Position numbers and translations under genes: made by a program. A DNA stretch of 64,000 nt, from sequence record NC_010811.2; one strand, written 5' to 3'. Numbering within the stretch: position 1 is the stretch's first letter; each line of letters starts with the position of its first letter. Below are positions 1 to 64,000 of this stretch, piece by piece. The notes under the pieces were generated by a model. It did not search any database, had not been told where the DNA came from, and worked only from the letters and a program-made list of their open reading frames with translations.

Positions 1-1097
1 TCCATCTGCCATGCAGATGGACCCCTCCTTGTACCTTGTGGACTTGGGTATCCATCTGCAGGGCGGCTGGGAATGGCTCCAGCCGTCCGGTTCATGACTA
101 CCTGACCCACCATGAAAAAATCCACAGCGTGTTGTTGACTCCCCGTTCGACCGGGCTCAGGCGCGGAACGGGCTTGCCGGTAAGAACATGTCCCAGATGA
201 ACAAGCTGATCCCTCAGCTTCAACTGGCTGGCAAGCGTGGCCCGACTGAAGAGCAAGTCGCACATCGTGCAGAACAACGACTGGGTCGGCGCTCCGCGAT
301 CTGGCTATCGCTCTTGACGAGGCGCTGATCCCGCTGGCTCGTCTGCCGGAGGTTGCCTCACGAGCGACAACTCAAGCGCCTGAACAGCGCGATCAAGAAG
401 GTGAAAGTGGCAGTGGCCAATGGCTACCCGCAAGGCACTAAGCGTCATGTCGTGGCGTGCCTCAACGAGTTGACCACCATTCGTGAAGGCGTCTACCTGA
501 AAGAAGCGTCGAAGGAAGACGTGGTGCTGGATGTGGCCGTGCGCTCGGTCGCTGCTCTTCAGCAGATGGTCCAGAAGGCTGAAACGCCCAAGACCGAAGT
601 GGTGTCCACGGACAGCGACACGCGAGCAGATGTACGCGGACATGGTCCAGGTCCTCGGCCAGATGAAGGACAATTATCAGGGTACCGCACTGCATGCCCT
701 GAAAGAGCAGCACGTCGTGGTGACTCGCGCTCCCATCATCCCGATCGCTCCCGGACTGGAGGCCGTCAAGCTCAAGGCGCAGGGCTTCAACGTGCAGGAC
801 ATGGGCGGGTACCCTGTGATCCACGATCAGTTGGTACTGGGCGTCAGTCGCAAGGCAGTGGAGGCTACGAACGGCGGCAAAGCTCCTAAGCCCGACTCCT
901 TCTTCAAGATGGCTGCGAGCCTCAAGCGTCAGTTGGAAAAGCGCATGAAGCAGAAGCTGGTGTTCGTCGATGAGAAGTCGCACGGTGCTCACGGCGGTTC
1001 GTGGTTCTGGTTGATGAAGGAGCGCGATGCCGATCAGTTGGCGCGTGCGTTCCCCAGCAAGCAGATCAAAATCCAACGATTCGGGTTTGCCTTCTAA
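1..1097 (+). pseudogene. Frameshifted hypothetical protein, 5' end probably outside window
   Basis: Coding-like text switches frame several times (about 250-350 and about 620): ORF 353..889 (HERQLKRLNSAIKK...) hands over to ORF 531..1097 (TREQMYADMVQ...FGFAF*). Confidence 0.45.
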
Positions 1098-1099
1098 TC

Positions 1100-1264
1100 A
1101 TGGTCGCTCACACGTTGATGGTCTCGGGCGTCGTGGTTGCTCTCATCGGTTTGATCGGCGGGAGCAGTGCCACGCCCAACACATGGGACTGCGATAGCCG
1201 CGGTCGCCGGCACACAGCCACTGGACTCCTGCGGAGGAATCGTGGTCCGCTGTCACATTCGTAG
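1100..1264 (+). CDS. Small hypothetical membrane protein
   Basis: ATG 1100, hydrophobic N-terminus VSGVVVALIGLIGG. Confidence 0.4.
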   Translation: MVAHTLMVSGVVVALIGLIGGSSATPNTWDCDSRGRRHTATGLLRRNRGPLSHS

Positions 1265-1317
1265 GCTTGGCCCCTGTTCATTGTCGGGGTCCTGGTCTGG
1301 GCGTTCCGGAGGTTGAC

Positions 1318-1491
1318 ATGAATCCGCATCTCATGCTTGTCTTGCAAGCACTGGTTTCGTCATGTGTTGGGCTGACGTTTGCGTTGGTCATGGCCATCGT
1401 TCATGACCGCGGAAAGCTGGATGTCGGTACGTGCCTGATCCTGACCGTCTTTGTGTCCGTAGTATCCACCGCCGCCCTGTTCTCGCTATGA
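1318..1491 (+). CDS. Small two-TM hypothetical protein
   Basis: GGAGG upstream, ATG 1318, two hydrophobic segments. Confidence 0.55.
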   Translation: MNPHLMLVLQALVSSCVGLTFALVMAIVHDRGKLDVGTCLILTVFVSVVSTAALFSL

Positions 1492-1677
1492 CCCTTCTCC
1501 TTCACAATCCCACACAACGTCCTGTCGGCGATCGGCGCAGTGATCGCAGCCCTTCTCTGTATCGTGGTCCACATCACGATTCGGCATCTTGCTGATGCCC
1601 CTACCGAGCCTCGAGCTGTTGCCGTCATCAACATCTGTGTCACCATCCTCGCAATCTGGGTCATCTACCTATGCTAG
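1488..1677 (+). pseudogene. Small membrane protein, frameshifted just after the start codon
   Basis: ATG-A-CCC: removing one C of 1492-1494 gives MTFSFTIPHNVLSAIGAVIAALLCIVV...WVIYLC*. Confidence 0.45.
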
Positions 1678-2165
1678 TCAATCAACTGATCGTCCTTCCT
1701 ACGCAGGACACCCTCGCGTACCTGAATCGCGTGTTCGACGGATGCTCTTTCGACATCGACTGGTCGCAGTCGTTCGTCGAGGTGAACAGCAGCGTTCAGC
1801 CTATGGAAGCGGATCCCACTCGCAAGTACACTGCCGTCGCAGGCACCATGAATGTGTACTACGATTCTGCGACCGGCGACAACAGCCTGCTCCTGCCGCT
1901 AGTCAGCGACGAGCTGGTGGAGCGCTGTGCTGAACTGCGCGTGGATGCACCGTCTGCCTTCTATGGCAATGCGTACTTCCCGTTCCTCGTGGTGAAGCGC
2001 AACTACGCACCGCGCCGCGCACATCGCCGGTACTTCATCACGTCGATAGCCGACGTCCTGTACGCGGATCGCTATCCGCTGACGTTCGACGCTGAACTGG
2101 TGTTGCCGCGCACGTTCGAGACGGTTCCGGACATGGACTACTACGTCACGCGCCAAGTTGGATAG
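1671..2165 (+). CDS. 2H-phosphoesterase-fold (T4 Acb1/gp57B-like) protein with degenerate HxT motifs
   Basis: By-eye alignment to T4 Acb1 from memory: GTMNVYY..GDNSLLLPLVSDELVERCAEL...YFPFLVV vs GHLEVW..GSTLVLVLDSEYLRCRH...YTPHITL. Confidence 0.45.
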   Translation: MLVNQLIVLPTQDTLAYLNRVFDGCSFDIDWSQSFVEVNSSVQPMEADPTRKYTAVAGTMNVYYDSATGDNSLLLPLVSDELVERCAELRVDAPSAFYGNAYFPFLVVKRNYAPRRAHRRYFITSIADVLYADRYPLTFDAELVLPRTFETVPDMDYYVTRQVG

Positions 2166-2185
2166 CAGTAAATAGGGAGGTGTGT

Positions 2186-2647
2186 ATGCAGATCGCGCAC
2201 ATGATCTTGGACCACTGCTGGGTTTGTGGGACGCGCTTTGTCGATGCGCGTCCTCCCGGTCCTGCGCTGCGTGAAGACCATCACATCATCCCGCGTGCAG
2301 CAGGCGGTGTGGATGGACCGCAGGTGTCGTTGTGTGACACGCATCACACCAAGCTGCACAAGATCGCGTTGCGCTTGAAGAGCGGCAAGCCACACTTCGA
2401 TCTGCTGACTGGCGAAGACATCGAACGTCAGAAGAAGCTGTTGTGGCTGGCAATACGCGTCCATGAAGCGTTCAACCTGACGAAAGACGATCCGAACAAG
2501 AAGGCGCTGGCCATCTTGACTTTGGATCGTCGCCGTCAACAACAGATAGAGCAGTTGAAGCTCATCTATCCAAAGGCCAAGTCTAGAGAAGCGATTCTGG
2601 ACCTGGCCTTGCAGTCGTTGTACAACCGGCATTTCCAATCTGACTAA
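2186..2647 (+). CDS. HNH endonuclease-like protein
   Basis: CWVC...EDHHIIPRAAGG...LCDTHHTKLH motif; SD GGAGG upstream. Confidence 0.8.
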   Translation: MQIAHMILDHCWVCGTRFVDARPPGPALREDHHIIPRAAGGVDGPQVSLCDTHHTKLHKIALRLKSGKPHFDLLTGEDIERQKKLLWLAIRVHEAFNLTKDDPNKKALAILTLDRRRQQQIEQLKLIYPKAKSREAILDLALQSLYNRHFQSD

Positions 2648-2660
2648 TAAAGGAACAACA

Positions 2661-2993
2661 ATGGCAGAAATCAACTTGGGCGATCTGTACGCGGTGCACC
2701 TCACCAGTGGACAGGTTGTTCTCACTCGCATTACCGCAATCAACGAACAGCAGGGCACTCTGACCATGGGCAAGCCCATGGAGTTCTTCATCCAACCCGG
2801 TCCCAATGGCCGCGCCGCAGTCAGCTTCATCCCCTTCCTTTCGCACGGCATCTTCCCCGTGCTCGACACGTTGGACTACCCTTCGGACCATGTGTTGTTG
2901 GTGCGCGCCGCGCCGCAACAACTGGAAAACGGCTACATCGAAGCAACGGGCGGCGTTGCCGTTGCCCGCTCATCCCTCGTGCTGCCCCACTAA
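2661..2993 (+). CDS. Hypothetical protein
   Basis: SD AAGGA, 110-aa ORF with typical codon usage. Confidence 0.65.
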   Translation: MAEINLGDLYAVHLTSGQVVLTRITAINEQQGTLTMGKPMEFFIQPGPNGRAAVSFIPFLSHGIFPVLDTLDYPSDHVLLVRAAPQQLENGYIEATGGVAVARSSLVLPH

Positions 2994-3036
2994 GGGCAGC
3001 GCCCGCCAAGCCTTACCCAGCAAGGGCTGGCGGGGC

Positions 3037-3065
3037 TTTACTTGCTCCAGCAGCTTTGCTATACT
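3037..3065 (+). promoter_or_regulatory. Sigma70-like promoter with extended -10
   Basis: TTTACT-N17-TATACT with TG at the extended -10 position, after a GC-rich hairpin at about 3001-3036. Confidence 0.55.
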
Positions 3066-3236
3066 GGATGCCAGTCGCGTACCACTGCTCCACCGAAAAG
3101 GAGGCCCATATCCAACGTTGGCCCGTTGGATCATCTAGCTGTACTGAACACCCAGAAGTAATGGGGGACCGCGGATCGAAGTCGCGCATGAGGGTGCGCG
3201 AACGGTTCGTAACCAAAAAAGCACAAGCAAAAACAA

Positions 3237-3923
3237 ATGCTTAAGAAAGATATTCTTGGAAACGCCAGCGCGAAGTCACTAACCGAAGCCTTCCGCTGCG
3301 GCGAATGTCTGCATTTCAACAAGCATCCGCATTCAACGCGGGACACCGTCTGCAAAGACGAAGGGGTAAAGGCAATCGGCATTGCGCCAAAGTGCTTCAC
3401 GCCTGACATCACCAAAATCACCGGAAACACTGACCAGTTCGTTCAACTCGTTTCGCTGTTCCAGTCGTACACCCATCAAGAACGTCGGATCTTCCTCGGC
3501 CTGCTCCGTGCAAGCAAGAAGAAGGGCCATCCGATCGGCACTCCTCTCTACTTCCGTATCGGCAACGATTTCGTATCCAACTACCTCTGCGGGTTTGTCG
3601 CAGGCTACAGCTCCACAGGTGATCTCATGCTGATGGGATCGCCGGACCAGAAGGGGCGTGGCCGCACGTTCGTCTCGTTCTTGGAGCGCGACGCGCAAGA
3701 TCTGCTGACTGCAAGCCAGTGGCGCGCCAAGCGTCAAGAGCTGGTGGCAGAACACAAGCTGGTGGACCCCGCGAACCGCGTGGTGAAGCGCCAGTCGGTG
3801 GTGGATACGTACGAGCCCCCCTCCATCGACACCGTTCCCCAGTCGTGGCTTGACAAGCGCGATGAATCGGGAACCAAGCGCGGTACCAAGCGCAAGGACA
3901 CCTATGAGTTCCAAGTGAGCTGA
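3237..3923 (+). CDS. Hypothetical protein with N-terminal Cys motifs
   Basis: 228 aa; CGECLHF, C..C. Confidence 0.7.
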   Translation: MLKKDILGNASAKSLTEAFRCGECLHFNKHPHSTRDTVCKDEGVKAIGIAPKCFTPDITKITGNTDQFVQLVSLFQSYTHQERRIFLGLLRASKKKGHPIGTPLYFRIGNDFVSNYLCGFVAGYSSTGDLMLMGSPDQKGRGRTFVSFLERDAQDLLTASQWRAKRQELVAEHKLVDPANRVVKRQSVVDTYEPPSIDTVPQSWLDKRDESGTKRGTKRKDTYEFQVS

Positions 3924-3934
3924 TAGGTGCGTCC

Positions 3935-4882
3935 ATGCTCAAATCAATCCTCAAGTTGGAAGGAGCGGCGTTTCGCCGCGTCGCTCCTGCGCTCTTCGCG
4001 TATCTATTTCGGCGTATTGACCAGAAGCAGTTCGTCGCCTATGTAGACGATCGGCAGTTGAGTGGACAAGTGTTGGACGCTGTTCGCAGCGACGGCTACG
4101 TGCTCAAGAACTGCAAGCTCTACGCATGGGCATTCCACAAGTGGAGGAACGGGGAAGGTGCCCGTCCTCACTACAGGCAGTATGAAGTGGCGGCGGAAGA
4201 CGCCGCCCTTCTGCGGCGACTGAATCTCAGTCACCTTGATCTGAAGTTCGAGAGCTTCACGTTGCAGGAATTTGATTCGGTGGTAGAGGACACGCTGACC
4301 AACACGCATATGCAGCAGCATGTTGGAAAGCTCATCAGTCGCAAGATGAAGTTCCTGATCCAGAGCTACGATACGCCGCGCCACGAGCTGGAAGGCACTT
4401 TGAAGGCGGCGGCGGTTCGTGCCCTGTACATGCAGTATCCGCGCTTCGTCAGTCGGTTGCATCTGACCAACACGGCGAAGACTACGATCCACAACACGGC
4501 GATGACATTGATCGACTACCACACGAATCCCACCCGCAATCGTCTTCAGACGACGGCAGGTGGACACTTCGAGTCGCGCCACGTTCCGCTTGACAGTTTG
4601 CAGGCGGAGACCGCAGGTCCGCAGTACCTGGAACACATCCGCGATCAGCTTCAGTCGCTGGTGTCGCTCCAGGATCGTATGAAGCCGCGCTTGCAGAAGT
4701 TCTTGCTGGCCGCAGCCGGGCACCACGATCCCGATTTCAGCGCGTGGCTCAACGCTGACAACAGTGATCTGGCATCCGACATGCGCTACGAGCAGTACAT
4801 GAAGAAGGCATGCACCTTCTTTGGCTACTCGGAAGATCAGGTGAAGAACATCTTCTCGCGCATCCGAGCGCATCTGTCGTAG
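3935..4882 (+). CDS. Hypothetical protein
   Basis: 315-aa ORF tiling between neighbours. Confidence 0.7.
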   Translation: MLKSILKLEGAAFRRVAPALFAYLFRRIDQKQFVAYVDDRQLSGQVLDAVRSDGYVLKNCKLYAWAFHKWRNGEGARPHYRQYEVAAEDAALLRRLNLSHLDLKFESFTLQEFDSVVEDTLTNTHMQQHVGKLISRKMKFLIQSYDTPRHELEGTLKAAAVRALYMQYPRFVSRLHLTNTAKTTIHNTAMTLIDYHTNPTRNRLQTTAGGHFESRHVPLDSLQAETAGPQYLEHIRDQLQSLVSLQDRMKPRLQKFLLAAAGHHDPDFSAWLNADNSDLASDMRYEQYMKKACTFFGYSEDQVKNIFSRIRAHLS

Positions 4883-4890
4883 GAGGGAGT

Positions 4891-5175
4891 ATGGCCACTG
4901 ATGACTTGCAGACGCGGCAGGCCGCGTTCGCGAAGACCTTCAACCTGTCGCTTGACGACTACCTGTTCATCGTCAGCAACAACTCGCTGGAAACGATCAC
5001 CACGCTGTTGGAACTGCTCCGGCCCCAGACGTTCCGTTCGCCGATTCGTGAGAACGCAGCAGCCAAGCTGCGTCGGTGGCTGGACAACAAGCTGGTAAGC
5101 ACGCCGCCCCTGACCCGTGCTGAGTTGGAGTCGCTGACTCCTTCTTGGCCCATCACATGGAAGCTACCCACATGA
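4891..5175 (+). CDS. Hypothetical protein
   Basis: SD GGAGGGAG then ATG 4891. Confidence 0.6.
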   Translation: MATDDLQTRQAAFAKTFNLSLDDYLFIVSNNSLETITTLLELLRPQTFRSPIRENAAAKLRRWLDNKLVSTPPLTRAELESLTPSWPITWKLPT

Positions 5176-5399
5176 CCATCGTCATCGTCAAGGGCAAGGG
5201 GCGCGCCACTGCGCACGCCTCGAAACCTGCACCCATCACCATGGACTTCACCAAGGTGAAGAACCACCCGATCCAGAGCTTCGCTGTGGACCACGCGGTG
5301 GCGAACGGGTTGCTGCCGACCGAAGAGCAGACTGTGACTTGTCTGCAATGCGGCGCACAGGCTCCGGCCTCCAACCCGATCCCGCCCTGCGGCCACTAA
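5172..5399 (+). CDS. Small protein with C-terminal Zn-ribbon-like motif
   Basis: ATGA overlap; CLQC...PPCGH. Confidence 0.55.
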   Translation: MTIVIVKGKGRATAHASKPAPITMDFTKVKNHPIQSFAVDHAVANGLLPTEEQTVTCLQCGAQAPASNPIPPCGH

Positions 5400-5513
5400 C
5401 TACAAGGAGTGTGCTGTGAAAGGTCTGTACGTCGTAACTTATTTCGCCGTAGCTGCATTCGTCGCATACTCCGCTTGTCTCTCCATCGCAATTCTGTCAA
5501 CGCTATAGCCATC

Positions 5514-5837
5514 ATGACGCAACAAACACTCGACCCCACATCCATCCTCTCGATGAGCAGCGCCGATTCGCTGGAATATCGGCGCGAGCCGAAGTCGTTC
5601 CGCGATGATCCGCCGACCCGTGAGGAAGCGGAAGCTGGCATCGTGGACTACAGCACGAGCGGCCTGTACATCAGCAAGGCCATGCGCGAGCTGGACGAAG
5701 CGATCCCCGGCGGGCAGGCGCAGCGTGCCGCAGCCGCCTTCCATCTGCTGGAAGCAGCGGTTCCCATGCTGCGTGCGTATCTCATGGCGCGTGGGGTTTT
5801 GAAGCATCCGGCCGAAACTACGGCTCCCGGCGTCTGA
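5514..5837 (+). CDS. Hypothetical protein
   Basis: ATG 5514 inside ORF 5409..5837. Confidence 0.55.
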   Translation: MTQQTLDPTSILSMSSADSLEYRREPKSFRDDPPTREEAEAGIVDYSTSGLYISKAMRELDEAIPGGQAQRAAAAFHLLEAAVPMLRAYLMARGVLKHPAETTAPGV

Positions 5838-5838
5838 C

Positions 5839-6210
5839 ATGCTTCGCCACCGGAACGTGAAGGGACCGCTCACGCGGTCAGTAGTACAGCGCAGTGAAGT
5901 ACCCGTCGATGTGCGGACAGTCTTCGTACAACAAGACGGCTTGCAATTCTACGTTTCGGTGGGCCGACTGTATAGCGCCTCGTTTCTAGACTTCGAGGCG
6001 TACACGGTCACCTACCACGGCACCGAAACGTTGGTGTTCACCATCGCACCGCACCAGGATCATTGGACGGTGTTGCTGCCTCACGGTGTGGTGAATCGTC
6101 ATGGCGGCGCCGTACAACGCTTCATGTCGCTGCGTATCCAACAGCCTACGGCGCAAGACGCATTTGTTTCGCTCACGGAGTACGTCCGCAGGACTCGCAT
6201 CCTGTTCTAA
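5839..6210 (+). CDS. Hypothetical protein
   Basis: 123-aa ORF abutting upstream stop. Confidence 0.55.
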   Translation: MLRHRNVKGPLTRSVVQRSEVPVDVRTVFVQQDGLQFYVSVGRLYSASFLDFEAYTVTYHGTETLVFTIAPHQDHWTVLLPHGVVNRHGGAVQRFMSLRIQQPTAQDAFVSLTEYVRRTRILF

Positions 6211-6236
6211 CACAGTCTCAACCCACAGAGGTTCAC

Positions 6237-6590
6237 ATGACCACAACCAACATCAACGAGAAGTTCTCCGCCCTGTTTCGCGCCGAAGTGAAGCGCGTGC
6301 GCAAGGCGCGCCGCCTGAAGCAGGAAGACGTCGCCCGCATGGGTGGCCTGAGCCGCGAAGCGTATCTGCGCTTCGAGAATGGCACGAGTGACATGCGCAT
6401 CTCGTCCCTGGACGCGGTGCTCAAGGGTTTGGGCGTGGAGATGGAGTTCTATCTTCTGGCTACTGGTGAGGCCCCGGCACCCACGACCAGCGTTGCGATC
6501 GGCAACATGGCTCAGTCTTTGAGCAATGAACCGCCGCACGCCGGACCGGGATCTGGCGAGCGCAGCACGGGGCTCAGCGATGCCGACTAA
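6237..6590 (+). CDS. XRE-family helix-turn-helix regulator
   Basis: VKRVRKARRLKQEDVARMGGLSREAYLRFENG.SDMRISSLDAVLKGLG matches the HTH_3 pattern. Confidence 0.88.
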   Translation: MTTTNINEKFSALFRAEVKRVRKARRLKQEDVARMGGLSREAYLRFENGTSDMRISSLDAVLKGLGVEMEFYLLATGEAPAPTTSVAIGNMAQSLSNEPPHAGPGSGERSTGLSDAD

Positions 6591-6783
6591 CAACGAGGCG
6601 GAAGCCCTCTGCCATCTGCGTGCGCTGGTCGCCCTCATCGACCACGACTTCAACCTGACGTGCGGCGCATTCCTGTTGGACCTGAGCCCTGAGGCAGTAG
6701 TCGCTCTTGGGCCGCTGGACCGCACCGCGCATGCAGCAGCCACGTTCCTACGTTCGCTGCCAAACCCGGCCCTCAGTCGCTAA
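6580..6783 (+). CDS. Hypothetical protein
   Basis: Overlapping ATG, 67 aa. Confidence 0.5.
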   Translation: MPTNNEAEALCHLRALVALIDHDFNLTCGAFLLDLSPEAVVALGPLDRTAHAAATFLRSLPNPALSR

Positions 6784-6790
6784 AAACGCC

Positions 6791-6853
6791 TGTTGTAGAT
6801 TCGCAACACTCCGGCCGCACCCCCTTGCACGCGGCCGGATTTCCAGGCATAAT
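6791..6853 (+). promoter_or_regulatory. Repeated promoter module: TGTTG-TAGATTCG-CAACA hairpin plus TTGCAC-N17-CATAAT
   Basis: -35 at 6825-6830, -10 at 6848-6853; same module at 30859 and 43914. Confidence 0.75.
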
Positions 6854-6906
6854 ACTTCACATGGGCAGCACGCAAACGCAGTAACGCAGCAGCCCCCGGT
6901 ACACAA

Positions 6907-6923
6907 CTCCCATCGAAACGGAG
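6907..6923 (+). promoter_or_regulatory. Conserved RBS stem-loop CTCC-CATCGAAAC-GGAG
   Basis: Precedes ATG 6931; recurs at 7365, 7835, 16893, 30949, 43580, 44011 and as a variant at 3088. Confidence 0.65.
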
Positions 6924-6930
6924 CGCCATC

Positions 6931-7341
6931 ATGGCAACCTTTATCACCCAGCTTCGCAAGCAACACCCCGGCCTCAGCATGCAAAAGGCGTTCGGTAACA
7001 ACGTGCGCATTTCACGTGGTAGCAAGGTGGCTCTCGTTTCGGTGTTCAGTAATTCGGTTGAGTTCAGCAGTTACAACGGCCGCTTCGGTGATCAAGAGCT
7101 TAAACATCGTGAGCGCGTTCGTGATCCAGAAGCGCTTCGCACCTTGATCACCGAATTCTTCGGTCCGTCGCCTGCGTCGCAAATCAAGCGCCTCAAAGCA
7201 CGCAACGCCAAGATCAAGGACTTGCTGGTCAAGTATCGCGATTGGAATGCCAGCGGTGGCGGTTACACCGGTCGTATCGATCGCCTGCGCCAGCAACTGC
7301 GCACCAACAAAATTCTGCTGCGTGGCCTTCGCGCCAAGTAA
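6931..7341 (+). CDS. Hypothetical protein (probably early-expressed)
   Basis: Directly downstream of promoter module and RBS. Confidence 0.7.
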   Translation: MATFITQLRKQHPGLSMQKAFGNNVRISRGSKVALVSVFSNSVEFSSYNGRFGDQELKHRERVRDPEALRTLITEFFGPSPASQIKRLKARNAKIKDLLVKYRDWNASGGGYTGRIDRLRQQLRTNKILLRGLRAK

Positions 7342-7387
7342 GCAAAGCAAACAGTCGTCTATCTCTCCCATCGAAAAGGAGCGTTCC

Positions 7388-7800
7388 ATGTTTATCCCAC
7401 GCGCACAATTCGCAGCTCGCACGTCTGGCCTCTACTTCCAAGGTGCCGATTCGGAAAACGACGAGGTGGTCATCTCGTGCTATCTGCCGGTCCAAGAGGT
7501 TGCAAAGCAATTCGGTCTGGAAGCGCTGGACAACGTCATCGACTACGGGTTCTGCCGGTTGCGTGTCAACGAGCTGTCGTTCGTCGAGTTCGCTACCAGT
7601 CTGCGCAGTCTGCGCCGCACCATTCGCAGCCTGCGTGCGTGGCTCAAGTCCGTGGAATCCACGGCCGAAGAGAACCAGAAGGAATCGCTGTTCAAGGTTG
7701 AGCTGTCGGGCATTCGCAGTCTGCGCCGTCAGCAAAAGTTCGAGCAAAAGGCAGTGCTCGCCGGTCTGCGGCGCACCGCGCTGGGCTTGGGTTTCTGTAA
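7388..7800 (+). CDS. Hypothetical protein; currently reads in-frame into the next gene
   Basis: RBS motif 7365-7381, ATG 7388; out-of-frame TAA at 7798-7800; second RBS and ATG at 7859 in the same ORF (7247..8389). Confidence 0.5.
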
Positions 7801-7858
7801 TTCTAGCTTCACTGATCCGTGCATCGCCGTCATCTTTCCCATCGAAAAGGAAACCGTC

Positions 7859-8389
7859 ATGAAAACCGCTATCGTTCTGTCCACCGTCGTGGCATCCATC
7901 GCCCTGTATGCAAACACTGGCCACGCGCTGAGCCCAGCCGTTGATCCCGAACCCGCGATCAGCTACTCGCTTCTGGTCTACGGTGCGTCCGCGCACATGG
8001 ACAAGGTCGGCCACATCGACAATCGCACGTTCCGCCCCACGGGCAATCGCAAGCTGAACGCCGTGAACCCGGGTTCTGGGTTTGGAAAGCGGAGCGCGAT
8101 GGCTGGCTGGTCGGTGCCGGTACGTACGAGGACTCGTTCTACAAACAGGGGTTACATGGCATACGGTGGCTATCGCTTCAAGTTCGGCGACGAGAAGGGC
8201 TGGAACGCCAACGTCGCGCTCAAGGCTGGCTACCTGCACGGTTCCAATCGCCATGGTCTGATGGCGCTGCCCACGGTCGGCGTCGGCTACAAGAACGTGA
8301 GCCTGGAGTTCAGCGCGTTCCCGTACCACACCGACGACAAGGGTGGCAAGGGCATCGTGGTGGCAACGTGGCTGCGCTACCAGTTCTAA
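7859..8389 (+). CDS. Secreted outer-membrane beta-barrel-like protein (PagP-like?)
   Basis: Signal peptide MKTAIVLSTVVASIALYANTGHA; ASxH...NxxNPG motif; C-terminal WLRYQF; an alternative frame over 8089-8147 reads AERDGWLVGAGTYEDSFYKQ. Confidence 0.5.
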   Translation: MKTAIVLSTVVASIALYANTGHALSPAVDPEPAISYSLLVYGASAHMDKVGHIDNRTFRPTGNRKLNAVNPGSGFGKRSAMAGWSVPVRTRTRSTNRGYMAYGGYRFKFGDEKGWNANVALKAGYLHGSNRHGLMALPTVGVGYKNVSLEFSAFPYHTDDKGGKGIVVATWLRYQF

Positions 8390-8693
8390 GGTGCAGTACG
8401 TTGTCGTAGTTCAGCACACCGAACTAACGAGAACAGTCTACGGTCCATACTCCAGCTTCAAGCGCGCAGAAGGCGATGCTAAGGCTTGGAGTGGGACCGT
8501 AGAACCGTTAGTCAAACCGAGTAGTGGAGAGCAGAATGCGCAAGACGCAGTATCCTGACATCCCGTATCATTCCGCGGGGTACCTTGTGATGATAGGCGA
8601 TGACGAACTCTACTGGGGTTACAGTCATCATGTGGCCAGACTCGTAGCGCATGTGATGCGCGCAATCGTCTGGTGACCCTCGATGGAGGCGTA

Positions 8694-9197
8694 ATGACAC
8701 TCAATCAACAGCTGAAGAAGCTCATTGACCAGCACGGCGCCGCGAATGTTGCTTTGGCGTTCGACGCCCTGAAACCTGCCGTACTCACGCACACTCTCTC
8801 GCGGGACGCGTACAAGATCGGCAAGTTCAGCCGCAAGGCGTTGCGTGGCTCCGCGCGTGGTGAAGAAGATGTGCGGTTTTTGTTCGTCAAGCGTACGAAT
8901 ATCATTGGAACGCTCAGTCGTTCAATGGTCGTCATCCCATCTAACGCGGAGTGGGTCTCTGAAGTGAATTACTCTCTCGGAGACAACCCTGAAGTGTTCG
9001 CCCTTGGCGTAGGGCACGTGTGGATCAGCTACCCTGACTCGCATGTCGTGTTCACAGACGAGTCGTTGCCAACTCTCTACATGCGCGACACAGAAGAGGA
9101 GCTCAACCAGTTGAACAAGACATACACTCCCAAACAATGGGTCAAGTTGATTGAGACCTACGGGTTAAACGAACGCCCGAAAGGCTTCTTCATCTAA
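8694..9197 (+). CDS. Hypothetical protein
   Basis: SD GGAGG, ATG 8694. Confidence 0.65.
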   Translation: MTLNQQLKKLIDQHGAANVALAFDALKPAVLTHTLSRDAYKIGKFSRKALRGSARGEEDVRFLFVKRTNIIGTLSRSMVVIPSNAEWVSEVNYSLGDNPEVFALGVGHVWISYPDSHVVFTDESLPTLYMRDTEEELNQLNKTYTPKQWVKLIETYGLNERPKGFFI

Positions 9198-9212
9198 GTT
9201 CAAGGAACCATC

Positions 9213-9410
9213 ATGAAGCTTCGCAAGCGTCGTACCGCCTACCATGGCCGCTTCTTCGTGCTGCCGTGGGTGCAGCAACCGATGTATCAGTTCTTCATCC
9301 ATCCAGGCTTCTGGCCGAAACGCTTCAAGCACCGTCAGGTGGACAGCAAGCGTCGCTATCCACGGGCGCGCAACGTTCCCTCCATTTTCGCGGACCCTCA
9401 AGATGCCTGA
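9213..9410 (+). CDS. Small basic hypothetical protein
   Basis: SD AAGGA, 65 aa. Confidence 0.55.
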   Translation: MKLRKRRTAYHGRFFVLPWVQQPMYQFFIHPGFWPKRFKHRQVDSKRRYPRARNVPSIFADPQDA

Positions 9411-9741
9411 AATCTCCCGATACGGCGGTCCCCGCATCACACGCCAGCAAGCGCAAGAGCGCTGTGACCGCGTCGGTACCATAGTTTCATATCGCAGTCG
9501 CCGCACCAACGAGTTCTTCTTCGCCGCGCAGCATCTGTATTCGCACCACGAGCATGCTGCGGAATACGGATTCGTCCCATGCACCACATGCATTCCCCTG
9601 CGCGTAGCACCCCGTCCGGGGCTTGAGGATGGCTACGTCCACAACGTGGAACAGTACATCGCACTCTTCCACCCGGACGCTGTAGAGATCGATCCGGCAG
9701 AGAAGTACGGATGGGGTGCCGAATCTAAGGAGGCCACATGA
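9403..9741 (+). CDS. Hypothetical protein
   Basis: Overlapping ATG 9403. Confidence 0.55.
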   Translation: MPEISRYGGPRITRQQAQERCDRVGTIVSYRSRRTNEFFFAAQHLYSHHEHAAEYGFVPCTTCIPLRVAPRPGLEDGYVHNVEQYIALFHPDAVEIDPAEKYGWGAESKEAT

Positions 9742-9914
9742 AGCGAATCCTCTGCCTGTTCACAGGCCATCGCTGGGGTGGCTGGCGCAACATCACCCAC
9801 AAGACGCTGGTGCCGGGGCTCCATTCCACCGTGGTCCTTCGCTCGCGCTGCTGCGAACGTTGTGGCCGACTACAAACCGACCTCGTTTCGTACAAGGATC
9901 ATGGCAAAAGCTAA
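9738..9914 (+). CDS. Small DUF1660-like Cys/His protein (not in ORF track)
   Basis: SD AAGGAGG; MKRILCLFTGHRW...CERCGRLQ; similar to 10921..11109. Confidence 0.6.
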   Translation: MKRILCLFTGHRWGGWRNITHKTLVPGLHSTVVLRSRCCERCGRLQTDLVSYKDHGKS

Positions 9915-10356
9915 AGAAGCAGTCAAGCCGTACAACATGGTGCTCGTTCGCGAGTCGGTGCAGGGATGTGATGAAGGATATGTTGTGGTCGCGTATCGTA
10001 GCGATCCCACGAACAAGGTTCGCCGCCGCGATCTGCCCGCAACCATGTACTTCGGTTCGGGCCCCTCGCTGAGCGTCACACCCAAGCCCGGTCACGAGTC
10101 GTTCATGCTGGACACGACAGGCAAGCACAAGTCGTGGATAGACAAAGAGGAGCTGAAGGCTGAAGGATACTCGCCCAGTGAGGCGTTCGTCTACTATCGC
10201 CGAGTTCCGCTCACCAAAGAAGAGCAGGCAATGGTCGACCTGTTCGACGAAATCCTGGCGCGTGCCACCTTGCCCGTCGATCTGAAAGAACGGATCACGG
10301 CGTACCTCAAGGAAATTCAAGAAGGCACTGTGGACGACCCAGTCGTCTCGATCTAA
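9901..10356 (+). CDS. Hypothetical protein
   Basis: ATG 9901 inside ORF 9778..10356. Confidence 0.6.
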   Translation: MAKAKEAVKPYNMVLVRESVQGCDEGYVVVAYRSDPTNKVRRRDLPATMYFGSGPSLSVTPKPGHESFMLDTTGKHKSWIDKEELKAEGYSPSEAFVYYRRVPLTKEEQAMVDLFDEILARATLPVDLKERITAYLKEIQEGTVDDPVVSI

Positions 10357-10381
10357 CTATCACATCAACCGGAGCAACATC

Positions 10382-10918
10382 ATGAACCAAGACACCCAAG
10401 ACCTGATCAAGAAGCGCGACGCGAAGCTCACTCGCCTGAAGTTCACCCCGTCGGCTGCGCCACGCACGTTGGTGGACGGCTGGTTCGCCGACATCACCAA
10501 GCAGCAGGTCTTCGATCGCGTGGTCGCGTTCCTCGTTCTGCAGGGGAAACAGTCGCGGGGTACCGAGAGTGGCGTGCCCTACTGCATGTATCGTGGCACG
10601 AGCAAGTCCATGTGTGCCGCAGGCTGTCTGCTGCCCGACGCGTTCTACGATCGCAAGGCACAAGAAGGCGTGGATTTCTACGGTGTGCTGCGTCGCATTG
10701 AGCGAAGCACGATACCCGGCGCACGTGACTGGGTGAAGATGGTCCTGCCGTTCCGTGATCTGATCCAAAAACTGCAAGAGGCGCACGATGCATTCAATCG
10801 CAAGGTGAGCGCACATCCCGACTTCCTGTCGGCGTTCTTGCATGAAGCGGCGCTGCTGGCCCAAGCGTACGACCTGCAAATGGATCCGTTCATGTATCGC
10901 CAACTGCTGGACGCCTGA
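10382..10918 (+). CDS. Hypothetical protein
   Basis: SD GGAG; CMYRG..KSMCAAGCLLPD motif. Confidence 0.7.
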   Translation: MNQDTQDLIKKRDAKLTRLKFTPSAAPRTLVDGWFADITKQQVFDRVVAFLVLQGKQSRGTESGVPYCMYRGTSKSMCAAGCLLPDAFYDRKAQEGVDFYGVLRRIERSTIPGARDWVKMVLPFRDLIQKLQEAHDAFNRKVSAHPDFLSAFLHEAALLAQAYDLQMDPFMYRQLLDA

Positions 10919-10920
10919 TC

Positions 10921-11109
10921 ATGTGCCTTCCATTCCTTCACAAGTGGACCAAGTGGGAAGTCAAAAGCCGCGCCTCGCTTCAGATGGACATCCTCAACGA
11001 GCAAGGTAAGCGATTCACGCACACCGTGCCTGAGGGCATCGCCCATCAGGAGCGTGTCTGTCAGCGATGCGGCCGCTTGCAAATCCGCATCACAACCGCC
11101 AAACTATAA
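10921..11109 (+). CDS. Small DUF1660-like protein
   Basis: MCLPFLHKWTKW...RVCQRCGRLQ. Confidence 0.55.
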   Translation: MCLPFLHKWTKWEVKSRASLQMDILNEQGKRFTHTVPEGIAHQERVCQRCGRLQIRITTAKL

Positions 11110-11483
11110 TGGACATCGTTCTGCTCCAACCACACACCGTTGAGTTCGTTCCCACACCGTTCCAGTTCGCCGGGTATCAGAAGGGTGCCCAGGACTGGCT
11201 CAAGCAGTGGACCGTGCCCAACAACTTCAAGTCGGTCATCACCAAGAACAGCAAGTACCTGAATCTGGATATTGAGGCAGTGGTCAATGCGTGGTTTCAT
11301 CAGTTGAACGCAGACGCGCGACACGCGATCGGCTACATGCTTCCGCCTGAAGTGCGGGAAACGTATGAATTCACCAAGGACTTCATCTTCCGCTACAAGG
11401 TGCTCAAGCTCGAATGGGGCCAGCAATTCTGGCTGGCCGACGGCGTCATCCATACGGCAGCGTTCACCAAGCCTACGCAGTAA
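11109..11483 (+). CDS. Hypothetical protein
   Basis: TAATG overlap. Confidence 0.6.
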   Translation: MDIVLLQPHTVEFVPTPFQFAGYQKGAQDWLKQWTVPNNFKSVITKNSKYLNLDIEAVVNAWFHQLNADARHAIGYMLPPEVRETYEFTKDFIFRYKVLKLEWGQQFWLADGVIHTAAFTKPTQ

Positions 11484-11517
11484 ATGAAGTAGAGCCCCTC
11501 AACAATCAAGGACAATC

Positions 11518-11811
11518 ATGTTCACAGCAGAGCAAGCACGTAGCACCTATCTCGAGAACTGCCAGCGTCAAGCCGACGAGCATCTCGAGAAGATCGGCCA
11601 ACTCATCGAGAAGCTGTCGGTGGATCGACTGACCACCGCCTGCGATCTGGAAGCTAACCTGCACGTGCGCGAGCGCGTGGTGCAGGGTCTGCAGGAGGCC
11701 GGGTATCACGTCACCTGCACGGGCATCAACGAGCCTCTGACCGAACGCGACGTGTCTGACCAACTCCCAGTGGAGGAAGTCGAGACGTACGAGCTGACCA
11801 TTAGCTGGTAA
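11518..11811 (+). CDS. Hypothetical protein
   Basis: SD AAGGA, 97 aa. Confidence 0.6.
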   Translation: MFTAEQARSTYLENCQRQADEHLEKIGQLIEKLSVDRLTTACDLEANLHVRERVVQGLQEAGYHVTCTGINEPLTERDVSDQLPVEEVETYELTISW

Positions 11812-11844
11812 GCCCCATATTCACCAACAAACAAGACACCCATC

Positions 11845-12210
11845 ATGGACAATCAGCCCTCACAAATTTCGGTCGCCGATATGCTGGAAATCGGCATGAC
11901 AGAGGTTCAGCGCAACTTCAACGCCATCATCGGTGGCCTGAAGGAATTCAATCAAAGTGGTCTGGCGGTAGCCGCTACTGCCCGCGCATTGCAGGAACTG
12001 CATGCCTTGGCTGCGCAGCAAAAGCAACTGGAGGCCCAGATCAAGGCACTTCGGAAGGTGTGGGAAGCTACTGAAGATTGGTTGGACTCCCGCGAAAAGC
12101 CAGCCACTCCCACAGAAGTGGCGGACGGTGCCTTGGCAACGGTGGACGACTCGATCGCTGAGTTCAACAACCATCTCATGATGGTTCTGGCGCAGGCCGC
12201 CAAGGAGTAA
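11845..12210 (+). CDS. Coiled-coil hypothetical protein
   Basis: 121 aa, heptad-like ALQELHALAAQQKQLEAQIKAL. Confidence 0.6.
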   Translation: MDNQPSQISVADMLEIGMTEVQRNFNAIIGGLKEFNQSGLAVAATARALQELHALAAQQKQLEAQIKALRKVWEATEDWLDSREKPATPTEVADGALATVDDSIAEFNNHLMMVLAQAAKE

Positions 12211-12214
12211 GACC

Positions 12215-12694
12215 GTGGATCACTTCCAGAAAGAGCTACAGCAGATCCGCGACGGTATCGACGAGCGCATCCGCGAATTCGGCCACACGTTCGTAGGCGT
12301 CTTTCCCACGGCGGAGGACCCCACCCCGGTCACGCCCTTCATGTACACGGTGGGACTCACCGCGAAGGGCTGGCCCGAGATCATCGCCACCGGCAATCTG
12401 TCGGTGCGTGCGATGCAGTGGTGTCTTGGGGCAGTTGTCAGCACCATGGAGAAGGAGGGCGCTGACTTCCGTACCGGCATCCGCCACGATCTGTTCAACT
12501 TCAAGTGCGAGCTGCGCTGGGTCACAAGCGAAGAGCTGCGCATGGAATACGCGGTGCACGCTACCCGCTTGTATGGCGACAACGTGCGAGTGCTGCAACT
12601 GGTCTGGACCGACGATCAGAACCGATTACCGGACGAACCGGGCTATGACGCTCAGCGCTTCATTCAGCAGGTGTTCCCTGCCACTGACCAATGA
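12215..12694 (+). CDS. DUF4262-like protein
   Basis: GHTFVGVF...PFMYTVGLTAKGWPEIIATG...VLQLVWTDDQNRLP pattern. Confidence 0.75.
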   Translation: MDHFQKELQQIRDGIDERIREFGHTFVGVFPTAEDPTPVTPFMYTVGLTAKGWPEIIATGNLSVRAMQWCLGAVVSTMEKEGADFRTGIRHDLFNFKCELRWVTSEELRMEYAVHATRLYGDNVRVLQLVWTDDQNRLPDEPGYDAQRFIQQVFPATDQ

Positions 12695-12876
12695 CCCCCG
12701 AACACGCAACTGACACCCTCGTGCGCATGGCCCGAGGTAGCAAGGCAACCATGGGCATCATGGTGATGCTCTACACTCTCGGCAAGGATCAATGGCGACG
12801 AGAGAAGCGAGCTGCTCGGCTCACAGCCAATCGCCGTAAGAAGCAGCGTCGCGCACGCACAGGACGTCGATCATGA
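12691..12876 (+). CDS. Small basic hypothetical protein
   Basis: ATGA overlaps on both sides. Confidence 0.5.
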   Translation: MTPEHATDTLVRMARGSKATMGIMVMLYTLGKDQWRREKRAARLTANRRKKQRRARTGRRS

Positions 12877-13103
12877 ACGCGCTCCAATACGTCACCGACA
12901 TGAGCGCCGTGTGCGGCGGCTTCTTCTCTATGGAGAAGCCCTGCACCAAGGCCAGTGGATCGGAGATCCGTCGCTGGATCCAACAGTCGTCTATCGTTGT
13001 GAACGGGCAAGTGGTGCGCGACCCGAAGGCTGTTATCGCACTGCCTGTCACCAGTTTCGTGCTGTTTCCCAAGTCACCCAAGAAGCGCATCACCATTCTA
13101 TGA
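12873..13103 (+). CDS. Stand-alone S4-like RNA-binding domain (TyrRS C-terminal-like)
   Basis: SGSEIRRWIQQSSIVVNGQVVRDP matches the S4 SxSEARRLIxQGxVxVNG pattern. Confidence 0.7.
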   Translation: MNALQYVTDMSAVCGGFFSMEKPCTKASGSEIRRWIQQSSIVVNGQVVRDPKAVIALPVTSFVLFPKSPKKRITIL

Positions 13104-13236
13104 TGGATCTCGACGACCTGACCTTTGTTCCTGGCTTTGTGCTGGGCATTGTTATCGGACTAGCCGCTGGTCTCCTGCTTTGCGGCTACCACGCAATCAC
13201 TACCTTCTAACCCAAAGACACCCAACGAGGTTACTC

Positions 13237-14217
13237 ATGGACGGCATCATTCGCAAACTCACCCGTGGCGCATACGACATCCAGCAACTGCGCATCGCAA
13301 CCGGACTGCGCGTCGTTGCACAATTCCGCGATCGGTTCAACGTGCCGGAACCCGTGACCGACGTGCAACTGGATCATGCAACGACGGGCGAAGCGCGTGC
13401 GGCACTCGACGCCGAGGCCAAGGAAAAGGCGGACAAGCAACGCGACGCCCTGCTCAAGCAGATCCGCATTCACTTCGACCGCGTGACCGATGGCATCGTT
13501 GCCACCCAACGCCGCAAGACCTATCACTTCGACGACGTGTTCAAGGACGAGACCGACGTGTGGTTCATGGAGAACTACATGGGGATTCTGGACCAGGAAC
13601 AGCAGGCGTTCAAGCGTCTGGAGCGCGCACTTGGCAAGAACGGCTTCTACAATGACTGGCTGGCGAACGTCAAGGGCATCGGCCCGGCGATGGCTGGCGT
13701 TCTCATCTCGGAACTCGATCCGTACCGCGCCAAGTACCCGTCCAGCTTCTGGAAGTACTCGGGGCTGGATGTGGTGACGGTCGTCGATCCCGAAACGCAT
13801 GACATCGTCCGCACCGAGGGGCGCCGCAACTTCAAGCATCACCTCGTGGAGTCCACATACACGGACCGCGATGGCAAGGAACAGACGAAGATGGGGCTGT
13901 CGTACAACCCATGGCTCAAGACCAAGCTGCTCGCGGTGATGGCACCCTCCTTCCTCAAGTGCTCGCACCCGGTCTACAGCAAGATGTACTACGACTACAA
14001 GCTCCGCCAGTTGAATCGGCCCGAGCTCAAGGACAACAAGGCGGTGAAGGCCATCGCCCACAAGCGCGCACTGCGCTACGTGGCCAAGATGTTCCTGCGC
14101 GATCTGCATACGGCATGGCGCACGTATGAGGGGCTGGAAGTCTATCCGTCGTACGAGGAAGCGAAGCTGGGCATGACCCACGGTCGCGATCCTTCGGCTG
14201 AAGCCGCACGTCAGTAA
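13237..14217 (+). CDS. tasA: IS110/Nop-domain RNA-binding protein, TasA-like (no RuvC or HNH domain seen)
   Basis: 326 aa; N-terminal helical region (LRIATGLR), WLANVKGIGPAMAGVLISEL HhH-like motif, SSFWKYSGLDV, YNPWLKTKL, YYDYK, AHKRALRYVAKMFLRDL; no DEDD domain and no PxxxxSG catalytic-Ser loop; directly upstream of a dual-repeat array. Confidence 0.8.
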   Translation: MDGIIRKLTRGAYDIQQLRIATGLRVVAQFRDRFNVPEPVTDVQLDHATTGEARAALDAEAKEKADKQRDALLKQIRIHFDRVTDGIVATQRRKTYHFDDVFKDETDVWFMENYMGILDQEQQAFKRLERALGKNGFYNDWLANVKGIGPAMAGVLISELDPYRAKYPSSFWKYSGLDVVTVVDPETHDIVRTEGRRNFKHHLVESTYTDRDGKEQTKMGLSYNPWLKTKLLAVMAPSFLKCSHPVYSKMYYDYKLRQLNRPELKDNKAVKAIAHKRALRYVAKMFLRDLHTAWRTYEGLEVYPSYEEAKLGMTHGRDPSAEAARQ

Positions 14218-14225
14218 AGCAAGAA

Positions 14226-14245
14226 CAGGGACCTTCGGGTCCCTG
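14226..14245 (+). terminator. cUUCGg hairpin between tas gene and array (terminator or processing/stabilising stem)
   Basis: CAGGGACC-TTCG-GGTCCCTG, perfect 8-bp stem, no U-tract after it. Confidence 0.6.
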
Positions 14246-14257
14246 CCAAACAGGAGA

Positions 14258-15578
14258 AGTCATCCTACGATAAATAGCGCACCAGAAGCGCAAAGACTCC
14301 CCTATAGCGGTGGTGTACCCTGTGAACTAAGACAACCATTGCTAGGTAGTGAGTCAATATCATACAGTCATCCTATAGATGAGAGCGCATCATTGTGCTA
14401 AAGACACCCATACTCAGTGAGTGATCGAGCCACAGAAGTCCTCCTTGGCAGGAGAGTGATCCTATGGAACAAAGAAACCCGAGATCATAGAGTGTGCCTC
14501 TTGAAATGTAGTCACCCTATAAAAGCGAGCGACCTCAGAGATAAAGTCACCCCAATAGTTGTAGTGTGCCCGCAGTAGCAAGTCACCCAAGTCCGATCCT
14601 AGCGACTCTTCTACGAAAGCAACCCATCGCAGCTTAGTGTTCCTTCCAATGGCAGTCATCCAGTATCATAGAGTGCACCCGTCCGCCGTGAGCCCGCCGT
14701 AATAGCGCAGTGCATACCTAAAAAGCTAAGTCACCCTGAGAGATGCTAGTGAGCCACGAACCGGAGACACCCGATATAGTACAGCGCTCCACGAATATGG
14801 AGGCATCCAACCAAGAGTAGTGACCCAAACGCAAGATTCATCCCAGAGACACAAGTGCTCCATGTGCGCGAAAGTAACCCCAAAGAAGGGAGAGCACCTG
14901 ACTGACCTAGTCACCCCTTAGTACACAGTGTTCCTTTGTAGTCAAGTCCTCCAGAAACAAGGAGTGAGTCCGTAAACTGCTAGACATCCATTAACGCAAA
15001 GTGTGTCATCATGGGGGGAGTCAGCCACAGAGCAGTAGCGAGCCTACAAAACTAAGACACCCAGAAAAGTGAAGCGCGCCGCATCAGGCTAGTCACCCTT
15101 AGAATTGAAGTGCACCTAGGATACGAAGACGCCCCATATCAGCTAGTGCGCCACCCGAATGAAGGCATCCTCCCTTGTTTAGCGGCCCTATGACGTAAGG
15201 CACCCTCATCATGCCAGCGGCCTTGTAAGATGAGACACCCGTTTCACATGAGTGAACCGACCGGTATAAGGCAACCTCGGTATGCCAGTGACCCGAGAAC
15301 CAAAGACAACCGATCCCCTCTAGTGCGTCCACCCGAAATAGAACACCCGAGCCACGAGCGCTCCGTTCAAGATTAGTCACCCGTTATTGCCAAGAGCACC
15401 AGAACAATCCAGCCTCCCGTTACACAGGAGTGAGCCCTCATGTCAGAGTCAGCCATAAAGGCATAGTGACCCGCGTTCTCAAGTCCCCCAATCTACATGA
15501 GTGACCCTTAGTTCCAAGACCTCCTTAACTCTTGAGTGTGCCTGTTGCAGTGAGCAATCCCATTGTATGCAGCGTGCC
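14258..15578 (+). ncRNA. TIGR-like dual-repeat guide-RNA array, 37 units of about 36 nt
   Basis: Repeat A (AGTCACCC/AGACACCC/AGTCATCC type) starts at 14258, 14294, 14330, 14366, 14402 ... 15553; repeat B (AGTGAGCC/AGCGCACC/AGTGTGCC type) at 14276, 14312, 14348 ... 15571; mean A-to-A period 1295/36 = 36.0 nt; spacers 9-12 nt (mostly 10), apparently unique; no credible ORF. Confidence 0.88.
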
Positions 15579-15642
15579 CTGACGTCTCCTCTCGAAAGCA
15601 AGCTACGCAGCCTTCACATCTAACCAGAACCTGGAGCAGTAA

Positions 15643-16605
15643 ATGACTGTTGAATACCTCATCCCTCGTTCCCTTACGTACGTGGAACGCGACTGCCAAC
15701 CGCTGGGACTGGCACGTGCGCTCAAAGCGCTGTCTCATGAATTCGATCCGCCAACAGCGCGTATCGCCGACGAGAATGCGAGTCGGCTTGCCGCAGAGCT
15801 TGGCTTCTTTGAGATGAAGGAGCCTACGCCGTCTGCGCGACTCGACTGCATCCGTTTGATGCGCGAGCGCGTGGCTGTCTATCTCAAGAAGCGCTTCGAG
15901 CATCTGATGCCTGAGCCCATGTGCGCCACTTACGACTGGGCAGCGGACATGGAACTCGTACTGATGCGGTCTTACAAGCCTGAGATTGGCCGCTGCACAC
16001 CCATGGCGCGCACGGTCAACATGAGCGTGTTGGAAGTGGAAGAGAAGGAAGCCTTGGCGGCGCCTCGTCCTCCGCTTGTGTCGGGCATCAACTCCACGTT
16101 TCAGCCTCTGACGAAGAAGGCATATACACGCTCGCAGTACGCACACGGCGACTGTCGTGTAGCCGAGGTGTTGAATGACGTGCGTGCCTGCATTCCGATC
16201 CCTGACATTCAGTTCTTCATCGTCGTGCGCACAGTGCAGACTGCCGACGTTCTTGCCTGGGCGTGCACCCAGTTCATGCCAGATGAGTTGGTACTCACTC
16301 TTACGGGCACGACCAGCTCCGACGAGCGGCAGCGTTCCATCGAGGCATTCAACAATGGGCACTGCAAAGTGCTGATCGCCACGTTCCACATGCTTCAGGG
16401 CTTTCGCTTTGCAAAGCGGCCAGCGATAGCGGTAAGCTCCACGGCTCCCTGCTACGAAGAAGACGCAAATCAGATCCTCGGCCGGCTGAACGCAGATACG
16501 CCGGTGGTCCACACCAACTTGGCAGTGTGGCGCATCCACACCAACTTGGCAGTGTGGCGCATCCAGGACCACGAAGACCGCCAACACTGTGCACAGGAGG
16601 ACTGA
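15643..16605 (+). CDS. Protein with an isolated SF2 helicase C-terminal (RecA2-like) domain
   Basis: LTGTTSSDERQRSIEAFNNGHCKVLIATFHMLQGF...QILGRLN; no Walker A/DEAD half seen. Confidence 0.65.
   Translation: MTVEYLIPRSLTYVERDCQPLGLARALKALSHEFDPPTARIADENASRLAAELGFFEMKEPTPSARLDCIRLMRERVAVYLKKRFEHLMPEPMCATYDWAADMELVLMRSYKPEIGRCTPMARTVNMSVLEVEEKEALAAPRPPLVSGINSTFQPLTKKAYTRSQYAHGDCRVAEVLNDVRACIPIPDIQFFIVVRTVQTADVLAWACTQFMPDELVLTLTGTTSSDERQRSIEAFNNGHCKVLIATFHMLQGFRFAKRPAIAVSSTAPCYEEDANQILGRLNADTPVVHTNLAVWRIHTNLAVWRIQDHEDRQHCAQED
16508..16565 (+). repeat. Perfect 27-nt tandem duplication (HTNLAVWRI x2)
   Basis: TCCACACCAACTTGGCAGTGTGGCGCA at 16508 and 16535, then TCCA. Confidence 0.9.
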
Positions 16606-16607
16606 TC

Positions 16608-16814
16608 ATGGCGCTGACCTACGAAGAACTTCTGCACATGAAGCATACGTTGGACACAACGCGTGACGACGATCGCGGCCATCATTACCTGCCGGAGAAG
16701 TACAGCCAGGACCTGAGCAAGTGCATCAACCTTGTGAACCGCGAGCTGCGCGCCCTGAAAAAGGTGAAGGATTTACAGGCCATAGGTCGCGCAAAACTGG
16801 GTGTTGCGAAATGA
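16608..16814 (+). CDS. Small hypothetical protein
   Basis: SD GGAGG, ATG 16608. Confidence 0.55.
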   Translation: MALTYEELLHMKHTLDTTRDDDRGHHYLPEKYSQDLSKCINLVNRELRALKKVKDLQAIGRAKLGVAK

Positions 16815-16833
16815 CAACAGTGGCGGGTGCCCC

Positions 16834-16862
16834 TTGTGGGCGCCCCCGCTTTGTGGCATAAT
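16834..16862 (+). promoter_or_regulatory. Sigma70-like promoter, same family as 6825 and 30890
   Basis: TTGTGG-N17-CATAAT with extended -10 TG, followed by the RBS stem-loop at 16893-16909. Confidence 0.65.
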
Positions 16863-16914
16863 GAACGCACCGCAGTAGTACACGTTCCACTTCTCCCATC
16901 GAAACGGAGGCCGT

Positions 16915-17271
16915 ATGCAATTCCCTTACCTGAACACCTGCGCACGTGTGATGATTTGCGATTTCATCATGGGCTGTCGAGACTACGAAAAGCTGTCTCA
17001 AATCCAGCGTGAGCAGGTAGACCGCGCCGCGCAGGTGGCAGTCGAAAATCTGTCGCAGTTCTTCCCTGCTTCTCGCATCAAATCCACGGAGCGGTGGCTG
17101 CGCAAGCAATACGATGAGCAGCCCGAAGACCTCATCGCCATGTCTATCGGTGACGACATCACAAGCGAAGGCGACATGGGAATCACGTACGAACACGACG
17201 ACTTCATCGTGACTGTCCCGCGTCGCCATGACGAGGTCTTGTCCGAACTCGGCGAAATCGTGGGGGCCTGA
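16915..17271 (+). CDS. Hypothetical protein (probably early-expressed)
   Basis: Follows promoter and RBS motif. Confidence 0.65.
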   Translation: MQFPYLNTCARVMICDFIMGCRDYEKLSQIQREQVDRAAQVAVENLSQFFPASRIKSTERWLRKQYDEQPEDLIAMSIGDDITSEGDMGITYEHDDFIVTVPRRHDEVLSELGEIVGA

Positions 17272-17273
17272 CC

Positions 17274-17870
17274 ATGGCACGTTCTCCTAGCGAGAACGTA
17301 GAACTCTGTCTGCAGTCGCTCGTTGAGAACGCTCCTGGATGTCTGTTGCATCCGGCGTTCCACGAGCGTCTTGGCTTTAAGGGACTCTACGTTCGTGATC
17401 TCCTGCGCGACGGCAGTCGCGGCTATGCAACGGTGCAGGGCACCATCTTTCTTGGTGCACGCAGCACCGTCAAGTTTCGCACGCCCAGTCCGTACTCCGT
17501 GCCCGGCGGCAAGTCCGACATGTCGCCCACGGGAGTGCTGTCCCACGAGTTTGGACACATCTTGCAGTTCGCGCTGGCAGGCGCACGCCGCAACGATCTA
17601 CTGCAAGAGCAGCGCGCCATCTACACCGACGATCGTCGCAACGGCATTACCGGCTATGGCCGCAGTCACTGGCAGGAAGACTTCGCAGAAGCGCATCGCC
17701 TCTATCTACTGAACCCGGATCTGCTCCGCACGTTGAGCGTCGAGCGCCTGAAGCTGGTAGAGCGTTGCTATCGCGCTGTTCTTGGCTGTCTGCCACGTCA
17801 CAAGCAGTTTTCTGTCGTACGCCGCCAGCGGGCGTCGCTGCTGGGCAACATGCTTCGGAGTCCATCATGA
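17274..17870 (+). CDS. Zincin-like metallopeptidase
   Basis: VLSHEFGH (HExxH) and YGRSHWQEDFAEA. Confidence 0.75.
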   Translation: MARSPSENVELCLQSLVENAPGCLLHPAFHERLGFKGLYVRDLLRDGSRGYATVQGTIFLGARSTVKFRTPSPYSVPGGKSDMSPTGVLSHEFGHILQFALAGARRNDLLQEQRAIYTDDRRNGITGYGRSHWQEDFAEAHRLYLLNPDLLRTLSVERLKLVERCYRAVLGCLPRHKQFSVVRRQRASLLGNMLRSPS

Positions 17871-18163
17871 AGCTGAATCAAGTGGCCCAAGGCCAGCAAT
17901 TCCTGAAGTCGTGTGACATCCGCGCCAACTTCTTCGCAGCGATACGCGACCCCGAGGCTCCAACGCGTGAGGTCCTCGTGTTCCGCACCCATCTTACGGT
18001 GGAGGTGGTTGTTGCGCGTCTCGCTGCGTACATGCATGTGAAGCGTGTGGACTTGGATGGCGGAGATCGCATGGTCCACGTGCGACTGCCTGCGGGCGGC
18101 ACTGGCCGTATCCACGTGCAACGCACTCCGTCGTTCACCCGCATTCGCTTCTTGGAGCAATGA
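17867..18163 (+). CDS. Hypothetical protein
   Basis: ATGA overlap. Confidence 0.5.
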   Translation: MKLNQVAQGQQFLKSCDIRANFFAAIRDPEAPTREVLVFRTHLTVEVVVARLAAYMHVKRVDLDGGDRMVHVRLPAGGTGRIHVQRTPSFTRIRFLEQ

Positions 18164-18373
18164 TGCTTGACTTCCACTCTATCCAAACGTCCGATCGTGT
18201 TCGTGCGCGTCTGGGATTGCGTCCTGAATTCAGGACGGACCTTTTAGCGGAAGGTGCGTTGGATGCACCAAGTCGCCTTCCCGCGGGTTCCACCGAACGC
18301 ATCGACTGGAGTCCGACCGAGGTCTTCTCGACGACGTCCGTCACGTTCTGCTACTATCGTCGAGGTTAAGTCA

Positions 18374-18706
18374 ATGACCGAGCAGCCTGATCTGTACACC
18401 GAATTCATGGACGCGTTCCGTGCATTCACCGGGGCGTTCGACACTCCGATCGCGCGCCGCCGCCAATCCAACGAGCTGGCTGAAGACGCACGTGAGCGTC
18501 TGCGCCAGTTCGCACAGCGATTCACCACGCTGCGCAACCAACTCGGCCCGTTCACTGAAGCGGAACTCCGACTGTCCGCAGTCCGCGAAGCGCTGCGCGC
18601 TATGACAGAAGAGGAGCGCACGGAGGTCTATCGCGACTACTGCTATCACTGCGGCACGTATCAAGCGGACCACATCCGTGGTTGCCAGTGCTGGAACGAC
18701 GAGTAG
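18374..18706 (+). CDS. Hypothetical protein with C-terminal Cys cluster
   Basis: YCYHCGT...GCQCWNDE. Confidence 0.6.
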   Translation: MTEQPDLYTEFMDAFRAFTGAFDTPIARRRQSNELAEDARERLRQFAQRFTTLRNQLGPFTEAELRLSAVREALRAMTEEERTEVYRDYCYHCGTYQADHIRGCQCWNDE

Positions 18707-18709
18707 ATC

Positions 18710-20050
18710 ATGACCAAAGTAGACTGGGATTTTCTGAAGTCGCAGCTCGAAAGTATTTTCACGTGCCCTAGCACTGGGTTCGGTACGCCGATCGAGTGGA
18801 CGGGCATCGCACGCCCTGACCGATTCTCGGTGCCTCCGCATCACATGCGTTGGTGGTGCACCGTGGCGCTGAAGGCCATTGTCCGCCAAGTGTGGGACAA
18901 GCCTGATCACTGGGCTGTCGTTCGCGTAGCTGACGGCGAAGTACGTCGGGTGTTGAGCATGCCGCGCACCGTTCTGTGTACCGCACGCCATCTGTACATC
19001 CAGCAGTGGTTGGAAACGCATTACAGTCGCCCCCGTGATCTGTCGCCCATCTCGTACGAGCAGGCATGCGCCGGGGCCAGCACGTTGCTGCAGACTGCGG
19101 ATCGCAAGTCGGACATCGTGTTCACGGACACCATGCTGCTCGGTACCTTTCGCCAGCAACCCTCGGTCGAAGACAGCGAGCTGTACGATCTGCGCTTGGC
19201 GCTGACACCTGCGGTCCTGGAATACGCAGGCCATGCACTGCGCAACTGTCTGCGCGAGGATTATGAGGCCTACTTCAAAGGACGCCACGTGCTGATCCTT
19301 ACGCAGCATCAGTCGTCCACTGTGCTTGGCGTGTCTCACACGCACAAGGATCTGTCGTTGTTCGACGAGGTATCGCTGTCCATGTGCCTGTTCTGGCAGC
19401 GCCCGCGTGGCTGGAAGAATGTACTGTGTCCAATCACCATGCCTGAGCGGCTGGATGTTGTTCTCAATCATCCACTGCCTGCAGGTCCCTGCATGGGTGA
19501 TCGCATTCGATGCATTCAGTACTTCGATCTGCGTAAGTCGACCGAAGTAATGGTCGTGCAGAGCCGAAGGCGTCGTGCAGTCCGGCGTCTGGCGCCCCTC
19601 CTTCAGGGCCTTGATTCGGCCACTGACCTAATCTGCGGACAGCCTACCGTTCTGCCCGAATTGCAGTCGCAATCACGGATCCATCGTCAAGGTGCGCGTG
19701 AACCGCTGGTCGTCAACTACGTGTATCCGCACCAACAGCAGGTGGTGGCTTCTATAAGTCAGCGGTCCGGCGGCATTCCCAGCGGTGAAATGTTGGTCAC
19801 GGGGTCCCGCGTGGGTCGCACCGTTCTGTCCATGACTGAGGAACAACGACGTCGCGTCCTTGGCCTATCAGTTGACCGCTCTCCGATGGAGGCGCGTTTG
19901 CCCGCACCTAACCCGACGCCGGATCAGGATCTTGTGCAGGACATACACCAGACGGTCGCGCGCTGGAATCACTTGCGCGACTACACGATTCTAATGATGG
20001 ACGAGGCACCTCGGCCGCGTCGTCCCCGAACCAACAACTCTCAATCATGA
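18710..20050 (+). CDS. Hypothetical protein (446 aa)
   Basis: Long uninterrupted ORF. Confidence 0.65.
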   Translation: MTKVDWDFLKSQLESIFTCPSTGFGTPIEWTGIARPDRFSVPPHHMRWWCTVALKAIVRQVWDKPDHWAVVRVADGEVRRVLSMPRTVLCTARHLYIQQWLETHYSRPRDLSPISYEQACAGASTLLQTADRKSDIVFTDTMLLGTFRQQPSVEDSELYDLRLALTPAVLEYAGHALRNCLREDYEAYFKGRHVLILTQHQSSTVLGVSHTHKDLSLFDEVSLSMCLFWQRPRGWKNVLCPITMPERLDVVLNHPLPAGPCMGDRIRCIQYFDLRKSTEVMVVQSRRRRAVRRLAPLLQGLDSATDLICGQPTVLPELQSQSRIHRQGAREPLVVNYVYPHQQQVVASISQRSGGIPSGEMLVTGSRVGRTVLSMTEEQRRRVLGLSVDRSPMEARLPAPNPTPDQDLVQDIHQTVARWNHLRDYTILMMDEAPRPRRPRTNNSQS

Positions 20051-20199
20051 AATACGTGATGATCGTCGTTGTGACTCCGTTCTTCACCTGGACCAGCGCA
20101 TGGAACGCAAGCGTGAACGCGGTGGCCCTGGAATGCGCGAGTACCGGCCAAGTTCCACACCAAAACCACTGTCTACCATTGCGATAAGGGAGAACCCCT

Positions 20200-20514
20200 G
20201 TGAATGAATTCAACCATCTGCTAGTCCAAGATCGTGAAGGCGTCTGGGCTATGGTCGTCAACGCCAAGCCTTTCCGTATCGGAAAAGGCTACAGCAATTT
20301 CGCTCCTACGCTGCTCGCAGAAGCACTTAGAGTCAAGAACCTGACCACGGGTGCAGTCATCAAGGATCGCACGCCGGAGAAACCTTGGCCCGATCCCTTT
20401 TCTGTACCCGTTGCATCCCCTGTGATGGTGCCGAAATTTCCCATGTTCAGCTCGCGCATTGGATACGAGGCCGATAACGGATTTGGTTTGGGTACTGGGA
20501 AGCTCTACCGATGA
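20200..20514 (+). CDS. Hypothetical protein
   Basis: GTG start, GGAG SD. Confidence 0.5.
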   Translation: MNEFNHLLVQDREGVWAMVVNAKPFRIGKGYSNFAPTLLAEALRVKNLTTGAVIKDRTPEKPWPDPFSVPVASPVMVPKFPMFSSRIGYEADNGFGLGTGKLYR

Positions 20515-20861
20515 ACTACAAACTGTTTCTTGACGATGAGCGGCACCCAGCAGAAGACGGCTGGGTGGTCGCGCGCTCTTCCAAGGAAGCAATCGAGATC
20601 GTAACTCAGCGTGGCATGCCGCAAGAGCTGGCGCTGGACCACGATCTTGGCTTCAAGGTGTGGGGCATCTCGGGCTTCGGCCAGAGTACTGAGTACGACA
20701 CCAGTCGAACGTTTGTTCGCTGGCTGATCGATGAATTGGACGCAGGCCGGCTGAAGTTGCCTGCCGACTTCAAGTACTCGGTCCATTCGCAAAATCCCGT
20801 CGGTAGTCGGTGGCTGCTTCTCACTATGGCCGACATCGTTTTTCAATTCCAACCAGTCTAA
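20511..20861 (+). CDS. Cyclic-phosphate-processing receiver-like domain (cREC_REC)
   Basis: KLFLDDERHP..WVVARSSKEAI...LALDHDLG...VHSQNPVG. Confidence 0.8.
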   Translation: MNYKLFLDDERHPAEDGWVVARSSKEAIEIVTQRGMPQELALDHDLGFKVWGISGFGQSTEYDTSRTFVRWLIDELDAGRLKLPADFKYSVHSQNPVGSRWLLLTMADIVFQFQPV

Positions 20862-20863
20862 CC

Positions 20864-21676
20864 ATGTCCACTCTCGAATACGCCAAGCATCTTGCGTTGG
20901 AGCACGCACCCGACGCCTATAACTTCATGATGCTCCAGGCTCAGCACATGAATCCCTATCACAACAGCGACCACTGTCTGTTGGTCGGCTATCATGCGTG
21001 GGCTGCCGCTTCTTACGATCATGCGTCGTACGCGCTGCGCAAGATGGCGCTAGTCGCTGGTCTGCTGCACGACATTGGGCACAGCGGCGGGCAGCACGCA
21101 GACGTTTCGAACGTGGGCTATGCGCTGGAACGTATCAGCAAGGAACTGCGAAGTGAGCGTGGCTCCACCCTCGTCCTGTCCAACTATCAGAACGTGGTGA
21201 AGGAAGCCATCCGTTGCACGATGTATGACGCAGTTCAGAAGAAGTTTCCGGTAGAGCCGTCCCACGACCTCGGCCGTTGGTTGCGCGATGCGGACCTGTG
21301 CATGATCTACACGCCGGAAGGGCGTCGGCTGCTTGATGGGCTGGCGCTAGAGGTCACGCCTGCTGATCGCCATCCACTTCAGTGGACGGCACACATGGCC
21401 GGCGAATGGGTTGCGCAGAACGAGGTGTTCTTGCTCCGTCAGACGATGTTCTCTCCTTATGGCAAGGACCTACGCAACGACCACATCAGCGCAGCCACCC
21501 GTGCCTATCTGTACGAAAGCGCAGATCGCGTGGCTCGCGAGTGGAATCAGCCTGTGGCTTCGGTGCGTGTGGACCTGTTCCAGGCGTTCGCCACCAAGAA
21601 GGAAGCCATGAGCGCGGAATGGCGTGCGGCACTCAACGCAGCAACCTCATTCGGGGATCAGAATGATCAAGCGTGA
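20864..21676 (+). CDS. HD-domain phosphohydrolase
   Basis: NPYHNSDH...LLHDIGH...LRDADL. Confidence 0.8.
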   Translation: MSTLEYAKHLALEHAPDAYNFMMLQAQHMNPYHNSDHCLLVGYHAWAAASYDHASYALRKMALVAGLLHDIGHSGGQHADVSNVGYALERISKELRSERGSTLVLSNYQNVVKEAIRCTMYDAVQKKFPVEPSHDLGRWLRDADLCMIYTPEGRRLLDGLALEVTPADRHPLQWTAHMAGEWVAQNEVFLLRQTMFSPYGKDLRNDHISAATRAYLYESADRVAREWNQPVASVRVDLFQAFATKKEAMSAEWRAALNAATSFGDQNDQA

Positions 21677-21956
21677 CATCTACTGCGACCACTGCAAGGC
21701 GTTGATTGGCGAAGATCGCGGGCAGGGATTTGCCGACAATCCCACCGAACACTTCAAGATGGAACTGACGGCTAAGGATCAGCAGGCGCTCGCGCAGATA
21801 CCGGGAGTCGAGCTCAGTATCTCCCATCAGACAGGACGTAGTGGTCGTAGATTCGGCAGCATGTGGGCCACTGCCGACTTCTGCAGCATGAAGTGCATGC
21901 GCGCTCATCTGCAACGCGCTTTCCCCGGCTTGTTCACTATGGAGGTGGTCAAATGA
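21663..21956 (+). CDS. Small Cys-motif protein
   Basis: YCDHC...DFCSMKC. Confidence 0.6.
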   Translation: MIKRDIYCDHCKALIGEDRGQGFADNPTEHFKMELTAKDQQALAQIPGVELSISHQTGRSGRRFGSMWATADFCSMKCMRAHLQRAFPGLFTMEVVK

Positions 21957-22441
21957 CCAGTCGCACATTCGACATCAGATGCAATGGGTGCAGGAAGTAT
22001 CTGTATAGCCTCGGCTATCATGAGCAGTTCACGCAAGAGCACGCCGACGCGCAGTGTGACACTTGCCGCAGGAAGCAGGGCGTGGTCTCGGACGTCGCTC
22101 GTCGCTTGGAGGCTGCGCGAACCGAAGCCACGCAAGCCACCGTCCTCAAGAAGGAGGAAGCGTGGCGCCTGATTTTGGATTGGGCACAGGCTGTGAACAG
22201 AGCGGTGGCCTCGGACGACTACGTGGTCAGGTATCATGACCTCGTCCTGACCGTGCCGCTCACCATAACGGAGCAGCGCGAGATCTTCTTCGAGCTCCTG
22301 AACGAAGACGACAGTACGTCGATCACGTACGTCGTCTACAATCACGCTGAGTGGGAGCCGGGTACCAGTCTCGAAGCCATGCGCAGCGAATGGTTCAACG
22401 ACTTCAAGCTGTTCCAGTCCGGAGACTGGAACGCAGTCTGA
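21953..22441 (+). CDS. Hypothetical protein with N-terminal Zn motifs
   Basis: CNGC...CDTC. Confidence 0.6.
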   Translation: MTSRTFDIRCNGCRKYLYSLGYHEQFTQEHADAQCDTCRRKQGVVSDVARRLEAARTEATQATVLKKEEAWRLILDWAQAVNRAVASDDYVVRYHDLVLTVPLTITEQREIFFELLNEDDSTSITYVVYNHAEWEPGTSLEAMRSEWFNDFKLFQSGDWNAV

Positions 22442-22464
22442 GTGTCTCAGATTAAGGATTTCAC

Positions 22465-22665
22465 ATGAAACTTATATCCATCCTCATCATTCTGGGCCTT
22501 TACGCGCTCTTCGTGTTCGGCGTCTGGCATTTGTGGCGCTGGGTTCTGCCGCAGATCTGGCCGACTGGTCCGGCAGGCTTCATCCAGCCGGGGTTCTGGC
22601 TGTTCTTCGCAGGCTGGTTCCTGCTCACGCTGCTGCGTCGTGCCGCTTTTGGAGGTGGCAAATGA
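22465..22665 (+). CDS. Small membrane protein
   Basis: Two hydrophobic segments. Confidence 0.6.
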   Translation: MKLISILIILGLYALFVFGVWHLWRWVLPQIWPTGPAGFIQPGFWLFFAGWFLLTLLRRAAFGGGK

Positions 22666-23072
22666 GCCTCAAGTCGAAGGCCCGAGCGCAGAAGCAGCGC
22701 GAGAGCGTTGCTCGCCAGAAGCAACTGGACAAGGAAGCTACTGAGCGCCGCTGGCAGGAGCTGCTGAAACAGCAAGGCGGCTTCACCCGACCGGGCACCA
22801 CACCCAAGGTCACAACCAAGCCTCGTCAGCGTATCGAGACGCGCAGCTTCCCGTTCCAGCCAGCGACCTACGTACCGCACGGCGAACAGCAAGCCAAGAA
22901 ACCGGTCTACGATGAGGCCATGCAGGAGCGGAACAAGGCAGCGATCGAGGACTACAACCAACGTATTCGCCCGCGCATTGGTCAGGTGTATCCAAAGGGC
23001 AGTGACCAGCAATATCTAACGGACAGCGATCTGCAAGACATGCAGAAGGGCTTGCTTCGTCGTCGGAGTTAA
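22662..23072 (+). CDS. Hypothetical basic protein
   Basis: SD GGAGG, ATGA overlap. Confidence 0.6.
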   Translation: MSLKSKARAQKQRESVARQKQLDKEATERRWQELLKQQGGFTRPGTTPKVTTKPRQRIETRSFPFQPATYVPHGEQQAKKPVYDEAMQERNKAAIEDYNQRIRPRIGQVYPKGSDQQYLTDSDLQDMQKGLLRRRS

Positions 23073-23074
23073 GC

Positions 23075-23536
23075 ATGGCACAGCTCACCAAGACCCAATT
23101 GTCGCAGCTTGTTGCTCAGGGACGCTGTGATGAAAGCTTCACGTGGCAGGAAACGCCGACCAGCCCTCTCGTGACCTTCAACGTCACCAAGATGCGTCAG
23201 GCGGCGATCAGCAGTAAAAAGCAGCCAGTGACCATGGAGCTGCCGCCCGACTTCTTGTCGTGGCTGTCCAACAGTCGAGACATCGACATGGACCGAGTGC
23301 AGGACGCCACGCTTGACGTGGAAGACCCTGCACTGGTCGTGGACTACGGCGACAGCATGTTGCTGATCGATGGCGCGCATCGTGCGGTGCGCCGGGTCAC
23401 AGTTCTGCATCTTAACACTCTCGTGGCCTACGTCTTCGCTGAGAGTGAGGCCATCATGGCCGACTCCAAAGAGGACATCGTACTCCACGATTTGTGGGGT
23501 GATTCAAGATTCTTTGATCGACTCCGAGAGGAGTAG
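23075..23536 (+). CDS. ParB/Srx-like nuclease-fold protein
   Basis: PALVV...LLIDGAHRAVRR (DGxHR motif). Confidence 0.55.
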   Translation: MAQLTKTQLSQLVAQGRCDESFTWQETPTSPLVTFNVTKMRQAAISSKKQPVTMELPPDFLSWLSNSRDIDMDRVQDATLDVEDPALVVDYGDSMLLIDGAHRAVRRVTVLHLNTLVAYVFAESEAIMADSKEDIVLHDLWGDSRFFDRLREE

Positions 23537-23538
23537 TT

Positions 23539-23841
23539 ATGAACATCGACGAGATCTACAGCAGCCCTCCGCTATTCGTCAATGAGGAGGGCGTAAAGTG
23601 GTGGCCTAACGACTACAGCACGCAGTATGCACAGGCTCCGGACAAATTGGGCACGACCTTGCCTAACGTCCGCGTGTACTATGTTGAGATGTCGGATGGA
23701 CAGCGTCGCATGGCGATTGTCGATCACGTGCTGGACCAGGCTGTCTACGACAGTCAGTCGTTGGAGGCTATAGCCGTGTACATTGATGCACTCAAGCAGT
23801 TGCGGCGCGAAGAACAGCGTGCCCAAATCAAAAGAGGTTGA
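23539..23841 (+). CDS. Hypothetical protein
   Basis: SD GAGGAG. Confidence 0.6.
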   Translation: MNIDEIYSSPPLFVNEEGVKWWPNDYSTQYAQAPDKLGTTLPNVRVYYVEMSDGQRRMAIVDHVLDQAVYDSQSLEAIAVYIDALKQLRREEQRAQIKRG

Positions 23842-23842
23842 C

Positions 23843-24274
23843 ATGAAACGCTCCGCGGTCATACCGCTTGTGTTGTTGGGCACGCTCACTGTTGCAGCGT
23901 GTAGCGATCAAGTGGATGACGATGTAGGACAAGAAGTGAAGCAACAGTCGTACAACTCGCTGGCTGATTGTCAGAAAGACTGGGGCAGTGACGGTCGCAA
24001 TTGCACTGCGGTCGCTCCCAATTCGGTACACAGCACGCCGTTCGTGTACATGGGGCCGCGCTACTACTATGATCGCGGTTATGGTCAGCCGGTGGCCATC
24101 AACAGCGATGGCACCACGCGCATCGTCCCGGGTTCGTTCATGGCGCGCTCCGCTCCCAGCGTGGCGACCACCACGGCCAGCGTTGGACGCACAGCCAGTG
24201 TGGCGTCCATGGGCAGCGTTGCTCGTGGAGGCTTCGGCGCCACGGCTGCCGGTCACGCTTCGGCGGGAGGCTGA
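23843..24274 (+). CDS. YgiB/DUF1190-like lipoprotein
   Basis: Lipobox LTVAA-C; YNSLADCQKD; C-terminal VARGGFGATA; directly upstream of Gsp synthase. Confidence 0.75.
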   Translation: MKRSAVIPLVLLGTLTVAACSDQVDDDVGQEVKQQSYNSLADCQKDWGSDGRNCTAVAPNSVHSTPFVYMGPRYYYDRGYGQPVAINSDGTTRIVPGSFMARSAPSVATTTASVGRTASVASMGSVARGGFGATAAGHASAGG

Positions 24275-24275
24275 T

Positions 24276-25397
24276 ATGCGTCGCATCAAACAAGTGGAGC
24301 GGCCGGATCGTGCCGCGAAGTTGGAAAGCATCGGTCTGTCGTTCCATTCGTGGGATGACTACTGGAACGAGGGCGTGGCCTACGAATTCAGCAGCGCGCA
24401 GATCGACGAGTTGGAACGCGCGACCAACGAGCTGCACGACATGTGCTCCAAGGCGATCGGGCATGTGTTGTGCTACAATAGACTGGGCGAGTTGGGGATC
24501 CCTGAAGCTTTCTGGAAGCCCATCGAGCGTTCGTTCAAGAATTGCGACTGGTCTTTGTACGGTCGGTTCGACTTGGTGTACGACGGCGTGCGTCCTCCCA
24601 AGATGCTGGAGTACAACGCGGACACGCCCACGTCGCTACTCGAATCGGCGGTCGCTCAGTGGTATTGGCTGCAGGACGTGCATCCGCAACGCGATCAGTT
24701 CAACTCGATTCACGAGCGACTGGTTGCGCGTTGGAAGCAGGTGCCATACGTCAGTGCCCAGACCATCCACTTCGCGAGCCTCAAGGACAACGAAGAGGAT
24801 TGGGTATGCACGCACTACCTGATGGACACAGCGGTGCAGGCAGGCTACAAAGTGAAGCACGTGTGGGTGGAAGACCTTGGCTGGCGCGAAGGCAGCAAGT
24901 ATTTCGTGGACTTGGAAGATGCACCTATTCACGTGTTGTTCAAGCTGTATCCGTGGGAATGGATGATGCGGGAAGAGTTTAGTGCGCATCTGCTGGATAC
25001 TCGCACGCACCTGATCGAGCCCATGTGGAAGAGCGTGTTGTCCAACAAGGGGCTGCTCGCTATTCTGTGGGAGCTGTATCCGGACCACCCGAACCTGCTG
25101 CCTGCATACCTTGGCGACCCGCGCACGCTCACATCTTACGCTAAGAAGCCGCTGTTCTCGCGCGAAGGTGCGAACATCGAACTGTGGGACAACGATCGCG
25201 TGGTGGCCGCTGACCGCGGTCCGTACGGTGCGGAAGGCCACGTCTATCAGCAGTTGGCGCCGTTGCCCAACTTCGATGGGAACTATCCAGTCATCGGTTC
25301 GTGGATAGTGGGCAGCGAGGCTGCTGGCATCTGTGTGCGCGAAGACAACCAGTTGATCACCACGAACCTCAGTCATTTCGTACCTCACTATTTCTGA
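24276..25397 (+). CDS. Glutathionylspermidine synthase-like ATP-grasp ligase (YgiC/YjfC family)
   Basis: LYGRFDLVYDG, KMLEYNADTPTSLLE, FKLYPWEW, IEPMWKSVLSNKGLL, KKPLFSREGANI, PVIGSW, FVPHY. Confidence 0.95.
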   Translation: MRRIKQVERPDRAAKLESIGLSFHSWDDYWNEGVAYEFSSAQIDELERATNELHDMCSKAIGHVLCYNRLGELGIPEAFWKPIERSFKNCDWSLYGRFDLVYDGVRPPKMLEYNADTPTSLLESAVAQWYWLQDVHPQRDQFNSIHERLVARWKQVPYVSAQTIHFASLKDNEEDWVCTHYLMDTAVQAGYKVKHVWVEDLGWREGSKYFVDLEDAPIHVLFKLYPWEWMMREEFSAHLLDTRTHLIEPMWKSVLSNKGLLAILWELYPDHPNLLPAYLGDPRTLTSYAKKPLFSREGANIELWDNDRVVAADRGPYGAEGHVYQQLAPLPNFDGNYPVIGSWIVGSEAAGICVREDNQLITTNLSHFVPHYF

Positions 25398-25399
25398 TC

Positions 25400-25900
25400 A
25401 TGGCAACCTCTACCTTCACCAAAATCAAGAAGAAAGCAGTGAAAACGCCTGCTCAAAACGTGGACCAGAGCCGGCGACTTTTGCACCTCATGCATCGGTA
25501 CAAGATGTTAGAGCAGGAGCTGTGCACGATGCTGGATTCGCCTATCGAATTGGAGCTGGAGCTTGTCGTGAACAAGCAGGACGAGTGGTGCACTACTCAC
25601 GGCGCGGATATGAGTGGTGACCTCGATCCGAGTTGGAAGGTGGTGGGCTTCCGCCTCACCTACCCCGATCCAACTTACGACAAGCGAGAGCCGGGTAACT
25701 TGCCTTATGCCAAGACCTCCACTCTCATCAACGCATCCAGTCAGGATTCGTTGTTTGAGGCAGTAGAGGCCGATCTGCGTATTCTGCAGAATCTGGGCGT
25801 GCAAGCCAAAAGCGAACGCCGCGAGAAGGAGCGCCTGCTCAAGAAGTTGAAGTCCTCGTTTAAGGAAGACGAGCTCAAGACCATGGGAATCCGCGTATGA
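25400..25900 (+). CDS. Hypothetical protein
   Basis: ATG 25400 after upstream stop. Confidence 0.6.
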   Translation: MATSTFTKIKKKAVKTPAQNVDQSRRLLHLMHRYKMLEQELCTMLDSPIELELELVVNKQDEWCTTHGADMSGDLDPSWKVVGFRLTYPDPTYDKREPGNLPYAKTSTLINASSQDSLFEAVEADLRILQNLGVQAKSERREKERLLKKLKSSFKEDELKTMGIRV

Positions 25901-26433
25901 AAGTCATTCTGTTTGACACCAATCCACAGGTGGTCGCCGCCTGGAAGCTGGCCTTTGCAGGATTCTCCGAGGTGGAGATCGTTCAGAAAGATGTTCGATC
26001 GGTGGAGTGTGATGCCGTCGTTTCGCCAGCCAATTCGTTCGGCATCATGACGGGTGGCATCGATCTAGTGTACCGAGAGATGTTCGGCCGTCAGGTTGAG
26101 GACGCGGCGATCGAGCGCGCAGTTCAGCACGATGGTTGCGCGATGCCGGTGGGTAAGGCCGCGGTCATCGTCACGAATCATGAGCGCATTCCATACATGG
26201 TGATGGCGCCGACCATGCCCAATCATCGGACGCCGGTTCCCTTCACTGACAACGCATATCGTGCGTTCAGGGCGGCGCTCATTGCTGCACGGTACTATCG
26301 GCCTAAGGGACAGGCTCTCATCCAGACGCTGGCGTGTCCTGGCCTGTGTACGGCCAGCGGCGGCATGTATCCAACGGTCGCCGCCTTTCAGATGGCACGT
26401 GCCTATAAGGAGGAAGTAGATGGTCGATTCTAA
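25897..26433 (+). CDS. Macrodomain (ADP-ribose binding/hydrolase)
   Basis: DAVVSPANSFGIMTGGIDLVY, APTM, LACPGLCTASG. Confidence 0.9.
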   Translation: MKVILFDTNPQVVAAWKLAFAGFSEVEIVQKDVRSVECDAVVSPANSFGIMTGGIDLVYREMFGRQVEDAAIERAVQHDGCAMPVGKAAVIVTNHERIPYMVMAPTMPNHRTPVPFTDNAYRAFRAALIAARYYRPKGQALIQTLACPGLCTASGGMYPTVAAFQMARAYKEEVDGRF

Positions 26434-26863
26434 CCTGATCCAAACGCTGGGCAATCCGTTCCCAGCCACCGCTTGGGATCCTGGGCACCCCGACACGTAT
26501 CTGTTCTACGAGGGTCCGCTGCTTTGGCGTCACACCCTGCCTGATGGGCGGACGGGCTTCGTGCACTGGGCGGATCGTGTGAAGAAGCCGCGCACCGTGG
26601 CCGCAGACAGCGCTTCGGACATGGAGGAGTACGATCAGTACAACTTCTACATGTTCCAAGATCGTCGCGAGTTTGAAGAGCTTCTGACACAGGCGCGACT
26701 GGGTCGACCGCTAATCCAAATCTTCGCCAAGTGCCTTGCGGTCTACCAGTTCCTTACGCTGTCCAATGACACTACGGTGCGTTCGGTCAAGCTGCTGGAG
26801 TTCCCCGAGGTGGATCCGGCGACGCTGCCCGCGCCTGACGCCAACATCAAGGAGGAGTCATGA
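26420..26863 (+). CDS. Hypothetical protein
   Basis: SD AAGGAGG; YLFYEGPLL. Confidence 0.6.
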   Translation: MVDSNLIQTLGNPFPATAWDPGHPDTYLFYEGPLLWRHTLPDGRTGFVHWADRVKKPRTVAADSASDMEEYDQYNFYMFQDRREFEELLTQARLGRPLIQIFAKCLAVYQFLTLSNDTTVRSVKLLEFPEVDPATLPAPDANIKEES

Positions 26864-27426
26864 TCAAGTGGCTCAAATCGCTGTTCAATCGTGGCAAGAA
26901 GGCCCCGGCCCCGCCACCGCAGCCCGAAGTTCGCCCCTACTACAACAGCGTGGACTGGTTGAACGACCTGAGCGAAGCGTTCTCGAAGCAGCAAGCACGT
27001 GAACAGTCGCCAACCGGTCGCATTGTGTCAAGCGCGCCGAACACGCAGCGAGTTGGTCCGCGCACTGAAGAAGCTGCTCGCATCCGTCGTTCATTTGTGC
27101 CGAGTCCAGTCCCTGCCTCAAGCGAGTCGGAGACCATCGCGCAGGACGCCGCCTACTACGCAGCTACCGGGTTTCGCTGGCCGTTCACGACCATGCCAGT
27201 AAATGAAGGTGGAGGCACCTTCCATGGGTCCGGCGCCAGTAGTTACGATGTTCCGAGTGCCGCACCTGCTCCCGAGCAGTGTACGAGAGACGATGTGTCA
27301 CGGTACACGGACTACAGCAGTCCGTCGCCGAGCCCGAGTCCCTCGTGCGACAGCAGTTCCAGTAGTTCCAGTAGTTCCAGTAGTTCATACGATTCACCTC
27401 CTAGCAGCACTGATACGTCTTGGTAA
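26860..27426 (+). CDS. Hypothetical protein with Ser-rich low-complexity tail
   Basis: CDSSSSSSSSSSSSYDS tail. Confidence 0.6.
   Translation: MIKWLKSLFNRGKKAPAPPPQPEVRPYYNSVDWLNDLSEAFSKQQAREQSPTGRIVSSAPNTQRVGPRTEEAARIRRSFVPSPVPASSESETIAQDAAYYAATGFRWPFTTMPVNEGGGTFHGSGASSYDVPSAAPAPEQCTRDDVSRYTDYSSPSPSPSPSCDSSSSSSSSSSSSYDSPPSSTDTSW
27352..27387 (+). repeat. 9-nt tandem repeat AGTAGTTCC x4 (poly-Ser coding)
   Basis: AGCAGTTCC AGTAGTTCC AGTAGTTCC AGTAGTTCA. Confidence 0.8.
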
Positions 27427-27453
27427 CGACACCAACCTAACCACATAATAATC

Positions 27454-29505
27454 ATGCACTTCAAAGTCTTCAAGCGCGCGATCGCCGCGCAATACGCTCG
27501 TATGCAAGCGACGGGCGCCCTGTTCCGCACGGACACCAATCCGTACGAGCTGTGGGACAAGTATCTGGAATCGTTCCCCGAGGGCACGAACAACGTGTAT
27601 CGCACCCGCCGCGAGTACGACTGCAACTGCTGCCGTCAATTCGTCAAGGCTGTGGGCAACGTCGTCGCTGTGATCGACGGTCGTCTTCAGTCGATCTGGG
27701 ACGTGGATCTGAGCAAGGAACCCGGCTTCCAACCGGTAGCCGACGCGTGCTCGGCCCTCGTGCTATCCAAGCCCATCAACAACCACTTCCTGTGGTGGGA
27801 ACGCACGGCGGGCACCGACAAGAGCTTCGAGCGCCTGACCGAAGGGGTCCAGGAGTGGGATCACTTCCACGTGAATCTGGACACCAAGTATGTAGCGCAG
27901 CGAGACGAGATTCCCTCGCGTCTAGGTCGTTCGCGTGAAGGGCAGCAAGTGTTCGAGCGTGCAATGCGAGAGCTGACCGCTGACTCGATGGACACGGTGC
28001 TGGACCTGATCTCGCAGAACAGCCTGTATCGTGGCGAAGAGCATTCGTGGGTGGTCGGCCAGCTTCGCGGCCTGAAGGCTGAGTACGATGCGCTGCCCAA
28101 CGCCAAGGCCAAGCTGTTGTTCACGTGGGTGCGTTCGTGCTCGCTGAAGGAAAGCGTGTTGAAGGCGCGGAACAGCGCTATCGGCACGCTTCTGGTCGAT
28201 CTGTCGGCGGGCGTGGACTTGGAGGAAGCTATCAAGAGCTTCGAGTCCAAGGTGGCACCCGCCAACTACAAGCGCCCGACGGCCGTCATCACCAAGGCCA
28301 TGATCGAGAAGGCCAAGGCCACCATCGAGCAACTGGGGCTGACGTCGGCGCTGGATCGTCGCCATGCTACGCTCAGCGACATCTCGGTCAACAACATCTT
28401 GTTCGCCAACCGCGACGCCAAGCAAGTGATGACTGGCAACGTGTTCGACGAGCTGAGCGCCGAAACGTCCAGCCGTGTGCAGGCCAAGTCGCTGGACAGC
28501 GTTGAGGAAGTCTCGATCGAGAAGTTCGTGGCCGACATCCTGCCGCGTGTCTCGTCGATCGAAGTGTTGCTGGAAAACCGACTGCAGCCGAACCTTGTGT
28601 CGCTGGTCGCACCGTCGGACCCAACTTCGGGCAATCTGTTCAAGTGGAACAACAACTTCTCGTGGGCGTACGCCGGTGAAGTGGCTGACTCCATCAAGGA
28701 GCGCGTGAAGAAGGCAGGCGGGCGCGTGGAAGGTGATCTGTGCTGCCGCTTGGCGTGGGGCTACAGCGACGATCTGGACTTCCACATGTTCGAGCCGGAT
28801 GACGGCTCGTCGTCTCGCGATACTCACGTGTTCTACGGCAATCGTGGCATGCTCTCAGGGAACGGCGGCCTTCTGGACGTGGACGCCAACGGCATGGACG
28901 GCGTGCGCCCGGACCCGGTGGAAAACATCGTCTACGCAGATCGCAAGAAGATGCGTCCGGGTACTTACCGCCTCGCAGTCAACAACTACAATCGTCGCCA
29001 GACGGTCAAGACCGGCTTCGAGGTGGAAATCGAGTGCATGGGTCAGCGCTACAACATGGCGTTCGAGAACGCGGTGCCGCAGGGCAAGTACCTGGAGGTC
29101 GCGGAGATTGTGGTGCACAAGGACCGTACGTTGGAGGTCAACTGCAAGCTGCCAGCTTCCACCACTAGCCGCGAAGTGTACAGCCTGCCGTCGCAGACCT
29201 TCCACAAGGTGAACGTGCTGATGATGTCGCCCAATCACTGGGATCAGCAGGGCGTCGGCAACCGCCACTACTTCTTCATGCTGGACGGCTGCCAGACGCA
29301 GGACTCGGTGCGTGGCTTCTTCAACGAGTTCCTCAAGGAAGAACTGAACGTTCACCGCAAGGTGTTCGAAGTGTTGGGCGGCAAGATGCGCGTGACGCCC
29401 ACGCCCGATCAGCTGTCGGGTCTGGGCTTTAGCAGCACGCAACGCAACAGCGTTGTGTGTCGCGTGAAGGGCGCATTCACTCGTACGCTGAAGATCGCGT
29501 TCTGA
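27454..29505 (+). CDS. Large phage protein (683 aa) with a C-terminal YfaP/DUF2135-like domain
   Basis: YDCNCCRQF near N-terminus; LAW..SDDLDFH..EP...LLDVDANG...PVENI...GTYRLAVNNY. Confidence 0.6.
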   Translation: MHFKVFKRAIAAQYARMQATGALFRTDTNPYELWDKYLESFPEGTNNVYRTRREYDCNCCRQFVKAVGNVVAVIDGRLQSIWDVDLSKEPGFQPVADACSALVLSKPINNHFLWWERTAGTDKSFERLTEGVQEWDHFHVNLDTKYVAQRDEIPSRLGRSREGQQVFERAMRELTADSMDTVLDLISQNSLYRGEEHSWVVGQLRGLKAEYDALPNAKAKLLFTWVRSCSLKESVLKARNSAIGTLLVDLSAGVDLEEAIKSFESKVAPANYKRPTAVITKAMIEKAKATIEQLGLTSALDRRHATLSDISVNNILFANRDAKQVMTGNVFDELSAETSSRVQAKSLDSVEEVSIEKFVADILPRVSSIEVLLENRLQPNLVSLVAPSDPTSGNLFKWNNNFSWAYAGEVADSIKERVKKAGGRVEGDLCCRLAWGYSDDLDFHMFEPDDGSSSRDTHVFYGNRGMLSGNGGLLDVDANGMDGVRPDPVENIVYADRKKMRPGTYRLAVNNYNRRQTVKTGFEVEIECMGQRYNMAFENAVPQGKYLEVAEIVVHKDRTLEVNCKLPASTTSREVYSLPSQTFHKVNVLMMSPNHWDQQGVGNRHYFFMLDGCQTQDSVRGFFNEFLKEELNVHRKVFEVLGGKMRVTPTPDQLSGLGFSSTQRNSVVCRVKGAFTRTLKIAF

Positions 29506-29748
29506 TATGAGCGAGTGTAGGCCTCCGGCGGGCACGCTGCCGGATACCAATCACATTCTCACAGGCGGTCCGGACGACGCCTGGGAGCGATGGGCGCATT
29601 GGAGTGGTACAGGTTGGGATGGGCTGGTCTGGAATATGCGCGGTGCACCTGTTGAAGAGCGCCGCCACACCAGTCCCAAGTTTGCCTACGACGTAGGCTA
29701 TCGATACAAAGCCCCGATGGGGGCATTGCAAGTTACCGTTAAAGGAGA

Positions 29749-30162
29749 ATGACCATGGAACATCAATTCGAGAAGGCTTCGCGCCTGAAGCTGCGCTTTG
29801 AAACGGATATCGGCCAACTGTCGGTCGAAGACCTGTGGGAGCTGCCGCTGGAACGCAAGGGCAGCCGCCTGTCCCTGGACGAAGTGGCCGTCAACCTGCA
29901 TCGCCAGATCAAGGCCGCAGAAGAGACCCTGTCGTTCGTGTCCAACGTCGCCACGTCGCACACCTACGACCTGCTGCATCTGCGCTTCGAGATCGCCAAG
30001 CACATCATCCAAGTGCGCGTGGCTGAAAACGCGGCGCGTGCGCAAGAGCGCGAGAAGGCTGTGAAGAAGCAACAACTGATGGAAGTCCTGAGCCGCAAGC
30101 AAGATGCGGCGCTGGAGACCAAGTCGGCCGAAGAAATCCAGGCCATGATCGACGCGCTGTAA
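29749..30162 (+). CDS. Phage coiled-coil protein
   Basis: KASRLKLRFETDIGQLSVEDLWELPL; C-terminal EEIQAMIDAL. Confidence 0.7.
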   Translation: MTMEHQFEKASRLKLRFETDIGQLSVEDLWELPLERKGSRLSLDEVAVNLHRQIKAAEETLSFVSNVATSHTYDLLHLRFEIAKHIIQVRVAENAARAQEREKAVKKQQLMEVLSRKQDAALETKSAEEIQAMIDAL

Positions 30163-30169
30163 GGCGGCA

Positions 30170-30191
30170 GGGGCGGACTGCAGTCCGCCCC
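30170..30191. terminator. Perfect 22-bp palindrome after a stop codon
   Basis: GGGGCGGACTGCAGTCCGCCCC. Confidence 0.55.
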
Positions 30192-30203
30192 GTTGGAGAC
30201 CAC

Positions 30204-30617
30204 ATGGACAAGGAAGAATTCGTCAAGCGCTGGTCGTGGATCGATCCGATGCTTGACAGCAACAAGCTCACGTATCGTCTGGGAGTGGAACGACACGGTG
30301 AACACTACGCGGTACGCGGCGCTTGCCACAAGCTACTCCCGTATCTGACCCCGTGCCATTCGCAGTATCTGGAGCACACAGACGGCCACGACTGGGAACT
30401 GTATCGCGCAAGTCATCGGGGAACGGTCGACGGCGTCGAATATCTGTGGGGCATGTTCGTCGAAGGGCTTGGCATGTTCAACGTGATGGTGCCTGTTGAA
30501 CTGGCTCGTCCGCTGACCGCTGCCGAGCGCGAAGCGTGGTCCAAGGTCAAGCTGGGCATGTACGGTTCGCACTCGGGCAAGCTGTCATACACGATGCCTT
30601 CGGGCGTCACTGTCTAA
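30204..30617 (+). CDS. Hypothetical protein
   Basis: SD GGAG. Confidence 0.65.
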   Translation: MDKEEFVKRWSWIDPMLDSNKLTYRLGVERHGEHYAVRGACHKLLPYLTPCHSQYLEHTDGHDWELYRASHRGTVDGVEYLWGMFVEGLGMFNVMVPVELARPLTAAEREAWSKVKLGMYGSHSGKLSYTMPSGVTV

Positions 30618-30684
30618 GGACGTATCATGTACGTACAACATCACTACACCTGCTCTCGATTATTTTCAATTCGAGGAGCAGGCA

Positions 30685-30849
30685 ATGAGCAGGACTGTGA
30701 AAGGTAGCAAGGCACCGGGCTATGAGTACTGGAGCCGTCGGCCCAACAAGGGCGCACGTGGTGGCGTTGGTCGCTTCACCAAGCGCAAGACCCATCGAGC
30801 CGAACGCCAGCAAGGCAAGCGCGAAACGCGGTGCCCCAGCGACGAATAG
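30685..30849 (+). CDS. Small basic protein (54 aa, not in ORF track)
   Basis: SD GAGGAG; MSRTVKGSKAPGYEYWSRRP...KRKTHRAERQ. Confidence 0.6.
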   Translation: MSRTVKGSKAPGYEYWSRRPNKGARGGVGRFTKRKTHRAERQQGKRETRCPSDE

Positions 30850-30858
30850 TGGGTCAAA

Positions 30859-30918
30859 CCGGGTGTTGTAGATTCGCAACACCCGGCCCTTGCACGCCAC
30901 CGCCATTTCTGGCATAAT
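30859..30918 (+). promoter_or_regulatory. Repeated promoter module
   Basis: CCGGGTGTTG-TAGATTCG-CAACACCCGG hairpin (30859-30886), TTGCAC (30890) -N17- CATAAT (30913) with extended -10 TG. Confidence 0.8.
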
Positions 30919-30970
30919 GGCAGCAGCAAGTAGTACACTCGTTACGCACTCCTACCGAAAGGGAGCCCCC

Positions 30971-31261
30971 ATGCAAAGCCAAATCAGCCGCGAACTGCGC
31001 GCTACCCTTGCGCAATGCACCGCAGAGCTTATCCGTAGCGTTATCGGCACCAATCGCAGTTACTCCAACGCAGATCTAGCCGCACGCCGCTTGCGCGCCG
31101 CTCAGCATCTCTGGACTTTTCTGCGCACCGCGCACACCCTCCATCATGTGGAGCAAGCGTTGCACAGTGCCAGTCGTACTCTTACCCATCCGCTTGACGC
31201 TCCTGCGTTGCAACGCATCCAGCAGGTCGTCAGTTCGCAGTTCAAAGTTGACTTGCTCTAG
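30971..31261 (+). CDS. Hypothetical protein (probably early-expressed)
   Basis: Follows RBS stem-loop 30949-30965. Confidence 0.6.
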   Translation: MQSQISRELRATLAQCTAELIRSVIGTNRSYSNADLAARRLRAAQHLWTFLRTAHTLHHVEQALHSASRTLTHPLDAPALQRIQQVVSSQFKVDLL

Positions 31262-31269
31262 GAACCGTC

Positions 31270-31620
31270 ATGACCAAAAATCGCTACCCGGTGCGCGGCA
31301 CCAACTACACTCTCCGCCAGATTCTCAGTGAGCTGACGTTGGACGATAGTCCCAGCCTCAACTTCACGGTCCTCGGCGTGGACGGTGTGATTCAAACCTC
31401 GCACGTGACCGAAGAACAGATGCTGTCGGTGCCCTACATGGCGGACACGGTTTGGCAGTATGTGCGCACGACCCGCGAGTGGATTCCCATCTTCACTTAC
31501 GTCGGCAACGGCGACCTGCGTGAGGTCCTGGATTTGGAGCTGTGGAAGCGCGAAGAGTGGGAGAAGGATCGTCCCAAATTCTGGTGGGCAACTCCGAAAG
31601 GTTTCCCGCGTCAACAGTAA
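31270..31620 (+). CDS. Hypothetical protein
   Basis: 116-aa ORF with SD. Confidence 0.6.
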   Translation: MTKNRYPVRGTNYTLRQILSELTLDDSPSLNFTVLGVDGVIQTSHVTEEQMLSVPYMADTVWQYVRTTREWIPIFTYVGNGDLREVLDLELWKREEWEKDRPKFWWATPKGFPRQQ

Positions 31621-31629
31621 GGAGCAGAC

Positions 31630-31905
31630 ATGAACACCGAACCAAAGACTCGCGCGCTGATGGAGCGCGCTCTGCGCAAGTGTGATGTGCGCAAAATGCG
31701 TCGTGCCTTGAACATCGCACAAAAGCGATACACAGCGCAGGGTGAGTGGGTGAGCGCAGGCGCTGCACGGCTGGCCGCAAGTCGTGTTTCCCACCAGATC
31801 CGTCGCCTTCGCCGATTGATGGCAGAGGCCAAGGCCGACGGACTGAATGTCGACCTCTCGATTGAGGACGTCACGGTCAACATGTCGCTCACCGACGTCG
31901 GCTAG
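31630..31905 (+). CDS. Hypothetical basic protein
   Basis: SD AAGGAG. Confidence 0.6.
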   Translation: MNTEPKTRALMERALRKCDVRKMRRALNIAQKRYTAQGEWVSAGAARLAASRVSHQIRRLRRLMAEAKADGLNVDLSIEDVTVNMSLTDVG

Positions 31906-31906
31906 T

Positions 31907-32524
31907 ATGAATCTGTTCTGGCTGGATTTGGATCCGCGCATCAGTGCGCGTCATGCGTGCGATCAGCATAACAACAAGATGCTGATCGAGCACGCACAGA
32001 TGATTTGCACGGTGCTGCACGCGCTTGGCTATCGCCGCCTGCCAATGAAGTCGTTGGGCATGGGCAAGGAACTGCTTCAGTGGGTGTACGAGGACTTCGC
32101 CAACTTCGCGTATCTGCACGACCTGTCGTTCTACTACTTCCAGGAGTACTGTGCACGACATGGTAAAGACCAGCATCATGCGTGGCGCAAGATTGTGCTG
32201 GCGGTCGATCGTTGTGGTGGCATGCGTGCAATCCGTCGTGAGTTCCGTCGTCAGGGGCGTGACGCCAGCCGCGATGTTCGGTATTACGTAAATACAGAGC
32301 ACAACGCCCCGCTCTGGGCGTGTATCACAGTTCCTCCGCTGTACATGCCTGACGAGTTCAAGTACCGTCTTGTTGGCGACACGCAGCGTCGGTTGCGTGC
32401 TGTTGTGCGTTCGTATCGTCGCTTCTACACACTGTCCAAGTCAAGATTCGCTCGTTACTATCATTCTGCCCCGCCGCCGTATATGCGTGGCGCCTGCAAA
32501 ACGAAAACCAAGAACCGCTCATGA
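31907..32524 (+). CDS. Pyrimidine-dimer DNA glycosylase (DenV-like family)
   Basis: MNLFWLDLDPRISARHACDQHNNKMLIEHAQMICT...VRSYRRFY. Confidence 0.8.
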   Translation: MNLFWLDLDPRISARHACDQHNNKMLIEHAQMICTVLHALGYRRLPMKSLGMGKELLQWVYEDFANFAYLHDLSFYYFQEYCARHGKDQHHAWRKIVLAVDRCGGMRAIRREFRRQGRDASRDVRYYVNTEHNAPLWACITVPPLYMPDEFKYRLVGDTQRRLRAVVRSYRRFYTLSKSRFARYYHSAPPPYMRGACKTKTKNRS

Positions 32525-34398
32525 AAGTCACTGCTCAGAACCTGAACAAAGCGAAGAAGCTGTACAAGCAGGCGCGGGTCGCCTACTACGAAAAGGCCGA
32601 GATCATGACCGACGCTGAGTTCGACGCGTTGGAAGACAGCATCCGCCGCCTGGATCCCAAGTGGGACGAGCTCCAGAAGACTGGGACCAAGGTCGAGGTC
32701 AAGAACAAGAAGCAGGAAGTCAAGCTGCTTGAGTTCATGCCTTCCAAGAACAAGATCTACCCTGAGCACGTGGCAAAGTATGCTGCCAAGCACGCGTCAG
32801 TGGAAGTGTGGAATGTGAGCCACAAGCTGGACGGCACGAGTCTACAGCTCGCATATCGCGGCGGGCGCCCCTGGAAGTTGATCACGCGTGGTGACGGTGC
32901 ACTGGGCAAGGACATCTCGTTCTTCCTGCCCCATCTGGTGAAGATCGGCATGATCCCTGATCACATCAAGACCGATGCGTTGGTCGTCGTCTTCCGCTGT
33001 GAGGGCATCATGCCGGTGGCCGTCTTCGAGAAGAAGTGGGCGGGCAAGTACGACAACGCTCGTCAGCTGGCGAACGGCGTGTTCAACCGCCAGGACATGC
33101 ATCCGGCGCTGGCCGATGTGCATATGGTGGTGCTCAGTGTCTACGGCATGAAGCAGGGCGAAGGCATCATGTACGCCAAGCGACAGGGGTTCCATGTGGT
33201 GCCTACGCGAATGCTCAAGGGACGATTGGACGCTGAAGTGCTGACGCGCCTCCTGAACAAGGAGCGCGAGGCCTCCATCTACGAGATGGATGGTTTGATC
33301 CTGGTGCCGTCCCCGCGCATCATGTCGTACACGTCGCCGGATCGTCCGAAGGACATCACTGCGTTCAAGTTCAACGACGAAGAGAACGCAGCGGAAGTTC
33401 CCGTGGAAAGCGTCGTCTGGCAGAAGACTCGCTTGCATCGTTGGCAGCCCAAGATCACCATCAAGCCCACGTTCATGGATGGCGTGATGGTGACCAACGT
33501 CACGGCGCACAACCCTGCTTGGATGAAGGAACGCGGCATCGGGCCGGGTGCGATCGTCAAGGTGTTGCGCAGCGGCGGAGTCATCCCCAAGATTGTGGGC
33601 GTCGTCAAGAAGGGCAAGTTCCAGCCGCCGCCGGGTCCGTACGTGGAGGACGGTCGCCTGTTCCGCATGACCGAGGGCGACGCATCCACCGAAGTGCGAG
33701 GCATTCACCATTTTATGACGACGTTGGGTATCGAGCTGCTCGCGTCCAAGACCATCACCAAACTGTACGAGGAGGGCTTCACCACGGTGTACGACTACAT
33801 CGATCTGGCTATCAACGGCGATGAAGGTCGGCTGCAAACCGCAGGCATCGGCGTCAAGATGAGCCAGAAGATCCAGGCAGAATTGGAGCGTGTGCTGGGC
33901 TCCACCATCAACCTGCGCTTGCTCATGGTTGCCTCTGGCTGCTTCCGCGATGGCATTGGCCGTCGTAAGCTGGAAGCGTTGGAAGCGGCTGGCATCAGCA
34001 TGCGCTTCTTGCTGAAGTCCAGTGACTTCGCGCTGCGCGGTGAACTGTCCAAGGTCAAGGGCTTCTCCGACATCACCATAGAGGCCGTGATCGACGGAGT
34101 GAACGCATTCCGCAAGTGGTTCGACGAGGTCCGTGAACTCCTGGAGGTCGACGGGTCGCTGCCCAAGGCCAAGAAGGTGGTGACCGGCAAGCTCACGGGC
34201 CAGTTCGTGTCGTGGACCGGCTATCGCAACAAGGACGAAGAGCAGAAGGTAGAAGCGTGGGGCGGTACCATCGTGCCGTTTGGTAGCAAGACCACCATTC
34301 TTCTGTACAGCCCCTCGGGCAAGACCAGTTCCAAAGTCGAAAAGGCAGGATCCAAGGCTATGACGTGGGTCCAACTCACCAGCAAGTTCAAGATCTAA
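32521..34398 (+). CDS. ligA: NAD-dependent DNA ligase
   Basis: YYEK.EIMTDAEFDAL (Ia domain), HKLDG (KxDG), YEMDGLIL, AFKF, VLRSGGVIPKI OB-fold, HhH repeats, C-terminal BRCT-like region. Confidence 0.93.
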   Translation: MKVTAQNLNKAKKLYKQARVAYYEKAEIMTDAEFDALEDSIRRLDPKWDELQKTGTKVEVKNKKQEVKLLEFMPSKNKIYPEHVAKYAAKHASVEVWNVSHKLDGTSLQLAYRGGRPWKLITRGDGALGKDISFFLPHLVKIGMIPDHIKTDALVVVFRCEGIMPVAVFEKKWAGKYDNARQLANGVFNRQDMHPALADVHMVVLSVYGMKQGEGIMYAKRQGFHVVPTRMLKGRLDAEVLTRLLNKEREASIYEMDGLILVPSPRIMSYTSPDRPKDITAFKFNDEENAAEVPVESVVWQKTRLHRWQPKITIKPTFMDGVMVTNVTAHNPAWMKERGIGPGAIVKVLRSGGVIPKIVGVVKKGKFQPPPGPYVEDGRLFRMTEGDASTEVRGIHHFMTTLGIELLASKTITKLYEEGFTTVYDYIDLAINGDEGRLQTAGIGVKMSQKIQAELERVLGSTINLRLLMVASGCFRDGIGRRKLEALEAAGISMRFLLKSSDFALRGELSKVKGFSDITIEAVIDGVNAFRKWFDEVRELLEVDGSLPKAKKVVTGKLTGQFVSWTGYRNKDEEQKVEAWGGTIVPFGSKTTILLYSPSGKTSSKVEKAGSKAMTWVQLTSKFKI

Positions 34399-34409
34399 GG
34401 AAGGCAATC

Positions 34410-34670
34410 ATGAGCAGCCCGAAGCATCCTCAACAGCCCGTTGTCTTATCCAATGGCGTCGCTCGTTTCAAGGAAAACGCCATCATCTGCCACTTATTCG
34501 AATCAGGTAAGCTGGATCTCAACGAGTTAGCGCGCATGGAGTTCAGTGCTGAGGATCGCATGCAGATTGCTCAGCTCCTCGGTTACAGTCTCGTGGGCTA
34601 CAGTGACTTGTCTTACGCCACCGACGAGTCAGTGGAAGCCGCGTATAAGCAAGCAAAGAAACTCAAATAG
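34410..34670 (+). CDS. Hypothetical protein
   Basis: RFKENAII...DLNEL...QIAQLLGYSL.GY. Confidence 0.65.
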   Translation: MSSPKHPQQPVVLSNGVARFKENAIICHLFESGKLDLNELARMEFSAEDRMQIAQLLGYSLVGYSDLSYATDESVEAAYKQAKKLK

Positions 34671-34679
34671 GAGGGTGTC

Positions 34680-34910
34680 ATGCACCTAGTAATGACTATC
34701 GAGGAGTTGGAGGCGCTTGTCCCAACTCCTTCCATCGCGTGGGACATCGCAGGCATCGATCCGTACAAGCGATCGCAGGTGCCTGACACGCAGGAATTCA
34801 ACATCGACCTACGGACCCTGTACATGCACGGCATCGCCCGCATGGCCATCGTTCCACTGGTAGTAGAAGGCGCCGACACGTTGGCGTACACGCTGCAGGA
34901 TCGGTCATGA
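34680..34910 (+). CDS. Hypothetical protein
   Basis: SD GGAGG. Confidence 0.55.
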   Translation: MHLVMTIEELEALVPTPSIAWDIAGIDPYKRSQVPDTQEFNIDLRTLYMHGIARMAIVPLVVEGADTLAYTLQDRS

Positions 34911-35254
34911 AGAAGATGCAACTACGGCAGGTGGAAGCACCTCCAACGTTCCCCGTGATTCGAGTGTCACGGGCATTTGATCTGGAAGTGACGATCGAGG
35001 TGGAGCTCGCCACTCGCATCTCCAAGACCAGCGTCTGGCTGTGGACCGGCCTCCAAGAGGTGAAACGCGCTCGCATCACGCGCGACCGTCAATACTTCGA
35101 CGCTGAAGTTGAAGGGCCAGCGGCACACGCACTGATTCAGTCGTGGATCATCGCATGGCAGCAAGAATTGGATGCGGCACGTGCCAAGTCCAAAGCACTG
35201 GCTTCCAGTCTGCAAGCGTTCAAGACACGCGGCTACAAGATTCAAGGGCTCTGA
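34907..35254 (+). CDS. Hypothetical protein
   Basis: ATGA overlap. Confidence 0.55.
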   Translation: MKKMQLRQVEAPPTFPVIRVSRAFDLEVTIEVELATRISKTSVWLWTGLQEVKRARITRDRQYFDAEVEGPAAHALIQSWIIAWQQELDAARAKSKALASSLQAFKTRGYKIQGL

Positions 35255-35256
35255 TC

Positions 35257-35772
35257 ATGTCCATGTACACACAGTTCTGGGTTGGCTGTCGCCTGAAGGC
35301 GGATACACCCGCGACCATGGTGGCTCTTATCAAGGACCTGATCGGCGACAACCGACTGAAGTCGAAGCCCAATGGCTTCGCGGAAGAGATGGCGCGTAGT
35401 CCAGAAGGTGCTCGTTATCTGAGCGACCACCGCCATTTCTATCTTGGCCACCCAGTGCACTTCGGTTCAGGAGCCGAATGGTTGTTGGAAGAAGCCATCA
35501 AGGATCACGATCCCGAGGCGACCGACTGGGATTTCCACACGCTGGACGACGGTACGCATTTCCTGCTGATCGGCACGGTGGTACCCAACTATCAGGGCGT
35601 CCTAGAAAAATTCTTGGCCTGGATCGGCCCTTGGATCGTAGAACCCGTGGGTACCGAGATCGGCCAGTGTCTGTACGAAGAATACCAGAAGCCGTCACCT
35701 GTCGTGGTGGGTGAGGAACTCAAGACCGGCACGCGGTCCCGCGATGAAGGCGGCTGGTGGTGGCCCCAGTAG
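35257..35772 (+). CDS. Hypothetical protein
   Basis: MSMYT...NYQGVLEKFLAWIGPW...YEEYQKP. Confidence 0.65.
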   Translation: MSMYTQFWVGCRLKADTPATMVALIKDLIGDNRLKSKPNGFAEEMARSPEGARYLSDHRHFYLGHPVHFGSGAEWLLEEAIKDHDPEATDWDFHTLDDGTHFLLIGTVVPNYQGVLEKFLAWIGPWIVEPVGTEIGQCLYEEYQKPSPVVVGEELKTGTRSRDEGGWWWPQ

Positions 35773-35868
35773 TAAAGAGTAAGCACGGGGAGCATTCTAA
35801 GTTAGCCTCACTGATTAGTAGTATAGAGCAGTACAAAATTCAATCAACCCTATCTACATAGAGAGATC

Positions 35869-36954
35869 ATGAAGAAGACTATCATCATGTTCGCGGCTTG
35901 TGCCGCGTTTGCAGGAATGGCCTACGCAACTCCCGGCAACAACGGCGGCGGTAACGGTGGCTGCGGTGTCGGCCAGCAGACCAACGGTTGCGGTGGTTCG
36001 GGCGGTTCAGGTGGCACTGGCGGTACCGTGAACAACGGTGGCGCTGGAGGCAACGGCGGTAACGGTGGCGCTGGCGGTATGGGCGGTCAAGGGGGCGCGG
36101 GTTACGGTGGCACGGGTGTCGGCATCGGTGTTGGTGTGGGCATGGGCGGCAACTCGTCGTCGCACGCCACTGGTGGCAACGCCAACGCGACCGGCGGATC
36201 GGTCCTAGGTTCCGGCAATTCCAACAACCACAACACGCAGAATCAGTCGCAAGGTCAAGGCCAGTCGCAAGGCCAGATCGCCAACGGCGGATCGGTGATG
36301 GGTTCGGGCAACTCGGCCAATAGCAACCGGAACAACAACGAGAACAGCAATCGCAACAACAACGCGAATGCCAACTCCAACGTGAACGGCAACACGAACC
36401 TGAACGGCAACAGCAACCACAACCAGTCGTCCGCGTCCAACAGCAACGCGAACACCGCGCAGGGCGGCGCCGGTGGCAACGCCAGCAACACCAACACCAA
36501 CAGCAATGCGAACAACGGCAACAACAGCGCGCAGAACGTGTCGGTGTCCGGCGACACGGTGACGTACGAAGCTGCGAAGATTCCGGTGGCAACCGCCTAC
36601 GCGCCGAACATCTCGCCGACGGCAGTTTGCATGGGTTCGACCAGCGCTGGCGGTCAGGGCATGACCTTCGGTTTCTCCATCGGTAGCTCCTGGACCGACA
36701 GCAACTGTATGCTGCTGGAGCAAGTGCGCAGCGTGGCCGCTGTTCTCGGTGACAAGAGCACTGCTGCCGAAATGATGTGCGGGTTCGAATCGTATCGCGA
36801 AGCTCGTGCACGTACCGGCAATCCGTGCGGTGGCAAGGCGCCTGCCGCTACGACCTCGGCCACGACGCTGGATCCCATTATGACGGCGGCTTCCAAGCCG
36901 GAATACACGGATCCGATCGTTCGCGCGCGTCTGGGTCTGCCGCCGCTCAAGTAA
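35869..36954 (+). CDS. Secreted Gly/Asn/Gln-rich low-complexity protein with Cys-containing C-terminal domain
   Basis: Signal peptide; GGNGG, NSNRNNN and QSQGQGQSQ tracts; VCMGSTSAGGQG..FSIGSSWTDSNC. Confidence 0.8.
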   Translation: MKKTIIMFAACAAFAGMAYATPGNNGGGNGGCGVGQQTNGCGGSGGSGGTGGTVNNGGAGGNGGNGGAGGMGGQGGAGYGGTGVGIGVGVGMGGNSSSHATGGNANATGGSVLGSGNSNNHNTQNQSQGQGQSQGQIANGGSVMGSGNSANSNRNNNENSNRNNNANANSNVNGNTNLNGNSNHNQSSASNSNANTAQGGAGGNASNTNTNSNANNGNNSAQNVSVSGDTVTYEAAKIPVATAYAPNISPTAVCMGSTSAGGQGMTFGFSIGSSWTDSNCMLLEQVRSVAAVLGDKSTAAEMMCGFESYREARARTGNPCGGKAPAATTSATTLDPIMTAASKPEYTDPIVRARLGLPPLK

Positions 36955-36970
36955 GCTGTAATTGCGCAAC

Positions 36971-36994
36971 AGGGGACTTCGGTCCCCTCTTTCC
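36971..36994 (+). terminator. Rho-independent terminator-like hairpin
   Basis: AGGGGAC-TTCG-GTCCCCT then CTTTCC. Confidence 0.65.
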
Positions 36995-37009
36995 ATTGGA
37001 GCTTCATTC

Positions 37010-37336
37010 ATGAACAACATCACTGCCACTGACCTGTTCCTAGGGTGTGGAGGCTTCGCGGCCCTTCTCCTTCTCCTATACGTGATCTCCAGCACGATAG
37101 CCGAATGTCATCTGGATCGCTTCCTCACGGCGTACAACAGTCGCCTCCGGGCGCTCTATTCTGTAGGCTTCTACAAGAACCGGAGCGTGTTTCGCATCGA
37201 AGGGTCGCAGGTGTTGATTGAAACCGCTTCTCCCCTCAAGATGTTCTTCATCGTTCGTCGGTTGTACAGCGGTCAGCTGTCGCGGCACGCGCTCGAGATG
37301 CTGTCGGACACTCCCTTCTCAAAGCTTCCCTCCTAA
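37010..37336 (+). CDS. Membrane-anchored hypothetical protein
   Basis: N-terminal TM segment FAALLLLLYVISS. Confidence 0.55.
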   Translation: MNNITATDLFLGCGGFAALLLLLYVISSTIAECHLDRFLTAYNSRLRALYSVGFYKNRSVFRIEGSQVLIETASPLKMFFIVRRLYSGQLSRHALEMLSDTPFSKLPS

Positions 37337-37339
37337 GCC

Positions 37340-37681
37340 ATGGCACAGAAAGGGCCCGGAATTAAGTACGAAGGTCACTGGTACTCATCGTTCGAGCCGT
37401 GGTGGCCATCGCCCACAACCAGCGACTGGCCCTGGACTGGTCAGTCTGCGTTCCTCAACAAGCTGGAACGGGTTGAGTCGACGCTGGACCCGGTGGCCTA
37501 CCGCGGAATCAGCCGCTGCCGTGTCTGTGGTGAGGGGAACGGATGTGAAGAATTCAACCTGGAGGGGTGGCGCTGGCCCTCAGGCTTCCGTCACTACATC
37601 GAACAACACAACGTCAAGCCGAGCAGCGAATTCATTGCAATGATCGTGGAACAGCACGCACGGATTCTGCAGTCCCGGTAA
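37340..37681 (+). CDS. Hypothetical phage protein
   Basis: YRGISRCRVCGEGNG...WRWPSGFRHYIEQHNVKP. Confidence 0.7.
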   Translation: MAQKGPGIKYEGHWYSSFEPWWPSPTTSDWPWTGQSAFLNKLERVESTLDPVAYRGISRCRVCGEGNGCEEFNLEGWRWPSGFRHYIEQHNVKPSSEFIAMIVEQHARILQSR

Positions 37682-37744
37682 ATAGACATCAGCTACCAAA
37701 AGATGTATCGCCATGATCGCACTTCTTCTGATTGATATCCAGCC

Positions 37745-38146
37745 ATGACTCGAACTCCACAATTCCAAGGCGGTATGCTGGTGCCCACGGGCGAGTTGAA
37801 GGTGGTGGACGCTACGGTGGAACGTGTGTCCCGCCTTGACGGCCAGATCAACGCCACCGTCATCTTCGAAGACGAGCTCGGCATCCGCTTCAAGATCCGT
37901 GGCTACGGAGGCGGGTCTATCGCTGCTGAACTCAGGCCCTTGGAATGGCCGACGGACGTCCAGGGGCGCTACCACTTCAAAGGCGACCGGGAAAGCTGGG
38001 GTTCTCGTGCTCGCTATGCGGCCACTGCTTCGTCCAAGGATGAGGCGCTGGCCAAGATCAAGGCGCGACACAAGTACGAGGATGTGAATCGGCTGACCCT
38101 GACCGCGATCACCAAACCAACCGACGAGGATGTGACCTATGGCTGA
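37745..38146 (+). CDS. Hypothetical protein
   Basis: 133-aa ORF. Confidence 0.55.
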   Translation: MTRTPQFQGGMLVPTGELKVVDATVERVSRLDGQINATVIFEDELGIRFKIRGYGGGSIAAELRPLEWPTDVQGRYHFKGDRESWGSRARYAATASSKDEALAKIKARHKYEDVNRLTLTAITKPTDEDVTYG

Positions 38147-38363
38147 GCAGAATGAAGTGACCACCGTCAACTTCCAGAACTATTCGGTGATCGACCGCAG
38201 TCGTATATCGCAACTCCGTTGGTTCGCTCGCAAGAATTTCCAGACCGGCGTGCACGAACCCAAGGTGTTGCAGGCTGGCTATCCGTGCACCGTGTTCAAG
38301 GATGGAAAGCAGGTTTCGGTGTCCACCATGTGGGAGGACATCCCCACGGTATTCGAAGATTAG
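38139..38363 (+). CDS. Hypothetical protein
   Basis: SD GAGGA. Confidence 0.55.
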   Translation: MAEQNEVTTVNFQNYSVIDRSRISQLRWFARKNFQTGVHEPKVLQAGYPCTVFKDGKQVSVSTMWEDIPTVFED

Positions 38364-38380
38364 TGACGAGGGAATAGCAC

Positions 38381-38611
38381 ATGGAAAAGCTGAAAGTGAA
38401 CGGGCTGTCGCCACTGCAAACGCTGGTGGCTATTGGTGCGGGTCTCGGAGTGAACATTCTAGCTCCTCTGCAGAATCTCCCGTCCAAGTTCAAGGAACGT
38501 CCTGCTCGAAAGCAGACGGCAGAAGATCGTAAGCGGCTGGAAGCGGCTGCGGCCAAGCGCGAGCGCAAGGCACGCAAACTCATGGGACCTAGAAATGACC
38601 AAACCAAGTAA
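38381..38611 (+). CDS. Small basic hypothetical protein
   Basis: C-terminal LEAAAAKRERKARK. Confidence 0.55.
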   Translation: MEKLKVNGLSPLQTLVAIGAGLGVNILAPLQNLPSKFKERPARKQTAEDRKRLEAAAAKRERKARKLMGPRNDQTK

Positions 38612-39023
38612 GCGATTCGGCAACCTCAGCCGCGACGAAAAGCTGCAATTGATGGCCGACTGGGTAGACGGCAAGGTCATCGAAGTCGGCCTGGAGGATA
38701 CCGCTGATGGTGAATACTACATCGCGGGCTGGAGTGCGGAACGACATCCAGCTTGGACCGCGCATAGCTTCTACCGCGTGCGCCCCACGTTGCCCAACAT
38801 CGACTGGGCGCACGTCAGTTCGCAGTTCAGATACATGGCCACGTCGCCCGATGGGCAAACGTTCCTGTATGTGAATCGCCCCATCTTGGGATCCAATCAT
38901 TGGACCTTTGTGTTCTCTGAAACCCACGCAGTGTCGGCGACTGTTGCTAACATCTACAGCTCCTTCAAGCCTGGAACTTGCGACTGGCAACTGTCGCTAG
39001 TAGAACGCCCTGATGGAGTGTGA
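38595..39023 (+). CDS. Hypothetical phage protein
   Basis: IDWAHVSSQFRYMAT.PDG..FLY..RP. Confidence 0.65.
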   Translation: MTKPSKRFGNLSRDEKLQLMADWVDGKVIEVGLEDTADGEYYIAGWSAERHPAWTAHSFYRVRPTLPNIDWAHVSSQFRYMATSPDGQTFLYVNRPILGSNHWTFVFSETHAVSATVANIYSSFKPGTCDWQLSLVERPDGV

Positions 39024-39024
39024 C

Positions 39025-39456
39025 ATGGAAGAGAAGACCCAAACCCAGTACCTGTACTGGGAAGAGGCAGGATTGGCCGGCGACTACGTGCACATGCACA
39101 TTGTGAACGTACCTGACCACGTGCCGGGCCGCGCCTATCAACAGCTGATGTCGCTGTCGGCGTTCGACCGTCGACTGTGGTCGCACACGCAATCGTACGA
39201 TCCTAAGACGGGTGCGTTCCTAGGGTATCGCAATCAAGGGGACGTGCACTTCCAAATGGAGTGCGTTGAAAACAGTAAGCCGGGTGCCACTCGTGTAGTA
39301 GAAAAGTTGTACCGACTGTGGGCGGGGAATCCTGATATGCGAGCGACTCTGCTGATGTTGCCGCGCACGGTCCACGCCTCGGTTTGGGACTTCTACAAAC
39401 ACATCGAGTACGACTGGCGCACTGCCACGCTGCGCGGAAGGAAGCTTCAGCAATGA
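39025..39456 (+). CDS. Hypothetical protein, paralogue 1 of a tandem pair
   Basis: YQQLMSLSAFDRRLWSHTQ...SVWDFYKHIEYDWRTATLRG. Confidence 0.65.
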   Translation: MEEKTQTQYLYWEEAGLAGDYVHMHIVNVPDHVPGRAYQQLMSLSAFDRRLWSHTQSYDPKTGAFLGYRNQGDVHFQMECVENSKPGATRVVEKLYRLWAGNPDMRATLLMLPRTVHASVWDFYKHIEYDWRTATLRGRKLQQ

Positions 39457-39884
39457 AAGACGAAGACATTCTGCTGTATATCATCGCCGAGCGCGATTCG
39501 CTTTATAGCGACCTGAAGGCGCTGCACCGCGTGCGAGTGGACCCAGCTGTGAAGGGTGGCGAATACCGCCAGATTCTGTCACTCGAGGCCCTGCGTCGTC
39601 GTATGTACGCGCACACTCAGTTGATGAAGCAAGTGAATGGCACTTGCCAGATTGTGGCTCACCGTAACGAGAAGGATCCGTACTTCTCGATTCGCGAGTG
39701 GGGGCGCGGTGCCAGCTATACATGGGACATCTTCATGAAGGACCGCGCGCAGCAATTCTTGCAGAAGAGTCCGACGTGGAAGAAAGTGCAGCAGTACGAC
39801 CACGCAGACGTCTGGCAGTTCTTCGCACACATCGACTACGATCACAAGAAGGGTACCTTGAAGGGTATCCGACTCAAATCATGA
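39453..39884 (+). CDS. Hypothetical protein, paralogue 2 of a tandem pair
   Basis: YRQILSLEALRRRMYAHTQ...DVWQFFAHIDYDHKKGTLKG. Confidence 0.65.
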   Translation: MKDEDILLYIIAERDSLYSDLKALHRVRVDPAVKGGEYRQILSLEALRRRMYAHTQLMKQVNGTCQIVAHRNEKDPYFSIREWGRGASYTWDIFMKDRAQQFLQKSPTWKKVQQYDHADVWQFFAHIDYDHKKGTLKGIRLKS

Positions 39885-40126
39885 CTATCATAACCCCACT
39901 CCAGAAGGAATTCGCGGAGCTGATGGTTTCCGTTCTCGACGAGCCGAGTGCCGAGCAGCGCTACAAGCTGGCGTTAGACGCCATCAGCCGCTGGTCGGTC
40001 ATGGACTTCCCCGAGAAGGCAGGTTACATGGGAACGATCGCCACGGTGGCGTTGAATCCCGTGAAGTTCATGTCCGCACAAGAGCGATTCATCCTCGCTC
40101 TAGGCAAGCTGGAGGGCAAGGCATGA
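39881..40126 (+). CDS. Hypothetical protein
   Basis: ATGA overlaps. Confidence 0.5.
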   Translation: MTIITPLQKEFAELMVSVLDEPSAEQRYKLALDAISRWSVMDFPEKAGYMGTIATVALNPVKFMSAQERFILALGKLEGKA

Positions 40127-40503
40127 CCCCAGGACAAGCACGGCGCATTTATCGCTATCTAGCGATGCGCACACGTACACGAGATGGTCGCCGGGTGCGA
40201 ATCGTAACCGGACTGCGGCTGTTCCTTCACCTGCGAGTGCCTTTCGCTGTGATTCGTAGCGCCGAGTTCGACAACATCGACAACGTTTCGAGTTTCGGAC
40301 CGGCTGTCGACAAGAAGTTGAGCGATCGCACATACGCTCGCTACAATGTGTACATGGCGATCGGGGCGCAGTATCGAGTAACGATCGGAGGACGCGGAGG
40401 ACGTGGCCTTGGTGGTCGAAAGAAGGTAGCGGTCGCACCACGTTTCGTCATGCATCGCGATCGTCCACTACGCAAAGGCTGCAATCTACCACGGAGGAAA
40501 TGA
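40123..40503 (+). CDS. Hypothetical basic protein
   Basis: ATGA overlaps. Confidence 0.5.
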   Translation: MTPGQARRIYRYLAMRTRTRDGRRVRIVTGLRLFLHLRVPFAVIRSAEFDNIDNVSSFGPAVDKKLSDRTYARYNVYMAIGAQYRVTIGGRGGRGLGGRKKVAVAPRFVMHRDRPLRKGCNLPRRK

Positions 40504-40871
40504 TGTCCATGTCTGACAAGATGGAGCCCAAGCTCCCTGAATCATGGGCCGAATTGTTGGAGCTCGTACAGAAGTTGGGCGCCCCCGCAACCCCGCCCAT
40601 CATCGGACCGCGCACACAGCCGTTCCCATTCGTCAGCCCGCAACCCTACGTCGGGCCAAACACCCAGATCATCGGCACCTGCAGTCTGTGTGGTGGGCCA
40701 GTGACCTTGCCCATGATCTGGGGTAGTGTGGTTCCCCCAACTCCTACGTGTGCTGCGTGTGGCGCACTTCCTGCCAAAGGCTTCGGTCCCGTGATCGACA
40801 TGCGACCGGGTCCCGCGATCAAATACACCACGACTAGCAATAGCGTGGATCCCACCAAGGATCAGCAATGA
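40500..40871 (+). CDS. Pro-rich protein with a Zn-ribbon motif
   Basis: CSLCGG...CAACGA. Confidence 0.6.
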   Translation: MMSMSDKMEPKLPESWAELLELVQKLGAPATPPIIGPRTQPFPFVSPQPYVGPNTQIIGTCSLCGGPVTLPMIWGSVVPPTPTCAACGALPAKGFGPVIDMRPGPAIKYTTTSNSVDPTKDQQ

Positions 40872-42121
40872 ACGTTGTCAAAGACGAAGACATGCGCGTG
40901 CCGTTGCGCAACTGGGCATCGACCCTCGAACAAGCGGCGCTGGAACAAGCCAAGAACATCACCCGACTGCCCTTCATCCATCCGCACGGCGTCGCGTTGA
41001 TGCCGGACGCGCACGCAGGCATCGGCAGCACGGTAGGATCGGTGATCGCTACGCAAGGTGCCATCATTCCGGCGGCGGTGGGCGTGGACATCGGCTGCGG
41101 CATGGTGGCGGTTCGTACCAGTCTCAAGGCCAGTCAGTTGCCGGACAACCTGCGCGATGTTCGCTTGCAGATCGAACGCGACATCCCGCTGGGTCCTGGT
41201 GGCAAGCACCGTGCTGACTCGTTCGACAAGCTGCGTCAAAGCGTGTGGGCGTACCTGGACCCGACAAGCGACCGCAACAACATCGACGCTCGTGTGCGAT
41301 TGGGCCTGATGTCTGCATTCGTCGACAATCGACGCGGCACGAAGGACCCGCTCGGCGACCTGAGCGCCAAAGCGTGGGAGCAGCTTGGCACGCTGGGTTC
41401 CGGCAACCACTTCATTGAACTGTGCGTGGACCAGTCGCAAGACGTGTGGATCATGCTGCATAGCGGTTCGCGCGGTGTGGGCAACATCATCGGCCGTCAC
41501 TACATCGAGCGTGCGCAGAAGGAGTGCGGCATGTGGCACAGCAGCCTGCCGCACAACGATCTCGCGTTCTTCCCTGAGGACACTCCGGGCTTCAATCACT
41601 ACGTCCTGTCCATGCTGTGGGCGCAGGACTTCGCTCGGCAGAATCGTGCGGTGATGTTGCAGATCGTGATCCAAGCGCTGCGTCGTCATCTGCCGGCCTT
41701 CGAGCTGACGGAAGAGGCGGTGAACTGCCACCACAACTATTGTGAGCAGGAGAACCACTTCGGGCGCAACGTGTGGGTCACGCGCAAGGGTGCGGTTCGT
41801 GCACGTGAAGACGATCTGGGGATCATTCCGGGATCCATGGGTACGAAGTCGTACATCGTCAAGGGCAAGGGCAATCCGCATTCGTACTGCTCGTGCAGTC
41901 ACGGGGCAGGACGCCGTATGTCGCGCACCGAGGCCGTCAAGCGATTCACCGTCGAAGACCTCGTGCAGCAGACGCAGGGTGTTGAATGCCCGAAGACCAA
42001 GGAAGTGCTGGATGAAATCCCGGCCGCGTACAAGGACATCGATCAGGTGATGCTTGACCAAAGCGATCTGGTGGAAGTCGTTCATACGCTGAAGGCCGTT
42101 CTCAACGTGAAAGGATACTGA
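40868..42121 (+). CDS. rtcB: RtcB 3'-phosphate/5'-OH RNA ligase
   Basis: LMPDAHAG, VGVDIGCG, LGTLGSGNHFIE, HSGSRG, CHHN, RKGA, IIPGSMG, SCSHGAGR, DEIPAAYK. Confidence 0.97.
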   Translation: MNVVKDEDMRVPLRNWASTLEQAALEQAKNITRLPFIHPHGVALMPDAHAGIGSTVGSVIATQGAIIPAAVGVDIGCGMVAVRTSLKASQLPDNLRDVRLQIERDIPLGPGGKHRADSFDKLRQSVWAYLDPTSDRNNIDARVRLGLMSAFVDNRRGTKDPLGDLSAKAWEQLGTLGSGNHFIELCVDQSQDVWIMLHSGSRGVGNIIGRHYIERAQKECGMWHSSLPHNDLAFFPEDTPGFNHYVLSMLWAQDFARQNRAVMLQIVIQALRRHLPAFELTEEAVNCHHNYCEQENHFGRNVWVTRKGAVRAREDDLGIIPGSMGTKSYIVKGKGNPHSYCSCSHGAGRRMSRTEAVKRFTVEDLVQQTQGVECPKTKEVLDEIPAAYKDIDQVMLDQSDLVEVVHTLKAVLNVKGY

Positions 42122-42123
42122 TC

Positions 42124-42387
42124 ATGGATCAAAAGAAACCGGTAGACGAGCGCCTGCGTCAGATTGTTGCTGAGCAGTTCGGCGTGAAGGTGGAACAGGT
42201 GCGCATGGAGTCTGACCTGAGCCAGGAATTCGGCGGCGATAGCCTCGATTGCATCGAAATCGTGATGCAGACCGAGGACGAGTTCCGTATCGAGATTCCG
42301 GACGACGAGGCCAACTCGGTGACCACCGTACAGTCGCTGTACGACCTCACGGTCAAGCATCTGAACAAGAAGGCGGAGGCCCTGTGA
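42124..42387 (+). CDS. acpP: Acyl carrier protein
   Basis: IVAEQFGV...GGDSLDCIEIVMQTEDEFRIEIPDDEA..TV, with DSL phosphopantetheine site. Confidence 0.92.
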   Translation: MDQKKPVDERLRQIVAEQFGVKVEQVRMESDLSQEFGGDSLDCIEIVMQTEDEFRIEIPDDEANSVTTVQSLYDLTVKHLNKKAEAL

Positions 42388-42692
42388 AAGCCCTACTGAT
42401 CGGTGGGTTGCTGGCTTGTGGGCTGGCACATGCGGCACCCGACAACGTGTTCGGCGCCGGGGCTTCGTGTTTCGTTCCACTGTCCAGTGACCAAGCTGTT
42501 CGCTACGTGAACGCCGCTCAAGTGCGTTCGGTGTACGTAGAAAACAACAGCACCAAGCTGGTGGTGGTCATGGATTGGGTTGGAACTAGCGTAGTCCAGC
42601 AAGACTACTCGATCCTCTACCCTAGTGCTGCAGAAGCGTGGGCAGGCATGCTCGCCTTTCTGAAGCGCGTGGACTCGTGTGCGAGGCGCTAA
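42384..42692 (+). CDS. Secreted hypothetical protein
   Basis: GTG start, signal peptide ending LAHA. Confidence 0.6.
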   Translation: MKALLIGGLLACGLAHAAPDNVFGAGASCFVPLSSDQAVRYVNAAQVRSVYVENNSTKLVVVMDWVGTSVVQQDYSILYPSAAEAWAGMLAFLKRVDSCARR

Positions 42693-42913
42693 TGTCCAAG
42701 GTCATCGTGTACAAGGACATGCGTGTGGGACACGGTGAACTCCACACGCTGCTCACCGAACGAGACAAGGCTGAAGGCAAGAAGCGGCAGGAGATCCAAG
42801 TCCAAATCGACAAGCTGGTGGCGCGACTGGACGCGGACTTCTACAAGCACGTGCCCCGTGACTTCTTTGAGCGCCTTAATCTGCCATGCACAACAGCGAA
42901 CGACGCATCCTAG
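42692..42913 (+). CDS. Small hypothetical protein
   Basis: TAATG overlap. Confidence 0.55.
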   Translation: MSKVIVYKDMRVGHGELHTLLTERDKAEGKKRQEIQVQIDKLVARLDADFYKHVPRDFFERLNLPCTTANDAS

Positions 42914-43533
42914 TCCTGCCGCTGCGCGCCAGCATTCCACGAGGCTTTTCTTGCGATGTGGAGCTGGCGCCCATAAGCCGGGATCCCGTGGGCAGCGCCC
43001 TCAGCCCTTTCTTCCTCGGGCCATGCTCGGCGCCCGACGGCCTTGAGTTCCAGAACATGGAGAACTTGTGGCAGTACAGCAAGGTCTACAAGCATCTTGG
43101 ACATTTGGTGGAAGACGGTCCCCGTCACAATCTACCGAGTGACGAGTATATGCGATGGAGGGCAGACGGCGCAGCACGCACTCGTGCCGATCGCTATCCA
43201 GCAGGTCGTGGCGTGCGTCCCGCCTACTCATACTGGCCGGTCACTCGCTGGGCTCCGCACCTGGACTATGTGGCTGCTCGCAAGACCATCTACATACCGG
43301 AGTACGCGCGACTGGCACGCCACATCGACCTATACAAGGATCTTCGTGCTCAGTACAAGAAGGGAGCGCGCATTGTGCTGCGCGACTTCGATGCGTACTC
43401 GTTGTGGGACACCGACCTCACCTATGTGGACGTGATCGAAAACCCAAAGCGGAAAATGGGCCATGCGTTTGTGCTGGCCATGATGTTGGAGCTCGGAACC
43501 CACTTCTACCGGGGGCTCCTTGTACGTGGCTGA
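42886..43533 (+). CDS. DUF6939-like protein (possibly NADAR-related)
   Basis: LSPFFLGP...ENLWQYSKVY...YVAARKTIYIPEY...IVLRDFD...GHAFVLAMML. Confidence 0.55.
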   Translation: MHNSERRILVLPLRASIPRGFSCDVELAPISRDPVGSALSPFFLGPCSAPDGLEFQNMENLWQYSKVYKHLGHLVEDGPRHNLPSDEYMRWRADGAARTRADRYPAGRGVRPAYSYWPVTRWAPHLDYVAARKTIYIPEYARLARHIDLYKDLRAQYKKGARIVLRDFDAYSLWDTDLTYVDVIENPKRKMGHAFVLAMMLELGTHFYRGLLVRG

Positions 43534-43603
43534 ATTTCTGTGGTACAGTGCGGTTGTGGGCTATCCCACACCGTTACCATCCCATCGAAAAGGAGCAACA
43601 CCT

Positions 43604-43908
43604 ATCGCAAAGCAAGACCTGCGCATCAACGAGTTCGACGTCGGGGTCGACGAGCTGTTTTCGGGCGCGTGGATCGCCGTCGAGTGGAACGACCGTAGGC
43701 CGCACCGTCTGCCTGTTGAAAAGCGTGGCGCGGCACAATCGCACTTACCGAGGGCCGCGGAACATCGAGGTCTGGGTACGCGATGGGGCGAATGCATGGC
43801 GCATGAGTACCAACATCCAGCACGATTCCATCGTCGCAGTGCTCGGTAGCCTGGAACAACCTGTCCTATGCCGAGGCCGCAAAACGTGCGGCGCCGTACC
43901 TGAAATAA
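43604..43908 (+). pseudogene. Frameshifted small gene
   Basis: RBS motif at 43580 followed by ATC rather than ATG; removing one C at 43693-4 and one A at 43855-6 gives a continuous frame ending YAEAAKRAAPYLK*. Confidence 0.45.
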
Positions 43909-43913
43909 GGGGC

Positions 43914-43983
43914 TGGCGGGGTGTTGTAGATTCGCAACACCCCGCCACGCGGTCCACACGCGGTGCCCGGTTTGTGGCATAAT
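43914..43983 (+). promoter_or_regulatory. Repeated promoter module
   Basis: 13-bp stem TGGCGGGGTGTTG-TAGATTCG-CAACACCCCGCCA; TGTGG-CATAAT extended -10 (43978-43983); poor -35. Confidence 0.7.
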
Positions 43984-44032
43984 GGTTCACATAGCAGCAC
44001 ACGTTCTACACTCCCATCGAAACGGAGCCAGT

Positions 44033-44226
44033 ATGCAAACCCTCGAACAATTTATCGCGAAGCCGGTATGCGCAACGTGCGCGAAGACCAAGCCGACAAT
44101 TCGTACACGCCAGAAGCTGGCGGGCTGGCCGTCTACGTCAACGGCTTCTACACTGTGTGGGAGTTGGAGGAAAAGCTCCGCTGTCTCAAGGAAGCGAACG
44201 CTCTGTACGCGGAGGCTTCCAAATGA
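44033..44226 (+). pseudogene. Small gene with a frameshift near its start
   Basis: RBS stem-loop 44011-44027 and ATG 44033; coding-like text continues in another frame (YREAGMRNVRE...YAEASK*). Confidence 0.4.
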
Positions 44227-44417
44227 AAATCCGCCACATCGACATTGAGCTTGAAGCGTACGAGCTCGACCAGTTCTTCCAGCTCTGCGAGGCAAACGAC
44301 CTGCGTCACGAGCGCCTCTGGGGCGTGGAGCCCCACGCTTGCTATCGCGTGTATGTGCCCCACACCGATTTCGCCCCGCAGGCATTACAGAACGCCCTTG
44401 AAACCCTCTTCGGCTAA
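44223..44417 (+). CDS. Small hypothetical protein
   Basis: SD GGAGG, ATGA overlap. Confidence 0.55.
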   Translation: MKIRHIDIELEAYELDQFFQLCEANDLRHERLWGVEPHACYRVYVPHTDFAPQALQNALETLFG

Positions 44418-44554
44418 GGAGCCCATCATGCGCTACACACAACGCCCCTACATCATGCGCGAGTACAATCGCCCCATCGACTACATCGTCACGTGGGCCA
44501 TCTTCGGGATCGCGGCCGGTCTGCTGACGTTCTACTACCTCGCCAAGTAAGATC

Positions 44555-44764
44555 ATGGACCACCAGATCTTGCTGCTCGTCGCGGCGGTCGTCGGCGCAG
44601 GTCTTGCGTTTCGCGTGCTCGGCGCCATCGTCAAGACTGCGGTCGTCCTCGGCCTTCTGCTGTGCATCATCACAGCGCTCAACCCAGTGTGGGGCCAAAT
44701 GGCAGTGGACCTCACGCACTCAGCACTCCAACTGGTCGTCGATCGCATCCAGCGCGTCGTCTGA
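44555..44764 (+). CDS. Small membrane protein
   Basis: Two hydrophobic segments. Confidence 0.6.
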   Translation: MDHQILLLVAAVVGAGLAFRVLGAIVKTAVVLGLLLCIITALNPVWGQMAVDLTHSALQLVVDRIQRVV

Positions 44765-44783
44765 ACGGTTCCAGTTCCGCATC

Positions 44784-44815
44784 AAGGGTCTACCCGGTAA
44801 ATAGGGTAGACCCTT
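44784..44815. promoter_or_regulatory. 12-bp inverted repeat with GGTAAATA loop
   Basis: AAGGGTCTACCC-GGTAAATA-GGGTAGACCCTT upstream of the AAA ATPase. Confidence 0.5.
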
Positions 44816-44836
44816 GACCGTTTCACAAACACCAAC

Positions 44837-46096
44837 ATGCAGACTCTAATCCCAAAGAAGAAGCTGGACTTCTGGATCAAGAACGACGTCAACGTGCTGC
44901 TCAGTGGCAAGCACGGCATCGGCAAGACGCACATCGTTATGGATGTTGCGCGCCGTCACGGCCTGAAGCTCCAGTACTACTCGTGTGCAACGATGGACCC
45001 GTGGGTCGACTTCATCGGTGTGCCACGCACGCGCAGCGGAACGCTGGCCAGCGGCAAGAAGTACCAGTATCTCGACCTGATCCGTCCCAAGGTGTGGGCC
45101 ACCGACCAAGTCGAGATGCTGTTCCTAGACGAGATGACCCGTGCAGACCCCAAGGTGCAGAATGCCATCCTGGAGCTCACGCAGTTCAAGTCCATCAACG
45201 GGAAGAAGTTCAAGAACCTGCGCTGCGTGTGGGCCGCTATCAACCCAGCTCCCGAGGACACCGGCGACGTCGCCTATCACGTGGAACCGCTGGATCCGGC
45301 CCTGGAGTCGCGGTTCCAGGTGCGCATTCAACTGCCGTTCGAACCAGCGCTCGACTACATGACTCGCAAGTTCGGTGCGCAGATCGGCGCGGCTGCGTGT
45401 GCGTGGTGGGAGCAATTGCCGGAGAAGGCGAAGAACGCATTCCCGCCCCGGTCCATGGACTATGCAATCACCTACGTGAAGAAGGGTGGTGCGGCAGAAG
45501 ATGTGATCCCGTCGGCAGTCAGCCGGGGTGGATTCATGGACATGCTGAACAACGCGGCGGCTGCTCAGGCGTCTGGTGTGTCGCCGTCTGCAGTGGTGTT
45601 GGCCACCACTGGCAAGGGGCCGCTGGATCGAGCGCTGCTTGTCACGCTGCGCAACACGAACAGCGTGGTGACGGCCTTCAACGCTGTGACCGCGTTGCGT
45701 GCGGCCTCCGACGAGGAGATCAGCACCCTGATCCGTTCCACGTTGGAGCTACCTCCGGTTCGCGTCAACAACCTGCTGCTGGCGTTGGGCGCGTCACTCG
45801 AATCGCATCGCACGAACAAGCTGTTCGGCTACATGCAGAAGTCGATGCAGGCACAGAACAAACCGGCGAAGTCCCCATTCAAGAAGCCAGCGGTGAAGGC
45901 CATGAAGCAAGGCGTAGATCACGCCGATCGCTGGTCTATGTTCGTTGGCAAGCTCAAGGCTATGAACGGATACTTCGATCCGGACACCGGTGATCTGAGC
46001 GGCATCCAATGGGATCAGCGTAAGCCCAGTACCAACATTCCGGGCACCGCTCAGAACATTCTCAATTCAGCACCGAAGGCTGCGGCCACGCCATGA
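44837..46096 (+). CDS. MoxR-like AAA+ ATPase
   Basis: Walker A GKHGIGKT, Walker B LFLDEMTRA, WAAINP, LDPALESRF. Confidence 0.88.
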   Translation: MQTLIPKKKLDFWIKNDVNVLLSGKHGIGKTHIVMDVARRHGLKLQYYSCATMDPWVDFIGVPRTRSGTLASGKKYQYLDLIRPKVWATDQVEMLFLDEMTRADPKVQNAILELTQFKSINGKKFKNLRCVWAAINPAPEDTGDVAYHVEPLDPALESRFQVRIQLPFEPALDYMTRKFGAQIGAAACAWWEQLPEKAKNAFPPRSMDYAITYVKKGGAAEDVIPSAVSRGGFMDMLNNAAAAQASGVSPSAVVLATTGKGPLDRALLVTLRNTNSVVTAFNAVTALRAASDEEISTLIRSTLELPPVRVNNLLLALGASLESHRTNKLFGYMQKSMQAQNKPAKSPFKKPAVKAMKQGVDHADRWSMFVGKLKAMNGYFDPDTGDLSGIQWDQRKPSTNIPGTAQNILNSAPKAAATP

Positions 46097-47805
46097 AGAA
46101 ATCGACCCAAGACCGTGTGAAGAGCACAGCAGAGTATCAGAAAGAGTTCCAAGAGCTAGTGAAGGCCGTCCGCAACGTGTCGGTCCCGCACTTCTATCTG
46201 CTGGATGATTCGTGCGCGGCCTTCACCGAGAAGGGGCTGGCCTATGTAACTGGGTCGTACACTGCCCTCCAGTTCGTGTGGAACAAGAAGTACTGGGACG
46301 CGATGAACTTGGAGGAGCGGATCTTTGACCTCCTGCACATGTGCCAGCATCTGCTGTCGGGTCACTACGAGCGCATGAAACCGTGGCTCAGTGGGCCAAC
46401 GAAAGACGCAGCCGAGCTGGCGATGGAGCTCGCGGCCAATCACACAGTGCTGCGCAACTTCGCGCTGGATCCCAAACGCATGCCGCTGCTCGGTTCGCGT
46501 ATGGCAACGGTGCACAACACGTTGCCGGAGTTGGAGCTGAGTGACTCGCTGTCGTTGGAGGAGTACTTCTTCCTGCTGAACCAAGCGCAGTCCAACGCGC
46601 AGGCGTGCGGCGGTCAGAGTGAAGAGTCCGACGAGGACGAAGAAAGCACACCGGTTGACGGCCAGGCCCAAGGCAAAGGGCAGAAGGCAAAGGGCGATAC
46701 GCCCAAGGGCAGCAAGAAACAGGAGAACGACGATGAGTCGGAGGACGAGGACGGTGAGGAAGATGGTGATGGGCAGTCGTCTGGTTCGGAACAGTCTGAC
46801 GACAGCGACGAAGATGGCGAGCAGCACGAACAGCCAGACGCTGGGGACGGACAGTCTGACGACGATCCCGATCCTGATGAAGGTACCGAGGACCGCGGGG
46901 AACAGCAGGATGAGCGCGAGGAAGGCGAGGACGCATCTGCTGATGCACCGCCTCCGCCCAAGCCCCTCGACAGCCATGGCAAGTCGGGTGTAAGCCCAGA
47001 GCTGTTGAACAATCTGCTGGCTCACGTTAAGGGTCAGCTTGAGTACCGCGAAGACCAGATGGATGGGGAAGCGGACGAGGCAATGGCCAAGGCGTTTGGG
47101 CGTACGGCGGGCACTGGTGACCATGAGGCGGAGCCCATGGAAAAGACGCCCGTGGACATCGATGCGCAACGCGAATGGCGTAAGTTCGCGTATCGCCTCG
47201 AACGCAGTCTCCGCAAGAAGGAAGGAGCAACTAGCTGGCTGCCGAACAAGCGGTACGTGGCACTGGGTTTGGAAGAGGCGGGTCTGTGTATGCCTGCGTA
47301 CACTGCGCCACGCAAATCGCACGTGAAGGCCGTCGTGTTTCTGGACACCTCCGCGTCGTGCGACTGGATGCGGACCCCGTTCTTCACGATCCTCACTTCC
47401 ATTCCGAAGGAAATCTTCGAGGTCGCGACCTACACCTTCACCACGAAGGTGCACCCCTTCAATCCAAAGGCGCCACGGTTCCATCGCGGCGGAACATCGT
47501 TCAACGGTTTCGAGAAGGTGTTCGACGCTGAAGTGGCGAAGGACCGCACACGGAACGTGAAGCACTACGCGTTCGTCATTACGGATGGGGAGGTGTGTCA
47601 AATCTTCTCGCCGAAGAATCCGGCGGACTGGTGGTTTATCATGCTGCGCCCCGATTCGTTAGCCGGACGTCTTGGCTATACGCATCACGACTCCAAGTCC
47701 ACAACCAAGTGGTTGAACCCCAAGGTCAACGTGATGGACCTGCATCCGTTCCTCAACCCAAAGATGCAAGCAGAACTCGCCAGAGGAGTAGACATAGAAT
47801 GGTAG
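46093..47805 (+). CDS. DUF2201-like metallopeptidase-like domain, acidic linker and VWA domain
   Basis: LLHMCQHLLSGH, NHTVL, D/E-rich linker, VFLDTSAS (MIDAS-like), GGTSF, FVITDG. Confidence 0.8.
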   Translation: MKKSTQDRVKSTAEYQKEFQELVKAVRNVSVPHFYLLDDSCAAFTEKGLAYVTGSYTALQFVWNKKYWDAMNLEERIFDLLHMCQHLLSGHYERMKPWLSGPTKDAAELAMELAANHTVLRNFALDPKRMPLLGSRMATVHNTLPELELSDSLSLEEYFFLLNQAQSNAQACGGQSEESDEDEESTPVDGQAQGKGQKAKGDTPKGSKKQENDDESEDEDGEEDGDGQSSGSEQSDDSDEDGEQHEQPDAGDGQSDDDPDPDEGTEDRGEQQDEREEGEDASADAPPPPKPLDSHGKSGVSPELLNNLLAHVKGQLEYREDQMDGEADEAMAKAFGRTAGTGDHEAEPMEKTPVDIDAQREWRKFAYRLERSLRKKEGATSWLPNKRYVALGLEEAGLCMPAYTAPRKSHVKAVVFLDTSASCDWMRTPFFTILTSIPKEIFEVATYTFTTKVHPFNPKAPRFHRGGTSFNGFEKVFDAEVAKDRTRNVKHYAFVITDGEVCQIFSPKNPADWWFIMLRPDSLAGRLGYTHHDSKSTTKWLNPKVNVMDLHPFLNPKMQAELARGVDIEW

Positions 47806-48125
47806 AACGTGAGTGGCTGGTGGCAACCCTCAAGCAGGACTTCCTCCGGCTGAAGCAAGGTACTACGGTTGTCATCTGTCAGTCGGCTATCGTACACGCA
47901 GACGTACGGCAGACTTGGTGGATGCTTGAACCCTACAGTCGTACAGCGTATCAGGTGAGCGAGCAGTTCTTCGGCCGTCGGCTGCTTGCCCTATGTCGTG
48001 TGGAGCGCGTATCGCGCAACCCCGAGCAGTGCACACAACGGCTGAAAGAATGCCTGAAGGGCACACCCTTCGATCCCAAGAACGCGTCGCACATCGCTGC
48101 GCTTCGCGCACGTAGCAAGGCGTGA
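47799..48125 (+). CDS. Hypothetical protein
   Basis: SD GAGGAG. Confidence 0.55.
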   Translation: MVEREWLVATLKQDFLRLKQGTTVVICQSAIVHADVRQTWWMLEPYSRTAYQVSEQFFGRRLLALCRVERVSRNPEQCTQRLKECLKGTPFDPKNASHIAALRARSKA

Positions 48126-48157
48126 TCAAAGGGGGAGCCCTAATCTAAGGAGTAGTT

Positions 48158-48589
48158 ATGACTACAGACAAAGTATTGCGGAGCTTGAAGTCACTGGAAG
48201 ATCCGTACGCGAAGGTGTTGCTGGTGGATAGCGATGGGCGGGCAGCAACTGTAGACGCTGCCGCGCTCAATGGACGTCTGCCGTCTTGTTCTGGGGCAAT
48301 GGTGTTGGGCACCAACATCGTCCTCCGGGCGCTGCCGAAGAACGCGGACTTCCCAACGGGGCCACTACCCGAGGCGCGTCCCATCTACGCGCAGACCAAG
48401 TATGCAGTCCAGGAGTTCTCGGAGCACGACGCGCTGATCTGGAAGATTGGCTTCCAGGCTGACAACGGTTTCTGTGTTCCAGACCGCAACGTTCTGCGCC
48501 AAGGCTACACACTGCTTCCGCAGTGGGATGCCGAAGCCAAGATCCTCATTCAAACGGAGGCACGAGTATGGCCACACGCATCGAAGTAA
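48158..48589 (+). CDS. Hypothetical protein
   Basis: SD AAGGAG. Confidence 0.6.
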   Translation: MTTDKVLRSLKSLEDPYAKVLLVDSDGRAATVDAAALNGRLPSCSGAMVLGTNIVLRALPKNADFPTGPLPEARPIYAQTKYAVQEFSEHDALIWKIGFQADNGFCVPDRNVLRQGYTLLPQWDAEAKILIQTEARVWPHASK

Positions 48590-48903
48590 GCGATCACAAA
48601 TCCATCCGCATCGAAGCTGTCGAGATGCGAGGCCAGCAGTATATCTCACTGCGCCAGATGTACAGCACAAAGCGCGATCCCACGTGGAAGCCCGGCCGAC
48701 AAGGCATGATGTTGGAAGTCGGTGAGCAGAAAGCGAACATCGCGGGTCGTGTGTCGCGCGTCATCACCAAGCTGCTGGAAGATCCGGACACAGTGTTCCG
48801 CGTGTTGGACCCCGGCACAGGCGACGAGCAGCAAGAAGAGAAACCGGTCAGTGGTAAAAAGAAGGTGGGCAGCAAATCCGTCAAACGCAAAACGAAGGAG
48901 TAG
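48568..48903 (+). CDS. PC4/KELP-like ssDNA-binding protein
   Basis: IRIEAVEMRGQQYISLRQMY....TWKPGRQGMML matches the PC4 pattern YIDIRxxY...WKPxKKGI. Confidence 0.8.
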   Translation: MATRIEVSDHKSIRIEAVEMRGQQYISLRQMYSTKRDPTWKPGRQGMMLEVGEQKANIAGRVSRVITKLLEDPDTVFRVLDPGTGDEQQEEKPVSGKKKVGSKSVKRKTKE

Positions 48904-48906
48904 ACA

Positions 48907-49686
48907 ATGGATCAACTGGAAGTAGTGAAGGAGCGCGTACTGCGTCGCGCGAACATCGCCAAGTGGGGTCTTGGCTTGGTCGGTGTGCTGTTGGTGGCGC
49001 CCGTCATCTGGATGCTGGCCTATGCAGTGTTGGGCGCCGCCGCGCTGGGCGCAAGTTTGGCGGTGGCTGGTGTCGTTGGTCTGACCATCGTCAACATGGC
49101 GCCGGTCGTCACAATGAAGCTGGCCAACGCCAAGATCAAAGCCATAATGGCTGAAGCAGCGCGCAATCCCATCCCCACCCTGTGGAATGAGTGGGAGAAG
49201 GACGGCGAGGAGCTGCGTGAGTTCGAGAAGGCGATCGCTGACTACGCAACCGAGATCGAGAACGTGCAGTCCAAGGCCAAGAAGCTGACCGTTGATCTCA
49301 AGCCCGAAGACCTCCAGCAGTTCCAGGACGACATCGACGCTATGCGCCAGGATCTGGCGTTGCAGCAGGGGGACTTGGATCAGGCGCGCCAAGAACACGA
49401 GCAGTTCCGTCTCGAAGTGAAGCGTGCATCCGCCATCTGGGACCTGAACATGGCAGTGTCCAAGGCCAACGCCAAGAACTTGAATCGCGCCGAAGAAACG
49501 ATGGCACGGATCAAGAAGGAAACGGCGCTGGACACGGTGACCGCCAGCATGAACCGCAGCAAGGCTCAGTTGCGCGAGCGCATTCGTAGCCGTACTACGG
49601 TCAACGGTATGGCGCAGATCGGTAACGAACCGTCGGCCAGTCTGCCGCTGCCCACCTCGTCCACGTACACCAAGGTCCGGGCCTGA
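48907..49686 (+). CDS. Membrane-anchored coiled-coil protein (PspA-like)
   Basis: Two N-terminal TM segments then a long helical region. Confidence 0.6.
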   Translation: MDQLEVVKERVLRRANIAKWGLGLVGVLLVAPVIWMLAYAVLGAAALGASLAVAGVVGLTIVNMAPVVTMKLANAKIKAIMAEAARNPIPTLWNEWEKDGEELREFEKAIADYATEIENVQSKAKKLTVDLKPEDLQQFQDDIDAMRQDLALQQGDLDQARQEHEQFRLEVKRASAIWDLNMAVSKANAKNLNRAEETMARIKKETALDTVTASMNRSKAQLRERIRSRTTVNGMAQIGNEPSASLPLPTSSTYTKVRA

Positions 49687-49840
49687 TCATGCCACTGCCA
49701 AGTCATCACGATGATCCACCCAAGTGGTACGAGCGCGTGATCCTGATTGGTGCCGCCGTCCTCTTGATTGGCGGCTTTCTGCACACGGCCACGGTCAATG
49801 GAACTCCGGTGATCCAGGCCATCGTAGGGGCTATGAAGCT

Positions 49841-50140
49841 ATGAATCGGCGTCAGCGTGTGATTCCAGAAAGCGTGGAGCAGGCGTTGCTCATCGCTTTC
49901 CTGGCAGTGGTAGCGATCGCAGCGATCGTGTTGGCTGGTGTCGCCGCCTACAACTGGCATCAGAAGAAGGTGTACCTGACGACGCATGAATGTCTGCAGA
50001 TCTCCGAGATGAAGACGGGGCGTACACTAGGCTGCGGTAAGGGCTGTGTCCGCGACGAGCTTGTGCACCTCTACGAATGCCGAGACGGTACGATGCTGGA
50101 TCTGGACGGCGTCATGTTTACCAAGCGAGAATCGAAATGA
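49841..50140 (+). CDS. Membrane-anchored Cys-containing protein
   Basis: One TM, C-terminal C..C pattern. Confidence 0.55.
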   Translation: MNRRQRVIPESVEQALLIAFLAVVAIAAIVLAGVAAYNWHQKKVYLTTHECLQISEMKTGRTLGCGKGCVRDELVHLYECRDGTMLDLDGVMFTKRESK

Positions 50141-50814
50141 CTACTCAACGAGAGCCGTTGAAGCCCTGTCCCTTCTGTAGCGGTATTCCGACCCTGGAAG
50201 AGAAGCCGAATTCTGGGGTCGGTATGTGGACTGGGGGCCTACCTCCGGTTGTGGAGCGTACGGTCACAATCCGCTGTGACAGTTGTGGCATACCCCATCT
50301 CTACCGAAGCACGGAGGTGAAGCTGCACGCCTCAGAGAGCGAGGCGCGGGCTTTTATCTATACTCAGGCTGCTACTGTCTGGAATCTGCGGCCGACGCCA
50401 AACGCTCAGCTCACCGTGTCGGTCTTCCCAATCGCTACTCGTCCCGAGGACGGCCAGTACATCTTCTACTGGTTCGAGCCCTTCGGTACGTGGCACGCGG
50501 GACGATACGACAAGGCGAGTGATTCGGTGTACGGCCGATCGGGGTTCACTTCTGTGATTCCCGAAGTTCCGTTCTGGATGCCGGAATTCGAGCCGCAGGC
50601 CACACCCAACGCCGTGAACGACGTCACGCTGTATCGTGAGCTTCTGGCTTGCGCCTATCAGCTCGCGGGTTTGGTCGGGGCGCCGGTCAAATGGCTCGAC
50701 GCACTGAGCAACGGCGCTGAAGGCAAGTTGGAACGCGAAGTCATCAATCAGCTGTTACCCATCACTCAGGATCAACTGGATCCGAATTCGTTCGTCAAGT
50801 CGGAGGACCAATGA
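50137..50814 (+). CDS. Lar-like (restriction-alleviation) Zn-finger domain protein
   Basis: LKPCPFCSG...IRCDSCG...AATVWNLR. Confidence 0.7.
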   Translation: MTTQREPLKPCPFCSGIPTLEEKPNSGVGMWTGGLPPVVERTVTIRCDSCGIPHLYRSTEVKLHASESEARAFIYTQAATVWNLRPTPNAQLTVSVFPIATRPEDGQYIFYWFEPFGTWHAGRYDKASDSVYGRSGFTSVIPEVPFWMPEFEPQATPNAVNDVTLYRELLACAYQLAGLVGAPVKWLDALSNGAEGKLEREVINQLLPITQDQLDPNSFVKSEDQ

Positions 50815-51050
50815 AATTCCGCATCGTACTGAGCGCGCTACTCCTCGTGCTCCTCATCATGCTGTACGCTGTGTTCCACAAGTCGTCGGTCGACGACAGC
50901 ACCGCACCTGATCCAGTCTCGCAGTCCTCGGACAGCGGGTCCTCCAGTTCGTCGGGCGGCGGTCAGTACTCCGGTCTCGGCAAGTGATCGCAAGTAGTAA
51001 ATAGCAGGTACCACAACCCATCGAGGTTTTCTACAAGGAACAACAACATC

Positions 51051-52001
51051 ATGTCCAAAATCAATCGTGCTCAAATCGTGATCTTCGGCCTGCTGTATGG
51101 CTTCGCAACTCTGGCATCGGCACAAGCGTTGACCGTGGCCGGTGGTGGTGGCATCAAGCAAGGCTCGACCTACAGCGCAATCCTGGGCGAACTGGCTACG
51201 GCCTGTGCCGACGACGGCATCCAACTCAGCGAAGTCCAGACGTCGGGTGGTCCGCAGAACCTGGAACTGCTGAAGGGCAACAAGGTGGCTGCCGCCATCG
51301 TGCAGACCGACATCCTGTTCGCGGCCAAGCTGGACAACGCGACGTCGGTCGCCAACATCAAGACGGTTGTGGCACTGCATCCAGAGCCCATCCATCTGGT
51401 GGTGCGTGCCGATGCTAAGACCGAAGGTGGCGTCACTGTCTTCGGCAAGAACATCGGCGGCGACACCGTCGTGTTCAAGAACGCAGAAGACCTGAAGGGG
51501 CGTCCGGTGGGTGCGGTCGGCGGTAGCGTGATCAGCGCCCGTATCCTCGGCGAACAACTGCGCTACGGCTGGCAGATCACCGAGTATGCCAAGACCACGG
51601 ATCTGTTGCAGGCATTGTCTGCCCACAAGATCGACGCTGCCATCATCGTGGCGGGTGCTCCGTCGGCTGCTGTCGCTCAGATCAACGGCCATCAGTTCAA
51701 GCTGCTCCCCATTCGCGGCAACAGCGATACGGCTGCGGTCTACAATCCGGCCAAGATCCAGTACCCGAACCTGAATGCGGGCCGCGCCGTTGACACGCTG
51801 AGCGAACAGGCGCTGCTGGTGACTCGCACCTGGAAGTCGGACGACATGCTCAAGAAACTGGGCGCGGTCCGTGCGTGTTTCAACAAGCAACTGCCGAACA
51901 TCCAAGATCGTCAGGGCACGCATCCGGCGTGGCAGGACATGGACGCCACGCAGCAGGGCAAGTGGGTCTGGTACGACCTGCCGAAGGTCGCCGTCAAGTG
52001 A
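51051..52001 (+). CDS. TAXI-family TRAP substrate-binding protein
   Basis: Signal peptide; GSTYSA, TSGGPQNLELL, AAIVQTDIL, ALHPEPIHLVVRAD, GAVGGS. Confidence 0.85.
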   Translation: MSKINRAQIVIFGLLYGFATLASAQALTVAGGGGIKQGSTYSAILGELATACADDGIQLSEVQTSGGPQNLELLKGNKVAAAIVQTDILFAAKLDNATSVANIKTVVALHPEPIHLVVRADAKTEGGVTVFGKNIGGDTVVFKNAEDLKGRPVGAVGGSVISARILGEQLRYGWQITEYAKTTDLLQALSAHKIDAAIIVAGAPSAAVAQINGHQFKLLPIRGNSDTAAVYNPAKIQYPNLNAGRAVDTLSEQALLVTRTWKSDDMLKKLGAVRACFNKQLPNIQDRQGTHPAWQDMDATQQGKWVWYDLPKVAVK

Positions 52002-52008
52002 GGCACGT

Positions 52009-52299
52009 GTGAGCAACACTGCCTGCCATCCTGGATCCATTCTGCGGTACGAAGTAATACCTGCACTCAAGCTGTCGGAAGACGTCGCAGCCCGTCAGCT
52101 TGGGATTTCCCCCGCCCATCTGCGTGAAGTGTTGACCGAGAAGGCTCCGATCACCGCTGATCTCGCATTGCGCATCGAGCACTGGCTTGGCATCATGCAC
52201 GGTGGTCGTGCTCGCATGTGGCTGGAGATGCAGATGGACTACGACTTGCAAGTGGCGCAGGCCAGCCCGCCCACTGGCGTTTTGAAGGCACCTGTCTAA
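52009..52299 (+). CDS. higA: Orphan HigA/VapI-like antitoxin (HTH)
   Basis: HPGSILRYEV...AARQLGIS...ITADLALRIEHWLG...ARMWLEMQMDYDL; no HigB toxin adjacent. Confidence 0.85.
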   Translation: MSNTACHPGSILRYEVIPALKLSEDVAARQLGISPAHLREVLTEKAPITADLALRIEHWLGIMHGGRARMWLEMQMDYDLQVAQASPPTGVLKAPV

Positions 52300-52462
52300 T
52301 GCGACCTACCTGGACCGAAGACCAAGTCGCGCAGTTCAAGGAATGGCACGAGCGGCGGATGGCTGAGTTGCAATACCCGCCTGCACTTGTCGCCGAATTG
52401 CGACGCACCCGCGATCGCTGGATTCCAGCGGCTAAATCGCCGAAGTAGTACAGAGCAGTACC

Positions 52463-52486
52463 CGGGAGCCAAGAGGCTCCCGTTTT
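52463..52486 (+). terminator. Rho-independent terminator
   Basis: CGGGAGCC-AAGA-GGCTCCCG-TTTT. Confidence 0.7.
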
Positions 52487-52510
52487 CATCAACTATCCAG
52501 AGAGGATATC

Positions 52511-53626
52511 ATGCAACAAGCTGAGAAGCGATACGATCTGTTGGTGTTCATAGGGCGGTTCCAGCCCTTCCACAACGGCCACAAGCACGTCGTGGATAAG
52601 GCGCTGGAACAAGCGGACAACGTTCTGGTGCTCGTCGGCTCGGCCAATCGCCCACGTACTCGCAAGAATCCGTGGTCGTTTGTCGAACGGCGCGATATGA
52701 TCCAATCGGTGTATCAGGACAACGGGCGACTGCACATTGCCCGCTTGGACGATCACCTGCACGAGAACGACTTCCACTGGATCATGGAAGTGCAACAGGC
52801 AGTCGCCGCGTGCTGCCGTTGGAAGCTAGGGTTGCGCGATGGTGCTGCACGCATCGGTCTTATCGGCCACTCGAAAGACCAGACGTCGTACTACCTGAAG
52901 AAGTTCCCGCAGTGGAGTTCGGTGAACGTCGACGGGTACAAGGTGGAAAACACGGTGCTGGACGCCACCAGTCTGCGCCGAGTCATGATCGAGGTCGGCG
53001 GCTGCTCTCCGACCTTCACCTTCGACCAATTCGTTCCGAAACCTGTAGCTGAATGGCTTCAACGTGAGCACGGACAGCATGGGAACGGGAACATGGCCAC
53101 TGATCTGTTGTTCAAGGACCTGAAGGTGGCTGATGACTTCGTGAAGAAGTATCGCGAAGATCATAAGTACAAGGGAGGGCAGCCGTACATGCCGATCCAC
53201 ACGACGACCGACGCAGTGGTCATTCAGTCGGGTCACGTGCTGCTGGGTCGCCGTAAATTCAACCCTGGGAAGGGTCTGTGGGCGTTGCCTGGTGGATTCG
53301 TGCACGAGTTCGAGCCGTCGATGAGTGCAGCACTCCGTGAGTTGCGCGAGGAGACGACGATCGATCTGCCGGACGAAACGCTGAAGCTGGCGTTCCGTTT
53401 CAAGCAGGTGTTCTCCGACGTGAACCGCAGTGACGATCGCGGCCGCATCATCACGCATGGGTATCTGTTCCTGCTCAACGATCGCGAGACGCTGCCCAAA
53501 GTCAAGGCCGCCGACGATCTGGCCGAGGTCAAGTGGGTACCACTGGGGTTGCTGGATAGCTCCGAGATGTATTCGGATCACTACTGGATCATCCACAAGA
53601 TGATTGACATGCTCCCGGTGGACTAA
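52511..53626 (+). CDS. nadM: Bifunctional NMN adenylyltransferase / Nudix ADP-ribose pyrophosphatase (NadM-Nudix)
   Basis: FIGRFQPFHNGH, VGSAN..KNPW, LIGHSKD..SYYL..FPQW; Nudix box ALPGGFV..E....AALRELREET. Confidence 0.95.
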   Translation: MQQAEKRYDLLVFIGRFQPFHNGHKHVVDKALEQADNVLVLVGSANRPRTRKNPWSFVERRDMIQSVYQDNGRLHIARLDDHLHENDFHWIMEVQQAVAACCRWKLGLRDGAARIGLIGHSKDQTSYYLKKFPQWSSVNVDGYKVENTVLDATSLRRVMIEVGGCSPTFTFDQFVPKPVAEWLQREHGQHGNGNMATDLLFKDLKVADDFVKKYREDHKYKGGQPYMPIHTTTDAVVIQSGHVLLGRRKFNPGKGLWALPGGFVHEFEPSMSAALRELREETTIDLPDETLKLAFRFKQVFSDVNRSDDRGRIITHGYLFLLNDRETLPKVKAADDLAEVKWVPLGLLDSSEMYSDHYWIIHKMIDMLPVD

Positions 53627-53629
53627 ACC

Positions 53630-54088
53630 ATGGACCTCAGTCAGCAAGAGCTGGCGATCTTGGCGTCCTTCGTCTTCCTGCCGCTTCCGAAACGAGCGGT
53701 AGGTCGACGTGGGGCCGAGGTGGCCCAAGTAGCGCGCCCTGTGTTCGCCAAGTTGTTTCAGAAGTACGTGAAGGGACGCTTCGCGTTGCAGGTAACGATC
53801 ACCTGCAAGAAGCTGGTGCGTCGCGGACTGCTGTACCAGAGCGGTACGGTGGAACCCGAGGTCAGGCAGCCGGTGCGTATGCAAAAGGCGAAGTGCGCAC
53901 CGTCGCCTATTCAAAGCCCTGTCTTTGCTTTGACGGAGTCTGGCCTGTGGTTCGTCTTGTCGCAGTGTGACCAATCGCAACTGTGTACCGCCCGTCAGGC
54001 GATCAGTGCATGGAAGCATTGGTATCACGCGTATGAAGACGAACCCGGCTTCCAGTCGTTCCAACATTTCGCGTTCGGCGCCGCTTAG
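53630..54088 (+). CDS. Hypothetical protein (possible winged HTH)
   Basis: 152-aa ORF between the two NAD genes. Confidence 0.55.
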   Translation: MDLSQQELAILASFVFLPLPKRAVGRRGAEVAQVARPVFAKLFQKYVKGRFALQVTITCKKLVRRGLLYQSGTVEPEVRQPVRMQKAKCAPSPIQSPVFALTESGLWFVLSQCDQSQLCTARQAISAWKHWYHAYEDEPGFQSFQHFAFGAA

Positions 54089-54147
54089 GCGCCAACCTTA
54101 AACCCTAGAGGGTTTGAGCATTCACCCAACTTTCCAGAGAGGAAATC

Positions 54148-55566
54148 ATGCAAGAGCAAATCAACGACTTCAACTTCGCTGCTGATACTGACAGCTACAA
54201 GTACAGTCACGGTCCACAAGTCCCGAAGAGTCTGGCCTACGTTTCCTCATACGGGGAAGCACGGTCCGACGCCGTGTTCCGGGGCGCGCTGTTTAGCGGC
54301 ATGCAAGTCCGAGTCAAGGACATGCTGGAAAAGCCGCTGACGATGGCGGATGTGGACTTCGCGTACGAGATGGCGATGGCGCATTGCGGGACTTTCCCAC
54401 TTGAGATGATGAAGAAGATCGTCACTCAATACGGCGGGCTGCCTCCGGTTCGGATTCAGGCGCTGCCCGAAGGGCTTGTTGTTCCCAATCGCACTGCCCT
54501 GTGGCAGATCGCCAACTTGGACCCGAGCATGCCGACGCTGCCGCAATTCATGGAGGACCAAATCCTCCGTGACGTGTGGTACATGTCGACTGTGGCTACG
54601 CTGAGCTGGCACATCAAGCAAGACATTCTCGCATTTCTCAACCGCACCTGTGACAACCCCGAAGAGGAGATCGTGTTCCGCCTCCACGACTTCGGGGCAC
54701 GCGGCGCTAGCTCTCGTGAGACAGCGGCGCACGGTGGTCTGGCTCACCTCATCAACTTCATGGGGACCGACACCGTGCTCGCGCTGTATGCTGCACGTCG
54801 TTATTACGGCGAGAAGGTGGCTGGATTCAGCATTCCTGCCATGGAGCACTTCACCGTGACGGCGTGGGGCCGTGAAAACGAGGCGCAGGCGTACGCGAAC
54901 ATGGTTGACACCTTCGGTGGTGAAGGCCGTATCTACGCATGTGTGTCGGATGCCTACGACATCTTCAACGCAGTGGACAACATCTGGGGCCAACAGCTCA
55001 AGGACCGGGTTCTGGCTAAAGGTGGGCGACTCGTCGTTCGTCCTGATTCCGGGGACCCGACATCCGTTGTTCTCTACTGCGTCAAGTCGCTGGCACGGTC
55101 GTTCGGAACGACGACCAACAAGAAGGGGTTCCAAGTGCTGCACCCTGCCGTTCGCGTCATCCAAGGTGATGGCGTGAACCGCGAGTCGATCAGGAGCATC
55201 CTGACGGCTCTCGAGATCAACGGATTCTCGGCAGAGAACGTTGCCTTCGGCATGGGTGGCGCCTTGTTGCAAGGCGTGAATCGAGACACCTTGGGTTTTG
55301 CTCAGAAGGCAAGCGCCATCACCTCTGGGCACAGCAGATGGATCGGTATCAGCAAGGAGCCGGTCACGGCCAAGCAGAAGGTTTCGAAGAAGGGGCGACT
55401 GGCAGTTGTGCGTGAAAGCGACAGCTACCTGACGATCCAGGAATCGGAACTGGGTGGCCGCGAGAACCTGCTCCAGGATGTCTTCGACGGACAGTCCCTT
55501 GTGCGAGACATGTCATTCTCCGAAGTTCGGGAGAACGCGAATCGAAGTGTGTTGCCCCGGCTGTAA
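54148..55566 (+). CDS. nadV: Nicotinamide phosphoribosyltransferase (Nampt/NadV)
   Basis: DTDSYKYSH, RLHDFGARG, NFMGTDT, SIPAMEH, VSDAYD, VVRPDSGDP, RVIQGDG, AFGMGGALLQ.VNRDT, KVSKKG. Confidence 0.96.
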   Translation: MQEQINDFNFAADTDSYKYSHGPQVPKSLAYVSSYGEARSDAVFRGALFSGMQVRVKDMLEKPLTMADVDFAYEMAMAHCGTFPLEMMKKIVTQYGGLPPVRIQALPEGLVVPNRTALWQIANLDPSMPTLPQFMEDQILRDVWYMSTVATLSWHIKQDILAFLNRTCDNPEEEIVFRLHDFGARGASSRETAAHGGLAHLINFMGTDTVLALYAARRYYGEKVAGFSIPAMEHFTVTAWGRENEAQAYANMVDTFGGEGRIYACVSDAYDIFNAVDNIWGQQLKDRVLAKGGRLVVRPDSGDPTSVVLYCVKSLARSFGTTTNKKGFQVLHPAVRVIQGDGVNRESIRSILTALEINGFSAENVAFGMGGALLQGVNRDTLGFAQKASAITSGHSRWIGISKEPVTAKQKVSKKGRLAVVRESDSYLTIQESELGGRENLLQDVFDGQSLVRDMSFSEVRENANRSVLPRL

Positions 55567-55585
55567 ATAGGGGTGTAAGCAGTGC

Positions 55586-55617
55586 CCCGGTGGACCTAAC
55601 CCGTCCACCGGGTTTTT
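55586..55617 (+). terminator. Rho-independent terminator
   Basis: CCCGGTGGAC-CTAACCC-GTCCACCGGG-TTTTT. Confidence 0.85.
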
Positions 55618-55649
55618 GTGTCGCGCTTTCAACCTAACCATCTTCCATT

Positions 55650-56480
55650 ATGAATTTCGATACCTATCAACAAGTGGTCGGCCGACTGGCTGGTGAGTTC
55701 GGCGCAACCGGTCTGCCCGACCATCAGTATTTCCAATGGGCGATCGCGCGCATGAACGAGATCTACAGCCTGCCGATCAATCGCTACCCGACGCTGGATC
55801 ACCTGAACGAGAGCCCGCTGGACCGCATCGTCAAGTTCGCCAAGACGCTGCAGGACGAAGTGGACGAAGGCTATGAAATCGCGGCGGCGCTGGCCGTTCG
55901 CCTCAACGTCATCGAGTCGCCGACCAGCGGATGGTCGCGCGAAGACGTGCATCATGTTCTGGTGCGTGCGCATGCAGAAGTCGCCGGCGAGCGTGTGCTC
56001 GACGAGAAGACGCAGACCAAGCTGGTGAACGTGCTGCACAAGGCCATTCATACGCCGCAACACGACGACGGCACGACCGAACTCGACCGCCAAATCCTGG
56101 TGATGATCGCCGACTGGCTTGGTGACGTCAACGTGTACGTACGCAGCGAAGCGCTGAAGTTCGGTATTCCGGTAGAAGCCGTGCACGCCCCAATCATGGG
56201 GTCGAACTTCACGAAGCTGGACGAGAACAACGAGCCGATCAAGAACGCGATGGGCAAAGTGGAGAAGGGTCCGAACTTCGTTCCGCCGGAAGCCCACATC
56301 TACGCAACGCTCTTCGAGTCGGCTTCGCTCAGCGATCAGCTGGACGTCGAGACGCAGAAGCATACCGAGCGCCTGACGACCGCGATGATGGGCTTCGCTG
56401 ATCCAATGGGCGAAGTGCTGGACGCGCAGACGGACGAGGACCAAGAAGACGAAGACGACGGCGCGGACTTCGACTACTGA
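55650..56480 (+). CDS. MazG-like / PRA-PH family NTP pyrophosphohydrolase
   Basis: EVDEG, IADWLGDVNVY, AVHAPIMGSNFTKL, GKVEKGPNFVPP. Confidence 0.82.
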   Translation: MNFDTYQQVVGRLAGEFGATGLPDHQYFQWAIARMNEIYSLPINRYPTLDHLNESPLDRIVKFAKTLQDEVDEGYEIAAALAVRLNVIESPTSGWSREDVHHVLVRAHAEVAGERVLDEKTQTKLVNVLHKAIHTPQHDDGTTELDRQILVMIADWLGDVNVYVRSEALKFGIPVEAVHAPIMGSNFTKLDENNEPIKNAMGKVEKGPNFVPPEAHIYATLFESASLSDQLDVETQKHTERLTTAMMGFADPMGEVLDAQTDEDQEDEDDGADFDY

Positions 56481-56497
56481 TTTTCGCCAAGTCGCAT

Positions 56498-56518
56498 AGG
56501 GACCTTCGGGTCCCTTTC
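56498..56518 (+). terminator. cUUCGg terminator-like hairpin
   Basis: AGGGACC-TTCG-GGTCCCT-TTC; same core as 14226. Confidence 0.65.
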
Positions 56519-56572
56519 GTCGTTTGTGGTCCGCAATTTGATGGCAAGTCACAATCCTGTGTGGAACTAACC

Positions 56573-58240
56573 ATGCCAATCAATCCCACCTTGGTCACCG
56601 CCAGTCAGCTTCAGTCTCTGATCCACCTGTTGATGGTGCTGATCGTGGACTATCGGGACAATGGCCCGGAGTCGCGTCCGGACAAAGAGACCGCGGCCGA
56701 ACTGCAACACCTCAAGCCCGCTGTTCAACAGTGGGCGAAGTCGCTTCCGGCGCTGCCAACTGCCTACCTGGCGGCGATCAATGGTGCCAACAAGGCATCG
56801 ACCCTCGCACTGTTGGGTGAAGAGCTGCGTTCGCAGTTCTCGGAATTCCGTGCGAACGAACGCTTCTCCAGCGACGAGTTGGAAGTGCTCCGTGCTTGCA
56901 TCGCGTACCTGCGCACGGACAGCGTTCCCGCACTCAAAAAGCTGGAAAAGATGGCGGGCGTCGCTCATTCGCCGTACGTCAGCAAGCGTATGGTTCCGCA
57001 GGCAGGATCGCAAGACCGCACGAGCGGTGCCCTGCAGTCCCTCGTTCAGCAGATGGTCGGTCGCAATGACACGGCCTTGACTGTGGATGAGGCGAAGCAG
57101 GTCAAGGAACTGCATCCAGACCTGTACAAGGAATATCTGGCCTATCGTCGTGAGCACAATCAGGTGTGGAAAGACACGGCGGTGGCATTCGTGCGGAACT
57201 CTGGCCACAAGGCCGTTCCCTACGAAGACCTCATCGACTATCTGCACGCGAACGGCATCGATCACATGCTGCCAACCGGCTTCACCGGTCTGGTTGACGA
57301 TCGACTGCGCATGTACACGCGTGACGGTCATCTGATCGACGGCGTACCTAACGCCGTGACCTTCCCCTCCGTTGTGATGAATCCGACCTACGGCAAAGCT
57401 GGCGGCGGTGACTACGTGTTCAAGGCTGTGCGCAGTGGCGGACAAGACGGCCCTCCGTTCTACACCGTGGACTTCAAGCGTGCCTCGTCGCGTGCCAAGT
57501 TCGAGAAGGTCGCTGACTTCATGCCTCGCGTCGAAGGCATGCAGAAGAAGTGGTTCAACATGGTGCGCAAGTTCAACGAGCAAGACATCAAGTGCGTGTG
57601 TGCCGTGGTGCTCGAAATCCTGTACGAGTTCAGCGCTCGCATCGGCAGTCTTGGTAACGCGACTGGCGGTCAGTCCACGTTCGGCGTGAGCACGTTGCTG
57701 GTGAAACACGTGCTGGTCAGTCCCAACGGCGACATGGTCCTGCGCTACAAGGGCAAAGATGGTGTGCAAACGCGCCATCGTCTGTCGAAGGCTGATCCGT
57801 TCCAGAAGTTCGTGATCGCCGACATCATGAAGATGCTGCCCGGCAAGAAGCCGAACGATCGTCTGTTCACATACGAGAAGAACGGCAAGTGGATTCCGGT
57901 GAGTGGCGCACAGGTCAACGCGCTGTTCAAGTCCATGGGCGCACCTGAAGGTGTGACCGTCCACAAGCTGCGTACGGTGAAGGGCACGCACGTCTTCAAC
58001 GAGATGATGGAGAAGGTGTTCCAGCGTCCGCCCAAGGATGAGAAGCGGGCAATGGAAATCTACGTCAAGATGACGGAGCAGGTGGGCAAGGTGCTGAATC
58101 ACGTGCGTCGTGGTGCAGGTGGCGACAAGGTGACGGGCACCACGGCACGCGCCAACTACATCGACCCAGAAGCACAGCTCATGTACTGGCGCGAACTGGG
58201 CTTCCGCCCGCCGAAGTTCCTTGAACGCTTCATGGAGTAA
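56573..58240 (+). CDS. Type IB topoisomerase-like protein with an N-terminal extension
   Basis: FSARIGS, TFGVSTL..KHV, LRYKGKDG, TVHKLRT.KGT, KVLNH, TARANYIDP (catalytic Tyr position). Confidence 0.85.
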   Translation: MPINPTLVTASQLQSLIHLLMVLIVDYRDNGPESRPDKETAAELQHLKPAVQQWAKSLPALPTAYLAAINGANKASTLALLGEELRSQFSEFRANERFSSDELEVLRACIAYLRTDSVPALKKLEKMAGVAHSPYVSKRMVPQAGSQDRTSGALQSLVQQMVGRNDTALTVDEAKQVKELHPDLYKEYLAYRREHNQVWKDTAVAFVRNSGHKAVPYEDLIDYLHANGIDHMLPTGFTGLVDDRLRMYTRDGHLIDGVPNAVTFPSVVMNPTYGKAGGGDYVFKAVRSGGQDGPPFYTVDFKRASSRAKFEKVADFMPRVEGMQKKWFNMVRKFNEQDIKCVCAVVLEILYEFSARIGSLGNATGGQSTFGVSTLLVKHVLVSPNGDMVLRYKGKDGVQTRHRLSKADPFQKFVIADIMKMLPGKKPNDRLFTYEKNGKWIPVSGAQVNALFKSMGAPEGVTVHKLRTVKGTHVFNEMMEKVFQRPPKDEKRAMEIYVKMTEQVGKVLNHVRRGAGGDKVTGTTARANYIDPEAQLMYWRELGFRPPKFLERFME

Positions 58241-58251
58241 GGGATGACAAC

Positions 58252-58755
58252 ATGAAGATCAACTCTGCATTCCGATTGCTGGTCACCAGCCACAAACAGG
58301 ACGAGGTGTGGAAGAACGGCGTGCGCGGCTACCACAACGCAGCAGGCGCTGTGATCCTGGCGTTGGACACAGGACGCATCCTTCTGCAGCTACGCGCTGC
58401 TGACAGCGACACGCCTAACACCTATGGTCAGTTCGGCGGATCACTCGACAACAACGAAGATGTGAATGACGGCCTGCGTCGTGAGATTCGAGAAGAGACC
58501 GGCTACGCTGGTCCTCTGAAGATCCGTCCACTCACTCCGTTCCGCGACCCGGCCAAGGGCTTCGTCTACTACAACAATCTTGCAGTGGTACCCAAGGAAT
58601 TCGTGTTTGCGCCGCCTGCGGAATTCGCCAAGGAGAGCGGTGGTCACCTGTGGTTCGATCCTCGTGCTGCGTGGCCTGCTCCGCGACATCCGGGCCTGGA
58701 TTGGCTGATCGAAGAGGGGTCACTGTACAAGGCGCTCGCCTATTTCCTGGGGTAA
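58252..58755 (+). CDS. Nudix hydrolase
   Basis: GQFGGSLDNNEDVNDGLRREIREETGY. Confidence 0.88.
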   Translation: MKINSAFRLLVTSHKQDEVWKNGVRGYHNAAGAVILALDTGRILLQLRAADSDTPNTYGQFGGSLDNNEDVNDGLRREIREETGYAGPLKIRPLTPFRDPAKGFVYYNNLAVVPKEFVFAPPAEFAKESGGHLWFDPRAAWPAPRHPGLDWLIEEGSLYKALAYFLG

Positions 58756-58760
58756 CGGAT

Positions 58761-60203
58761 ATGGACAAAGTAGGCAACATCCAGTTGGATGGATTTACCA
58801 AGTATCACAAGCCTGAGGGTAAGATCGTGATCCTCGGGTTTGGCAGCGTTGGGCAGACTGTTCTGCCTATGGTGCTGCGTCACTTCGACATCGATCCAAG
58901 CCGCGTGTTGGTCATCGACAAGAAGTACCACTCGCTGTTCGACAAGTATCGTGGCCTGATCAAGTACCTGAAGATCGAGATCACCCGCGAGAACATGGAC
59001 CAAGTGCTGTCCAAGGTGTTGGAGCCCGGTGACTTCCTGGTCAACGTGTCGCTCAACATCGACGGTATCGAGATCGTCGAGTGGTGCCTGAATCACGGCA
59101 TCATGTACACCGACACCAGTATCGAGCGCTGGCCTGAAGAGCCTGACGAGACGATCAAGGAATATGCCGAGCGCACCCTGTATTCGACGCATCAGGAAAT
59201 CCGCAAGCGCTGTGGCAACAGCAAGGGCAAGGCGACGGCCGTCGTCACCAACGGCGCGAATCCGGGTCTCGTCACGTACTTCACCAAGCAGGCACTGTGC
59301 AACCTTCGACGTCGTGCAAATCTGGGTGGGATCAAACGTGATCCGCAGACGAAAGAGGAATGGGCCGAACTGGCCAAGGCGCTAGACGTCAAGGTCATTC
59401 AGATCGCAGAGCGCGACACGCAGATCCTCAAGCAGCCCAAGGAACCCAACGTGTTCACCAACACGTGGAGTTGTGAGGGCTTCTGGGCTGAAGGTCGCGC
59501 GCCCAGCGAGCTGGGATGGGGCACGCACGAAAATCCGAATGGGCCAGAAGGTGGCAGTCTGCACAAGGAAGGACCGGGTAACGCCGCATTCCTGCATCAG
59601 CCCGGCGTCTCGGTGCTCGTCAAGTCGTGGGTACCTGAAGGCGGCTGCTTCAACGGATTCCTGATCCAGCACAGCGAAGCCGTGACGCTGTCGGACTACC
59701 TGACGACTGCTGATAAGTCGTATCGGCCCACGGTGTACTACGCATATCAGCCGACCGATGCGGCGATGGCTTCTGTTCACGAGATGCGCGGTTCCGAACT
59801 CCGGTTTCACCGGAAGACGCGCATCATGAAGAACAGCATCCTCACGGGCCGTGACGAATTGGGCGTGCTGCTTCTTGGCCACAAGTTCACTGCCTACTGG
59901 TTCGGCAGTCAGCTGACGATCGACGAGGCGCGTACGCTGATTCCAGGCGAGTCTGCTACCAGTCTGCAGGTCGGTGCCAGTCTGCTTGGTGGCATGGTCT
60001 GGGCCTATCGCAATCCTGAGATGGGCTACTGCGAGCCTGAAGACCTGCCGCATACCGAGGTGCTGGCCGTTGCCCGTCAGTATCTGGGGCCGGTTGTGGG
60101 CGTGCGCAGCGATTGGACGCCGCTCCGACATCGCAACACGCTGTATAAGATGGACTACGACGAGAGTGACGTCTGGGCCTTCCCCAATTTCCGCATTCAG
60201 TGA
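58761..60203 (+). CDS. hss: Homospermidine synthase
   Basis: ILGFGSVG, YTDTSIERW, GANPGLV, IQIAERDTQ, NTWSCEGF, PTVYYAY, GRDELGVLL, ATSLQV. Confidence 0.95.
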   Translation: MDKVGNIQLDGFTKYHKPEGKIVILGFGSVGQTVLPMVLRHFDIDPSRVLVIDKKYHSLFDKYRGLIKYLKIEITRENMDQVLSKVLEPGDFLVNVSLNIDGIEIVEWCLNHGIMYTDTSIERWPEEPDETIKEYAERTLYSTHQEIRKRCGNSKGKATAVVTNGANPGLVTYFTKQALCNLRRRANLGGIKRDPQTKEEWAELAKALDVKVIQIAERDTQILKQPKEPNVFTNTWSCEGFWAEGRAPSELGWGTHENPNGPEGGSLHKEGPGNAAFLHQPGVSVLVKSWVPEGGCFNGFLIQHSEAVTLSDYLTTADKSYRPTVYYAYQPTDAAMASVHEMRGSELRFHRKTRIMKNSILTGRDELGVLLLGHKFTAYWFGSQLTIDEARTLIPGESATSLQVGASLLGGMVWAYRNPEMGYCEPEDLPHTEVLAVARQYLGPVVGVRSDWTPLRHRNTLYKMDYDESDVWAFPNFRIQ

Positions 60204-60210
60204 GGATCGT

Positions 60211-60627
60211 ATGAAGTACAGTGTAAAGGGTGCGGTGGAACGACTGCGAGTGACTGCCGAATATCTTCCACAGGAAGCCGTCGGCAAGTCAGCGGCGGCG
60301 ATCGCCAAAATCATGGAACCCCATCTCAAGAAGGTGGGGATCGAGTTGGACAAGCCTGCCCCGTTCAAGGACGACAAGGCCGCCATCTACTCGGTCAAGA
60401 GCAGCAAGATCAAGCCCGGAGAAACTGCTTACATCTGGTTCCACGCGAAAGCGCGTGGTGGGCGTGGCATCAACAAGGAACGCAATCTGTCTGCTGGCTT
60501 TGGTGTCCGGAATGAAGCTGGCGAGAATGTGTCTCGGGCCTATGTGCACAATGGACTGCCTCTTCTGTTCATAGCTGCCATCAGCTACGAGGATCTCGGT
60601 GGTCTTTATGAAGACTATCTGAAGTGA
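60211..60627 (+). CDS. Hypothetical protein
   Basis: SD GAGGA, ATG 60211. Confidence 0.6.
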   Translation: MKYSVKGAVERLRVTAEYLPQEAVGKSAAAIAKIMEPHLKKVGIELDKPAPFKDDKAAIYSVKSSKIKPGETAYIWFHAKARGGRGINKERNLSAGFGVRNEAGENVSRAYVHNGLPLLFIAAISYEDLGGLYEDYLK

Positions 60628-60635
60628 GGAGCATC

Positions 60636-61115
60636 ATGCCAACCAGCAAGATCAAGAAGGACAGCCGCGAAGGCAAGGGCAGCGTTAAGTCGCTGGAAAA
60701 GAAGTGGGACGAGGCCGGAGAGAAGACGCCATCCGACGTCGACAATCCGTACGCGTACCAAATGAGTATCTACAAGAACATGACACATCAGGCATCCACC
60801 ATGAACGTTACCGCCGCAGTACAACGATTGGCAGCCACCGAAGTGACCGCCGCTCCCAAGTTCCCGCATCTGGAAAAGCTCGTTGGCAAGCCCGGCGCCG
60901 TCCAGGAAGCGTACGACGATCTGTGCGATCTGGATCATGAGTCCAACGCCAAGAAGATGTTCGCAGCCGCCGAGAAGTGGGCTGCTTCGCCCAAAGCGCA
61001 TGTCTGGAATCAGCTGAAGAACGAAGATCCGGAAGAGTGGTCGGCCGCCGACATGCCGGAAGACGTGATGGACGTCATGGGCTACTTCCACCGCCACGCC
61101 AAGTTCATGCAGTAA
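60636..61115 (+). CDS. Hypothetical protein
   Basis: SD GAGGAG; AYQMSIYKNM. Confidence 0.65.
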   Translation: MPTSKIKKDSREGKGSVKSLEKKWDEAGEKTPSDVDNPYAYQMSIYKNMTHQASTMNVTAAVQRLAATEVTAAPKFPHLEKLVGKPGAVQEAYDDLCDLDHESNAKKMFAAAEKWAASPKAHVWNQLKNEDPEEWSAADMPEDVMDVMGYFHRHAKFMQ

Positions 61116-61144
61116 ATAAGGGGTAGACCAACTGGCCTACCACT

Positions 61145-61582
61145 ATGGATCTTGACAACTTCTACATGAGCATCGCCCATCACGCAGCCGACCAAAGCCA
61201 CGCGATTCGTCGCAAGGTCGGCTGCGTGGTTGCCAAAGGCGATCGCATTCTGTCCTATGCTTGGAACGGCATGCCCGCTGGCTTTCATAATGACTGCGAG
61301 CACAGCGTTCTGACCAAGGACCCAGAGACTGGCATTCTCCAATTTCAGCTGCTGACCAAACCCGGAGTCACACACGCGGAAGTCAACGCTATCGGCAAGC
61401 TGGCTGCTGCGGGAATCAGTTGCGCTGGTGCAACGCTGTATCTCACGCTCAGTCCGTGTGTGCCGTGCGCCAATCTCATCCAACGCTCGGGGATCGAGCG
61501 AGTAGTCTACGAAACGCAGTATCGAGATGTTGAGGGGATCAACCTGCTGACAGGTTGTGGGATCGCTGTACAAAAATTCTAA
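61145..61582 (+). CDS. dCMP deaminase
   Basis: RRKVGCVV, WNGMP, HAEVNAI, LSPCVPCA, IERVVY. Confidence 0.93.
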   Translation: MDLDNFYMSIAHHAADQSHAIRRKVGCVVAKGDRILSYAWNGMPAGFHNDCEHSVLTKDPETGILQFQLLTKPGVTHAEVNAIGKLAAAGISCAGATLYLTLSPCVPCANLIQRSGIERVVYETQYRDVEGINLLTGCGIAVQKF

Positions 61583-61599
61583 CTAGCAACACTGACACT

Positions 61600-61932
61600 A
61601 TGGGCATGCACCATACGACTGCATTGAAGATGCAGAACTGGCAAGAACGCACGAGCGTAGCAGGCGCTAAAGAATGGGCCTGGATCCAGATCAAGGAGGC
61701 GATGGCCGCGCACAAGTTCCCTGAAGCTTGTCGCACTTTGTGGGCCGACAGCTCGGTCACCGTATTCATCAATGCGCGTCGCAGCGTGAAGATCACCGTG
61801 CGCGGTGAAGTGTTCATCGAGCAGCGACTCAACAGCTTCGAGTTCAAAAGCGAGAAGCAGAAACCTCCACACTTCGAAGAGGCGCTCGCCCTCTTCACAT
61901 CCTTGCTGCCTATTGCCAAGACAGCAAGCTGA
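61600..61932 (+). CDS. Hypothetical protein
   Basis: ORF between dCMP deaminase and the next gene. Confidence 0.5.
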   Translation: MGMHHTTALKMQNWQERTSVAGAKEWAWIQIKEAMAAHKFPEACRTLWADSSVTVFINARRSVKITVRGEVFIEQRLNSFEFKSEKQKPPHFEEALALFTSLLPIAKTAS

Positions 61933-61949
61933 TCACCTCCCTTCCAAAT

Positions 61950-63230
61950 TTGATGGTGTCTACCTTAACGGCGGAGGACACCATCGTGCCCGCTATCAGC
62001 AAAAGCAACAACCGGATCCTACCGGCCAACGCGCGAGCGGCTGACGTCGCTGAACGCGCCATCCAAGAAATTATCCCTGTGCAACAGCGTCGCTACTACG
62101 ACGCATTCCGTCCGCAAGGGATCAAGGCGATCGCATATAATCGTCTGCAACAAGGACGTCCGTGCTCGTGTCAAGCTCAACGCAAGACCGTGAACGGACT
62201 TCTGAACGAAGAAGGCAAAGCCAGTCCGGGTCTGATCAATCAGATGCTGACTGGCAATATGAGCTTCAACGTCACGCCGTATGGTCACGATCAGGGCCGT
62301 GCGTATCCAGATGCGGCAGGGGCCGACGGACAGACGAGTCCACTGGCACCAGTCAACAAGAATCAGGGCGTGTTCGACATTGTGACTGCAGGCGGTGAGG
62401 AGTTCCCGTTTGCGCACAGCGTACCTGACGAAGAAGCATTCGGCGACAACGGACCAAGCTCGCCAGTGGACATCGACTCGCTGGTTGCTGACTTCGACGT
62501 GTCGGCCCTTGGATACTCCGACGTCGCCTGCCCAATCTGCTTCGGGAACGGATTCATCGGTGGCTACGCGCCGTTCAACAGCAATCGTATCGTGCTGACG
62601 GTCACCGACTTGGTGCTGATCAACGGGACTATCGACACGACCGAGAAGCCGTTGGTGGCGCGTGACGTTCAAGGCTTCAATCAGAAGGTGGTTCTGCCGC
62701 GAGGGGCGCTGGCCGTCGAATCGTTCACAGTGTGGAACGGATTGCGACCGGTTCCCGCCACCTTCCTCATTGACGGCGTGGCCGTGACCGGGGACGCTGC
62801 GGTGCTCGCTCGCTGCGACGGCAAGCCGCATCTGCTGACCGCGCAGTTCACCGGGGACTTCACGCACCTGGAACTGCAATTCACGATGTCTGATCAAAGC
62901 CTGTACTTTGAGCTGCCGCGTCGTCCGTCGACCAGTGACACCTCGCTGCTGGAACAGATGGAACCGTTCCAGATCATCCTCAGCCCGAACATCCCTCAGG
63001 TCGAGTCGATGGACGTGCTGGTGGAAGCGCAGTATGGCAAGACGCTGGTCGTGCAGAACGTCCATCCGTGGAACAGCCGTCAGCGCAACATTCTCGGATG
63101 GGAATGCCAAGTACGTGTGATCCAACCGCAGGAGATCTACCGCATCCTGCCACAGATGCCGCGTACGCTCAACAAGAATGCCGCCACCATGATGGCGCGC
63201 GACAACCGAACCGGTGTGTATCGCACCTAA
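61950..63230 (+). CDS. Hypothetical protein (426 aa), possibly structural
   Basis: PCSC and CPICFGNGFIGGY motifs; structural role is a guess. Confidence 0.6.
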   Translation: MMVSTLTAEDTIVPAISKSNNRILPANARAADVAERAIQEIIPVQQRRYYDAFRPQGIKAIAYNRLQQGRPCSCQAQRKTVNGLLNEEGKASPGLINQMLTGNMSFNVTPYGHDQGRAYPDAAGADGQTSPLAPVNKNQGVFDIVTAGGEEFPFAHSVPDEEAFGDNGPSSPVDIDSLVADFDVSALGYSDVACPICFGNGFIGGYAPFNSNRIVLTVTDLVLINGTIDTTEKPLVARDVQGFNQKVVLPRGALAVESFTVWNGLRPVPATFLIDGVAVTGDAAVLARCDGKPHLLTAQFTGDFTHLELQFTMSDQSLYFELPRRPSTSDTSLLEQMEPFQIILSPNIPQVESMDVLVEAQYGKTLVVQNVHPWNSRQRNILGWECQVRVIQPQEIYRILPQMPRTLNKNAATMMARDNRTGVYRT

Positions 63231-63252
63231 TACAACAAACACTCAGACTGAC

Positions 63253-63861
63253 ATGGAATCGATTCAAGCCCTTGAAGTGCCGAAGCTGCGGTACCTGGAC
63301 GACGCTGTTCGCTTTCTAGCGGACATCAAGCTGCACACCACGGCCAGCGGTTGGAAGCGCGTTGAATTCTTCTACGAGAAGTACCGGCTGTTGGAAGCAG
63401 TGGAAGTGCAGGTCAGTCTGCAGTTCCCGGACCGGGGCGGACAGGTTATGGGCGGGTTGCTCACCACTCTGGCACGCCTCAAGCTGCAAGCCGCCGAGCA
63501 GCTCCAGATGCATTTGACTGCTCTCAACGAGGAAGCAGAAGCCAACATCAGTCCGCTGGCGTCGCGCTTCTGCCTGCAGTTGCGTTCCGAACTGCTGAAG
63601 ATGCGTGGCATCGGCCGCTTCATCGCCTCCTATTTGTACCGCGACGGCGCAACGTTCACTCACTACATCCAGTTGGCGGATGTGGGGCGCGCCAATCACG
63701 TGTATATCAGCTGTCACTTGGGGGAGAAGCGCTTCATCAAGCTGGCACACGAATTCGAGCTTCCGCCGTATGTGGCTAAGGACCCCGGACAGGCTGTGGT
63801 CACCGTGGACGATGCGGTGGCCGCCATCCGGCGACTCATCAAAGAGGAATTTGGGAAATGA
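63253..63861 (+). CDS. Hypothetical protein
   Basis: ATG 63253 inside ORF 63214..63861. Confidence 0.6.
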   Translation: MESIQALEVPKLRYLDDAVRFLADIKLHTTASGWKRVEFFYEKYRLLEAVEVQVSLQFPDRGGQVMGGLLTTLARLKLQAAEQLQMHLTALNEEAEANISPLASRFCLQLRSELLKMRGIGRFIASYLYRDGATFTHYIQLADVGRANHVYISCHLGEKRFIKLAHEFELPPYVAKDPGQAVVTVDDAVAAIRRLIKEEFGK

Positions 63862-64000
63862 AGAAAGCCACTGATCTGTTCCAAACACGTGATCGTGTTG
63901 TGGGACGTCGCGGTGCAAATGGCACTGAGCAACCTCAAGACCAGCCGTACGACAGCATGCAAGTGGATGATGAACTGCCGATCGGCATGTCGCGGGGCAA
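63858..64000 (+). CDS. Hypothetical protein, partial (runs off window)
   Basis: ATGA overlap; open to the end of the window. Confidence 0.5.
   Translation, partial: MKKATDLFQTRDRVVGRRGANGTEQPQDQPYDSMQVDDELPIGMSRG

What the first reader, a model, noticed from the sequence alone, without database searches (positions are those of the whole stretch)
13237..15578. Phage-encoded TIGR-Tas-like RNA-guided system: IS110/Nop protein plus a 37-unit dual-repeat guide array
Seen: a 326-aa protein with IS110 C-terminal/Nop-like motifs, then a UUCG hairpin, then a 1.3-kb non-coding array with an 18-nt half-period and a 36-nt full period. Two short repeats alternate with unique spacers of about 10 nt, e.g. 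AGTCATCC-tacgataaat-AGCGCACC-agaagcgcaa-AGACTCCC-ctatagcggt-GGTGTACC-ctgtgaacta-AGACAACC. There is no Cas gene and the repeats are too short and degenerate for CRISPR. Known: this layout matches TIGR-Tas (Faure et al., Science 2025), in which Nop-domain proteins related to IS110 and box C/D snoRNP proteins process tandem arrays into 36-nt two-spacer guides that target dsDNA. Inference: this phage carries such a programmable system with about 37 guides. The family is described; whether this locus and repeat type are, I cannot tell.
Basis: partly seen in the sequence, partly recalled or inferred. Interest (0 to 1): 0.96.

Follow-up and report, generated by a model that had tools for sequence, protein, structure and literature searches.

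The report
TIGR-TasA guide-RNA system in phage phiRSL1
The jumbo Ralstonia phage phiRSL1 carries a real but already-described kind of RNA-guided system: a nuclease-free TasA protein followed by an array of 37 two-spacer guide units, which probably binds chosen DNA sites without cutting them.

Summary
The window is bases 1-64000 of Ralstonia phage phiRSL1. ORF034 (13237-14217, annotated 'transposase') passes NCBI's curated TIGR-Tas model. It is 38% identical over its full length to the experimentally studied FpTasA. With an alignment it folds (pLDDT 91.6) into a structure whose best solved matches are TasR and TasH. It has no HNH or RuvC domain, so it is a TasA.

After a UUCG hairpin comes a half edge repeat, then 37 loop-type and 37 edge-type 8-nt repeats in strict alternation (14244-15578). 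They are about 18 nt apart, giving 37 predicted guides of about 36 nt. The repeat types, with AG at the start and CC at the end, match the published FpTIGR and SpTIGR arrays. It is the only such array in the 231-kb genome.

About 70 phage relatives carry a similar array next to their tas gene, while the flanking genes are not shared. No target was found in the phage's own genome, and the host genome could not be searched.

Verdict: a new member of a known family, worth re-annotating. Its main value is that phage and host are both cultured, so natural targets could be sought.

The parts
13237..14217 (+). tasA: a 326-aa TIGR-associated protein with a coiled coil plus Nop domain and no nuclease domain. 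RefSeq ORF034 calls it 'transposase' and starts it at 13180.
   Evidence: NCBIfam NF052498 scores 116.1 bits against a cut-off of 100. It is 38% identical to FpTasA over 308 aa, E 4e-59. Foldseek top hits are TasR 9mty and TasH 9w04/21kl. Pfam shows no HNH or RuvC hit even at E up to 10. Y306 and H315 are invariant in 48/48 aligned relatives.
14226..14245 (+). Hairpin between the tasA stop codon and the array: 8-bp stem, UUCG loop, no U tract after it on the + strand.
   Evidence: Fold energy -16.5 kcal/mol, z -2.7. The terminator scan flags it only on the - strand. A comparable UUCG hairpin sits in the same place in the published SpTIGR locus.
14244..14247 (+). 5'-truncated (half) edge repeat that opens the array. 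It reads TGCC and overlaps the 3' arm of the hairpin.
   Evidence: It lies exactly 18 nt before the first loop repeat and has CC at repeat positions 7-8, while the first half of the repeat is missing. The same arrangement holds in 18 of 24 distinct relatives' arrays and in FpTIGR and SpTIGR.
14244..15578 (+). TIGR dual-repeat array: half edge, then 37 loop-type and 37 edge-type 8-nt repeats in alternation, with 74 spacers of 9-12 nt (55 of them 10 nt). This gives 37 predicted tigRNA units.
   Evidence: It is the only such chain in the 231-kb genome. Rfam has no match.
14244..14279 (+). Predicted tigRNA 1 (36 nt): half edge, spacer A, loop repeat 14258-14265, spacer B, half edge.
   Evidence: Boundaries are inferred from cutting in the middle of the edge repeat, as shown for SpTIGR (the 'half-edge' constructs; 36-nt RNAs). 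Parsed.
15539..15574 (+). Predicted tigRNA 37 (36 nt). The array ends with a complete edge repeat at 15571-15578.
   Evidence: No + strand terminator follows. The next gene, ORF035, starts at 15643.

Best explanation
This is a TIGR-TasA system of the dual-repeat type.

Shown by sequence, homology and modelling:
- tasA encodes a Nop-domain protein with a coiled coil and no nuclease.
- The 1.3-kb stretch downstream is a 37-unit array in which an edge repeat and a loop repeat alternate. Each repeat starts with AG (box D) and ends with CC (box C), and they are separated by spacers of about 10 nt.

Inferred from the characterised relatives FpTasA, SpTasH and TaTasR:
- tasA and the array are transcribed together on the + strand.
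- A TasA dimer binds the box motifs of one loop repeat and the two flanking edge halves.
- The precursor is cut in the middle of each edge repeat, probably by the protein's own conserved Tyr/His pair (Y306, H315). This would release guides of about 36 nt, built as 4 + 10 + 8 + 10 + 4 nt.
- Spacer A pairs with one DNA strand and spacer B with the other strand of the adjoining segment.
- With no nuclease, the complex would sit on the DNA as a roadblock or repressor rather than cut it.

The targets are not in the phage's own genome. I take them to lie in the host or in competing mobile elements, but this is unproven.
For: Protein family:
- NF052498 scores above its cut-off.
- 38% identity to FpTasA over the full length.
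- PHROG 4285 at E 6e-76.
- The model has pLDDT 91.6 and its best structural matches are TasR and TasH, with TM-score up to 0.73 (normalised by the length of the solved chain).
- No nuclease domain. The model's N-terminus is two long helices.

Array:
- Column counts for the loop type: A 37/37, G 36/37, position 4 C 32/37, position 5 A 28/37, positions 7-8 C 37/37 each.
- Column counts for the edge type: A 36/37, G 37/37, position 3 T 24 or C 11, position 4 G 37/37, position 7 C 30 or T 7, position 8 C 33/37. Spacer columns carry almost no information.
- The most frequent actual copies are the same two repeat types as in FpTIGR and SpTIGR. Faure et al. define box C as CCN and box D as AG for those arrays.

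Edge and loop assignment:
- Relatives' arrays open with a half repeat of the second type (18 of 24 arrays). Where they end on a loop repeat, 7 of 17 are followed by its first half only.
- SpTIGR construct names identify that repeat type as the edge.

Linkage of protein and array:
- A chain of at least 8 repeats in 75 of 82 related loci scanned, in most cases immediately next to tas (positions; 36-nt periodicity), often overlapping the tas stop codon.
- None of seven neighbouring phiRSL1 genes has a homologue in any related locus.

Processing residues:
- Y306 aligns with the catalytic Y289 of SpTasH.
- Y306 and H315 are invariant in 48/48 sequences.

Nuclease-free TasA proteins bind DNA and repress transcription (bioRxiv 10.64898/2026.09.09.750476).
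Against: - There are no expression or processing data for this locus.
- Only 19 of 37 predicted units are exactly 36 nt. Twelve carry a variant in a box dinucleotide, so only 16 are fully canonical. The array is less regular than those of its relatives.
- The array ends with a full edge repeat and no terminator, unlike the typical description in Faure et al..
- The conserved His sits 9 residues after the Tyr, against 7 in SpTasH. It lies in a low-confidence loop of the model.
- No target was found. The best matches in the phage genome have 2 mismatches in 18, the same as shuffled guides.
- Repression by TasA has so far been shown for stem-loop-type TasA proteins, not for this dual-repeat clade.
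Confidence: 0.85

Rival explanations
1. The module is a decaying relic. The protein may still fold, but the array has drifted and few or none of its units act as guides.
For: 18 of 37 units are not 36 nt long and 12 have box variants. 26% of the repeat-to-repeat steps are not 18 nt, while most of the related arrays have few or no irregular steps. Spacers are AT-shifted, as neutrally drifting non-coding DNA would be. No target was found.
Against: The tasA frame is intact and keeps all 35 invariant residues of the family alignment. Sixteen units are fully canonical and 25 have all box dinucleotides. Sixteen of the 19 irregular steps lie in the edge-to-loop step; for some of them (edges ending in three Cs) the repeat can equally be read one base shorter, which would place the odd base inside the edge repeat, where the RNA is cut. 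The AG and CC box positions are nearly invariant across 74 repeats, which drift would erase.
Confidence: 0.1
2. The periodic, AT-rich stretch acts as DNA rather than RNA, for example as an iteron-like origin or a protein-binding array. Its position next to a Nop-domain gene would then be incidental.
For: It is the lowest-GC 1.3-kb stretch of the whole 231-kb genome, and it carries short repeats at a regular spacing.
Against: The same arrangement, in the same orientation relative to tas, recurs in most of the 75 related loci where an array was found, although their flanks are unrelated. The homologous FpTIGR and SpTIGR arrays are known to be transcribed and processed into 36-nt RNAs bound by the protein. 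The repeats are strand-asymmetric, and the array's half edge overlaps the tas stop codon in many relatives.
Confidence: 0.03
3. It is an IS110-type mobile element: a transposase with a bridge-RNA-like guide, as the RefSeq label 'transposase' suggests.
For: There is a weak Pfam match to the IS110 C-terminal domain (E 0.01, below threshold). IS621 and ISCro4 recombinases appear as more distant structural matches.
Against: The IS110 equivalog model scores 14.4 bits against a cut-off of 140. There is no N-terminal DEDD/RuvC-like catalytic domain. Instead of a single bridge RNA there are 37 tandem units. The phage has one copy only.
Confidence: 0.01
4. It is a CRISPR-like array, or a box C/D-type guide set that directs RNA modification rather than DNA binding.
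For: It has interspaced repeats with unique spacers. The Nop fold is shared with box C/D proteins.
Against: The repeats are 8 nt long and of two alternating kinds, and there is no cas gene beside them. Rfam finds neither a CRISPR direct-repeat family nor a snoRNA family. The repeats do not carry the canonical snoRNA box motifs, and no methyltransferase partner lies nearby. The characterised TasR acts on DNA and not on RNA.
Confidence: 0.02

Closest known systems
FpTIGR-TasA of Flavonifractor plautii (Faure et al., Science 2025, PMC12045711)
   Same: The protein is 38% identical over 308 aa, with the same length class and the same absence of a nuclease domain. The array lies downstream, opens with a half edge repeat at the stop codon, and uses the same two 8-nt repeat types with AG at the start and CC at the end and about 10 nt between them. 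FpTasA was shown to bind 36-nt processed RNAs.
   Different: phiRSL1 has extra segments at residues 38-57 and 182-191, a hairpin between the gene and the array, a longer array (37 units), less regular unit lengths, and a lytic jumbo-phage context. The conserved His is 9 rather than 7 residues after the Tyr.
SpTIGR-TasH of Salicola phage CGphi29
   Same: It is phage-borne. It uses the same pair of repeat types, with the second type established as the edge repeat. It has a UUCG hairpin between the tas stop codon and the half edge. The C-terminal Tyr aligns. The structural match reaches a TM-score of 0.73, normalised by the length of the solved chain.
   Different: TasH carries an N-terminal HNH nuclease and cuts DNA, and phiRSL1 has no such domain. 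SpTIGR spacers provide 16 variable nt per guide.
TaTIGR-TasR (PDB 9mty)
   Same: It is the best structural and PDB sequence match. It shares the dimeric Nop and coiled-coil scaffold and the tandem-spacer logic.
   Different: TasR has an N-terminal RuvC nuclease, and its repeats start with UG and end with CCA. phiRSL1 has about 30 extra residues in the beta-hairpin after the HhH-GIGP motif.
Stem-loop TasA proteins and inactive TasR proteins shown to be RNA-guided repressors (bioRxiv 10.64898/2026.09.09.750476)
   Same: They are nuclease-free Tas effectors that bind DNA by guide and silence transcription. This is the activity I expect here.
   Different: Most of those tested use stem-loop tigRNAs and lack the Tyr/His processing loop. 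phiRSL1 belongs to the dual-repeat class and keeps the loop.
IS110-family bridge-RNA recombinases and archaeal/eukaryotic box C/D Nop proteins
   Same: They share the Nop-type RNA-binding fold and a two-part guide logic.
   Different: phiRSL1 has no DEDD recombinase domain, no methyltransferase partner, and a tandem array instead of single RNAs.

Membership tests
TIGR-Tas | A Tas protein with the Nop-type RNA-binding domain and a coiled coil | tested here: met
   NF052498 scores 116.1 bits against a cut-off of 100. Foldseek's best hits are TasR and TasH. It is 38% identical to FpTasA.
TIGR-Tas | An adjacent array of two distinct alternating short repeats (8-12 nt) with short spacers and a unit of about 36 nt | tested here: met
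   37 + 37 repeats of 8 nt in strict alternation. Unit length is 36 nt (20 times), 35 (9), 37 (6) and 38 (1). Autocorrelation peaks at 18 and 36.
TIGR-Tas | Box D at the start and box C at the end of both repeat types, the same in edge and loop repeats | tested here: met
   AG at positions 1-2 in 36/37 loop-type and 36/37 edge-type repeats. CC at positions 7-8 in 37/37 loop-type repeats; in edge-type repeats C is 30/37 at position 7 and 33/37 at position 8. Faure et al. name AG and CCN as the boxes of FpTIGR and SpTIGR.
TIGR-Tas | [quoted passage not shown] | tested here: met
   TGCC at 14244-14247, 18 nt before the first loop repeat. The same holds in 18 of 24 relatives.
TIGR-Tas | [quoted passage not shown] | tested here: not met
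   The last edge repeat, 15571-15578, is complete, and no + strand terminator-like site follows. Seven of 17 relatives ending on a loop repeat do show the truncated edge.
TIGR-Tas | Processing of the array transcript into 36-nt tigRNAs bound by the protein | not testable with these tools
   The only evidence is by analogy to FpTasA, SpTasH and TaTasR.
TIGR-Tas, dual-repeat class | A conserved Tyr/His processing pair on a C-terminal loop of the Nop domain | tested here: inconclusive
   Y306 aligns with SpTasH Y289. SpTasH H296 aligns with M313, but H315, two residues further on, is invariant in 48/48 sequences. The loop has pLDDT below 50.
TIGR-Tas | Tandem-spacer recognition of the two strands of a DNA target | not testable with these tools
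   No target is known. The scan of the phage's own genome was negative in both geometries with gaps of 0-2.
TasA subtype | No HNH or RuvC nuclease domain | tested here: met
   Pfam shows only weak IS110 C-terminal and HhH hits at E up to 10. The model starts with two long helices and has no beta-rich N-terminal domain. The protein aligns end to end with FpTasA.
IS110 bridge-RNA recombinase | An N-terminal DEDD/RuvC-like catalytic domain plus the IS110 C-terminal domain at family score | tested here: not met
   NF033542 scores 14.4 bits against a cut-off of 140. There is no DEDD-domain Pfam hit.
CRISPR-Cas | One repeat type of about 25-36 nt, spacers of similar size, and cas genes | tested here: not met
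   The repeats are 8 nt long and of two types. No cas gene lies among the neighbours. Rfam finds no match.
Box C/D sRNP | [quoted passage not shown] | tested here: not met
   The repeats carry only the AG and CC dinucleotides. Rfam finds no snoRNA family. No such partner appears among the annotated neighbours. The whole phage proteome was not searched for one.

The most novel reading that the evidence does not exclude
phiRSL1 uses TasA and its 37 guide pairs as a multiplexed, cut-free silencer of AT-rich sites, such as promoters, in its host Ralstonia or in rival mobile elements.

Three observations fit this reading and are not in the papers I read:
- Spacers are AT-shifted in every one of 32 distinct relatives, yet their GC content tracks that of the home genome.
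- In relatives, the same half-spacer is re-used in the same slot with different partner spacers.
- The tas-plus-array module travels without any accessory gene.

If true, this would be a cultured phage-host pair in which natural TIGR targets, and the way arrays grow, can be read out.
Probability: 0.25. Interest if true: 0.7.

Novelty: new member of a known kind. Interest (0 to 1): 0.4.

Why it matters
TIGR-Tas systems were described in 2025, and the papers state that their natural targets and biological roles are unknown. The reason given is that most loci sit on metagenomic contigs without a known host.

phiRSL1 is a cultured, fully sequenced jumbo phage with a cultured, sequenced host. Its locus is one of the longer arrays in its clade. 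Sequence and expression data from this pair could therefore show what a nuclease-free TIGR system aims at.

In practical terms, ORF034 is mislabelled 'transposase' and the 1.4-kb array region is unannotated in the public records. The NCBI family name 'RNA-guided endonuclease' also overstates what this nuclease-free protein can do.

Against this, the family is known, the repeat type is known, and the locus was probably already swept up in the published catalogue of about 20,000 tas loci.

Tried and rejected
- **Tandem Repeats Finder:** nothing found, because the repeats are too short and degenerate.
- **Rfam at permissive threshold:** no family matched.
- **Structure from the single sequence:** unusable, pLDDT 39. 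It was replaced by a model built from a 48-sequence alignment.
- **Extra base pair inside the repeats:** I looked for covariation like that described for TasR edge repeats. There is none beyond the G-C box pair.
- **Self-targets:** all 37 guide pairs were tested in both pairing frames, two target geometries and gaps of 0-2 against the whole phiRSL1 genome, scanned in five pieces. The best hits had 2-3 mismatches in 18, the same as control geometries and shuffled spacers.
- **Targets of 578 relatives' guides in 0.74 Mb of related loci:** no excess over control geometries and no hit in a guide's own locus.
- **Spacers shared between phiRSL1 and its relatives:** none beyond chance. A first version of this test was confounded by repeat sequence and was redone in register.
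- **Conserved neighbour genes:** none of seven flanking phiRSL1 proteins has a homologue in any related locus. The helicase-C gene after the array is therefore not a conserved partner.
- **Second array or second tas gene in the phage:** none.
- **Prior description of the locus:** no paper holds both 'RSL1' and 'TIGR-Tas'. It is absent from the held part of Faure's Table S1, but that file was cut when stored.
- **BLAST of predicted 18-20-nt targets against the plasmid and phage collections:** not run. Such short matches would exceed the tool's E-value ceiling and would not be significant in databases of that size.
- **Host genome:** it was not available to any tool in usable form.
Full report
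**Where the window comes from.** The region 10000-20000 is 100% identical to Ralstonia phage phiRSL1 (AB366653.2 / NC_010811.2, 231,255 bp, genus Mieseafarmvirus) at the same coordinates. The window is therefore bases 1-64000 of that jumbo phage. In RefSeq the protein is ORF034, labelled 'transposase'. The stretch 14218-15642 carries no annotation.

**Checking the observation.** The ORF from the ATG at 13237 to the stop at 14217 gives 326 aa. The ATG has a GAGG upstream, and homologues align from its first residues, so I prefer it to the RefSeq TTG at 13180.

An 8-bp hairpin with a UUCG loop lies at 14226-14245 (-16.5 kcal/mol, z -2.7). Autocorrelation of 14240-15600 peaks at lags 18 (0.364) and 36 (0.354), with echoes at their multiples. 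The baseline is about 0.24, and there is no excess at lag 3.

A chained weight-matrix scan places 74 repeats of 8 nt, 37 of each of two types, in strict alternation from 14258 to 15578. Steps are 18 nt (54), 17 (11), 19 (6) and 20 (2).

- First type, column counts: A 37/37, G 36/37, variable, C 32/37, A 28/37, variable, C 37/37, C 37/37.
- Second type, column counts: A 36/37, G 37/37, T 24 or C 11, G 37/37, variable, variable, C 30 or T 7, C 33/37.
- Spacer columns carry almost no information.

The same scan over the whole phage, both strands, returns this chain only, with score 418 (the scan lists chains of at least 5 repeats scoring at least 15). Tandem Repeats Finder and Rfam see nothing. 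No sizeable ORF covers the array.

**The protein.** Pfam gives only sub-threshold hits to the IS110 C-terminal domain and a helix-hairpin-helix motif. NCBIfam NF052498, 'TIGR-Tas system RNA-guided endonuclease', matches residues 6-295 at 116.1 bits against a curated cut-off of 100. The IS110 transposase model scores 14.4 against 140.

Among solved structures, the sequence matches TasR (9mty, E 6e-11) and TasH (E 6e-4). A single-sequence model was useless. With 48 aligned relatives the model reaches pLDDT 91.6. Its ten best PDB matches are all TasR or TasH complexes, followed by the IS621 and ISCro4 bridge recombinases.

The model starts with two long helices (3-34 and 51-84). It has a four-stranded beta insertion at 179-221 and no beta-rich N-terminal domain.

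Table S1 of Faure et al. prints the sequence of FpTasA, the nuclease-free Tas protein they showed to bind 36-nt RNAs. phiRSL1 ORF034 is 38% identical to it over 308 aa, end to end. The protein is therefore a TasA. The word 'endonuclease' in the NCBI family name does not fit it.

SpTasH processes its own precursor with Y289 and H296 (PMC13421893), and this pair is said to be conserved in dual-repeat systems. Y306 of phiRSL1 aligns with Y289. H296 aligns with M313, but H315 is invariant in 48/48 relatives, as is Y306. I count this as consistent but not settled.

- Twenty-four distinct relatives' arrays begin with a first-type repeat. In all 24 the slot 18 nt upstream lacks the first half of a repeat, and in 18 it has CC at positions 7-8. 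It often overlaps the tas stop codon.
- Of 17 arrays ending with a first-type repeat, 7 are followed by the first half of a second-type repeat only.
- The SpTasH constructs in Faure's Table S3 name the second type as the edge repeat and its last four bases as the 'half-edge'.

So the second type is the edge and the first is the loop. In phiRSL1 the half edge is TGCC at 14244-14247, inside the 3' arm of the hairpin.

Cutting in mid-edge predicts 37 guides between 14244 and 15574, built as 4 + 10 + 8 + 10 + 4 nt. Their lengths are 36 nt (19), 35 (11), 37 (5), 38 (1) and 39 (1). All box dinucleotides are intact in 25 of them, and 16 are fully canonical. Spacer B is 10 nt in 34 of 37 units. Spacer A varies more (10 nt in 21 units, 9 in 10, 11 in 5, 12 in 1). 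Sixteen of the 19 irregular steps lie in the edge-to-loop step.

**Relatives.** The protein has 494 relatives at E up to 1e-3 in the large protein collection. A close clade (53-73% identity) lies on contigs of 84-254 kb. IMG/VR holds 195 loci, of which 80 were kept. The species-representative genomes hold only 28, nearly all on MAG contigs, none from Ralstonia, and one in a complete genome, Sporomusa aerivorans.

Most related loci show a 36-nt periodic stretch directly beside tas. Its half-steps are either 18/18 or 14/22. Matrices derived from phiRSL1 find a chain of at least 8 repeats in 75 of 82 loci scanned. Among the 32 distinct arrays that match the matrices well, size runs from 6 to 42 units, and only one exceeds phiRSL1's 37.

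The two closest relatives that I read directly have the same repeat types right after tas but quite different spacers. None of seven phiRSL1 flanking proteins has a homologue in any related locus. The gene plus its array is the conserved unit, with no accessory gene.

**Targets.** From the cleavage geometry in Faure et al., I considered two arrangements of the half-sites. I tested both, in both possible pairing frames and with gaps of 0-2, against the whole phage genome read in five pieces. The best hits had 2-3 mismatches in 18, the same as wrong-geometry and shuffled controls. The phage does not target itself.

Guides of relatives find nothing above control in 0.74 Mb of related loci. The host genome was not available to the tools. 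Matches of 18-20 nt are below what the BLAST tools can report or what would be significant in gigabase collections. The natural targets remain unknown, as for all TIGR systems so far.

**How it most likely works.**

- Shown: the parts and their homology.
- Inferred: co-transcription with tasA. The hairpin has no U tract, and in relatives the array overlaps the stop codon.
- Inferred: binding of a TasA dimer to the AG and CC boxes, and self-processing in the edge repeats into guides of about 36 nt.
- Inferred: pairing of the two spacers with opposite strands of adjoining segments, then occupation of the site without cleavage.

Nuclease-free Tas proteins have been shown to repress transcription in this way.

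I put the identity as a TIGR-TasA system at about 0.95. I put the full mechanism at about 0.6-0.7, because nothing is known about expression or targets here and the array is unusually irregular.

**Comparison and novelty.** The family, the TasA subtype, the dual-repeat layout and even this pair of repeat types are published. No paper I could search mentions phiRSL1 together with TIGR-Tas. The locus is not in the held part of Faure's Table S1, but that file is truncated. The authors did mine NCBI phage genomes, so the locus is probably in their catalogue. I file it as a new member of a known kind.

**Side observations.**

- The array is the lowest-GC 1.3-kb stretch of the genome (0.512 against a mean of 0.58). 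Its spacers have 43% GC.
- In 32 of 32 distinct relatives spacer GC is below that of the rest of the locus (mean 0.39 against 0.50), and the two values correlate (r = 0.75).
- Inside relatives' arrays, near-identical spacers recur 37 times against 1.25 expected. They always recur at even index distance, meaning in the same slot. Fourteen recur together with a similar neighbour, which points to unit duplication. Twenty-three recur with a different partner.
- phiRSL1 shows no such pairs.

These points bear on how arrays grow and on what they aim at. They were seen in relatives and need the full catalogue to be tested.

Noticed in passing
window 14258-15578, and loci L002-L083: The array is the lowest-GC 1.3-kb stretch of the whole 231-kb genome, and its spacers have 43% GC against 58% for the window. 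In 32 of 32 distinct relatives spacer GC is below that of the rest of the locus (mean 0.39 against 0.50), and the two values correlate (r = 0.75).
   Followed up: partly
arrays in L003, L013, L019, L026, L042, L072 and others: Near-identical spacers recur within one array: 37 pairs against 1.25 expected. They always recur at even index distance, meaning in the same spacer slot. Fourteen recur with a similar neighbour (unit duplication) and 23 with a different partner spacer. phiRSL1's array has none.
   Followed up: partly
loci L006-L012, L018, L029-L034, L052 and others: Many relatives keep the 36-nt unit but split it 14/22 instead of 18/18. Their two repeats or spacers are therefore of unequal length.
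   Followed up: no
window 14226-14245; SpTIGR sequence in Faure Table S1: A stable UUCG hairpin sits between the tas stop codon and the half edge repeat in phiRSL1 and in the distantly related Salicola phage TasH locus. L003 has a different hairpin in the same place. Many other relatives have none, because the stop codon overlaps the half edge.
   Followed up: partly
window 13180-13239: RefSeq starts ORF034 at a TTG at 13180, with no ribosome-binding site and overlapping ORF032. The ATG at 13237 has GAGG upstream and matches the N-termini of homologues. ORF031-033 are small, mutually overlapping calls that look doubtful.
   Followed up: partly
window 15643-16605 (ORF035): The gene right after the array has only the C-terminal helicase domain (Pfam Helicase_C, E 1.6e-6). 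It also carries an in-frame tandem duplication of a 9-residue segment near its C-terminus. It has no homologue next to the arrays of relatives.
   Followed up: partly
phiRSL1 record 103055-103984 (outside the window; L084 39156-40085): ORF170 is annotated 'CRISPR/Cas system associated' in RefSeq. It was not examined, and no CRISPR array was looked for.
   Followed up: no
window 12215-12694 (ORF030): A hypothetical protein with a clear DUF4262 domain (E 9e-21) lies about 0.5 kb upstream of tasA. It is not conserved next to tas in relatives.
   Followed up: no
L104 (Sporomusa aerivorans DSM 13326 chromosome, 2403550-2410425): This is the only complete bacterial genome among 185,579 species representatives that encodes a relative of this TasA clade (37% identity). 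It is presumably in a prophage.
   Followed up: no

Follow-up and report, generated by a model that had tools for sequence, protein, structure and literature searches.

The window, meaning the whole stretch of DNA that was analysed, comprises the first 64 kb of the genome of the Ralstonia phage phiRSL1 (AB366653.2 / NC_010811.2), a jumbo myovirus of 231,255 bp; it agrees with that record at every base and has the same coordinates. On the + strand it contains a tasA gene at 13237..14217, followed by a dual-repeat TIGR array at 14246..15578 that consists of 37 units of about 36 nt with 74 alternating repeats. A G+C-rich hairpin with a 4-nt loop is located between the tasA stop codon and the array (14224..14247, +).

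The tasA gene, RSL1_ORF034, is an intact open reading frame of 326 amino acids, running from an ATG at 13237 to the stop codon at 14215-14217. RefSeq names it 'transposase' and GenBank 'hypothetical protein', and its annotated start is a TTG at 13180. A GAGG sequence lies 8-11 nt 5' of the ATG at 13237, and in the alignment of relatives several N-termini coincide with the residue encoded there; thus, this ATG, which was also the start used in the original prediction, is preferred to the annotated one. Both amino acid strings quoted in that prediction are present in the ORF034 translation.

The gene is situated among small early-region-like genes, all of which are on the + strand. ORF030 (12215-12694, +) encodes a DUF4262 protein (74.9 bits; PHROG 17488, function unknown). 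In the ORF033 region (12873-13103, +), for which the record annotates a shorter start, a 76-aa open reading frame located 134 nt upstream of tasA contains an S4 RNA-binding domain (23.2 bits against a cut-off of 22.8), and a 68%-identical copy of this frame was found in the relative L006, about 4 kb from the tasA gene of that locus. ORF035 (15643-16605, +), directly 3' of the array, has only a Helicase_C match, and no PADLOC, PHROG or PDB match was obtained for it; near its C-terminus there is a perfect 27-nt tandem duplication of 2.1 copies (16508-16565). The PADLOC search returned no match. Elsewhere in phiRSL1, ORF170 (103055-103984; 39055-39984 in L002) is annotated 'CRISPR/Cas system associated'.

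The ORF034 protein matched the NCBIfam equivalog model NF052498 ('TIGR-Tas system RNA-guided endonuclease') with 116.1 bits against a cut-off of 100, and the match was end to end, with model positions 2-215 on residues 6-295. In PDB searches, the single sequence retrieved TasR (9mty) at E 6e-11 and TasH at E 6e-4; a profile of 45 relatives retrieved the same proteins at E 6e-22 and 5e-14, respectively, and nothing else of note. An AlphaFold2 model built on the relatives' alignment reached a mean pLDDT of 90.6 and a pTM of 0.83. It shows coiled-coil helices (residues 3-34, 51-84 and 105-132), a helix-hairpin-helix at about residues 140-160, a four-stranded beta insertion (residues 179-220) and Nop-type helices at the C-terminus. 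The best nine Foldseek matches of this model were all TasH or TasR chains (E 1e-6 to 7e-5); the IS621 and ISCro4 bridge recombinases came next, at E of about 1e-2 and 10-13% identity. The family is large, with 1805 clusters at 50% identity having E <= 0.001 and 400 having E <= 1e-30, and 37 columns are invariant across 45 relatives down to 40% identity. TasA was defined by Faure et al. as 'a solo Nop domain' (PMC12045711). The family model, the sequence and fold matches with TasR and TasH, and the adjoining dual-repeat array all agree with the original description of the protein as TasA-type.

The nuclease domain of TasR is absent from ORF034. In the profile alignment, TasR residue 123 is matched to the column that holds residue 13 or 14 of ORF034, which leaves the first ~110 TasR residues, the RuvC part, without a counterpart; ORF034 begins where the coiled coil of TasR begins. 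The Pfam search of ORF034 detected neither HNH nor RuvC, with sub-threshold Transposase_20 and HhH matches only, and the AlphaFold2 model is purely helical through residue 178, the first beta strand starting at 179. The earlier claim that the protein lacks an N-terminal DEDD/RuvC domain and an HNH motif is therefore borne out. The RefSeq name 'transposase' and the NCBIfam name 'endonuclease' are both unsuited to a nuclease-free TasA, and the present assignment corrects them.

Two apparent insertions had also been proposed, and the account of the second has to be amended. The charged N-terminal stretch, at about residues 36-57, is missing from compact relatives of 284 aa; it is located in the turn between helices 1 and 2, where the coiled coil has its tip. 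The loop that ends in the second quoted string, however, is a family-wide feature, being present in 45 of the 45 aligned relatives; only TasR and TasH lack it. Special to the phiRSL1 TasA clade and a few others is a hairpin that follows the G-L-D-V segment directly, at residues 179-195.

The likeness to IS110 transposases is remote. Pfam Transposase_20 (PF02371) matched residues 142-180 of ORF034 with 16.6 bits against a threshold of 21.3, covering profile positions 4-43 of 87, and the NCBIfam IS110 model NF033542 aligned to residues 110-180 only, with 14.4 bits against a cut-off of 140. The IS110 likeness ends at residue 180, right after G-L-D-V, and it is at this point that the four strands at 179-220 are inserted. 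The DEDD (RuvC-like) N-terminal domain of IS110 was not found in ORF034, whose residues 1-178 are all helical in the model, and for the full C-terminal transposase domain, including its serine-bearing part, ORF034 remained below both family thresholds (PF02371, NF033542). The term 'recombinase-dead' can thus be retained as a description of descent, but not in the sense of a recently inactivated transposase, since the homology to IS110 is remote and at the level of the fold only.

The 1.4-kb interval between ORF034 and ORF035 contains no credible open reading frame, and its autocorrelation peaks at 18 nt (0.357) and 36 nt (0.350), compared with about 0.25 elsewhere. A chain search recovered 74 alternating repeats at 14257-15578, with a gap of 18 nt in 54 of the 73 intervals. 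This chain scored 730.7, whereas shuffled sequences reached at most 16.8, the reverse strand 7.8, and 16 further stretches of the window no more than 14.6; no second array of the same kind was found in the 231-kb phiRSL1 genome. Two types of repeat alternate, and in both of them A-G comes first (97-100%) and C-C last (81-100%). In the loop type, which has 9 columns, column 2 is A (100%), column 3 is G (97%), column 5 is C (86%), column 6 is A (76%) and columns 8-9 are C (100%). In the edge type, column 2 is A (97%), column 3 is G (100%), column 4 is T or C (95%), column 5 is G (100%), column 8 is C (81%) and column 9 is C (89%). The inner conserved columns are thus C and A in the loop type and a pyrimidine followed by G in the edge type.

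From one 'CC' to the next 'AG' there are about 10 variable nucleotides. The inner length of the edge repeat varies, mostly between 3 and 5 nt, which accounts for gaps of 17 and 19 nt. About one third of the units deviate from the ideal 'CC' and 'AG' boxes or from the 10-nt spacing, so some units may be decayed. Neither Tandem Repeats Finder nor Rfam detected the array, as would be expected for repeats that are so loose, and Rfam contains no family for a tigRNA array.

The last two bases of the hairpin at 14224-14247 are the 'CC' of a truncated edge repeat before the first spacer. No T run follows the hairpin on the + strand, and the promoter and terminator scan found no sigma-70 site and no + strand terminator between tasA and the array. 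The hairpin may define where the precursor begins at its 5' end, or it may protect the tasA transcript.

In the edge repeat of TasR systems, an extra base pair that covaries is formed between the two ends of one tigRNA (Faure et al., PMC12045711). The same relation was found here: in each of six independent arrays, that of phiRSL1 and those of five relatives, column 7 of one edge-repeat copy (i) pairs with column 4 of the next copy (i+1), with a shuffle p <= 0.0015 every time. In the five related arrays 90-100% of the copies pair. In the phiRSL1 array the proportion was 63% as first parsed and about 32/37 in a recount by hand that placed the short, 7-nt edge repeats, a recount that was not checked by script. 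The pooled pairs of the six arrays were A-T (120), G-C (120), G-T (13) and A-C (3). Controls with same-copy and previous-copy pairing were not significant, and the loop-type repeat shows no such pairing. Covariation of the edge pair distinguishes the edge repeat from the loop repeat, shows that the array is read on the + strand, and indicates selection on the units as RNAs. The order within each tigRNA is a half edge, spacer A, the loop repeat, spacer B and a half edge. The anatomy, strand and register of the array are shown by these analyses.

In TasH, two residues of a C-terminal loop, Tyr289 and His296, carry out cleavage of the precursor (PMC13421893). An ungapped alignment places Tyr306 of ORF034 opposite TasH Tyr289, and both Tyr306 and His315 are invariant in 45 of the 45 aligned relatives. 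The invariant His315 falls two columns after the column of TasH His296, and the assignment of the dyad is therefore inexact. Processing of the precursor by the protein itself, with Tyr306/His315 as candidate dyad, is likely on the basis of this alignment; the offset of the histidine keeps it short of proven.

The covariation also bears on the database annotation, according to which ORF034 would be a decayed transposase of the IS110 family and the downstream repeats a relic without function. The RefSeq name, the label 'transposase' of PHROG 4285 and the weak Transposase_20 match could be cited for such decay. An IS110 model score of 14 bits where 140 are needed, the missing DEDD domain, the 37 invariant columns and the 1805 family clusters argue against it, and compensatory covariation in the array reflects ongoing selection on the RNA. 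Decay is extremely improbable and, given the array covariation and the family-model scores, can be regarded as refuted for practical purposes.

The activity of ORF034 can be considered from what has been published on other TasA proteins. RNA-guided binding of double-stranded DNA without cleavage is described in the literature for MbTasA, PlTasA and FpTasA; PlTasA and FpTasA bind DNA. In a preprint of September 2026, Xu et al. (bioRxiv 10.64898/2026.09.09.750476) reported that another TasA did not cleave its target but bound it tightly, with a target-specific gel shift. In the same work, this TasA repressed both a reporter and a chromosomal gene with no partner, reversibly and depending on the guide; the repressing TasA belongs to the stem-loop class, not to the dual-repeat class. 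By homology with these proteins and with TasH, we infer that ORF034 would process tigRNAs, bind DNA and repress. The suggestion in the original prediction that the protein acts as a programmable roadblock or repressor by binding DNA that it does not cut is supported by the same homology, such activity having already been published for other TasA proteins. ORF034 is thus probably the TasA effector of a dual-repeat TIGR-Tas system of the jumbo phage phiRSL1 that silences its targets without cutting them.

The following mechanism is proposed. The tasA gene and the 1.3-kb array would be transcribed together from the + strand. A TasA dimer, joined through the N-terminal coiled coil, would bind the precursor at the 'AG' and 'CC' ends of the repeats, cut inside each edge repeat by means of Tyr306/His315, and retain one tigRNA of about 36 nt. 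The two spacers of 9-10 nt would then pair with opposite strands of one DNA site of 18-20 bp, and the TasA-tigRNA complex may, by homology, unwind this site and bend the DNA sharply. Having no nuclease or recombinase centre, the complex would stay bound and block transcription, and possibly replication, at the site.

The proteins closest to ORF034 (53-73% identity) are encoded on metagenomic contigs of 223-254 kb and shorter, which most likely belong to related jumbo phages. In five of five related loci, an array of the same type is located directly after tasA, and these arrays contain 18, 40, 42, 96-97 and 66 units; the two longest are at 11255-14754 of L009 (96-97 units) and 10967-13378 of L010 (66 units). 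A usual TIGR array has 5-15 units (Faure et al., PMC12045711). Six units of the L010 array have a near-identical partner, which suggests that arrays can grow by duplication of units; internal duplicates were not found in the other arrays.

No gene besides tasA and the array is common to the six loci within 10 kb, and the two therefore form a self-contained module. This gene order gives no support to the earlier suggestion that TasA recruits a partner in trans, in which case the protein would only find the site while a nuclease, helicase or other effector encoded elsewhere destroyed or remodelled the target. A division of labour of this kind would be similar to that of Cascade and Cas3, or of type IV CRISPR and DinG; the helicase-like ORF035 stands directly after the array, and tasA operons with ParB-like genes occur at some loci (Faure et al., PMC12045711). 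However, in none of the five related loci does a homologue of ORF035 lie within 10 kb of tasA, no other neighbour is conserved, ORF035 itself is without a PADLOC, PHROG or PDB match, and the published TasA represses without any partner. Action through a partner is therefore considered unlikely, and silencing by the TasA-tigRNA complex itself is preferred.

Delimitation of the guides allows their targets to be sought. Published target cleavage leaves 8-nt 3' overhangs (PMC12045711), and overhangs of this kind can arise only if one strand of the target carries spacer A and, after it, spacer B in reverse complement; this order was therefore taken as the target geometry, and other arrangements of the spacers served as decoys. 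Two sentences of that paper disagree on the exact position of the cut, which does not affect the geometry. The 37 guides were compared with the whole 231-kb phiRSL1 genome in two registers, both target geometries and two spacer definitions. No match of 17/18 or 18/18 was found; the best was 16/18, and the counts at 15-16 equalled those of the decoys. The phiRSL1 genome is thus excluded as a target. A wider comparison of 299 guides from the six arrays with phiRSL1 and the 20-kb loci of the five relatives yielded one 16/18 match, the same as the decoys.

No spacer is common to different arrays among the six, the TasA proteins of which are 59-73% identical by tblastn, and the 37 spacer pairs of phiRSL1 resemble one another no more than shuffled pairs do. 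In base composition the spacers are rich in A and poor in C, and their GC content is 0.39-0.51 over the six arrays compared with 0.51-0.58 in the phages; in phiRSL1 the values are 0.42-0.45 for the spacers and 0.58 for the phage. A composition so uniform would be better explained by a constraint acting on the guide or on site melting than by the base content of any one source.

Because the 37 guides have no match to the phage itself, their targets are to be expected in the host or in competing mobile elements. In a scan of viral contigs with guides 3, 19, 24, 25, 26, 33 and 37, six 18/18 matches were obtained, where about 5-6 are expected by chance; they came from 4 of 14 18-mers, their flanks were unrelated, and none extended to 20/20. 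A scan of guide 29 against the genomes of 185,579 species, a set that does not include the host genome, gave 53 matches scattered over unrelated taxa, a chance level, with none in Ralstonia and none at 20/20.

These results can be set against the possibility that the system regulates the genes of the phage itself, such as the timing of early and late expression, and not foreign DNA. Regulation of the viral life cycle was listed among possible roles by Xu et al. (10.64898/2026.09.09.750476), and the early-region-like position of the locus would suit this role. The phage genome nevertheless offers no site at 17/18 or better in either geometry or register, the spacers turn over completely between relatives with similar TasA proteins, and their GC content is well below that of the phage. 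Control of phage genes is disfavoured and appears highly unlikely; action against the host or rivals accords better with the complete turnover of spacers and the absence of self-matches.

Several genes annotated as glucosyl-HMC transferases are present at 164-171 kb of phiRSL1 (L004 1-7500), beside a gene of the thymidylate synthase family. The DNA of phiRSL1 may be modified, and such modification could keep the guide complex off its own genome.

Guides might also have no perfect natural sites at all, with TasA serving as a DNA-bending or chromosome-coating factor that acts through partial, seed-level matches at many places. The uniform composition of the spacers, whatever the GC content of the phage, is consistent with this, as is the lack of an exact target anywhere searched. 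TasR cut an E. coli site with only 6/9 matches on one spacer, and the target DNA was bent by about 180 degrees (PMC12045711). Against this stand the near-matches in the phage genome, which are not enriched over decoys, and the strongly target-specific binding of published TasA; the upkeep of 37-97 unique guides with intact boxes also suggests that each guide matters. A coating or bending role is accordingly rated as quite unlikely, and targeted silencing remains the preferred explanation.

TasA in this clade of jumbo phages may constitute a large, fast-evolving and non-destructive arsenal, in which 37-97 unique guides are directed to many host or rival sites at once; this broader proposal is tentative. 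The natural targets and the role of TIGR-Tas systems, especially of nuclease-free TasA, were named as open questions in both founding papers, one reason given being that most TIGR loci are on metagenomic contigs without a known host. phiRSL1 is an isolated and fully sequenced phage of a sequenced host, and its 37 guides are now delimited with their strand, register and target geometry. Whether they are directed to host genes, rival elements or nothing exact becomes, for these guides, a matter of simple sequence comparison. Since phage and host are both cultured and sequenced, the natural targets of a TIGR system could here be identified for the first time in this plain way.

Silencing without cutting by TasA is already known. 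The new elements are the phiRSL1 member, the absence of self-matches and of shared spacers, the A-rich and C-poor spacer composition, the lack of a conserved neighbour, and the chance-level outcome of the scans with seven guides in viral contigs and one guide in 185,579 genomes. phiRSL1 was not found in the text or the searched supplements of Faure et al. (PMC12045711), and no link between phiRSL1 and TIGR was found in the literature.

Several known systems can be compared with that of phiRSL1. One group is that of the IS110 bridge-RNA recombinases, such as IS621 (PDB 8wt6, 8wt9). They have in common with ORF034 a remote fold of the RNA-binding C-terminal domain (Foldseek E of about 1e-2), and the helix-hairpin-helix segment of ORF034 is recognised by the Transposase_20 profile. 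ORF034, however, is only 10-11% identical to them and lacks the DEDD domain, and its homology to the IS110 profile stops at residue 180; the phiRSL1 locus has neither transposon ends nor a bridge RNA, and the family models are far below their cut-offs. The Nop5 protein of archaeal box C/D sRNPs resembles TasA in its Nop-domain fold, its coiled-coil dimer and an RNA in which box C/D-like elements enclose two guide segments. Nop5 was nevertheless absent from the ORF034 Foldseek matches at E <= 0.001, and Tas proteins, in published work, target DNA instead of RNA; genes for a fibrillarin-type methyltransferase or an L7Ae-type protein were not found in the phiRSL1 annotation examined.

Nuclease-free CRISPR effectors (type IV, type V-M and the engineered dCas9) are likewise RNA-guided roadblocks that are carried on mobile elements and multiplexed from an array. 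The TasA fold is unrelated to theirs, and its split guide reads both DNA strands; moreover, the TasA system is without adaptation genes, and no requirement for an adjacent motif has been reported. A further comparison is with TasR (9mty) and TasH (9w03, 9w04, 21kl), which are the best sequence and fold matches and contain the same helix-hairpin-helix and C-terminal helices. The extra edge-repeat base pair of TasR covaries in the phiRSL1 array too, and the processing tyrosine of TasH has its aligned counterpart in ORF034. ORF034 differs from both in having no RuvC or HNH domain, so that DNA cleavage would not be expected, and from TasR in having about 30 more residues between the G-L-D-V and N-P-W segments.

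The phiRSL1 system can also be compared with the published TIGR-TasA systems (Faure et al. 2025; Xu et al. 2026), which include FpTasA of Flavonifractor plautii, a dual-repeat system, and PlTasA and MbTasA, which are of the stem-loop class. These proteins likewise consist of a solo Nop domain with a coiled coil and are nuclease-free, and the systems have a 36-nt period, are borne by phages and need a single gene. The phiRSL1 array is far longer than is typical (37 units, and 18-97 in relatives of the clade, compared with 5-15), and its repeats are loose, conservation being limited to 'AG', 'CC' and one or two inner columns; about 10 variable nucleotides separate the boxes instead of 9. The phiRSL1 TasA has, in addition, a longer coiled-coil tip and the extra beta hairpin at residues 179-195, and the host of this system is a cultured bacterium.

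Follow-up and report, generated by a model that had tools for sequence, protein, structure and literature searches.

The 1.3-kb repeat field of Ralstonia phage phiRSL1 is very probably a 37-unit dual-repeat TIGR guide-RNA array of the published type, serving the TasA-type ORF034 located upstream. The window, i.e. the whole 64,000-nt stretch that was analysed, corresponds to the first 64 kb of this 231-kb jumbo phage, and its coordinates are those of the genome. The array lies inside a 1.4-kb gap without annotation (14218–15642), between ORF034 and ORF035:

13237 to 14217, + strand: ORF034, annotated as a 'transposase' from 13180, here the predicted tas gene (TasA-type, Nop-domain, without nuclease domain)
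14258 to 15578, + strand: putative dual-repeat array of the TIGR type, in which loop repeats (A, AGNCAYCC) and edge repeats (B, AGYGNNCC) alternate, 37 of each
15643 to 16605: ORF035, helicase-C-like protein, downstream of the array gap

A protein search combined with contig look-ups provided four related arrays (L002 to L005), located beside Tas homologues 59–73% identical, on contigs of 38–254 kb. These contigs are of jumbo-phage size, and their arrays display the same grammar with 37 to about 193 repeats, none of the 74 phiRSL1 spacers having anything in common with theirs. A scan of viral contigs for Tas relatives returned none. As for their extent, L005 (5274–8754, identical in L006) holds 193 repeats, or about 96 units, over 3.5 kb, while the arrays of L004 and L002 span 5088–6592 and 5008–6420, respectively.

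No paper linking phiRSL1 or jumbo phages to TIGR was found in the literature searched. By name, accession and peptide, phiRSL1 was not among the listed entries of the Faure 2025 supplement, and an earlier listing is possible. This jumbo phage is in culture and well studied, and its host is tractable; carrying what would be an unannotated 37-guide TasA system, it would offer a natural phage-host pair for testing the native role of a nuclease-less TIGR-TasA.

Repeat grammar and ends of the array

The array was segmented by dynamic programming on motif and spacing, the repeat list of the first-pass annotation being left out, and 74 repeats were recovered from 14258 to 15578. At position 4, 32 of the 37 odd (A) repeats carry C and the other five A, whereas 36 of the 37 even (B) repeats carry G; G2 and C7 hardly vary in either type. 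The 73 half-periods are distributed over 17 nt (11), 18 nt (54), 19 nt (6) and 20 nt (2), and the full periods range from 35 to 39 nt with a mean of 35.97 nt. Autocorrelation maxima were found at lags 18, 36, 54, 72 and so on. The motif AGNNNNCC occurs 63 times in 14240–15578, as compared with 7.3 ± 2.5 (maximum 17) in shuffled sequences, and its density reaches 47 per kb in the array vs. 3.1 per kb elsewhere in the window, a 15-fold difference.

The spacers are mostly 10 nt long and delimit 37 predicted tigRNA units, 33 of which measure 36 nt. All 74 are unique, no pair of units being more than 67% identical. Several of the 17-nt half-periods correspond to 7-nt edges (e.g. AGTGACC), and positions 5–6 of the B repeats are almost unconstrained. 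The array was not reported by Tandem Repeats Finder, because its inner bases and spacers are too variable, and no Rfam family matched it at a permissive threshold. Dual-repeat TIGR arrays are described as made of two short repeats (8–12 nt), spacers of about 9–12 nt and a unit of about 36 nt, each repeat type opening 5' with box D (NG) and closing 3' with box C (CC or CCN) (Faure et al. 2025). The phiRSL1 array has this organisation, with two alternating repeat types, 17–20-nt half-periods, a tandem unit of about 36 nt, AG at the start of 71 of the 74 repeats and CC at the end of 65. A CRISPR array was ruled out, as the array consists of two 8-nt repeat types with 10-nt spacers rather than of a single repeat of about 25–40 nt.

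The distance from A to B is 18 nt in 33 of 37 cases vs. 21 of 36 from B to A (Fisher P = 0.003). A length-tolerant edge could be read into this asymmetry, but it is absent in the relatives (P = 0.48) and was given little weight.

Concerning the two extremities of the array, the following features were recorded:

14226 to 14245, + strand: leader hairpin CAGGGACC-TTCG-GGTCCCTG, perfect, separating the array from the tas stop codon
14244 to 14247, + strand: 5'-truncated edge TGCC, predicted to provide unit 1 with its box C and closing G
14244 to 14279, + strand: predicted tigRNA unit 1 (TGCC, spacer A, AGTCATCC, spacer B, AGCG)
15539 to 15574, + strand: predicted tigRNA unit 37, the last one (TGCC, spacer A, AGCAATCC, spacer B, AGCG)
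15571 to 15578, + strand: terminal full edge AGCGTGCC

The unit boundaries were set by homology to tigRNA5 of SpTasH (AGCCA...AAGCG). At the 5' end, the B-like remnant TCCCTGCC (14240–14247) stands 18 nt ahead of the first A and overlaps the 3' arm of the leader hairpin, which runs into the first half-edge. The TGCC half-edge is located exactly 10 nt 5' of the first loop repeat, and its G forms a pair with C3 of AGCG, the first full edge (14276). Published TIGR arrays begin with such a 5'-truncated edge (PMC12045711). Besides phiRSL1, three relatives have a half-edge ending in CC 10–11 nt before the first A, in some cases within the region of the tas stop codon, and none was seen in L005. At the other end, all five arrays finish on a B repeat or on a 3'-truncated AGCG. 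In L002 and L005, the final edge (AGCG or AGCGTGCC) is followed by a terminator hairpin. Neither an intrinsic terminator nor a sigma-70-like promoter was detected between tas and the phiRSL1 array or 3' of it.

A GC-rich hairpin between the tas stop and the first half-edge also occurs in Salicola phage CGphi29 (L008, 15331–15348) and in L004 (at about 5044–5068), the loop being UUCG in both phiRSL1 and CGphi29. No such hairpin occurs in L002, L003 or L005, whose arrays begin at the stop codon or within it. This leader hairpin may protect the 5' end or mark a processing boundary.

The grammar observed in the first-pass annotation was recovered in every element, namely AG at the start of almost all of the 74 repeats and CC at the end of most, the C/G switch at position 4, the half-periods of 17–20 nt with a mean full period of about 36 nt, the closure of the array on a B repeat at 15571 and the B-like remnant one half-period before the first A. 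Its suggestion that adjacent repeats pair through GTCAC and GTGAC did not hold: GTCAC is found in seven A repeats and GTGAC in four B repeats, these are never neighbours, and the complementarity between adjacent repeats equals that of shuffled partners.

Tas protein and comparison with published systems

The tas stop codon lies 40 nt upstream of the first repeat, so that the array adjoins a Nop-domain Tas gene. Against PDB sequences (phmmer), ORF034 matched TaTasR (9mty, E = 7.6e-11) as well as TasH (21kl) and others (E = 7e-4). Pfam returned weak Transposase_20 and HHH matches, and neither HNH nor RuvC was found in ORF034 with this database. The protein starts at a conserved YDIQxLRIATG coiled-coil helix, and nothing in it corresponds to the HNH segment at the N-terminus of SpTasH. 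By these sequence features, ORF034 belongs to the TasA subtype, i.e. the nuclease-less Tas proteins.

The annotated start of ORF034 (TTG 13180) is probably 19 codons too far upstream, the true one being ATG 13237 (MDGIIRKL...). The starts of the homologues align with M13237, and a metagenomic relative about 95% identical carries 1-nt indels at 13214 and 13236, which would cause frameshifts if 13180–13236 were coding. In SpTasH, pre-tigRNA is cut by a Tyr/His dyad formed by Y289 and H296 (PMC13421893). Such a dyad characterises dual-repeat systems and lies on the C-terminal loop of the Nop domain. When numbered from M13237, Y306 of ORF034 is invariant in the clade and aligned to the catalytic Y289, while H315, which is at least 90% conserved in the clade, stands two residues off the H296 column. 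The processing dyad is, as far as this alignment indicates, represented in ORF034 by Y306 and H315.

The identity of the two repeat types was addressed with guides of known sequence. SpTasH tigRNA5 reads AGCCA, CACGGCCU, AAGACAACCA, ACCGGAAC and AAGCG (Faure 2025, PMC12045711, Tables S1 and S3), from which it follows that the Sp loop is AGACAACC (C4) and the Sp edge AGCG^AGCC (G4, cut after G4). In TaTasR tigRNA1, the edge is UGCG^AGCCA and the loop UGAAACCCA (PMC12045711), and FpTIGR is made of AGTAACCC alternating with AGTGTACC, box C being given as CCN (PMC12045711). Both AGACAACC and AGCGAGCC are found verbatim in the phiRSL1 array. When position weight matrices for edge and loop were built from the Sp array (L008), 31 of the 37 phiRSL1 B repeats scored as edge and 33 of the 37 A repeats as loop. 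By homology, the A and B repeats of phiRSL1 are therefore assigned to the published loop and edge classes, respectively, and B is the predicted edge.

Among the known systems, SpTIGR-TasH of Salicola phage CGphi29 (PMC12045711) resembles that of phiRSL1 in being phage-encoded, with a 36-nt unit and an array directly 3' of tas. Its loop AGACAACC and edge AGCGAGCC are the two motifs shared verbatim, a UUCG hairpin separates the tas stop from an edge truncated at its 5' end, an edge closes the array and the Tyr of the Y/H pair aligns. In contrast, SpTasH has an N-terminal HNH nuclease, which the phiRSL1 Tas lacks, and SpTIGR comprises 11 units with near-invariant repeats, a conserved A on both sides of the repeats (hence 8-nt spacers) and a terminator; in phiRSL1 the units number 37, the variable stretches measure 10 nt, the inner bases of the repeats drift and the terminator is missing. 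FpTIGR-TasA of Flavonifractor plautii (Faure et al. 2025) shares with phiRSL1 a nuclease-less TasA with the same N-terminal coiled-coil start, repeats of the AG....CC(N) form, G4 in the edge (AGTGTACC), a variable loop and an 8+10+8+10 = 36-nt unit. It differs by being bacterial and by having A rather than C at position 4 of the loop (AGTAACCC), as in L005. Finally, TaTIGR-TasR (Thermoproteota, cryo-EM 9MTY) has the same edge cut after G4 (UGCG^AGCCA), and the closing pairs G2:C7 and C3:G6 that join its tigRNA ends are those recovered in the phiRSL1 set; its box D is UG instead of AG, its box C is CCA, its spacers are of 9 nt and it carries a RuvC nuclease.

As a whole, the array grammar is ordinary, since it reproduces the motifs of SpTIGR and FpTIGR. 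The first-pass annotation had suggested that a difference in boundary motifs might point to a distinct subtype; AG...CC(N) with a G4 edge being the SpTIGR/FpTIGR grammar, there is no evidence for one. The comparison with published motifs that it had proposed places B in the edge class and A in the loop class. Of the relatives, L005 has A at position 4 of its loop, as in FpTIGR, and its box D is often AA, paired with U7 of the partner half-edge.

Closing-pair covariation

Within the arrays, the B repeats vary at position 6 and at position 3 (T or C), which makes the pairing partners of these bases testable. Position 6 of B(i) was compared with position 3 of B(i+1), i.e. nucleotides 2 and 35 of one predicted guide. 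In phiRSL1, 21 of 34 units pair, as compared with a shuffle mean of 16.2 ± 1.5 (P = 0.002), and 27 of 37 when the 3' half of B is anchored 10 nt before the next A. In the relatives, where the first-pass annotation had recommended a covariation analysis, the proportion is far higher: 36 of 38 units in L002, 11 of 11 in L003, 33 of 35 in L004 and 90 of 92 in L005 (170 of 176 in total), nearly all of the 6:3' pairs being strict A-T or G-C. The controls remained at chance in all five arrays, whether positions 3 and 6 were paired inside the same B repeat (a possibility rejected on that ground), the comparison was made in the wrong direction, or A repeats were considered within themselves and between neighbours.

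An unbiased scan of all column pairs in B-A-B windows placed 6:39 at the top in each of three relatives (z = 17.6, 14.1 and 50.1). In the pooled scan it again came first (z = 52.8), followed by 7:38 (C:G, U:G, U:A), and only 6:3' and 7:2' covary among unit positions. Wobble U.G pairs account for 40 of 138 cases at 7:2'; as they would be A.C on the other strand, the + strand is the predicted RNA strand.

The strong signal comes from the relatives, with Tas 59–73% identical, while that of phiRSL1 itself is modest. In the fixed alignment of phiRSL1, 13 of 34 units mismatch at the closing pair. Units 7, 12, 13, 16 and 20 fail under either alignment, four of them with U:U and unit 13 being degraded, and among the 18 units with strict 18+18 spacing the 6:3' pair falls outside the top six by mutual information.

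On the evidence of covariation, the predicted closing pairs 6:3' and 7:2' are shown to join the two ends of one unit, and they are the pairs seen in the TaTasR structure. A covarying pair between the tigRNA ends, supplied by the edge beyond the box C/D pair, is described by Faure et al. (2025), and such a pair is found here. The unit-specific closing pair within one array is a modest new point. In FpTIGR, the edge is near-invariant, so that its T3:A6 pair is not assignable to one repeat or to neighbours. Here the inner bases vary within the array, and sequence alone therefore places the closing pair between guide ends and not within a repeat. This placement in turn fixes the edge/loop assignment and the unit boundaries independently of RNA data. 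It offers an edge/loop test that would be applicable to any variable TIGR array.

A unit-specific closing pair that covaries between unit ends is also the topology of stem-loop tigRNAs (PMC12045711), and stem-loop arrays (e.g. PlTasA) have units closed by their own end pairing, which varies from unit to unit. Together with the almost free positions 5–6 of the phiRSL1 B repeats, this would suit a minimal stem-loop-type or intermediate TIGR array, with units set by their own terminal pairing and possibly matured by a host nuclease. Such an array is nonetheless unlikely. The closure amounts to about 2 bp, restricted to 6:3' and 7:2', whereas stem-loop arrays have extended palindromic stems; the dual-repeat unit is fixed at 36 nt (33 of 37 units) rather than variable in length; every B has kept AGYG and CC; and ORF034 contains the Y/H loop, the dyad being reported as conserved in dual-repeat systems and absent from stem-loop ones (Xu et al. 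2026 preprint). The array was for these reasons kept out of the stem-loop class and retained as a dual-repeat array.

Relatives, unit turnover and predicted guides

Beside the four distant relatives, tas and array sequences about 95% identical to those of phiRSL1 are present on activated-sludge and soil metagenome contigs. In one of them, exactly 72 nt (two units) are missing, with an unambiguous joint at 15361/15434 which connects position 5 of one B repeat to position 6 of another. The same contig is longer by 144 nt (four units) at the B repeat close to 15110, and carries about 540 nt in place of the 50 nt that phiRSL1 has past 15578. The whole-unit gains and losses in near-identical relatives and the lack of shared guides in distant ones imply a fast turnover of guides, which extends to the 3' boundary of the array. 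As for individual cases, the 144 extra nt at about 15110 (15108–15116) were seen in three metagenomic runs and the 72-nt loss in one, and the 50-nt trailer past the last edge (15578–15629) is replaced by about 540 nt in X1 and by 8 nt in X4.

The covariation, present in B only, and the deletion joint both bear on the assignment of the repeats. The opposite assignment, in which A (AGNCAYCC) would be the cut edge and B the loop, could draw on the slightly better inner conservation of A in phiRSL1 (C4, A5), on FpTIGR, where the edge is the better-conserved repeat, and on the fact that the first full repeat of the phiRSL1 array is an A. It is very improbable: in the mapped Sp and Ta tigRNAs the cut falls in the repeat with G4, no covariation is seen for A repeats, either within themselves or between neighbours, a half-B precedes the first A while no 3'-truncated A follows the last B, all five arrays finish on B, and the 72-nt deletion joint falls in B. 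The view that B is the edge and A the loop, already put forward in the first-pass annotation, is supported by four independent lines, namely homology, array ends, deletion joint and covariation.

With B as edge and A as loop, the following scheme can be proposed. The + strand would be transcribed, probably together with tas, and Tas protomers would bind the box-D-like AG at the 5' end and the box-C-like CC at the 3' end of the repeats. The B repeat (AGYG^NNCC) would be cut after G4, most likely by the Y306/H315 loop of Tas, as suggested by homology, and the A repeat (AGNCAYCC) would join spacer A to spacer B in one guide. The predicted products are tigRNAs of about 36 nt, arranged as 5'-NNCC, spacer A (10 nt), AGNCAYCC, spacer B (10 nt) and AGYG-3', their ends being held by a two-base-pair closure between N6 and Y3' and between C7 and G2'. 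A B 'repeat' would then be the junction of two independent half-repeats belonging to neighbouring guides, which would account for the drift at B positions 3 and 6. Positions 5–6 of B vary freely, and the drift of the A repeats is left unexplained by such a junction.

The two spacers of a guide would pair with opposite strands of a DNA target. As ORF034 lacks a nuclease domain, binding or repression would be a likelier outcome than cleavage, by analogy with published TasA work. Self-targets were searched in the 231-kb phiRSL1 genome with spacer A and the reverse complement of spacer B (9+9 nt, gaps of 0–3, at most 2–3 mismatches), and none was found above the level of shuffled guides.

A decaying or non-functional minisatellite-like relic beside an IS110-like gene, from which no guide RNAs would be made, is hardly credible, for although the repeats are degenerate (9 of 74 without a CC end, unit 13 badly degraded), U:U occupies the closing position in four to five units and no terminator or promoter was detected, four related contigs, jumbo-phage-sized and with wholly different spacers, preserve the grammar, base-pair covariation is maintained, the 36-nt phase is held over 1.3 kb and the Tas gene is intact with its conserved processing residues.

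A further reading of the turnover, tentative and on balance doubtful, is that each 36-nt guide of this jumbo-phage clade is an autonomous module with its own closing pair (A-U or G-C), and that the arrays grow and shrink by modules bounded at the edge cut site. New guides would in that case enter from mid-edge to mid-edge, for instance as derivatives of processed tigRNAs, and a first handle would be gained on how TIGR arrays acquire guides.

Two exact spacer duplicates were observed near the 3' end of the L004 array (6405/6513 and 6495/6567), one in a spacer-A slot and the other in a spacer-B slot, each with a different partner spacer, which suggests that half-guides may be reused independently. 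Elsewhere in the window, ORF035 contains a perfect 27-bp tandem duplication (16508–16565) that is single-copy in three metagenomic relatives, and ORF030 (12215–12694), two genes 5' of tas, codes for a DUF4262-domain protein (Pfam E = 8.6e-21).
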